In this document: in pieces, positions 1-31,029 of the stretch
Numbering within the stretch: position 1 is the first letter of the stretch
Layout of the letters: each line of letters begins with the position of its first letter
DNA from: Candidatus Heimdallarchaeota archaeon
Lineage (GTDB): Archaea > Asgardarchaeota > Heimdallarchaeia > Heimdallarchaeales > Heimdallarchaeaceae
Length of the DNA stretch: 31,029 nt
Assembly (NCBI GenBank): GCA_030668825.1
Contig: DAOVET010000028.1
Location: 1-31,029, forward strand
Reading direction: 5' to 3'
Made by a program: the position numbers and the translations under genes
The notes under the pieces: generated by a model
Seen by the model: only the letters and a program-made list of their open reading frames with translations
Databases searched by the model: none
Told to the model about the DNA's origin: nothing

Positions 1-1767
1 GTCTCTTTGACAATTACATTGTTGATTTGTTTACTAATGAATACGATTAGTACATTCTCATTACAAACATATGAAGAAAAGAACATGACAATTAACGAAT
101 ATGATTATTCTAGCTGGTATTGGACTGGAACTGAAATCATGTCTGATATGAGTTCAGCTAACACTCTTGAACCTGCAATTGTTGCTGATAGTGAAAATAA
201 TATCCATATTGTTTGGTTCGATAATGAGGATTATGCTGGCGCTGGAATAGATAATGATATTTTCTATAGATACTGGAGTTCCTCTTCAAGAACCTGGTCA
301 AGTGTTGAAGTTGTTTCAACTGTAAGTACAGGAAATTCAAGATATCCAGAAATTGATGTGGATATGGAAAATAATATCCATATTGTTTGGGAAGACACGA
401 TGGATTATGATGGTGCAGGGAGTGATTTTGACATCTTTTACAGAAAAAAGAACACCGCAACTGATGTTTGGGAAACCACACAAGTTGTTTCTCATATTAG
501 TACAACCTCCGCTTTCAAAGCAGATATCTCTGTAGACAAATCAGAAAATGTAAACATAGTCTGGTGCGATGGCACTGACTATAACAGCTCAGGTACAGAT
601 TCAGATATTTTCTACAAACAATGGGATAACGATCTCTCTAGCTGGAGTGAGACTTCTGTTGTTTCAACAGAAAGCACAAGCGGCTCATTAACCCCTTCAA
701 TTCTTTCAGATTCTCTAGGTAATGTTTACTTTCTCTGGGATGATACAACTGACTATGCTGGGAGTGGCACAGACAGTGATATTTTCTTCAAGTCTATAAA
801 TCCTGGAGGGGGCTGGTCTCCATTAATAGTTCTCTCACATATGTCTTCAACAAGTAGTGCAGCTGCTAAATTTGACTGCAATGAGCAAGATTTACTAAGT
901 GTCGTTTGGATAGATTATGAACAATATCTTGATTCAGGGTCTGATGGAGATGTTTACCATACTTCATATTCAGTTGATCTCGATTTGTGGTCGGAAATTG
1001 AGTTAATATCAGAGTTAAATACTTATACTTCTTTTGCGCCTTCAGTTTCTGTTGATATATTTGGAAATATTCACACCGTATGGTTCGACGGCACTCCTTT
1101 GGGTGGGTCTGGATTAGATTACGATATTCATTACCGTAGAAAGGATTCTGAGACACAACTTTGGTCACCCTTATACATCGTTTCTTCCGGGAATAATTAC
1201 GATGGTTCCTATTATCCTGATATAACAACAGATGATATTGGATACGCACATGTTGTATGGCGCGATAGTACTTCTATGGGTGGAGCAGGTTCAGATAATG
1301 ATGTCTTTTACAATAAACTTGTTGGTCCTCCAGAAAAACCCATTTTAGCATCCTTTACACCAAATCCAATTTTCATAGGTGATTTTAATGTTGATTGGAG
1401 TGATTGTTTAGGTGCGGCGGCTTACGACGTCTACAGAGAAGAATCCTATATCTGGTCAGTTTCAGGTTTAACTCCTCTAGACACAATTTCTGCAAGTGAG
1501 TACTACGATTCAATAAATGATACTGGAACATATTACTATACGATTGTTGCAAAAAATAGGTATGGCGAAAGTTCATTATCAAATATTGAACCTATCACAA
1601 TTAACGAAGAAGCACTCTCTACTGGTTTCTTCCAATCGTTAAGACTAGGCGAAATTGTGGTTTTAGCTGCTATCATAGGTGGAATTCAGTTGCTAATAAC
1701 TACAATTGTTGTTGTTTTTGTAAAAACTGGACCCAAAATAAGAAGTCCAAAGACTGGTAAAAAATAA
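1..1767 (+). CDS. Membrane-anchored surface protein: 7 x ~58-aa beta-propeller-like repeats, FN3/Ig-like domain, C-terminal TM helix and basic tail (probably 5'-truncated by the window edge)
   Basis: Frame is open from base 1 (gtc tct ttg...) with a hydrophobic signal-like N-terminus. Seven repeats of the form V(V/I)S...P.I..D..GN.H.VW.D..DY.GSG.D.D(I/V)FY....W, then PPEKP..W...Y.VYR...YYYTIVAKN.YGES.LSN (FN3-like), IVVLAAIIGGIQLLITTIVVVFV (TM) and a K-rich end. Confidence 0.85.
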   Translation, partial: VSLTITLLICLLMNTISTFSLQTYEEKNMTINEYDYSSWYWTGTEIMSDMSSANTLEPAIVADSENNIHIVWFDNEDYAGAGIDNDIFYRYWSSSSRTWSSVEVVSTVSTGNSRYPEIDVDMENNIHIVWEDTMDYDGAGSDFDIFYRKKNTATDVWETTQVVSHISTTSAFKADISVDKSENVNIVWCDGTDYNSSGTDSDIFYKQWDNDLSSWSETSVVSTESTSGSLTPSILSDSLGNVYFLWDDTTDYAGSGTDSDIFFKSINPGGGWSPLIVLSHMSSTSSAAAKFDCNEQDLLSVVWIDYEQYLDSGSDGDVYHTSYSVDLDLWSEIELISELNTYTSFAPSVSVDIFGNIHTVWFDGTPLGGSGLDYDIHYRRKDSETQLWSPLYIVSSGNNYDGSYYPDITTDDIGYAHVVWRDSTSMGGAGSDNDVFYNKLVGPPEKPILASFTPNPIFIGDFNVDWSDCLGAAAYDVYREESYIWSVSGLTPLDTISASEYYDSINDTGTYYYTIVAKNRYGESSLSNIEPITINEEALSTGFFQSLRLGEIVVLAAIIGGIQLLITTIVVVFVKTGPKIRSPKTGKK

Positions 1768-1790
1768 CTTCTCCTCTCTTTCTTTTTCTA
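1768..1790 (+). terminator. Pyrimidine/oligo-T tract between convergent genes (archaeal-type terminator)
   Basis: cttctcctctctttctttttcta directly after the stop at 1767. Confidence 0.5.
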
Positions 1791-2432
1791 TTACATTTCA
1801 CTAAGTAATTTTCGAATATATTTTAATGCAAACTGATGATATTCGTCTATATTGCCATATTCTGGAATTTGTTCTTGATCTCCAAAAAATTCAGTTTGAA
1901 CAACACTCACGGTTCCATGAACCATTCCCCAAATGAAAAAAGACAATTTACTAACGTCTTTCTCTTTTATTTCTCCCGCATCTACAGCTCGTTGGACTAT
2001 TTCGTTTAAATAATAGATAGACTTAGAATCATATTGTTGTTCGAGTAATCCTGTTCTTTCTGCTTGAGGTGCTTGAGTTTGAAACATCATTTTGTAACGT
2101 TTCTCATCTTCCCTTGCAAAATCAAGATAAAACTGAGCGATTTTTTCTAGAAGTTCTTTGTAATTTCCCTTATGGTCTTGCATGATTTCTGCCATTCCGA
2201 GTTCAAATTTGCCAAAATCATTTCTTAGAATAGCAAACCATAATTCCCTTTTACTAGATATGTAAGTATAGAGACTTGCTTGACCCATGTTCAGCTTCTG
2301 TGCTAGTTTACGCATACTCACACCTTCAGGACCATGTTTTAGAAAAAGTTCCCGACCTGCTTTAATTATGCGCTGAAATTGCTTTTCCTTTGCTTCTGCT
2401 GATCTCGCTCTAGTCTTCTTATCCTTACTCAT
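1791..2432 (-). CDS. TetR/AcrR family transcriptional regulator (WHG-type C-terminal domain)
   Basis: N-terminal HTH IIKAGRELFLKHGPEGVSMRKLAQKLNMGQASLYTYISSKREL; C-terminal W..VHG motif (IWGMVHG). Confidence 0.93.
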   Translation of the reverse strand: MSKDKKTRARSAEAKEKQFQRIIKAGRELFLKHGPEGVSMRKLAQKLNMGQASLYTYISSKRELWFAILRNDFGKFELGMAEIMQDHKGNYKELLEKIAQFYLDFAREDEKRYKMMFQTQAPQAERTGLLEQQYDSKSIYYLNEIVQRAVDAGEIKEKDVSKLSFFIWGMVHGTVSVVQTEFFGDQEQIPEYGNIDEYHQFALKYIRKLLSEM

Positions 2433-2453
2433 AATTGAATGTAATTAAACTCT

Positions 2454-2461
2454 AATATAAA
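2454..2461 (-). promoter_or_regulatory. Putative TATA box for tetR (leaderless or near-leaderless transcript)
   Basis: Minus strand reads TTTATATT 22-29 nt upstream of the ATG at 2432; no SD evident. Confidence 0.5.
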
Positions 2462-2472
2462 CTTTACTTAAC

Positions 2473-2485
2473 CGAACTTTGTTCG
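2473..2485. promoter_or_regulatory. Putative TetR operator 1 (CGAAC-N3-GTTCG)
   Basis: CGAACtttGTTCG palindrome in the tetR/SDR divergent spacer; a second copy is at 2524-2536. Confidence 0.75.
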
Positions 2486-2523
2486 TTTAGAAATATTTAA
2501 ATATGGTGCAGTAAAAAGATAAT

Positions 2524-2536
2524 CGAACATCGTTCG
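2524..2536. promoter_or_regulatory. Putative TetR operator 2 (CGAAC-N3-GTTCG)
   Basis: CGAACatcGTTCG, about 20-30 nt downstream of TATA-like TTTAAATA (2496-2503) and just before the GGTG SD of the SDR gene. Confidence 0.75.
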
Positions 2537-2551
2537 GTAAAGGTGTAAGAG

Positions 2552-3526
2552 ATGAGTAATAAAAACCAAAAGAAAATTGATGGTAAAGCTGTTGTATTAG
2601 GATCTACAGGAGGACTTGGTTCAGCAGTTGTTTTTGAACTTGTGAAGAGAGAAAGATCAGTAATTGCTGTAACAAGAAACATGCAGAAAGCAAGAAAAAT
2701 GTTTCAAAATGTTGATGTTGAAATCAGACAAGCTGATTTAATGGAACAGGAACAAACTTTAACAGCAGTTCAAGGCGCAGATGTAGTTTATCATTGCGCT
2801 AATGTTCTTTATACAAAATGGTTAAAGGAATTCCCAATCATTAATAATAACATTCTAGCAGCTGTTAAAGAAGTTGGAGCTAATCTAGTCTTTGCAGATA
2901 ATTTGTACATGTATGGGGAAATGCAAGATGATAAGATATCTGAAGAGCATCCTCTAAATGCTAAAGGTAAGAAGGGAAAGCTTCGCGTACGTTTAGCAAA
3001 ACAGATACTAGATTCTCATTCTAAAGGTGAAATCAACGCAGTCATCGTACGTTTTGGAGATTTTTATGGACCTAATGTTGTTAATGGATTTACCAAACCA
3101 TTACTAGAAAATCCAGTTAAAGGTAAAGCATCAACATGGTTAGTAGATTTAGATAAGAAACATTCATTGATGTATATTCGTGATGCAGCAAAAGGAATGG
3201 TAACAGCATCAGAAAATCCTAATTCTTATGGCCAAATATTTCATGTCGAAGGGGCTGAACCCGTCACAGGTCGAGAATTTATCACTATGATCTTTCAAGA
3301 GTTGAATCAAGAGCCAAAAATTAAAGTACTTAGTGAAAACACAATTAAGATTTTAGCACCATTCATTCCTATTGTGAAGGAACTTAAAGAACTAACATAT
3401 GAATGGAAATATCCCTTTATAATTAATGGAACAAAATATGCTTCAACTTTCAATACAACAGAACATACTACTCATAAAGTAGCCATCAAAGAGACATTAG
3501 ACTGGTCTAAGCAAAATTTGAAGTAG
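2552..3526 (+). CDS. NAD-dependent epimerase/dehydratase (atypical SDR)
   Basis: Rossmann motif VLGSTGGLG, NLYMYG, VRFGDFYGP; SD aaggtg upstream. Confidence 0.9.
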   Translation: MSNKNQKKIDGKAVVLGSTGGLGSAVVFELVKRERSVIAVTRNMQKARKMFQNVDVEIRQADLMEQEQTLTAVQGADVVYHCANVLYTKWLKEFPIINNNILAAVKEVGANLVFADNLYMYGEMQDDKISEEHPLNAKGKKGKLRVRLAKQILDSHSKGEINAVIVRFGDFYGPNVVNGFTKPLLENPVKGKASTWLVDLDKKHSLMYIRDAAKGMVTASENPNSYGQIFHVEGAEPVTGREFITMIFQELNQEPKIKVLSENTIKILAPFIPIVKELKELTYEWKYPFIINGTKYASTFNTTEHTTHKVAIKETLDWSKQNLK

Positions 3527-3587
3527 AAGTGATTATTTCAAAATAGAAAAAACAAAAAGAAAATTAGATCAAATGTTTAGAAGGGAA

Positions 3588-4841
3588 TTATCTCCCCTTC
3601 TCTATTTTTACATTTTTGGTTATTTCATAGAATTCTTTTAACTTATCAGCTAGATAACTCATTTCTCTTCTCTTCATGTTAGGAGTTGATGGAATGTATA
3701 CTATACCATTATTAAATTTGACATCTACTTCTTTATTCTCATAAGAATGGTTAAACACCTTATAAGTAGGGTTAGCTATACAGGTTATGTCATATTCAGT
3801 TAAGAACTCTAGAAACTGATCTACCAAATGTTCTTCAATTTGTATCGTATTATAGGGGGACAAGCTGCTATTCCCTTTATACCAGGGGAAGAAATAGGGT
3901 ATAATCTTAGGATCTAAACATTCAATGAAATAAGAATATTTCTTAGCAAACAAACTTTCCATTTTTTTATAGTTGTCTAAATTCTGATACATTGATTTTA
4001 GCAAACCTTGAGAAGGTTTACTCAAAAAGGTTTCTCGATCAAATCCAGGGTTTTTTGCTCTGTAAGCTTTAGCAAATTTCAACAAATTGATATTTCTATT
4101 GAAGAAAGTTGCTACTCCAAGTAGCTCAATAAATGAAGCTAAGAAGATTCGACTATTATAAAATAGGAAAGTGGGTAACTTCTTCACTAGTTCTTTAAAT
4201 CTTTTACCTGTCTTTTCTATGGGTAATGCTTCAATTATCTTTTTTGTACCTTCTATTAATTCCTCATGTTGATTATTAATATACATAAATCCTCCCCCAA
4301 GAGCAATCGGTCTTTTATCCATAGCCATTGAATATATTGGGATATCAACAATTTCATGACTTGAAAGTAAATCAAGTGTTCCTCCCTGTACTCTATCTTC
4401 AATAATAATACAGTTATGTTTCTTTTTAAATTCTGATAGCACTGATAAATCCATATCCTGACTGAATAAATGTGTTACAACTACTAAATCACATTTTTTC
4501 ATCTGAGGAATTTCTTCTATTTCATTGTAGTTTTTATTCAATCTAATAATGTGAATGTTTTCTGGTTTAACATACTTCTCCAAAATGTTCCTAAATGATG
4601 TGTGCTGGATTGGAGTTGTTGCAACCACCAAATCTTCTTTATAAAAATACTGAATACAAACTTCAAATAATCCTCTACATGAATAACCTAAAACTGTGGT
4701 GTGTTTATCGGATTCTATCCAAAGATCATATTCTTTAGAAGTAAGAAGATTAGTAAAATGTCTAATAAACTCAAAGAAGTTTAGGGCTAAATAATCTGGT
4801 GCTGCTTTGATAATTCTTCTTACCATGCTGAATCTTGTCAA
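3588..4841 (-). CDS. Divergent PLP-dependent fold-type-I enzyme, DegT/DnrJ/EryC1/StrS-like (ATG at 4826 is an alternative start)
   Basis: SCRGLF, VVTHLF..D, IIEDRVQG (cf. EDAAQA) and YSMAMDK...LGGGF (cf. SF...K....GGG with the PLP lysine). Confidence 0.7.
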   Translation of the reverse strand: MTRFSMVRRIIKAAPDYLALNFFEFIRHFTNLLTSKEYDLWIESDKHTTVLGYSCRGLFEVCIQYFYKEDLVVATTPIQHTSFRNILEKYVKPENIHIIRLNKNYNEIEEIPQMKKCDLVVVTHLFSQDMDLSVLSEFKKKHNCIIIEDRVQGGTLDLLSSHEIVDIPIYSMAMDKRPIALGGGFMYINNQHEELIEGTKKIIEALPIEKTGKRFKELVKKLPTFLFYNSRIFLASFIELLGVATFFNRNINLLKFAKAYRAKNPGFDRETFLSKPSQGLLKSMYQNLDNYKKMESLFAKKYSYFIECLDPKIIPYFFPWYKGNSSLSPYNTIQIEEHLVDQFLEFLTEYDITCIANPTYKVFNHSYENKEVDVKFNNGIVYIPSTPNMKRREMSYLADKLKEFYEITKNVKIEKGR

Positions 4842-5058
4842 AATTTAAGATTTAAAAGAATAATGGTCATTCATAATTGTTATTGGAAAGTGTTTTATTC
4901 AATCATTTCAATGAATAATTAACTATACATATCGTTAAACAACTATAACAATTTGAAATAATCGATATATATCGATATCTGTTTCAATAAACTTTTTAAT
5001 GGTGAAGTAAACGCCCATTTCACTGCATGTAAAGTATAGCTCAATAAAGGGTGTAAAG

Positions 5059-7929
5059 ATGTCAAAGAAAAGTAAAAAGCAAAACCAAGTGACATTAGAC
5101 AGGGAGATAATTCCTTGGCATAGCATGAAAATCAAGGAAATATATGCAAAACTAGGAACTAGTGACAAGGGATTAGAAGAAACTGAAGTAATAAGTAAGT
5201 TTCATATTTATGGTCCAAATAAACTGACAATAACTGAACGATTTAAAATTCTCAAAATGATTATTGAGCAATTCACAGGTTTCTTGGTGATACTACTTGC
5301 AGTTGCAGGATTTATTAGTCTAGGAATAGGTTTGAGCAAGTATTTTAGAGGGGAAGAAGCTGAAGAGATAATTGATGCAATAGCTATTTTTGCAATAATA
5401 ATAATTAACGCAATTATAGGTTTTGTTCAGAACTTTAGATCAAATCAAGCTCTAGAGAAGTTAAAAGAATATTTCGATCAAGAAGTTGTTGTATTCAGAG
5501 CTGGTAAAGAAGAGATTATCCATAGCTGTGATCTTGTGCCTGGAGATATAGTGATTTTAGAAGTTGGGGATAAGATCCCAGCCGACTGTAGGTTAATTTC
5601 TGCAAATAATTTCAAAATTGATGAAGCTCCTCTTACAGGAGAATCATCATCTATAACTAAAAATCTAGAGCTTGTATCTGAGGATGCTAGACTTCACGAT
5701 CGGAAAAATATGATTTATAGTGGAACAACATGCGTTTATGGGAGAGCTCAAGCAGTTGTAGTAGCGACTGGAATGTCTACTGAGATCGGAAAAATAGCTC
5801 AGCTAACACAGGTAAAGCAAGAGCTAACACCTTTACAAAAAGCTCTTGACAAATTAGGCAAAGTCTTGGGAATAATCATTTTAGTAATCTGTGCTCTTGT
5901 AATGGCTATCAATATAGGTCTTGGAGAATCTGCTTTGGAGAGCTTTGAAGTAGCAGTTGCTTTAGCCATCTCAGCAGTACCAGAGGGATTACCAGCAGCC
6001 ATTGTTATTACATTAGCAGTTGGCGTTTCAAGAATGGCTAAGAGAAAAACTATCGTTTCGAGGTTACCAGCTGTAGAGACTCTAGGATCAGTAGATTACA
6101 TCTGCTCAGACAAAACAGGAACCTTAACAAGAAATGAGATGACAGTCAAAGAAATTTGGACAATGGATGGTAAAACAGCTGTTGGAGGTTCAGGATATCT
6201 ACTAGATGGAGATTTTACACAAAATGGTACTAAAATTGATCCATTAAAAACTCCTTCTTTGAACAAACTAATAGAAACTGCTTATAATTGTAATAATTCA
6301 GGGGTTCTACGTAATGAGGATAAAATAGACATTAAAGGTGATCCAACTGAAGCTGCTTTAGTCGTTTTAGCTGAAAAAGCAGGATATACAAAAACAATGT
6401 TAAAAGAGAGGGATCATGAGATTTTCTTCGATTCTGAAAGGAAAAGGATGACAACAATAAATCTAGATAATGGAAAGAAAGTTGCATACATGAAAGGAAG
6501 TCCACAGATTGTTCTGACTAGATGTAATAAAGTCATGAGCAATAGTAAAACAAAAAAGATAACGAAAGAATTAGAAAAAACAATCTTGAATGCTAATCTA
6601 GAAATGTCAAGTAGAGCTTTAAGGGTTTTAGGAGTAGCATATAAGGAATTACCTGAAAATTATAATAAAGAAGATGTTCAAACAATAGAAGATAATTTGA
6701 TTTTCCTCGGATTAACAGGGATGATAGACCCAGCAAGACCAGAAGTGAAAGATGCAATAGAAGAATGTGAACAAGCTGGGATAACAACAGTAATGATAAC
6801 TGGGGATCAGAAAGCAACAGCAATTGCAGTTGCAGAAGAAATTGGAATTATTAAAAGTGAAGAAGACCTTGTAGTGAATGGGGAAGAATTCTCTTTAATG
6901 ACTGATGAAAAACTAAAAGAGAAGATAAATCAAATAAAAGTTTACTCGAGAATGAGTCCAAAAGATAAATTCAGAGTAGTAGAAACATTACAAGAAATGG
7001 AGCATATAGTCGCTGTGACCGGTGATGGAGTCAATGACGCACCCGCTCTAAAAAAGGCAGATATCGGTGTCGCCATGGGTATTACAGGCACTGATGTAAC
7101 TAAAGAAGTCGCTGACATGGTCATAACTGATGATGCTTTCAATACTATTGTTGATGCTGTTGAAGAGGGTAGAAATATCTTTGAAAACATGAAAAAGTTT
7201 ATCCGTTATCTCTTAAGTTGTAATTTTGACGAAATCTTCACAGTTCTTATCATCTTTGCAGCTTTTCGCATCTTACCTTTGTTACCTTTGCAAATTTTGT
7301 TTCTTAATCTTCTAACTGATGCCTTACCAGCTCTTTCCTTATCTTTTGACCCTTATGATCCCGAATTAATGGCTCGTCCTCCAAGAGGAAAGCAAAAATC
7401 CTTTGTCAAGGACATCTATCTTTTTGCATTTTTAGCTGGTATTGTCGCTTTCTTTGCTACTGTTTCTACCTTCTTGATTGGCTATTTAGGAATTGGTGAT
7501 AGAGTTATAACTGACTGGGCTTTAAAGAATGGATTAACACTATCCCCCGAAGAATTCAAACACGCTGTGGTTGCTTATTCGCAAATGCTTGCCTTTATCG
7601 CCACCCTTTCGTTCGAACTTTGGTTTGTCTTCATCGCGCGGAATAATAATGAAACTTCTCTATTTAAATCTAAACCCTTTAAAAATAAATTTCTAATTGG
7701 TGCAGTTGTTTTATCATGGGCACTTCTACTTCTCGTGATATATATTCCTGCGTTACAGATGATTTTCAGCGGATTTAAGGAATTTAAAGTTGCATATCTC
7801 CTCTCAGGTGAAGACTGGTTGTATATTCTAGGATTCACTATAGGTTTCTGTGCTTTTACGGAGCTTTCTAGATACTTTTTAAGATCAACGGCTTTCCAAA
7901 AGATAAGAACAAAATTCAGTTCCAATTAA
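5059..7929 (+). CDS. P-type ATPase, type IIA (SERCA-like Ca2+-transporting ATPase)
   Basis: LTGES, AVPEGLP, ICSDKTGTLTRNEM, GDPTE, MITGD, TGDGVNDAPALKKADIGVAMG, QILFLNLLTDALPA; 10 hydrophobic segments; SD gggtg. Confidence 0.95.
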   Translation: MSKKSKKQNQVTLDREIIPWHSMKIKEIYAKLGTSDKGLEETEVISKFHIYGPNKLTITERFKILKMIIEQFTGFLVILLAVAGFISLGIGLSKYFRGEEAEEIIDAIAIFAIIIINAIIGFVQNFRSNQALEKLKEYFDQEVVVFRAGKEEIIHSCDLVPGDIVILEVGDKIPADCRLISANNFKIDEAPLTGESSSITKNLELVSEDARLHDRKNMIYSGTTCVYGRAQAVVVATGMSTEIGKIAQLTQVKQELTPLQKALDKLGKVLGIIILVICALVMAINIGLGESALESFEVAVALAISAVPEGLPAAIVITLAVGVSRMAKRKTIVSRLPAVETLGSVDYICSDKTGTLTRNEMTVKEIWTMDGKTAVGGSGYLLDGDFTQNGTKIDPLKTPSLNKLIETAYNCNNSGVLRNEDKIDIKGDPTEAALVVLAEKAGYTKTMLKERDHEIFFDSERKRMTTINLDNGKKVAYMKGSPQIVLTRCNKVMSNSKTKKITKELEKTILNANLEMSSRALRVLGVAYKELPENYNKEDVQTIEDNLIFLGLTGMIDPARPEVKDAIEECEQAGITTVMITGDQKATAIAVAEEIGIIKSEEDLVVNGEEFSLMTDEKLKEKINQIKVYSRMSPKDKFRVVETLQEMEHIVAVTGDGVNDAPALKKADIGVAMGITGTDVTKEVADMVITDDAFNTIVDAVEEGRNIFENMKKFIRYLLSCNFDEIFTVLIIFAAFRILPLLPLQILFLNLLTDALPALSLSFDPYDPELMARPPRGKQKSFVKDIYLFAFLAGIVAFFATVSTFLIGYLGIGDRVITDWALKNGLTLSPEEFKHAVVAYSQMLAFIATLSFELWFVFIARNNNETSLFKSKPFKNKFLIGAVVLSWALLLLVIYIPALQMIFSGFKEFKVAYLLSGEDWLYILGFTIGFCAFTELSRYFLRSTAFQKIRTKFSSN

Positions 7930-7970
7930 TCCCTACTTTCTCTTTTTCCTTCTTTTTTCCATTTTCTTAT
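7930..7970 (+). terminator. Oligo-T/pyrimidine tract terminator
   Basis: ctttctctttttccttcttttttccatttt after the ATPase stop. Confidence 0.5.
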
Positions 7971-8129
7971 ATTGAATTTGAATTGTTATCAGGTTGCACT
8001 CTTTGAATGGGATTGTAGCCTTAATTGAAAGATATATAAAATACCTATTTTTACTCTATGTAACTGCAAAATGTGAGAGTGGAATAGTTTACAGAAAACA
8101 ATACTCAGCTCGAAAAGATAGATTCCTTA

Positions 8130-10019
8130 ATGAGTTCTTACAGCTATAAGGAAGCTTTGGAGAAAATTACACAATTAGAGGAGACTCCCAATATCTCAGA
8201 GAGCAATTTTGCAGAACTTATGTTTCGAAAATCATTCGTACTTACCCATTTGGGTTTTTTTGATGATAGTATTTCCCACGCTCAGCACACACTAAATCTA
8301 TTTGGAGGAAAGCTGATCTCCTTCACTCAGAAATATGACCTCTACTTTGTAATTATTGAATCTCTCTGGAGGCTAGGTAAATTTGAAGAAAGTCTTCTAA
8401 TGATTGAAAGGGTGGAGAACTACGCAAAAAACGCTATTATCGGCGAAGAAACAACTGTTATGATGGAAATTGAAACACAAATTCAGTTTCATAAAAGTTG
8501 TATTTATTGTTTTACTGATTTGAAGAGATCAGTTGAGCATGTCAACAAAAGCTTAAATCTTTCTGAAGAGGTTAAGAATGAAGTTCTTTATGCACGAAGC
8601 CTCTTTCGTAAGGGAAAAATACTTACCTATCAGGGGAAATTGGATGAATCTCATGAGATTCTCGACAAGAGTTTAGAAATTGGCAAAAAGCTGAATGACC
8701 ACAGTATAATGGCAAATTCATTAGTTGCAATAGGAGAAATTCACAGATTAAAAGGTGATTTTGGTCAAGCTTTGCAGTTCTTTGATACTGCTTTGATTCT
8801 ACTTCAAAAAATTGGTAACAATTATGGTATGTCTATTACTTACAATAATGTGGGAATAGTTTATTACAGCCAAGGAGATTTCGATAATTCTTTTGAGTAT
8901 TTCACAAAAAGTCTTGAAAAAGCTCTTGAAATAGATTTTAAATTTACTGTTGTAGAATCGCTCTATTATTTGATTAACATACTTTTACTCAGAGATAATT
9001 ACTTCGAAGCAAAAGAGCATCTTGACATATCTAGAAACGCATCAAAAGATCAACAAGACACCATGATATTTTACTACTCTCAATTATCTGAAGCTGTGTA
9101 TCATAGAAAAACAAATAGATTTACTAGTTTAGGTAAAGCTCAAGAAATACTGGAATATATCATAAGCAAGAATCTTGTCTATCAAGAAATCAATATCCAT
9201 GCGATGTTGAATCTTTGTGAAATTTTACTCTATGAGTTAAGGTTTACCAACAATCCTGAAATTCTGGAGGATCTAGAAGAAATATCAGATAAATTGCTTG
9301 AAATAGCAAAAGAACAGATTTCAAGATCTCTTCTAGCTGAAGTGTATTGGCTAAAAGGGAGGCTTGCATTGGTAAATGCAGATATTGACAAAGCAACAGG
9401 ATTTTTGTCTCAAGCACAAATTATAGCTGAAGGTCAGAACTTAGAGAATTTGGCAAGAAAGATTTCAAGTGATCATGACGCTATATTAACCGAATATGCT
9501 GGCTGGAAAAATATCATCGAAGAAAATGCAAGCCTTGCAGACAGAATAAAGGCTTCACAAGTTGATAAGTTAGTTCTAAATATGATAAATAGAGCAACAT
9601 TTGATTTAGAAGAGATAGAAAATGACGCTCCTGTCATGTTGATGATTCTTGATGATAATGGTATACCCTTTTTCTCTTATCAATTCGGTGATGAAGATCA
9701 AGTCAATCAGATTCTTTTCTCAGGATTTTTGACTGCAATAAACAATATCATTCAAGAAGTATTTTCAACAAAAGGCTCACTAAAAAGAATAGAGCATCAA
9801 AATTATCTACTTATTTTCAGACAAATAGAAAATGTTATCATTTGTTATGCTTTCAAAGGATCTTCCTATTCAGCAAGTAAGAAAATAGAATTATTTAGAA
9901 GTAGGTTAACGTCATCTCCTATTTGGTCGGACTTCCCAAAAATGATCAAAACAGGAAGATATATGCAACAAGAAAAGGTTAAAAGGCTTGAAAACTGGGC
10001 TGACGAAATATTCACTTAA
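8130..10019 (+). CDS. TPR-repeat protein with C-terminal longin/roadblock-like domain
   Basis: ~40-aa TPRs (ARSLFRKGKILTYQGKLDES, ANSLVAIGEIHRLKGDFGQA, SITYNNVGIVYYSQGDFDNS); C-terminus LMILDDNGIPFFSYQF...QILFSGFLTAINNIIQEVF...IEHQNYLLIF has the beta-beta-alpha-beta-beta-beta-alpha pattern. Confidence 0.8.
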   Translation: MSSYSYKEALEKITQLEETPNISESNFAELMFRKSFVLTHLGFFDDSISHAQHTLNLFGGKLISFTQKYDLYFVIIESLWRLGKFEESLLMIERVENYAKNAIIGEETTVMMEIETQIQFHKSCIYCFTDLKRSVEHVNKSLNLSEEVKNEVLYARSLFRKGKILTYQGKLDESHEILDKSLEIGKKLNDHSIMANSLVAIGEIHRLKGDFGQALQFFDTALILLQKIGNNYGMSITYNNVGIVYYSQGDFDNSFEYFTKSLEKALEIDFKFTVVESLYYLINILLLRDNYFEAKEHLDISRNASKDQQDTMIFYYSQLSEAVYHRKTNRFTSLGKAQEILEYIISKNLVYQEINIHAMLNLCEILLYELRFTNNPEILEDLEEISDKLLEIAKEQISRSLLAEVYWLKGRLALVNADIDKATGFLSQAQIIAEGQNLENLARKISSDHDAILTEYAGWKNIIEENASLADRIKASQVDKLVLNMINRATFDLEEIENDAPVMLMILDDNGIPFFSYQFGDEDQVNQILFSGFLTAINNIIQEVFSTKGSLKRIEHQNYLLIFRQIENVIICYAFKGSSYSASKKIELFRSRLTSSPIWSDFPKMIKTGRYMQQEKVKRLENWADEIFT

Positions 10020-10143
10020 ATTCAAGGAAAAAACCAGCCAATTCTTTTTCTTATACGTAAATAGTTATCTATTTTTGGTTATATTGTGAAGTGTAGTTTC
10101 TCCTGTGAAGGATTGAAGATAGATGTGGGATCAGATCCACTGA

Positions 10144-10236
10144 TTAATCTGTTAATATTTCAGTTAAATCTGTAGTAACTTCAGTTTCATCAGATCCAAA
10201 AGATTATGTTATCAATGGTAATTGAAAAGGAATAAA
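10144..10236 (-). pseudogene. Decayed duplicate of the 3' end of the 12320..14119 gene
   Basis: 10148-10191 matches 12324-12367 at 39/44 nt. The minus frame reads *FIPFQLPLIT*SFGSDETEVTTDLTEILTD* versus YIPFNL...DETESTADLTETSTE*, with the terminal stop at the same position. Confidence 0.75.
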
Positions 10237-10433
10237 TTACCGCTTAGAACATAGACTCATAAAAGCAAATCACATCTTACAAAATACTACTGAAGAGTAA
10301 TGATAGTATTATCAATTTCATTGACATCTACAGAATCTGGATATGGATAATAAGAACAATTTAATTCTTCTTTCTTTCTCTTTAATAAGTCTTCTTATTC
10401 TCTTTCTCACGTCTTATCAAGGTTTGATATTTT

Positions 10434-10916
10434 TTAACTCCTCAGTAGTTTGCGGTTCTTCCTATTGAAAAACAACAATAAATTATATGGAATAATCATA
10501 GCCAATGATTGAATTAATAAGTATAGATGCAGATGAATGTAGACTGTACAACCCGATCCTACACCTTGATAAATCATGAAGACAAGGATATTAGCAGATG
10601 AATTTATTAAACGTGAAATAGCAACTGGATCTCTGATTCTGATAGTTTTTCTAGAAATAGTAAAATAAATATTCACAGGAATAAAAGAAAAAACGCTTAA
10701 AATAATAGAATAAGGTTTAACATAAGAAGCTGATGGAATTATCCAACAAGCAATACTACCTGGATGATCCCTGAAAACAAAAACATAGAAAACTATTATT
10801 GCAATAAAGAGAAGAATTTCCATTCCTATAAAGAGAATTTTTGTTGTTTTATCACATACTTTGCAATTATCCATAAGATTTATCTTAGATTTTTTATTTA
10901 AAAGTTGTTTCTTCAT
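10434..10916 (-). CDS. Uncharacterised 4-TM membrane protein (one copy of the E-x18-P / C / RxxN / C domain)
   Basis: Four hydrophobic segments; EILL...HPGSIAC, RLIN, GSGC, IIP; N-terminal CKVC; paralogous to the two upstream genes. Confidence 0.75.
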   Translation of the reverse strand: MKKQLLNKKSKINLMDNCKVCDKTTKILFIGMEILLFIAIIVFYVFVFRDHPGSIACWIIPSASYVKPYSIILSVFSFIPVNIYFTISRKTIRIRDPVAISRLINSSANILVFMIYQGVGSGCTVYIHLHLYLLIQSLAMIIPYNLLLFFNRKNRKLLRS

Positions 10917-10952
10917 TTGAAGATTTTCCAGAAAATATAAAAATTCTTTATC

Positions 10953-11873
10953 TTATTTCCTTAATGAATTTCTCATGAAGTATATTGTTAAGATAATTAA
11001 GCATTTAAAAAGAAATAGCAGCAAAGGAATTGTTAAAACCCAATTGAATGATTTAATCAATATCCATGCTTCTTGACTGATTTTAATACAATTTCCTGTT
11101 TGATAGGATATAAAATATTTTATTCCAAGCAATACAGTTACAATATTAATAGATCTTAACAATATCAAAGGAGATAAATCAAATATTCTTAGATCTTTAG
11201 AAAATAATGGTTTTATAAAGCTAATAATTGAAATTAGTAAAACTAAGATAAAGAAGAAAACTGTTAATAATCTAACTCCGTAAAACTGTTCAAAACTGCA
11301 TCCATATACTGAAAAAGGATAGCTAAATGGGAGAGTATACGAATACAAAATTACACATATAACTAATAGAATTTCAAATACTATTAGTTTAAAAGATGTT
11401 AAAAACTTAGATAAAATTTTCTTTAAGTTTTGAGGTTTGAATATTTTTAATTCTAATTTATGTTGTTTAAATCTTATAAATATTAAATATATGAAGGGAA
11501 ATATCAAACAACATGGTAGAGAGATAAAGGAATATATTGAAACCCAAATACGATATGAAATACAAAATTTATCAAACCAATTGATTAAATAAAAAAGGCT
11601 TAGCAGACTTAAAACTAGATTAACAACTCGTTGGTTTAGAAAAACATTATTTTTTCTCCCATTGATTCTATCATAATAAAACAGAATAAAACTGAAAATG
11701 GAGATAATATTAAGATAAATAATAAAAATAATATCAAATGGAGAAATTCCTATAGGTACCCAGAAAATGCACCCTCCAGGTGGTTTTCGCAATATGAATT
11801 TTAAAAGAAAACCAAAGATTGAAACAGTTAAAAGCAATTCTAATAAATTATTTCTCCCTAGTATTCTCTTCAT
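10953..11873 (-). CDS. Uncharacterised 8-TM membrane protein (two tandem copies of the same 4-TM domain)
   Basis: ELLL...KPPGGC / RVVN / DKFC, then EILL...YPFSVYGC / RSIN / TGNC; 4-nt ATGA overlap with the upstream gene. Confidence 0.8.
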   Translation of the reverse strand: MKRILGRNNLLELLLTVSIFGFLLKFILRKPPGGCIFWVPIGISPFDIIFIIYLNIISIFSFILFYYDRINGRKNNVFLNQRVVNLVLSLLSLFYLINWFDKFCISYRIWVSIYSFISLPCCLIFPFIYLIFIRFKQHKLELKIFKPQNLKKILSKFLTSFKLIVFEILLVICVILYSYTLPFSYPFSVYGCSFEQFYGVRLLTVFFFILVLLISIISFIKPLFSKDLRIFDLSPLILLRSINIVTVLLGIKYFISYQTGNCIKISQEAWILIKSFNWVLTIPLLLFLFKCLIILTIYFMRNSLRK

Positions 11874-12304
11874 CCAGAAATCAACTTACTTATCTTTTGA
11901 AAAACGAAACGAAATACAAAAAGAAATGGTATACATATTACAATTACTAATGAAATCAGAAATTGATCTAGTCCTACATAAACGATACATCCTTTTCCAT
12001 ACCATACCAAATAAATAGTAACTGCAATAATACTGGTTAGGATATTTACAAATCTATAAAGAAAGTATCTGAAATCAATCAAATCTGTAAATTTTCTATT
12101 GAATATATAAATTAGATAACTTGAAGTTGAAAAAAGTTCTACTAATATAACTATTGATAAAAAACCAGGAATTTGTATGACTGGACATATTGCTGCTCCA
12201 GGATATAAAATATAAACCAAAATAAAAAGAATCACTAGAAATACGAACAAGATTCCCTCCAAGATAGTAAATACCTCTAGAGCGAATAGGATCTTTATGA
12301 TCAA
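11870..12304 (-). CDS. Uncharacterised 4-TM membrane protein (one copy of the same domain)
   Basis: EGIL...YPGAAIC, RFVN, GKGC, CIP; TTG start 15 nt after the stop of the upstream gene. Confidence 0.72.
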   Translation of the reverse strand: MIIKILFALEVFTILEGILFVFLVILFILVYILYPGAAICPVIQIPGFLSIVILVELFSTSSYLIYIFNRKFTDLIDFRYFLYRFVNILTSIIAVTIYLVWYGKGCIVYVGLDQFLISLVIVICIPFLFVFRFVFQKISKLISG

Positions 12305-12319
12305 TAGATCTTCTTCCCA

Positions 12320-14119
12320 CTATTCTGTTGATGTTTCAGTTAAATCTGCAGTAGATTCAGTTTCATCTGTTTTTTGAACAGCTTGTTCCATAACCTCGAT
12401 ATCCGCATCCGCAACATAATCACTTTGTAAATTGAAAGGAATGTAGATTATATCGCCGACAGAGTTCACTTCAGCTAATTTTCCAAATTCTGGAATGAAA
12501 ATTGAATAAGGGTCAAAATATTCAGGTGATAATAATCTTCTCATATCATATGAAGCTTCTTCATTGTTAAGAGCTAAATAGATATTTGTAAGATATATTT
12601 CTATCTCAGAATTTAGTTTTGGTGTAAGCGATAAATAATAACTTTCATGAAGTTCTTTCATTCTCCTTGTAAATTCCTCGTTAGTTATTTCTTTCCTAAT
12701 TGCTAAAATTAGATTACCTGCTAAGGAAAATGCAATAGAATTCCGTGGTTCATAGATGGAGCCTTCAGAGAGACTTAGAAGCTTATGTGCATACTCTTCA
12801 AGTTTTGAAAATTCTTCTTTCCGGGAAGCCAGTGTTGTCAATAAAGTAACATATAGCCCATTAAGTTTAGGATACCTCTTCATTCCTTCTTTAGAAAAGA
12901 AGTAAGCATATTCTCGTTCCAATCTATCTATATTAGAGAAATCATCTGTATAAACGGTAATAAGCCCACCAAAATAGATTATCTCTTCAAGCATTCCAGC
13001 TATTCCATCAGCCATCTGACTTTTTATGAACTCCTCATTTTCCATTAGATGCTTGTATTTATCCAAATATTTCCATAACTCAGGCATAACATCCTTTTCA
13101 ATTTTATGAATCTCTGTTATGTTTTCTTTAGTTATTATATTATATGCAGATCTTAAACCTTTAATGAAAACTTTTGTAACTTCAAGCTCGTAAATTGTTT
13201 CACTCACGTCATGATCTGTTAAAGGATTTTCATTTAAATCGAAGAATCCATTATCGATATGGTTTTTTAAATCAGCGATATACCAATCGCTTTTATTAAG
13301 AAGATTTTCCAATGAATCAAATAATTTTTCAGGATCAGAAAAGTCCAGAATCTCTCTATTTGTTTCTATCTTTATGTCCTTATTAAACAAATACCGTTGA
13401 AGTTCAAGTAGAAAGGTAATAATGTAATCAATTGCTGCAAAGGTTGCATAGTACATAGAATAATTCCGTTCTTTTGGGATTTTTTTTGCTAGTTCGATAT
13501 TTTTTCGAACGTTCCAGAAGACATCCATGTAGTGGATATATTGAGTGCTTGCTTTTAGCCCCTCAGTCATCCAATGTTCTAGATCATGCTTGTATATCTG
13601 AGTTAAGGAATCGCATAAACTGAAGAAGAAAAGATATGCTGAACTCAGGTAATTCAACACAAGTTTTCTTCTTCTGTGAAATTCATGATGGTCCCAGTCA
13701 ACAACTAGATTCTTAACATCTAATGTTGTAATTCCAATTAACATGTTTGCTAGAGCATGTGCTGAACCTGCAATCTGTAACTCCCCAGCATGACCGTATT
13801 GTAACGCATACATTGAAGCATATCTTAATCTGAATAATTCTAATTCGTACCATTGTATTGGTAATTTATCTTGAGGAAGATTGGTTAAGATTAAAGTGAT
13901 TTTTTCTAAAAATTTCTCAAAGAATAATGAAGCTTCATCAGAATTCATGAGAATATCATCAGGAATCTCACCAAGAATGTGTTTTAATTCATCAACTCGC
14001 TGTGAAACAAGAATTTTTACTCTAGTCTCTGAATAAGTGCTCCAATTTACATTATTGACAATACTACCAATATTATCCATTAATTCGAGTACTTCTTTGG
14101 TATATTCTTTTTCAGGCAT
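12320..14119 (-). CDS. Hypothetical soluble, apparently all-alpha protein (~599 aa) with an acidic Thr-rich tail
   Basis: Long ORF. ATG at 14119 preceded by gtgag is preferred over the GTG at 14143. No recognisable motif. Confidence 0.8.
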   Translation of the reverse strand: MPEKEYTKEVLELMDNIGSIVNNVNWSTYSETRVKILVSQRVDELKHILGEIPDDILMNSDEASLFFEKFLEKITLILTNLPQDKLPIQWYELELFRLRYASMYALQYGHAGELQIAGSAHALANMLIGITTLDVKNLVVDWDHHEFHRRRKLVLNYLSSAYLFFFSLCDSLTQIYKHDLEHWMTEGLKASTQYIHYMDVFWNVRKNIELAKKIPKERNYSMYYATFAAIDYIITFLLELQRYLFNKDIKIETNREILDFSDPEKLFDSLENLLNKSDWYIADLKNHIDNGFFDLNENPLTDHDVSETIYELEVTKVFIKGLRSAYNIITKENITEIHKIEKDVMPELWKYLDKYKHLMENEEFIKSQMADGIAGMLEEIIYFGGLITVYTDDFSNIDRLEREYAYFFSKEGMKRYPKLNGLYVTLLTTLASRKEEFSKLEEYAHKLLSLSEGSIYEPRNSIAFSLAGNLILAIRKEITNEEFTRRMKELHESYYLSLTPKLNSEIEIYLTNIYLALNNEEASYDMRRLLSPEYFDPYSIFIPEFGKLAEVNSVGDIIYIPFNLQSDYVADADIEVMEQAVQKTDETESTADLTETSTE

Positions 14120-14147
14120 TTGCTCACAACAGCTGTTTGGCACTTAA

Positions 14148-14168
14148 TTTCTAGCGGTTTGCTAGAAA
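14148..14168. promoter_or_regulatory. Perfect inverted repeat TTTCTAGC-N5-GCTAGAAA (operator or hairpin)
   Basis: 8-bp arms between a minus-strand TTTAATA box (14173-14179) and the ATG at 14119. Confidence 0.5.
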
Positions 14169-14244
14169 CTCTATTAAATATAGAATTTGCACTGGTTTTT
14201 AAAATTACTCTTGAGGTAACCTAAAAAATGTTGAAAGAACTCAT

Positions 14245-15081
14245 TTATCTCTCGATGAAATAGAAGTGGCAAGATTTGTTTACAATCTTCCAACTATCTT
14301 CAATTTTAAGCAAAGTTAAGAAATCTGTTGTGTGTCCTGTTCCCTTTGGAGTAGTAGCCTTCCAATACATAACTGCTATTGCTGCTGTTCCTCTCTGATC
14401 AATTTGCTTGATCTCTGTTTCAAAGGTGATACCTTCAGTTTTATGATTTTCTAAGACCTCTCCCCATACTGCATATGGTAGGAACTGATTCTTAAATTGA
14501 TGAGTTTCTTGATCAACTGAATTCAATCTCATAGAGGGATGAAACGTTTGTTTGATTTTTTCCATATCCCAGTCATGAAATGCTTGAGCATAGATTTCCA
14601 GATTCTCTGTAATCTTCTCTATTTCATCAGAATCGTTGGAGGGTAAAGAAATATCCCCGTTGATTCTTCTAACTAATTCCTCTTGTTTAAGGGGAATTGT
14701 GTGTCCAGATTTGTTGACAATCTTCCATTGAGAATCAAACTTCATTAATGTGAGATAATCAGTTGTATCTCTGTAATCTTGAGGGTCTTCTATAAGAAAA
14801 CGAACTCTTGCAAAAGCTACAGTTCCGTATTGAGTTATTCTTTCAATATTAACATAATAATTGACTTCAGGTTCTTCTACTTGGTTTTTGATAAAATCTT
14901 CAATCCATCTATAACAAAGACCATTATAGAATCTGTTACTCTCAGGTATAAACCAATATACCATTGAATCGGAATGAAATGCTCTAACCAATTTACTTAT
15001 ATCCCATTCATTAAAAGCCTCTTCATATAACTGAATAGTTTTTTCTATACTTTCAATTTCATGGGTTTCGCCTTTAAACAT
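14245..15081 (-). CDS. Tandem NTF2-like (SnoaL/Lumazine_bd_2-type) domain protein
   Basis: Two copies of Y..AF..WD......FH.....TTD(Y/F)LTL.K....WKIVNK. Start is set at ATG 15081 because of a strong AGGAGGT SD at 15087-15093, which also removes the overlap with the upstream gene. Confidence 0.85.
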   Translation of the reverse strand: MFKGETHEIESIEKTIQLYEEAFNEWDISKLVRAFHSDSMVYWFIPESNRFYNGLCYRWIEDFIKNQVEEPEVNYYVNIERITQYGTVAFARVRFLIEDPQDYRDTTDYLTLMKFDSQWKIVNKSGHTIPLKQEELVRRINGDISLPSNDSDEIEKITENLEIYAQAFHDWDMEKIKQTFHPSMRLNSVDQETHQFKNQFLPYAVWGEVLENHKTEGITFETEIKQIDQRGTAAIAVMYWKATTPKGTGHTTDFLTLLKIEDSWKIVNKSCHFYFIER

Positions 15082-15100
15082 ATAATACCTCCTTTTCATA

Positions 15101-15484
15101 TTACGCACTTTTAACATCAGAAATCTTTGAAACAATTTTCCAATCTTTCTTAATCTTAATTAGAGAAACATAATCAACACAAATTCTCTTCTTCTCTTCT
15201 CTTTCCACTGACCATTTTAGTTTCACACAAGCTGCTTGACCAAATATATCCAAACTCTCAATTTCAGCTGTTTGTTTTATAGCTATTGAAGGTTTAGACG
15301 AAGGTCTAGATTGCAGCATAGTAATTGTTTTTAGAGAATCAGAATCTGAATCATAGTAGATTTTCACTCCTCGGGTATGCCAAGAGTTTTCTGCTTTCTC
15401 AAAATTAAATTCTGCAACACCTTCCACGTAACTTTGGATGGTTAGCTTTATCCTCTCTGCTTCTTCTCTTTCATTAACTTCCAT
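15101..15484 (-). CDS. Single NTF2-like (Lumazine_bd_2-type) protein
   Basis: IKLTIQSYVEG...WH...DYVSLIKIKKDWKIVSK; paralogous to the domains of the downstream gene. Confidence 0.85.
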   Translation of the reverse strand: MEVNEREEAERIKLTIQSYVEGVAEFNFEKAENSWHTRGVKIYYDSDSDSLKTITMLQSRPSSKPSIAIKQTAEIESLDIFGQAACVKLKWSVEREEKKRICVDYVSLIKIKKDWKIVSKISDVKSA

Positions 15485-15682
15485 TCACATCGCTTACAAA
15501 GTTTTGATATCTCATCTGTTGTAACGACAACATGGTAAACATTTTGGAAAACAAAGTATTCTCTACGGGTGTGCAACAACATGCACTTATATAGGTTACT
15601 AACATATATTCAAGGTGCCTTTTCACAAAATTGTTGAAAGATTAGGCTCAAAGGGGCAATCTCAATTTTAGCTTACCATAAA

Positions 15683-15698
15683 TTTATAAATTTATAAA
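15683..15698 (+). promoter_or_regulatory. Tandem TATA boxes (TTTATAAA x2) upstream of the beta-helix gene
   Basis: tttataaatttataaa ends 19 nt before the ATG at 15718, consistent with a leaderless or short-leader transcript. Confidence 0.55.
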
Positions 15699-15717
15699 AG
15701 AACATTTTACGATTCAT

Positions 15718-16653
15718 ATGAGAAATGAGAAAAAAAGACCATTACTTACAATAATTGTATTTTTGCTGACATTTAGTTTAATTTCATCAGTACTTCTGGG
15801 TACTCAAGCTGCAAATGTTAACACTTTTCAAACACAATTAGAATCCACTTTAACACCGCATGAACCGATTTTAATTTATAATAACGCTAATTTCAGTGAT
15901 TATTCATTACCTGGTTCAGGGACTGAACTTGATCCATATAGAATAGAGAATTATAATATTACTACTATTAATACTGCTGGGATAATCGTTCGGAATACAA
16001 CAGACTATTTTGTTATTCAAAACTGTTATGTTGATGCATGGTTTACAGCTATAGGTATAACTATAGTTGACCCTGGAACCGGTGAAATTTCAGGCGTTAC
16101 ATGTAAGAAAAACAAATTATATGGCATTGTAATAGGAGAAACATCTCAAATCACTGTCAAAAATTGTGTTGTTGAAGACAATATTGATGTTTTTGGTATA
16201 GGGATATATTTAATTGACTCTTTTGAAATCACTTTAACCAACAATACCTGTATAAATAATAATTATGGTTTATATTTGGAAAATACCAACTCATGCGATA
16301 TAAGCTATAACACTTTTGCAGATAATTTAGAGTATGGAGTCTATTTGCTCTCTGATACTAATGATAATATTGTACATCACAATAAATTTATCAATAATTG
16401 TGGTGGCGCGGTGATGCAAGCAAGGGATGATGGGGTGAATAACTTGTTTTATGAAGCATCTTCTGAACAGGGCAACTACTGGGATAATTGGAGTTCTAAA
16501 GATTCTATTGTACCAATAGCAGGTTTAGCTGATAATGAAGATCCTTATCCTTTAGATGAAGAACTTATAAGATTGGCAAGTTTGTTCTTTTTACCTGTAT
16601 TAATAGCCTTAGTTATTGTCGTTTATAAGAAGCGAATTAAAAAGAAGAGTTAA
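15718..16653 (+). CDS. Membrane-anchored right-handed parallel beta-helix (NosD/CASH/pectin-lyase-like) surface protein
   Basis: Signal peptide; GSGTELDPYRIENYNI; PbH repeats (GIYL..S..ITLTNN.C.NN.YG); GNYWDNW and DPYPL; C-terminal TM and KKRIKKKS. Confidence 0.88.
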   Translation: MRNEKKRPLLTIIVFLLTFSLISSVLLGTQAANVNTFQTQLESTLTPHEPILIYNNANFSDYSLPGSGTELDPYRIENYNITTINTAGIIVRNTTDYFVIQNCYVDAWFTAIGITIVDPGTGEISGVTCKKNKLYGIVIGETSQITVKNCVVEDNIDVFGIGIYLIDSFEITLTNNTCINNNYGLYLENTNSCDISYNTFADNLEYGVYLLSDTNDNIVHHNKFINNCGGAVMQARDDGVNNLFYEASSEQGNYWDNWSSKDSIVPIAGLADNEDPYPLDEELIRLASLFFLPVLIALVIVVYKKRIKKKS

Positions 16654-16736
16654 ATCTCTTTTTTTTTATTTATTATTTTAACGTTGCTTAAAGTAGTGAT
16701 TCACAAAATTGTTAAGTGATTAAGGGATTTGTATTT

Positions 16737-17708
16737 GTGAATGTCCTAATAACTGGAGCTTTTGGGAATCTTGGATTAAGTACATTAAAGGAATTATTTA
16801 GTTCGAACCATACGATTACTTGTTTTGATCTGCCAAATAGACGAAATAAGAAAGTTTATCGAAAACTTTCCAAAAATCATAAGCTTTCAGTTGTTTGGGG
16901 GAATATATTAGATACTGCTAGTATCGCTTTAGCAGTTAAAAATCAAGATTGTATCATACATCTAGTCGCAATTACCCCCCCACTATCAGAAAGACTACCA
17001 GATTATGCATTCAAGGTTAATGTCCAAGGAACCAGAAACATAATTGAAGAGGTAAAAAAACAAAAATTATCTCCTAGAATCATCTACGTTAGTTCAGTTA
17101 CAGTATATGGTCCCAAACATCCTGATTCACCCCCAATAACACTAGAAACTCCAGTAAATCCAACAGATGTTTATTCCAAAACAAAAGTTGAAGTTGAGAA
17201 GGTTATTGAAACCAGCGGTTTGCCCTGGATAATCTTGAGACTTACAGCTGTTCCAGCTCTCGATTTAAAAAGCAATATTAAGCTTGAGCCTTTATATTCA
17301 ATACCTCTTGAACAAAAGATAGAATTTTTACATACTTATGATGCAGGGTTAGCGATAGCTCGATCTGTTGATATTGCTCTAGTAAACAGATATTTCATAG
17401 TTGGCGGTGGAAAGAACAATCAGTTTAGGAATAAAGAATTTATTGGTCAGTATTTCAAAATTATTGGATTAGGAAAATTCCCTGAAAATATCTCTAAAAT
17501 AGCTTTATCTGATGATGATTGGTATTATACATGCTGGATGGATACTGCTGAATCTCAAAGTATTCTAAATTACCAGAAACACTCATTTGAAGATTTTTTG
17601 AATGAGTTCAAAAGTGGAAAAAGAATTCTCATTTTCTTCATAACTCTGTTTCGTCCACTTATTAAAACAGTAATAAAAAAGAAATCACCATATTCTAAGA
17701 AAAGTTAA
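16737..17708 (+). CDS. NAD-dependent epimerase/dehydratase (extended SDR)
   Basis: VLITGAFGNLG, IIHLVA, VNVQGT, YVSSVTVYG and catalytic YSKTK; GTG 16737 is the likely start (ORF track gives 16716). Confidence 0.9.
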   Translation: MNVLITGAFGNLGLSTLKELFSSNHTITCFDLPNRRNKKVYRKLSKNHKLSVVWGNILDTASIALAVKNQDCIIHLVAITPPLSERLPDYAFKVNVQGTRNIIEEVKKQKLSPRIIYVSSVTVYGPKHPDSPPITLETPVNPTDVYSKTKVEVEKVIETSGLPWIILRLTAVPALDLKSNIKLEPLYSIPLEQKIEFLHTYDAGLAIARSVDIALVNRYFIVGGGKNNQFRNKEFIGQYFKIIGLGKFPENISKIALSDDDWYYTCWMDTAESQSILNYQKHSFEDFLNEFKSGKRILIFFITLFRPLIKTVIKKKSPYSKKS

Positions 17709-17781
17709 GCTTTCCAAAAATGAATTTACTTGAAGAATAATTTAATAATGTAGAAGCTAATTGTCATTTGGAATCATCATT

Positions 17782-19575
17782 ATGTTCAGGCATAAATCAA
17801 GAAATCTAAAATTTGGTTTGGTATTTTGCTTCGTTATTACTCTATCATTTATTAATATTAACAACCACAAAATGATTCTAGCTAGTGATTCCACTTATGA
17901 TATAAGATTAGATTTAATTGACAGATCTAATTGGTTTTGGACAGATTTAGATTTAATCTCATCTGAAAGCAATGACCTTTCCTATGAACCTCAAGTCTTT
18001 GTAGATATTCAAGGAAATATCCATACTTTATGGGAAGATAGATCAGACTATCTTAGTTGTGGTTTGGATGTAGATATTTTTTACAAGTGGTATAACATAG
18101 TAACTAAAACATGGTCAGCTACTGAGGTAGTCTCAACAGAAAGCATAGATGATTCAGTACAACCTGATATTGTAGTTGATACTGGGGGAAATGTTCATAC
18201 CATCTGGAAAGATATCTCTAACTATGATGGTTCAGGGTTAGATGATGATGTTTTCTACAAAAGAAAAGATGCTAACACTGGGAGCTGGACATCTACTCTA
18301 GTACTTTCGTATTTCAGTGATTCAATTTCATTAGGTCCTTCAATTTGTATAGATTCAGAAGACAATGTTCATTCAGTTTGGTTTGATTTTACCAATTATC
18401 AAGGTTCAGGAATTGATGGTGATTTATTCTATTCGGTATTAGACTCTGAAACATTTCAGTGGTCTTCTATTGATGTAATTTCTACAGAGAGTACTGCTGA
18501 CTCTTTTTATCCGCACATAACTGCTGATTCAGAGGATAATATTCACGTTTCTTGGGGGGATTATACTGATTACTTGGGGACAGGAAGTGATGCTGATATC
18601 TTCTATAAAAGATGGATAAAATCTGTCAATTATTGGACGACTACAGAAGTAATCTCTGCTCACTCTTTAAACATAGATCCTTCAATTGATGCAGTTGTAG
18701 AAGTTGCTGATGATGGGACAGTTTATGTTTCTTGGCAAGACTATTCTGGTTTTTATGGCGTTGGAACGGATCCAGATATCTGTTTGAATGTTTGGGATCC
18801 TATCTTAGGTGAATGGAGTGGAGCTTATATTGTCTCTATGTACAGTTCTGATTATTCATATGATCCTAGTCTTTATGTTGATTATTCAGGAGAGCTACAC
18901 TGTGTATGGATGGATTCGAGTGATTATGCTGGGAGCGATACTGATTTTGATATTTGGTATAGTTCATTTGACCCAATATCTAAATCTTTGAGTACCCCTG
19001 AGGTTCTTACTGACAATATTGATACTTCTTCCGTTCCAAACATAGTTTCTGATAATAAAGGATTTCTATACTTAGTTTTTTCTGATAGTTCTTATGTAGA
19101 TTCTGGAACTGATACTGATGCATATCTTATGAGATATGTTTCATTACCTACTGCTCCAAATTTAGAAGAAATTCAACCAGATCCATCAGAGACTAGTTCA
19201 TTGATTTTAGAATGGAATAATGTTAGAACTGCTTCTGATTATATAATTTGCAGATATAAAGGAGATTTAGTGTCCCCCTCTGATTTAATCGCATACGATC
19301 AAGTTTCACTAAACAGCTTTACTGATACAATAGAAGAAAGTGGAACATATTATTATGCTATCAAATCAATAAATGAATTTGGCGAGAGTAATTTGTCTAA
19401 TATTGTCAATATTGAAGTAAATGTTGAAAAAACAGGCTCTTTCTTAAAATCCCTTGATATAATCGATTTTGGTATTCTAGCTGCTCTAATCATAGGTGTT
19501 CAGATTATATTTACTACAGCTCTATATTTTTCATTAAAAGGAAAATTCACTACCAAGAAGAGAAAGAAGAAATAA
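17782..19575 (+). CDS. Membrane-anchored beta-propeller (7 repeats) + FN3-like + TM surface protein; paralogue of 1..1767
   Basis: Same repeat (GNIH..W.D..DY.GSG.D.DIFYK), SNWFWT leader, GTYYYAIKSINEFGESNLSN, TM ILAALIIGVQIIFT and KKRKKK tail; ATG 17782 preferred over TTG 17761. Confidence 0.87.
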   Translation: MFRHKSRNLKFGLVFCFVITLSFININNHKMILASDSTYDIRLDLIDRSNWFWTDLDLISSESNDLSYEPQVFVDIQGNIHTLWEDRSDYLSCGLDVDIFYKWYNIVTKTWSATEVVSTESIDDSVQPDIVVDTGGNVHTIWKDISNYDGSGLDDDVFYKRKDANTGSWTSTLVLSYFSDSISLGPSICIDSEDNVHSVWFDFTNYQGSGIDGDLFYSVLDSETFQWSSIDVISTESTADSFYPHITADSEDNIHVSWGDYTDYLGTGSDADIFYKRWIKSVNYWTTTEVISAHSLNIDPSIDAVVEVADDGTVYVSWQDYSGFYGVGTDPDICLNVWDPILGEWSGAYIVSMYSSDYSYDPSLYVDYSGELHCVWMDSSDYAGSDTDFDIWYSSFDPISKSLSTPEVLTDNIDTSSVPNIVSDNKGFLYLVFSDSSYVDSGTDTDAYLMRYVSLPTAPNLEEIQPDPSETSSLILEWNNVRTASDYIICRYKGDLVSPSDLIAYDQVSLNSFTDTIEESGTYYYAIKSINEFGESNLSNIVNIEVNVEKTGSFLKSLDIIDFGILAALIIGVQIIFTTALYFSLKGKFTTKKRKKK

Positions 19576-19625
19576 TTTCTCTTTTTTCAGATAAACTAAT
19601 ATTCTAGAAATCTGAATCTATTTAG

Positions 19626-20474
19626 ATGGCAGAAATTTCAAAGAAATTTGAGTTTTTAGAAGAAATTAAAGATTGGTTTCTAGAGAATAACATGGACGAA
19701 TCAGTAAAAGCTATCTTATTGGTTGGTTCATGGGCAGAGAACAGAGCTAAAGAGTTAAGCGACATTGATCTCGTTGTCATTAAAGAAGATCAAACTCCTT
19801 TCATACAAAACCAAAAAATTCCATATAATGACCAAATTATTGATGTTTGGTTCCACGATGAGAATTATATGAAGAGTACAGTCAATAAACAAATAGAAAA
19901 TCTTGGAGATATCTATCAGGTTTCATTATATCTATCATTTGCTAGAAACTGTAAAATTTGGTATGAAAAAGAAGGCTTTGTCCAACATCACCTTCACATA
20001 TGTAAAGATTGGAAATGGCAATCTGAGCATCGTATTTTCATTAAAATGATGGGAGAACCTCCTAATTCAGGTTGGGCTAAGAAAGCTTATGATGAGAATC
20101 TGAAACTTCTGACTCTTTATGAAAATAGATTCGATAATGGTCAAGCTGTTACTCACAGACTAAAAGATTATGCTGAAATGTATATCGAGGTTGGAGAAGA
20201 GAAATTATTTGATTTGTATAAGAAAGTAATCTCGCTTTATAGTCACATTAAATCTGAGAGAGAGTGGACAGAAGTTTCAGATGCCAGAAAGGCAATCCAA
20301 GAAAAGAATTGGTCTCTGGCTTTCCTTTCTTTAAAAGATGTTATCTATTTTCTGCTTAAAAGATATATATCTCCACCTTCTATGGAATTGAGAGATCCAG
20401 GATTTTGGAAATTAGCAGAGGAAAGAATCCTTCCGCAAGAATACATTACTGCCTTAGAATTAGCTTATCTTTAG
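19626..20474 (+). CDS. DNA polymerase-beta superfamily nucleotidyltransferase (MNT/KNTase-like) with a helical C-terminal domain
   Basis: ILLVGSWA......SDIDLVVI (hG[GS]x9-13DhD) plus a third acidic residue in IIDVWF. Confidence 0.8.
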   Translation: MAEISKKFEFLEEIKDWFLENNMDESVKAILLVGSWAENRAKELSDIDLVVIKEDQTPFIQNQKIPYNDQIIDVWFHDENYMKSTVNKQIENLGDIYQVSLYLSFARNCKIWYEKEGFVQHHLHICKDWKWQSEHRIFIKMMGEPPNSGWAKKAYDENLKLLTLYENRFDNGQAVTHRLKDYAEMYIEVGEEKLFDLYKKVISLYSHIKSEREWTEVSDARKAIQEKNWSLAFLSLKDVIYFLLKRYISPPSMELRDPGFWKLAEERILPQEYITALELAYL

Positions 20475-20481
20475 GTCTACA

Positions 20482-20934
20482 CTACCTAATTAAATGTTTG
20501 AATTTTTTCTGAAATTCAAGTATTATTTGTTCCAGCTTTTCAATGAATTCTTCAGTCTGAAAATAAATTGCTTTGTTTAAATACCCCTCTAATTCCTCCC
20601 ACTGTACAATTTCGTAAACTAATCTCAAAAATCTCTTCGCACTTGAAGATCGTACTCTAGGGTACATTCCAACTACAAGAATAAAATCCTCCTTAGTTCT
20701 GAAATAATAATTACTATCTTCCATTTGTATGGAGTAAAGCTCCGAGCCTAGTTCTCTAGAGAATGCTATCATTGCTGCACTAAATCCAGAAAACAACAAC
20801 TCATCCATTACTTCATTAATATATGCTCTATGAAATACAGCTAGACCACTTAAGTCGACAATTGTAAAACGTAATAGGGGTGGTTTTGAAGGGATATCTG
20901 GCTGGTCTCTTATTGTGGAAGATTTAGCATTCAT
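20482..20934 (-). CDS. Stand-alone longin/roadblock-like domain protein
   Basis: FTIVDLSGLAVFHR...DELLFSGFSAAMIAFSRELGSELYSIQME aligns with the C-terminal domain of 8130..10019. ATG 20934 follows aaaggt (ORF track start 20958). Confidence 0.72.
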   Translation of the reverse strand: MNAKSSTIRDQPDIPSKPPLLRFTIVDLSGLAVFHRAYINEVMDELLFSGFSAAMIAFSRELGSELYSIQMEDSNYYFRTKEDFILVVGMYPRVRSSSAKRFLRLVYEIVQWEELEGYLNKAIYFQTEEFIEKLEQIILEFQKKFKHLIR

Positions 20935-21101
20935 ATGAGTACCTTTCTTGCTAATCAATTTTAAAATACTTCAGTTTGAAATAAAAATGTGTCGTATGTT
21001 CTTCAGCTATTTTATCAAAAAATCATTGAAAATAAATCGGATACTACCAGAAGTTTTGATTTTTAGAAAACACTTTTATTCTATTTTAATTGAATAATCT
21101 C

Positions 21102-21887
21102 ATGCGTGCAATTATTGTTCTTACTCATTCTGAATGTAAAAGATTAATAGCTAAAGGAATTGCTCAACTTCCCGAAGTCAAAGAAGCATTAGAAAAACAT
21201 CGTATTTTTGTTTCCAGAGGTTCAACAACAGCTTATGTTTTAGAAGAACTATCAGGAGAACCTATAGACAAACCTCATTATGTTGCTGGACAAATGACTG
21301 GGGATAAAAAGAACTTATACCGCTTTGGAGGTCTTAAAATTGACAAAAGATTGAAAGAAGTGGTCATCAATAAAGGTGTGAAAAAGGAAGTAGATAATTT
21401 TCAAGAAGCTCTTTTAGAATTCGAACCTGGTGACATAATTTTCAAAGGTGGAAATACTTTAGGAAGTGATGGGATAGCTGGAGTTTATCTAGCTCACCCT
21501 GCTGGAGGAACAATTGGAGGAATACTTCCAATAGCTATAGCTAGAGGGATAGAGATTATCGTTCCTATTAGTCTTTCAAGAAGTGTAGATGATAGTGTTT
21601 GGGAATTGTCCCAGATACTTGGAAATCAAACAATAGATAAAGAATATGCGATGGGATTACCCATAGGTCTTATGCCTATTCCTGGAGAAGTATTTACAGA
21701 GTTGGAAGCTTTTGATGTTCTTCACCCAGAAGTGAATGTTTTTCACATTGGATCAAGTGGAGTTGGGTCTGCTGAGGGGTCTTTACATTTTCTATTTATA
21801 GGTGAAGAAGATAAGGTCAAAGCTGCTTACGAAGATATGGTAAAGATTGCTAAATCCGAAACAAAATATGTTCCTGATACTAACTAA
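21102..21887 (+). CDS. Conserved hypothetical alpha/beta protein (LTxSExKRLIAK N-terminus; possibly NagB/RpiA/CoA-transferase-like fold)
   Basis: LTHSECKRLIAKG, RGSTTAYV, FKGGN, GGTIG, IIVPISL look like conserved enzyme motifs; function not assignable. Confidence 0.65.
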   Translation: MRAIIVLTHSECKRLIAKGIAQLPEVKEALEKHRIFVSRGSTTAYVLEELSGEPIDKPHYVAGQMTGDKKNLYRFGGLKIDKRLKEVVINKGVKKEVDNFQEALLEFEPGDIIFKGGNTLGSDGIAGVYLAHPAGGTIGGILPIAIARGIEIIVPISLSRSVDDSVWELSQILGNQTIDKEYAMGLPIGLMPIPGEVFTELEAFDVLHPEVNVFHIGSSGVGSAEGSLHFLFIGEEDKVKAAYEDMVKIAKSETKYVPDTN

Positions 21888-21900
21888 ACTAATTCAAAAT

Positions 21901-21920
21901 CCCTTTTTTCTTTCTTTTTC
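21901..21920 (+). terminator. Oligo-T tract terminator
   Basis: cccttttttctttctttttc 13 nt after the stop at 21887. Confidence 0.5.
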
Positions 21921-22153
21921 ATATAAGTAATAATTTTTGTAAGATAATAGGGTATAAAAGGAAAATCCCGACAAGTGTAATTTAGACTAGTTTTACTTCT
22001 ATTTATCTGAAATACATTTCCATTTTTATTGTTTCATCAAATAGTTTTAAAATGCTAGAATGCCCTTTTTAACTCTTTCTAATGAAAAATTCAATGTTGC
22101 TAGTGACTTTTTATAAGATTTTTTGTTTACTTATATTAATAACAAATTAAATA

Positions 22154-24262
22154 ATGGTGCTCAAGATAACTCAAGTTAATGGGTATACTGGTAAAATTTT
22201 GTGGGTTGATTTATCTTCTAAGGATATTCAAGAAGAATTCCCTGATGAGAAAATTTATCGCAGCTTCTTAGGTGGATATGGCTTAGGTGTTTATTATATA
22301 TATAATCGAATTTCTCCAGGATGCGATCCCCTAGGTCCAGAAAATATCTTGGGTTTTTGTCCAGGTCTTCTTACCGGAACCGCTGCTCCTTTCACTGGTA
22401 GATGGATGGTCTGTGGTAAAAGTCCTTTAACTGGAAAAGGAATTACAGCAGATGGAGGATTCTGTAATGGGGGTTGGGGTGATAGCAACTCGGGAGGTTA
22501 CTTTGGAGCAGCTATTAAACGTGCAGGATATGATGCTATTTTTGTTACAGGAACTTCAGATAAGCCTGTATATCTTTACATCAATGAGAATTCCTTTGAG
22601 TTAAGAGATGCTTCTGATATCTGGGGTGAAGATGCTTTTGAAACAGAGGATTTGCTCAAAGAAAAACACGGAAAAAATGTAAATGTTGCAACCATTGGTG
22701 TTGCTGCTGAGAATAAGTCACTCATTGCAGGGATTGTTAATGATTATGGTCGTATTGCTGCAAGAAGTGGTCTTGGAGCAGTTATGGGGGCGAAGAAGCT
22801 TAAAGCTGTTTGTTTAGACGGAAAAACAAGACTTACTGTAGCAGATAAAGAAACAACACTATTTCTTTCCCAGAATTACAGAAAGAATATTACGAAAATG
22901 TTAAGTAATAAATTAATAGGTAAAATGCTTCAACTCGCTCCAAAATTTGGATCAATTATGCGAATTATGAAAATGAGTTTTGGTAAAAGTGTCCAAATGG
23001 TTATGAAGATTCCAGGTCTGAAAGCAGAAGCTTTGGTTGCTAACTACTTACATAGATTTGGAACAGGTTTTACTCTCCCCATTTCTGTTCCTGTTGGTGA
23101 TGCTTCAGTTAAAAATTTCAATGGTACAGGACCAGAAGACTATCCCCAAAGAATAGCCTTGAAGAAAGTAGGAAACACACTTGCTTCAATTGAAACTGTC
23201 TCATATGGTTGTTATGGCTGTCCTTTGAGATGTGGTAGAAAAATTACTATACCTGAATTAGGGATAAAAGATTCTCACATGCCTGAATATGAAACACTTG
23301 CTTCACTGAGTAGTAACATATTGAATGAAGATCCAATGATGATGATTAGGGTCAATGAATACTTGAATCGTCAAGGGATGGATTCTATTTCTACCGGAGT
23401 TATTCTAAGTTTTGTTCTTGAATGTGTTGAAAAAGGTCTTCTAACTAAAGAAGATTTCAAATCGGAGAAATTCCCAGAAGGTTTTCTTCCCCAATGGTAT
23501 GAGACAGATTATATCTTCCCTCTCTTAGAGATGATGGTTAATCGAGAAGGAATAGGCAATATTCTTGCTGATGGTACTTGGGTTGCTTCCAACAAGATAG
23601 CTGGTTCTAAGAATTACGCTATGAATGCTAATGGTCAAGAAATTCCAATGCATGATCCCAGATATATCAAATGGTTTGGTGCAACATATGTTTCAGATCC
23701 TACTCCTGGAAGACATACTGCTGGAGGAATTGATACTTTAATGTTACATCCAATAGCTCGTTTTACTAAGGAATATGATTTCAAAATTGATAAAAAACTA
23801 GAGAAAACAGCAAAAAATCATGTATTAGCCGTTCAGTTCGCTCAAAGTATTAATGCTCTAGGACTATGTTCTTTCTCACTAGCTTGTGGGAGTTACCCTC
23901 TCTTTGAACTCATACAAAGTGTGTTTGGGTGGAATGTTACACCAGATGAATTCTTGACTATAGGGCAGAGAATACAGACCTTACGTCAGATGTTTAATGC
24001 TCGAGAAGGTGCGATAAGACATAAAATACCCAAAAGACTTATTGGTGATCCACCTCTGAAGAAAGGACCCTTAAAGGGCGTTTCATTACCCATTGAAGAA
24101 ATGATTCAAGGGTACTACAAAAATATTGGATTCAGAGAAGATGGGGTTCCTAAAGAAGAAACGTTGAAACTTCTTGATTTGGATTATTGTATCCAAGATC
24201 TAGACAATAGTCAGGGTCGTCCCCAGATCCTTGTAAATGAACATCTTAAAGCCAAAAGCTGA
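22154..24262 (+). CDS. aor: Aldehyde:ferredoxin oxidoreductase family (tungstopterin, 4Fe-4S)
   Basis: GYTGKILWVDLS, KSPLTG, DSNSGG, ARSGLGAVMGAKKLKA, CYGCPLRC, PEYET, MDSIS, NREGIGNILADG, HDPR, LGLC. Confidence 0.93.
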   Translation: MVLKITQVNGYTGKILWVDLSSKDIQEEFPDEKIYRSFLGGYGLGVYYIYNRISPGCDPLGPENILGFCPGLLTGTAAPFTGRWMVCGKSPLTGKGITADGGFCNGGWGDSNSGGYFGAAIKRAGYDAIFVTGTSDKPVYLYINENSFELRDASDIWGEDAFETEDLLKEKHGKNVNVATIGVAAENKSLIAGIVNDYGRIAARSGLGAVMGAKKLKAVCLDGKTRLTVADKETTLFLSQNYRKNITKMLSNKLIGKMLQLAPKFGSIMRIMKMSFGKSVQMVMKIPGLKAEALVANYLHRFGTGFTLPISVPVGDASVKNFNGTGPEDYPQRIALKKVGNTLASIETVSYGCYGCPLRCGRKITIPELGIKDSHMPEYETLASLSSNILNEDPMMMIRVNEYLNRQGMDSISTGVILSFVLECVEKGLLTKEDFKSEKFPEGFLPQWYETDYIFPLLEMMVNREGIGNILADGTWVASNKIAGSKNYAMNANGQEIPMHDPRYIKWFGATYVSDPTPGRHTAGGIDTLMLHPIARFTKEYDFKIDKKLEKTAKNHVLAVQFAQSINALGLCSFSLACGSYPLFELIQSVFGWNVTPDEFLTIGQRIQTLRQMFNAREGAIRHKIPKRLIGDPPLKKGPLKGVSLPIEEMIQGYYKNIGFREDGVPKEETLKLLDLDYCIQDLDNSQGRPQILVNEHLKAKS

Positions 24263-24331
24263 TGCTCCACAGTATGATTCTATTTTACTTTTTTTAGACG
24301 ACAAATAGTTATCTTTTTATAATACTAATAT

Positions 24332-24370
24332 TTTAGAATATTCAGAAAACTGAATATTATATATTCTAAA
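24332..24370. promoter_or_regulatory. Nested inverted repeats upstream of the ABC/PadR operon (candidate operator)
   Basis: AATATTCAG-AAAA-CTGAATATT (24337-24358), and TTTAGAATAT (24332-24341) inverted against ATATTCTAAA (24361-24370), downstream of TTTATAAT. Confidence 0.55.
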
Positions 24371-24384
24371 TATGGGTTGATTTT

Positions 24385-25701
24385 GTGAAAATACTCAAAT
24401 TAACAGGATTCGCGTTCAAAAACGCGTTTAGAAGAAAAATAGTAGCAGCTTTAGCAATAACAGGTATAGCTGTTGCGATAACAATGCAAGTAACAATTAA
24501 TTCGTTTATTGCAGGAATGGACGAAACTTTTAACGATATTTTTTCAGAATTGGTAGGAACATTTCAAATTCAAGAAAGTAATGCTCCAGCATCATTTGCT
24601 TCTCAACTTCCAAGCAATATGACAGAAACAATTATGGATTTTAATAGAAGTGAAGAAATTATAGCGGTAGCTTCAGAACAAACTTTACCATCTACCGTCA
24701 ACAATTATACAACGATTTTAGGTAAAACGCTTTTTGGAACGCCCATGGGTATAAATGTTAGAGGAATTGAGGATTTAGAACTATTTATGGAAGTATATTC
24801 TGAACTTGATGAACTAACAGAAGGGTCTGAATATTTTAACGGCAGTTTGAACGAATGTATAATTCCTTATTCACTTTATGAGAACAACTCAGAAGTATTT
24901 GATATTGGAAAGACCTTTTCCATTCTTGTCAATACTAGTTATTCCTATGAAGTGGAAATAACAGGAATTACTTCAGCAGAGCTTGGTGGGATGCAGCAAT
25001 CGATTATGGTTACAGGATATGATATCTATGTTCCATTACAAGTTAGCAAGAATATCTTGACTGAAATCCTACGAAATGATACATCATCTCATTTTCTACA
25101 TTATGAAAGTAGAGGATTGGATAGTACCCTATTTTCAAACACAAGTACAAACATCGTAGCAGTTCGTACATCAATCACGAATTCAGATGATGTCGGTGAA
25201 TTTATTGATGAACTAGTTGGATATTTAGAAGAACAATATTCAGGAATGGAATTTTCCACTTTATCACTAGCATCGGCTCTTGAGACCATGGACGACCTTA
25301 TGCAAACACAAAATGTTGTTATGACTGTAGTTACAATCATTATAGTGATTTCAGGAAGTATGGGGGTTATCATTGCTCAACTTGTTGGTGTGGAATCTCG
25401 ATCTAAGGAGTTTGCAATACTTAAAGCCACAGGCTGGAAAGAAGGGCATATTATCTACTCTGTTATAGTTGAAAGCGTTATTCTAGGAGTAGTGGGTTCA
25501 ATCGTTGGCATTCTTTTAGCATTGGGTGCGATAAACGGTCTAGAAAGACTGATCCCGATGGGTGTGATGTCAGCTATTATTACACCTGGAATTATCTTTA
25601 CTGCTATAGGTATCGCAATGTCGATAGGTATTCTCGGAGGACTGTATCCAGGTATTAGAGCCAGTTCTGTTAGACCTATGGAGGTCTTGCAAGGAAGTTA
25701 G
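24385..25701 (+). CDS. ABC transporter permease, MacB/FtsX/LolE family
   Basis: AFKNAFRRK, TM1, large extracytoplasmic domain, ESRSKEFAILKATGW, three C-terminal TMs, YPGIRASSVRPMEVL. Confidence 0.92.
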   Translation: MKILKLTGFAFKNAFRRKIVAALAITGIAVAITMQVTINSFIAGMDETFNDIFSELVGTFQIQESNAPASFASQLPSNMTETIMDFNRSEEIIAVASEQTLPSTVNNYTTILGKTLFGTPMGINVRGIEDLELFMEVYSELDELTEGSEYFNGSLNECIIPYSLYENNSEVFDIGKTFSILVNTSYSYEVEITGITSAELGGMQQSIMVTGYDIYVPLQVSKNILTEILRNDTSSHFLHYESRGLDSTLFSNTSTNIVAVRTSITNSDDVGEFIDELVGYLEEQYSGMEFSTLSLASALETMDDLMQTQNVVMTVVTIIIVISGSMGVIIAQLVGVESRSKEFAILKATGWKEGHIIYSVIVESVILGVVGSIVGILLALGAINGLERLIPMGVMSAIITPGIIFTAIGIAMSIGILGGLYPGIRASSVRPMEVLQGS

Positions 25702-26469
25702 GTGATTATGATGACAAGCATAGAAGAAACGAAAACAGTTGAAATTGAAACTGGAATGAATCAGGATTTTAGTGACCTTATCATTGAGATCAAAGATTTA
25801 TGGAGAAAATTCTTTGAAGATACACCAGCAGAAGTTGAAGCATTAAAAGGAGTAAATTTTAAAGTTAATAAAGGAGAATTTATCACGATCATGGGTCCAT
25901 CGGGATCTGGTAAATCTACCTTACTTACTATACTTGGGTGCATGGCTCCTTCAACAAGTGGGCAAGTCTTCATTGATGGTACAGAGATTACTCAGATGCC
26001 TCAACGAAAATTAAGCGAACTAAGAAAGAATAAAATTGGCTTTGTTTTTCAAGATATTTTTCTCATAGATAAAATATCTGCTCTTGATAATGTTCTCTTA
26101 CCTCTTTTGCCATATGGTATTAAGAAATCAGACAGAGAACGAGCAATAGAACTTCTCAAGATTGCAGGTCTTGAAGATCGTATGCATCATAAACCAGCTG
26201 AGCTTTCAGGAGGTCAAAAACAAAGAGTAGCTATTTGTCGAGCTTTGATTAATAACCCCCCAATTGTCTTAGCTGATGAACCCACAGGTAACTTAGATTC
26301 ACAGACAGGTGGAGAAGTGTTAGAATTGCTTAGAAAGGTCAACAAGGACAAGGGTGTTACGATATTAGCTGTCTCCCATGATCCAAAACTCGCTGAATTT
26401 TCTTCTAGGGATGTAATGATAACAGATGGAGAAATTACTAGAGACAGGATTAATCCATTTAGAAACTAG
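25702..26469 (+). CDS. ABC transporter ATP-binding protein, LolD/MacB family (ATG 25708 or 25711 also possible as start)
   Basis: GPSGSGKST, IGFVFQ, LSGGQKQRVAI, LADEPTGNLD, VSHD. Confidence 0.95.
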   Translation: MIMMTSIEETKTVEIETGMNQDFSDLIIEIKDLWRKFFEDTPAEVEALKGVNFKVNKGEFITIMGPSGSGKSTLLTILGCMAPSTSGQVFIDGTEITQMPQRKLSELRKNKIGFVFQDIFLIDKISALDNVLLPLLPYGIKKSDRERAIELLKIAGLEDRMHHKPAELSGGQKQRVAICRALINNPPIVLADEPTGNLDSQTGGEVLELLRKVNKDKGVTILAVSHDPKLAEFSSRDVMITDGEITRDRINPFRN

Positions 26470-26477
26470 CATAGAAA

Positions 26478-27452
26478 GTGATCATTTTGGAAGCTAACTC
26501 AAAAGATATAGTAGGAAAATATGAAGAAAGATTTATTAGAAGATTAGGGGAAGTAGCAATTCTTCTCCATCTTGCTAAATCTCCTGATGGTTCTCATGCT
26601 TACGAAATGCGTTCAAAAGCTTCTGAAATCCTTTTTGAGAAAAGGAATCTAGGAACGGCATTTCTTCAAAGTCATTTGGACATCTTATTTGAGATGAAGA
26701 AACTTTTTTTACAGTTTAAAACAGACAATTCAGCTTTTGAAGCAAGTAGAAAGAGTTTAAGAGAGAAAATAGATGATTGTCCTATTTTCAAATACAATCT
26801 AAGATTTAAACAAATGATTGAAGAAAACTACGAGATTAATCAAGAAGACTTGAATTATATTGACGATATAATTGAGGCTCTCGAAAGATCAATTAAGAAC
26901 ATAAAAGAAACTTCAGTGATTTGGAGCAATATCAGTGGGATATATCCTACAATAGAATCACTGGAAAAAAATGGTTTGATAGAATTTGTGAGAAAAGATT
27001 CAGAAGGTGATAGATTGAAGAAAATTTACTCTATAACAGAAATAGGTAGAGAATCTTTATCTAGAGTTATGGTTTCCCTTATGGATATATCTTCGTTCAT
27101 TTTTGAATCAGAAAGAGAACATATTTTCCATGGAACTGAAGGAATATTATCATCTAGATTGCTTCCCTTCCGAAAAGTTTTTCTCAAACTGTCAAAAGAT
27201 TTATCTCCCGAATTCAAGAAGAAAATACATTCTTTCAAAGGAAAATCTCATGGTAGACCTTTTATTCATATGATGATGGATCAAGGACTAGCTAATCCAA
27301 GATTAAATGTTCTCATTAGTCATCCTGAGATGATAGACGAACACCTTAATGCTGCAGAATCTAAAGAAGACAGAAAAATGTTGAAATCTTTTATCAGAAA
27401 TAGACTGCTGGAGAGGCGAAAAAAAATTGATAAATTATTGGATAGGTTATAA
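26478..27452 (+). CDS. PadR-like winged-helix regulator with a large internal insertion and C-terminal extension
   Basis: AILLHL....SHAYEM (PadR helices 1-2) and, ~110 aa later, SGIYPTIESLEKNGLI...KKIYSITEIGRESL (recognition helix and wing). Confidence 0.75.
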   Translation: MIILEANSKDIVGKYEERFIRRLGEVAILLHLAKSPDGSHAYEMRSKASEILFEKRNLGTAFLQSHLDILFEMKKLFLQFKTDNSAFEASRKSLREKIDDCPIFKYNLRFKQMIEENYEINQEDLNYIDDIIEALERSIKNIKETSVIWSNISGIYPTIESLEKNGLIEFVRKDSEGDRLKKIYSITEIGRESLSRVMVSLMDISSFIFESEREHIFHGTEGILSSRLLPFRKVFLKLSKDLSPEFKKKIHSFKGKSHGRPFIHMMMDQGLANPRLNVLISHPEMIDEHLNAAESKEDRKMLKSFIRNRLLERRKKIDKLLDRL

Positions 27453-29312
27453 ATGGCAACAACTACTATAGAAAAGGAAATCGACAAAAGTTATGATTAT
27501 GATTTGCAAAAAACTCTTTTGAATAAATACAAGTCTGCTAATGGCTGGTTTTGGTCGGCTTTTTTACGCTACCCAATAATATATTTAGTTGCGTTCATTT
27601 TGCTTATGGGTAATACATATTTGGCTATTTGGACAATATCCATGATCGGTGTAGCAATAGACAAATTGATAATCGGAATAAATGCAGGAAATGCATTTTC
27701 ACCAGAGTTTACTAGGGCTATAAGCTTAATGGTAACCTTTGTACTAACAAGTTGGGTAGCTTTAAGTCTCAATGTTTATTTGTGGGCATTAGCTTCATAT
27801 AGAGTTCAAAGAGATATGAGACAAGAGTTTTATGAAGTAATTCAAAATCATTCGATGGCATTCTTCGATGAACATGATTCTGGCGTTATCCTTTCAATGG
27901 GTATGAACGAGATTGACCAGATTAGAATGGCTATTAATCCATCTGTAAGAATGCTATTAAGTTCAATGGCTACAATTATATTGACAACAGTATTTCTTTG
28001 GCAGATTGATCTATTAATTGGAGCTATTATGGCTGGAGCTTTTGTATTCTACATGATAATCGCCTGGTTTTATGCTAGAAAAGTAGGTCCAATACGAAAG
28101 AAACTAGCAACAGATTTAGCTGATCTTTCTGCTATTTCACAAGAAATGTTCAGAGGAGTAGATGTTGTTCGTTCCTTTGATAACCATGATAAAGAAATTG
28201 ACAAGTTTAATACTAAAAGTGAAGAGTATGCTGAAGATATGAAACGTGAAGGATATCTTAGCGCATTTTACTGGCCCGCTTTAATCACAATACTAGCTGC
28301 TGCTGGTGTGTTTGTTTATGGACTATATATGGCTGTTATGGGACAATATTCTGTGGGGATGTTAATCTCTGCACTAGCTCTATTAATGTCGCTAAATAGA
28401 CAAAACTTCATGATACCTATAAGATTGATTTCCTTACAAGCTGGTTTACAAAATTCAAAGAGGTTATGGAGCAAGATGGCTTTCAAAGATCCTCTAAGTG
28501 AACCAAATAAATATCAAGAAGGAGAATGGGATAAGGTTATATCTTTTGAAAATGTCACCTTTGCATATCCTGGAACTGAAAAGAAAGTTCTGAAAAATGT
28601 TTCTTTTTCAATTCCTTCTGGAGCGAGAGTTGCACTAATAGGCGGTCCTGGATCAGGAAAATCTACAATTCTGAAATTGCTCCTTAGATTATATGATCCA
28701 TCCGAGGGAGAAATAGAAATTAATGGAACATCTATAAAATCGATGTATACCAATTATGTTCGTTCAAATGTAACAATGGTTGAACAAGACATTTTCTTGT
28801 TTTCAGACACTCTGAGAGCCAATATTGCTTTTGCTAAACCTGATGCCACAGATGATGAAATCAGAGAAGCAGCCAAACGAGCACAGATTGCTCCTTTTAT
28901 CGAAACTCTTCCTGATAAATATGAAACAATAATTGGTGAACGGGGGGTAACATTATCAGGCGGGCAGAGACAAAGAGTCGCCATTGCAAGAGCAATGTTA
29001 TCTAATCCAAGATTACTTTTACTTGATGATTCTACAAGCGCTGTTGATATCAAAACAGAACTGAGACTTAGATATGCTATGGAAGAATTGATGAAAGATA
29101 GAACAAGTATAGTTGTAACTCAAAGACTCACGACTCTAGTTGCATCAGATTTGATTATTCTGATGAAACTAGGAGAAGTTGTTGATATAGGAACTCATTC
29201 AGAATTACTTCAAAGGTGTCCTGATTATCAGTTCATGTGTCAACACTTACCGATGTCTGAATCCCTAGGTGTGTGTGAGGGTGTTGATGTTGTAGAAGGA
29301 GGTAGAAAATAA
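27453..29312 (+). CDS. ABC exporter half-transporter (TMD+NBD), subunit with degenerate catalytic residues
   Basis: 6-TM domain; GGPGSGKST, LSGGQRQR, Walker B LLLLDD (E to D), switch VVTQR (H to Q). Confidence 0.93.
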   Translation: MATTTIEKEIDKSYDYDLQKTLLNKYKSANGWFWSAFLRYPIIYLVAFILLMGNTYLAIWTISMIGVAIDKLIIGINAGNAFSPEFTRAISLMVTFVLTSWVALSLNVYLWALASYRVQRDMRQEFYEVIQNHSMAFFDEHDSGVILSMGMNEIDQIRMAINPSVRMLLSSMATIILTTVFLWQIDLLIGAIMAGAFVFYMIIAWFYARKVGPIRKKLATDLADLSAISQEMFRGVDVVRSFDNHDKEIDKFNTKSEEYAEDMKREGYLSAFYWPALITILAAAGVFVYGLYMAVMGQYSVGMLISALALLMSLNRQNFMIPIRLISLQAGLQNSKRLWSKMAFKDPLSEPNKYQEGEWDKVISFENVTFAYPGTEKKVLKNVSFSIPSGARVALIGGPGSGKSTILKLLLRLYDPSEGEIEINGTSIKSMYTNYVRSNVTMVEQDIFLFSDTLRANIAFAKPDATDDEIREAAKRAQIAPFIETLPDKYETIIGERGVTLSGGQRQRVAIARAMLSNPRLLLLDDSTSAVDIKTELRLRYAMEELMKDRTSIVVTQRLTTLVASDLIILMKLGEVVDIGTHSELLQRCPDYQFMCQHLPMSESLGVCEGVDVVEGGRK

Positions 29313-31029
29313 TGGGTCATGGTCATGGTAGAGCTGCAAGAATGTTCCAAGAAAAAACTCACAAGAGAGCTAGATCAACAAAAGTTTTGGTTGGTAGTCT
29401 TTGGATATATATACGTAGATATCTCACCCCACTCATTTTGTCAACTCTATTGATATTGTTCTATTCTTTAACTGCCTTAGTAAATCCTATAATTATTAAG
29501 AATGGATTGAATGCTCTAAATGATTTATCATACAAATCATTCTTCTATGTGATTGGACTGTTTTTCACTCAATTAGGTACTGGAGAATTTGTTCAAATTC
29601 AAAAACGAGTTGACCCCATTCCAGTCGGAGCTCAACAATTCCAGCAATTGATTCCTTTAACTATTGCCTTCTTAGCCATCACTGTAATAAGTTGGATATT
29701 CAATTCTCTTTCAACAAGAGTTACTGCAAAGATGAATTCTCGAATGCTTCATGACGTAAGAGGTGATCTTTACAGGAAACTTAGTTATTCCGATATGGCT
29801 TATTTAAAAAATGAACAATCAGGAAACATAACTGCGAGAGTAACATCAGATACCACGGAACTTGCAACAGGAATACACCTACTTACAATGTTGGGCTCAC
29901 AAATTATACTCATTATTGGTGCTTTCACTCTGTTAATGCTACAAAGCTGGATTATTGGATTAATATCCTTAGCTGCAATACCAATTGCTTTCATGATGAG
30001 TACAGTACTAAGTAAATTTGGCAGAAGAATTGTTCTTAGAGTAAGAAGAGCATTTGGGTCTGTTTCTGGTAAAATGGCAGAAGGAATTAGTGGTATAGCG
30101 GTAGCTAAATCGTTTAATCGTGAAGAAGAACTAGCCACAGAATTAAGAGAACTAAATCAGCAACACTACAACTATTCCAAACAATTTGGTAAGCTCATGA
30201 TGTTCATTATGCCGACAATGACAGCATTAAGTTATCTATTATTCATTGTGATAATCTATGCAAGTGGTGGGCTTAATCTTCCACCAGGAGATATTTATTT
30301 AGCTGTTAATTTATCGCAACAGTTTCTCTTTCCTATAGTGATGCTAGCCATGATATTTCCACAAATGGAAACCGCTTTTGGTGCAATGGATAGGATCATA
30401 GATGTTTTCGAAGCTAAACCAGCTGTTGCAGATATTGAAGGAGCAAGAGATTTAATAGACGGAGATGATAGCGTCAGTTTCCAGAATGTAAGTTTTGCAT
30501 ATGTTGAAGATAATTATGTTGTGAAAAACATTAATTTTACAGCAAACTCTGGAGAACTTATTGCATGTGTCGGGCATACAGGAGCTGGTAAAACAACACT
30601 CTTCTCATCTCTCTTAACTAGGTTCTATGATGTTCAAGAAGGGTCAATTCTAGTAGGTTCTCAAGATATTAGAACTGTTACTCAGTCTTCATTAAGACAA
30701 ACAATTGGTCTTGTTACTCAAGAACCCTTCTTATTTAGTGGGACTGTTATGGAGAATATTCTCTATGGTTCAGCTAATGCTACTGAGGAAGATGTGAAAA
30801 AGATTAGTAAAATGATTAATGCAGATCAATTCATAAAAGCATTACCTAATGGCTATGATACTATAGTCGTAGAAGGTGGAAAAAAGCTATCTTCCGGACA
30901 ACGTCAAATAATAACAATTGCTCGAACTATGTTAGCTGATCCTAGAATCTTAGTTCTTGATGAAGCTACTTCTAGACTAGATGCATATTCTGAAAGTTTA
31001 GTTCAAGCTGCTCAAAGAGAATTGTTCAA
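29312..31029 (+). CDS. ABC exporter half-transporter (TMD+NBD), partner subunit; 3'-truncated and absent from the ORF track
   Basis: ATG overlaps the previous stop (TAATG) with GGAGGT SD at 29298-29303. Reads MGHGHGRAARMFQ...; in-frame Walker A GHTGAGKTT (30572), signature LSSGQRQ and Walker B ILVLDEATS run to the window end. Confidence 0.92.
   Translation, partial: MGHGHGRAARMFQEKTHKRARSTKVLVGSLWIYIRRYLTPLILSTLLILFYSLTALVNPIIIKNGLNALNDLSYKSFFYVIGLFFTQLGTGEFVQIQKRVDPIPVGAQQFQQLIPLTIAFLAITVISWIFNSLSTRVTAKMNSRMLHDVRGDLYRKLSYSDMAYLKNEQSGNITARVTSDTTELATGIHLLTMLGSQIILIIGAFTLLMLQSWIIGLISLAAIPIAFMMSTVLSKFGRRIVLRVRRAFGSVSGKMAEGISGIAVAKSFNREEELATELRELNQQHYNYSKQFGKLMMFIMPTMTALSYLLFIVIIYASGGLNLPPGDIYLAVNLSQQFLFPIVMLAMIFPQMETAFGAMDRIIDVFEAKPAVADIEGARDLIDGDDSVSFQNVSFAYVEDNYVVKNINFTANSGELIACVGHTGAGKTTLFSSLLTRFYDVQEGSILVGSQDIRTVTQSSLRQTIGLVTQEPFLFSGTVMENILYGSANATEEDVKKISKMINADQFIKALPNGYDTIVVEGGKKLSSGQRQIITIARTMLADPRILVLDEATSRLDAYSESLVQAAQRELF

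Follow-up and report, generated by a model that had tools for sequence, protein, structure and literature searches.

Claudin-fold tetraspans act through lateral association rather than as catalysts; a large first outer loop makes up most of their five-stranded sheet and carries the W-GLW-C-C motif and an intra-loop disulfide. In connexins, Cys links join the two outer loops, which are paired as beta strands, and connexin and pannexin types have several conserved Cys per outer loop, engaged in inter-loop disulfides. SMR transporters form an antiparallel dimer, with dual or opposite topology. Few known archaea are as closely related to eukaryotes as the Heimdallarchaeia, a good part of whose membrane proteome still lacks names. 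A passage of preprint 10.64898/2026.03.05.709764 presents MauE as a 4-TM DsbB-like oxidase; its active Cys is placed in the TM3-TM4 loop, a CXC motif is described, and Glu and Lys are said to be conserved in its helices. The tetraspan junctional superfamily is called almost exclusively eukaryotic in a passage of the TCDB 2021 update (PMC7778945).

We analysed 31,029 nucleotides of Candidatus Heimdallarchaeota archaeon DNA (the window), in which an earlier note had described three adjacent, co-oriented genes of 144, 306 and 160 aa that resolve into four units of an unrecognised tetraspan domain. The minus-strand ORFs are indeed present, and the four units in the three genes are homologous, about 125-150 aa long, with the motifs and spacings that had been described.

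11870..12304, minus strand: U1, a 144-aa gene of the single-unit type that starts with TTG (unit HMM E 4e-42)
10953..11873, minus strand: two units fused in one 306-aa gene with about 8 TM helices (two HMM domains, at E 2.8e-33 and 2.6e-31)
11424-11873, minus strand: N-unit U2, one half of the fused gene
10956-11423, minus strand: C-unit U3, the other half of the fused gene
10434..10916, minus strand: U4 gene, 160 aa, single-unit type (unit HMM E 9e-54), the unit that was modelled
12320..14143, minus strand: ORF of a 607-aa neighbour without an assigned family, whose 3' end (12321-12367) is one copy of a repeat
10194..12277, no strand: young segment (cassette) of about 2.1 kb, much closer to the sister genome L001 than its flanks are
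10145..10191, no strand: repeat remnant downstream of the cassette, left from a duplication of the 607-aa gene's 3' end

The sequence E-x18-P, claimed to occur at one spacing, is found in 4/4 window units. From its Pro to the first Cys, said to follow after 4-6 residues, we measured 5, 4, 6 and 5 residues (U1-U4), and from the Arg of TM3 to the second Cys, for which 21-22 had been given, 22, 22, 22 and 21. RFVN, RVVN, RSIN and RLIN are each seen in the window units, and the TM4 Pro follows the second Cys after 20, 22, 21 and 20 residues. Across 28 units of the family, Glu is present in 28/28, each Cys in 27/28 and Arg in 26/28. The R-x-[VI]-N motif thus stands for the window units and, in its Arg, for most of the family, but its Asn is kept in 21/28 units; likewise the TM4 Pro, placed 20-22 residues past the second Cys, holds in the window but in 18/28 units overall. 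The protein P0011 lacks the first Cys and keeps the second, P0016 lacks the second and keeps the first, and Arg is replaced by Ser in P0011 and in the N-unit of locus L005, where Glu is still there. The conserved positions form a stripe with helical periodicity on TM1 (positions 33, 36, 40, 43, 47, 51) and another on TM3 (102, 105, 109, 112, 116, 119, 123). A regular expression for the whole motif was run on the six-frame ORFs of 100 aa or more in the window and the five public loci L001-L005 (108 ORFs); it gave 10 matches, 10/10 of them inside family genes.

Homology of the units was assessed by pairwise and by profile alignment. In Smith-Waterman alignments compared with 300 whole-sequence shuffles, five of the six unit pairs score z 6.8-11.5, with 0/300 shuffles reaching the score; the U1-U3 pair is weak in this test (z 2.3, 8/300). 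Under a harsher control, shuffling inside 6-residue blocks, the z-scores are 2.4-5.6 in five of the six pairs, and U1-U3 has no significance (z 0.87, 62/300). Reversed partners score 36-58 against 69-115 for forward ones. The proposal that the units would align by profile methods is borne out for the three subtypes defined below, all in the same register: 91.6% (E 8e-7) for N against C units, 75% (E 2.5e-5) for single against C units and 97% (E 1.3e-10) for single against N units.

The genes had been called visibly AT-richer, and the windowed GC agrees, with 0.258 in the gene cluster and 0.338 over the remainder of the window; 6/584 windows of equal length are equally low. This AT-richness is mostly due to amino-acid composition. 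The residues F, I, L and Y make up 39-53% of the cluster proteins, and GC1 is 0.26-0.36 in the cluster genes versus 0.37-0.54 elsewhere; GC3, at 0.195-0.224, lies within the window range of 0.19-0.29. A foreign origin read from AT-richness was rejected on the same ground. Chance ORFs in AT-rich DNA could be suspected where the window has its lowest GC and where U1 has TTG as its sole start; in the orthologue of L001, an ATG and a basic N-terminus are found instead. Against such a reading, homologues 25-95% identical occur in several genomes with open frames, dN/dS between orthologues is 0.2-0.4, below 1, and the structure model is confident, so that we give it practically no credence. The units form a real gene family, and an unnamed one.

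Searches of Pfam, NCBIfam, PHROGs, PADLOC, PDB sequences and Foldseek gave no named family, in keeping with the unrecognised domain announced by the earlier note. Defence, toxin and phage families gave no matches, and Foldseek against viral models gave none at E <= 0.001 (best E 0.12). A KCNQ voltage-sensor profile aligned its S1-S2 on TM2-TM3 at E 0.013-0.07, while the N-unit and C-unit sub-profiles gave no match and the single-unit profile E >= 0.23; we rejected this candidate for its marginal E-values, with one protein family throughout, and the opposite orientation of the aligned helices. In the language-model Atlas, P0019 reached 0.85 at best, with unnamed bacterial clusters, and P0023 reached 0.92-0.93 (190-194/256 features) with unnamed proteins of about 164 aa from Nucleocytoviricota and eukaryotes. 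The latter likeness was set aside, since P0019 disagrees and neither HMMER nor Foldseek against viral models supports it. The structure rows of the Atlas were disregarded because its models are poor (pLDDT 0.53-0.54).

The topology can be read from the basic residues. K+R counts over 20 units (N-terminus 76, loop 1 12, loop 2 77, loop 3 19, C-terminus 72) indicate N-in/C-in, and hence both Cys loops face outward, as had been deduced from the positive-inside rule. The AlphaFold2 model of one unit, U4 (pLDDT 82.7, pTM 0.74; the other four of the five models reach 66-72), is a four-helix bundle with helices at 3-50, 66-87, 95-119 and 129-159, as expected for the tetraspan unit proposed. We consider this N-in/C-in four-helix architecture very likely to be correct. 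The outer loops are short, about 13 and 9 residues with one Cys each, and they form the single beta-ladder of the model, from strands 59-61 and 125-127. All beta residues (54, 59-61, 122, 125-127) are restricted to these two loops, which must therefore pair, around Cys57 and Cys123. Since there is one Cys per loop, any disulfide in the units would link loop to loop, and a bond between the two outer-loop Cys is reasonably probable, although P0011 and P0016 have each lost one of the two Cys and retained its partner. The Glu sits about 7 residues into TM1 counted from the cytoplasmic side. Glu33 of TM1 and Arg102 of TM3 are each 17 residues away from where their own helix ends on the outer side, which is consistent with the buried E/R cluster previously suggested, and from this equal depth we infer a contact of Glu with Arg/Asn. 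The polar Glu/Arg/Asn cluster is placed in the bilayer at its cytoplasmic end, at the face opposite to the Cys.

Four helices and N-in/C-in are common to the units and to claudin, PMP22, TARP and LHFPL proteins. In the claudin fold two outer loops pair into Cys-linked beta structure, and the units would be alike, their link being a predicted one. Claudin-fold tetraspans (TARP gamma-2, GARLH4, Cav1.1 gamma subunit) also occupy most of the top rows of Foldseek against PDB, where no match reaches E <= 0.001 (best E 0.49, TM-score <=0.45). In contrast to claudins, however, loop 1 of the units has about 13 residues, one Cys and no W-GLW-C-C, and the model holds two 3-residue strands; Pfam searches with 20 members yielded no claudin-type family at E <= 10. 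We read the claudin/TARP resemblance as one of architecture, common descent being without evidence. It is highly improbable that the family represents prokaryotic kin, or a precursor, of the eukaryotic tetraspan junction and auxiliary-subunit proteins and organises the Heimdallarchaeal envelope or cell-cell contacts. The likeness to connexin-type proteins raised by the earlier note holds for the four TM helices and N-in/C-in, which connexins, pannexins and innexins share with the units, and extends to outer loops paired as beta strands, with a predicted Cys link between the loops. It fails in that the units are far smaller and have one conserved Cys per loop; Pfam gives no connexin-type match, nor is there one among the Foldseek matches listed (of at least 500).

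The same note had thought of a thiol-redox module. In the manner of DsbB, VKOR or MauE, the two outer Cys would alternate between thiol and disulfide, and a lipid cofactor would receive the electrons. The four-helix bundle, the two conserved outward Cys and the charged helix residues are indeed shared with these proteins. The design given for MauE in the passage of the preprint (4-TM, Cys in the TM3-TM4 loop, Glu/Lys in the helices) is comparable, and the nearest named Atlas cluster of P0023 carries MauE on 19% of its members, though at a score (0.84) below the tool's own lead threshold. The active motif is what is missing: CXXC or CXC is absent from 28/28 units, with one Cys per loop. Moreover, each Cys is dispensable in one member (P0011, P0016), the polar cluster is cytoplasmic and so opposite to the Cys, and a gene for a thioredoxin-fold partner is absent nearby in the window. 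Pfam gives no match to DsbB, VKOR, MauE or DoxX at E <= 10 for 20 members, and hhalign against E. coli DsbB gives a probability of 0.2%. A redox module is therefore very unlikely.

A small channel, or an ion- or proton-coupled transporter, made of two parallel 4-TM units with the TM1 Glu as binding or gating residue would account for other features. EmrE/SMR and paired or fused small transporters have about 110-150 aa and four helices like the units, and the essential-looking TM1 Glu of EmrE/SMR has a counterpart in 28/28 units. The Glu is invariant even in the two units where Arg is Ser, a hint that it may do more than form a salt bridge, in line with binding of ions or a substrate, and the polar cluster lies within the bilayer. 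Small 4-TM transporters exist as singles, gene pairs and fusions; likewise single units, adjacent single units and the fused two-unit form all occur here. Unlike these transporters, however, the units have outward-facing Cys loops, and whereas SMR proteins have dual or opposite topology, all units are N-in, in one orientation. Fused units lie four helices apart and are thus parallel, and with one shared orientation any dimer of units would be parallel. Conserved positions are scarce, and recent substitutions fall evenly across the regions, all helices included, which argues against a transporter. Pfam gives no transporter family for 20 members at E <= 10, SMR included, and hhalign against E. 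coli EmrE gives a probability of 0.06%. We regard this alternative as unlikely.

The family HMM, run exhaustively over 1.84 billion proteins, returned 9 representatives, and relatives that carry a name are Heimdallarchaeal without exception. Orthologues and paralogues were found at the five public loci, retrieved with alignment A4 as query, and in 20 further proteins; a word-based search with alignment A5 returned P0005 only. We did not find a paper on this protein family in the literature. Orthologues of the fused gene in L001-L005 are 33-95% identical. N and C units are separate clades (support 100/99 and 100/100), and single units, U1 among them, are a clade of their own; these three subtypes are old. 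At L002-L005 the fused N-C gene stands by itself, with unrelated neighbours at all four loci. The earlier suggestion of rapid divergence of tandem copies is consequently not supported: as members of three old subtypes, the units are not fast-diverging recent duplicates.

What is recent is the segment that carries them. In blastn of the window against L001, the cassette is 96.8% identical and its flanks 90-92%. Pooled dS is 0.048 in the cassette versus 0.402 in the flanks, about eightfold lower, and dN/dS is higher (0.54 versus 0.11). Non-coding identity follows the same pattern, with 229/240 and 36/36 in the cassette and 177/206 and 89/105 in the flanks. The cassette, with its three genes, is bracketed by the duplicated 3' end of the neighbouring 607-aa gene, of which the remnant, a 47-nt direct repeat, matches 12321-12367 at 87% identity; in L001 this duplicate extends over about 590 nt, and there a decayed remnant of a fifth unit and other gene fragments lie beside the cassette. 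We read this as an accessory cassette of about 2.1 kb, exchanged recently between related genomes. The 306-aa gene overlaps the upstream 144-aa gene by 4 nt. The 607-aa gene, whose protein has no match in Pfam, NCBIfam or PDB, has the cluster as its neighbour in the window and L001 alone. An operon with it was rejected, as direct adjacency is seen in the window only and about 880 nt of gene debris intervene in L001. No shared upstream motif was found, and a scan for sigma-70 promoters and terminators gave no more than shuffle level. Surface-anchored repeat proteins occur near family genes in the window, L002, L003 and L004.

Such a setting might suggest that a mobile or variable island carries these genes as cargo and that they serve at the cell surface in a strain-level role, such as superinfection exclusion, immunity or a component recognised by viruses. 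The low dS and raised dN/dS of the cassette, the duplicated gene end on both sides and the debris in L001 fit this reading, and in L005 the fused gene directly follows a tRNA-His gene near a TnpB-like gene. In the fused gene, 7/15 amino-acid changes between the window and L001 fall in outer loop 1 (P 1.8e-4). However, this excess is absent from 10 independent close pairs (14/115 changes, enrichment 1.13, P 0.36), and a loop-1 substitution hot spot was accordingly rejected. The empty defence, toxin and phage searches, the lack of an integrase or transposase in the window and the unrelated neighbours of the fused gene at four other loci also speak against island cargo, which we judge to be rather improbable.

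Our tentative overall explanation, from architecture to cassette, is an unnamed Heimdallarchaeal tetraspan family. Each unit would be an N-in/C-in four-helix bundle with one conserved stripe on TM1 and another on TM3. The short loops would form a two-stranded ladder at the outer face, with one Cys apiece, probably joined in a disulfide, and in the inner leaflet the TM1 Glu would contact the TM3 Arg/Asn. The family takes two forms, single units and an old N-C fusion with about 8 TM helices. The working particle could be a parallel dimer of units, either the fusion alone or homo- or heterodimers of single units, e.g. U1 with U4; we see the case for such a dimer as evenly balanced. It may act through its small outer face and by associating laterally within the membrane. 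Our best guess, although a speculative one, is the role of a structural or auxiliary tetraspan, and we consider an enzyme unlikely.

One unnamed Heimdallarchaeal membrane family is now defined by its signature residues, topology, model and three subtypes. If the weak likeness to claudin-fold tetraspans turned out to reflect descent, the origin of a nearly eukaryote-only superfamily would move into the Asgard archaea. For now it counts as an accessory family of membrane proteins specific to its lineage, and its cassette is a small, clean case of related Asgard genomes having recently exchanged genes.

Three co-oriented open reading frames (ORFs) lie exactly where the earlier note had placed them:

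10434-10916, minus strand: U4 ORF, 160 aa, 36-nt spacer before its start
10953-11873, minus strand: fused ORF, 306 aa, 4-nt overlap with the upstream gene
11870-12304, minus strand: U1 ORF, 144 aa, TTG start

Splitting the 306-aa protein behind residue 150 (N-unit U2, C-unit U3) gives four units, U1 to U4, in which every motif spacing listed earlier proved correct: E-x18-P and R-x-[VI]-N in 4/4 units, 4-6 residues from Pro to Cys1, 21-22 from Arg to Cys2 and 20-22 from Cys2 to the Pro of TM4. Local alignment against 300 whole-sequence shuffles gave z values of 6.8-11.5, with 0/300 reaching the score, in five of the six unit pairs; the U1-U3 pair was weak (z 2.3). Under a stricter control, with shuffling within 6-residue blocks only so that the hydrophobic profile stays in register, five of the six pairs remained above background (z 2.4-5.6) and U1-U3 was not distinct from it (z 0.87, 62/300). 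Reversed partner sequences scored 36-58, versus 69-115 forward. Profiles built from the relatives of each subtype and then compared with one another matched in the same register, for N versus C units (91.6% probability, E 8e-7), single versus C units (75%, E 2.5e-5) and single versus N units (97%, E 1.3e-10). When a regular expression for the full motif was applied to the 108 ORFs (100 aa or longer) of the window and of five related loci (L001 to L005), it matched at 10 places, all in family genes. The four units are thus homologous, U1-U3 being the weak pair.

The genes are indeed AT-richer than their surroundings: the three-gene region has a GC of 0.258, compared with 0.338 in the remainder of the window, and just 6 of 584 windows of equal length reach so low a value. 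This is mainly a matter of protein composition. Of the residues in the family proteins of the window, 39-53% are Phe, Ile, Leu or Tyr; GC1 is 0.26-0.36 in the three genes versus 0.37-0.54 in other window genes, and GC3 is 0.195-0.224 for a window range of 0.19-0.29.

Among 28 units, not all independent, the Glu of TM1 is present in 28, Cys1 in 27 (Trp in protein P0011), Cys2 in 27 (Gly in P0016) and the TM3 Arg in 26 (Ser in P0011 and the L005 N-unit). The Pro after TM1 occurs in 22/28 and is displaced by one in 5; a Tyr three residues after Cys2 occurs in 19/28. Of the residues shared by the four copies, Glu, both Cys and Arg thus extend to the family, whereas the TM3 Asn (21/28) and the TM4 Pro (18/28) are features of some copies. 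The family has few conserved residues, occurs both as single units and as fusions, and is under weak overall constraint.

A tree of 20 units resolves three groups. One holds the C-units of the fused proteins (100/100) and another the N-units (100/99), to which the L005 N-unit and P0011 are adjacent (97/89); the third consists of the single units (92/91), with U1 and U4 both inside. The N-C fusion must therefore be old. Rapid divergence of tandem copies, as suggested earlier, is not borne out: judged by this tree, the four units belong to subtypes that separated long ago and are not recent tandem copies diverging fast.

This is a real and narrowly distributed family. The three proteins had no match in Pfam, NCBIfam, PHROGs or PADLOC, in agreement with the view that no named family is recognisable. 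With 20 family units, Pfam at E <= 10 gave scattered matches of membrane-composition type, and none to the DsbB, VKOR, MauE, DoxX, SMR, claudin, MARVEL, tetraspanin or connexin models. An exhaustive search of 1.84 billion representative proteins (E <= 0.001) recovered 9 proteins, seven with a single unit and two with two; its profile was built from only the four window sequences, so it may have missed more distant relatives. Further, closer members came from word-based searches. The four named members are all 'hypothetical protein', from Ca. Heimdallarchaeum endolithica, Heimdallarchaeota AB_125 and Heimdallarchaeaceae (two). Four of the five loci from the genome scan are labelled Candidatus Heimdallarchaeota and one 'archaeon'. 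A full-text literature search found no account of this family, and the searched passages of the paper on circularised Heimdallarchaeum genomes (PMC8813620) do not mention it. Part of the TCDB 2021 update (PMC7778945) describes the tetraspan junctional superfamily as almost exclusively eukaryotic, and 17 putative-transporter families as seemingly exclusive to the CPR and Asgard superphyla.

Only the window and L001 have the three-gene arrangement; in L002, L003, L004 and L005 the fused gene is alone among unrelated neighbours. In the more distant genome L005 it lies directly downstream of a tRNA-His gene and between two Ras-family GTPase genes, near a TnpB/Cas12f-like gene (9670-9760 and 12116-14218). 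In L003, a Cys-free four-segment membrane protein is encoded directly upstream (960-1445); its weak match to the unit HMM (E 0.0047) may reflect composition alone. Four of five distinct loci also encode repeat proteins (NosD beta-helix, LVIVD, CarboxypepD_reg) no more than a few kb from the family genes:

15718-16653, window: repeat protein
3838-5001 and 8686-10434, L002: repeat proteins
5107-7152, L003: repeat protein
7833-8909, L004: repeat protein

The repeat proteins of L002, L003 and L004 terminate in a hydrophobic tail, suggesting surface anchoring. Elsewhere in the window, two large ORFs of no Pfam family (7-1767 and 17761-19575) are paralogues: they are made of six copies of a 174-nt (58-aa) repeat, 63-100% identical, and have an 82-nt stretch in common close to their 3' ends. 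At 14245-15484, two neighbouring ORFs overlap slightly; both have a putative lumazine-binding domain (Lumazine_bd_2), the longer also a SnoaL-like/DUF4440 domain.

The fused proteins of the window and L001 are 95% identical, which places the window in a close relative of the L001 MAG. Their comparison delimits a recently exchanged cassette that carries the three genes, next to a 607-aa gene:

10145-10191, window: 47-nt copy of the 607-aa gene 3' end, 87% identical to 12321-12367
10194-12277, window: young segment, about 8-fold lower synonymous divergence from L001 than the flanks
12321-12367, window: last 47 nt of the 607-aa gene, partner copy of the direct repeat
8086-8675 and 12045-12634, L001: counterpart copies, about 590 nt
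8818-8940, L001: acetyltransferase-like scrap (N-terminus), E 0.0022
9355-9513, L001: remnant of a fifth, N-type unit upstream of U1, C-terminal half, 52-aa ORF (hhalign 94.9%, E 4.7e-8)

Pooled over the three cluster genes, dS is 0.048 (18 synonymous changes on 386 sites) and dN/dS 0.54; over three flanking genes, dS is 0.402 (282.5 on 908 sites) and dN/dS 0.11. In the non-coding DNA of the segment, 229/240 and 36/36 positions agree between the two genomes, versus 177/206 and 89/105 in two flanking spacers. Since coding and non-coding divergence are both low, the whole segment is young relative to its surroundings and not merely constrained. For the fused gene of L002 versus L004, dS is 0.62 and dN/dS 0.32; more distant pairs are saturated, with dN/dS about 0.2.

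In both genomes the cluster is flanked on both sides by direct copies of the 607-aa gene 3' end. The L001 duplicate is decayed, with broken reading frames, and the sequence behind the 607-aa gene stop codon in L001 is that found behind the downstream copy in the window. Between its 607-aa gene and U1, L001 has about 880 nt that are missing from the window; the fifth-unit remnant and the acetyltransferase-like scrap are both part of this DNA. In the window the U1 N-terminus is non-basic, unlike in L001, and TTG is the sole start. The U1 ORF is here in frame with the 607-aa ORF, separated by a TAG stop and five codons (12302-12322), an arrangement not seen in L001; TAG terminates 6 of the 23 window ORFs and so reads as an ordinary stop. 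In a simple reading, DNA with the three genes plus a copy of the 3' end of the 607-aa gene could have entered through homologous recombination. Another possibility is a segmental duplication around the genes, then decay, and a recent exchange between lineages. Neither an integrase nor a transposase was seen in the window.

A putative strain-level surface or immunity role would fit this cassette behaviour. In the fused protein, 7 of 15 amino-acid changes between window and L001 fall in two outer loop-1 stretches (28/306 sites, P 1.8e-4). Across 10 independent close pairs, loop 1 has 14/115 changes on 159/1471 sites (enrichment 1.13, P 0.36), and all regions change at 0.06-0.10 per site. As the excess is not repeated, we make no case for diversifying selection on the loops.

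Lys and Arg totals over 20 units (N-terminus 76, loop 1 12, loop 2 77, loop 3 19, C-terminus 72) indicate N-in/C-in topology with both Cys loops outside, as had been deduced. The proposed tetraspan fold agrees with an AlphaFold2 model of U4 from the 20-unit alignment (best model: mean pLDDT 82.7, pTM 0.74; other four 66-72), which predicts four helices (3-50, 66-87, 95-119, 129-159) and paired outer loops. A beta bridge requires a partner strand, and the beta residues lie solely in these two loops, at 54 and 59-61 around Cys57 and at 122 and 125-127 around Cys123; in the model the loops must therefore be hydrogen-bonded to each other. The offsets would fit a parallel register with 57 opposite 123, and a disulfide would join the two loops. 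Glu33 and Arg102, each 17 residues before the outer end of its helix, are modelled equally deep in the bilayer, within its inner half, and Glu may contact Arg/Asn within the membrane. Conserved positions form helical stripes on TM1 (33, 36, 40, 43, 47, 51) and TM3 (102, 105, 109, 112, 116, 119, 123), consistent with packing of TM1 on TM3 over its entire length.

Foldseek with the U4 model had no match at E <= 0.001 in the PDB (best E 0.49) or among viral models (best E 0.12). The highest PDB rows are mostly claudin-fold tetraspans (TARP gamma-2, GARLH4, Cav1.1 gamma subunit; TM-scores 0.33-0.45, probabilities up to 0.80), an architectural resemblance and not evidence of kinship. Sequence profiles against PDB chains gave marginal matches only, to the KCNQ voltage sensor (E 0.013-0.07); the aligned helices have opposite orientation, and the matches disappear with N and C sub-profiles (single-unit profile E 0.23 or worse). 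Profile comparison gave 0.2% probability with E. coli DsbB and 0.06% with E. coli EmrE. The comparison with MauE draws on a preprint (10.64898/2026.03.05.709764).

A thiol-redox role is unlikely, as a vicinal Cys motif is absent and the polar cluster lies at the membrane face opposite the Cys. A channel or transporter is a live alternative in view of the invariant buried Glu, retained even in units that have lost the Arg. Very few residues are constrained, neither an enzyme-like nor a transporter-like signature is present, and claudin-fold proteins are the nearest shapes; on these grounds we would guess at a structural or auxiliary tetraspan as the best reading. The working particle would be a parallel dimer of units, and the protein may act by lateral association and a small outer face.
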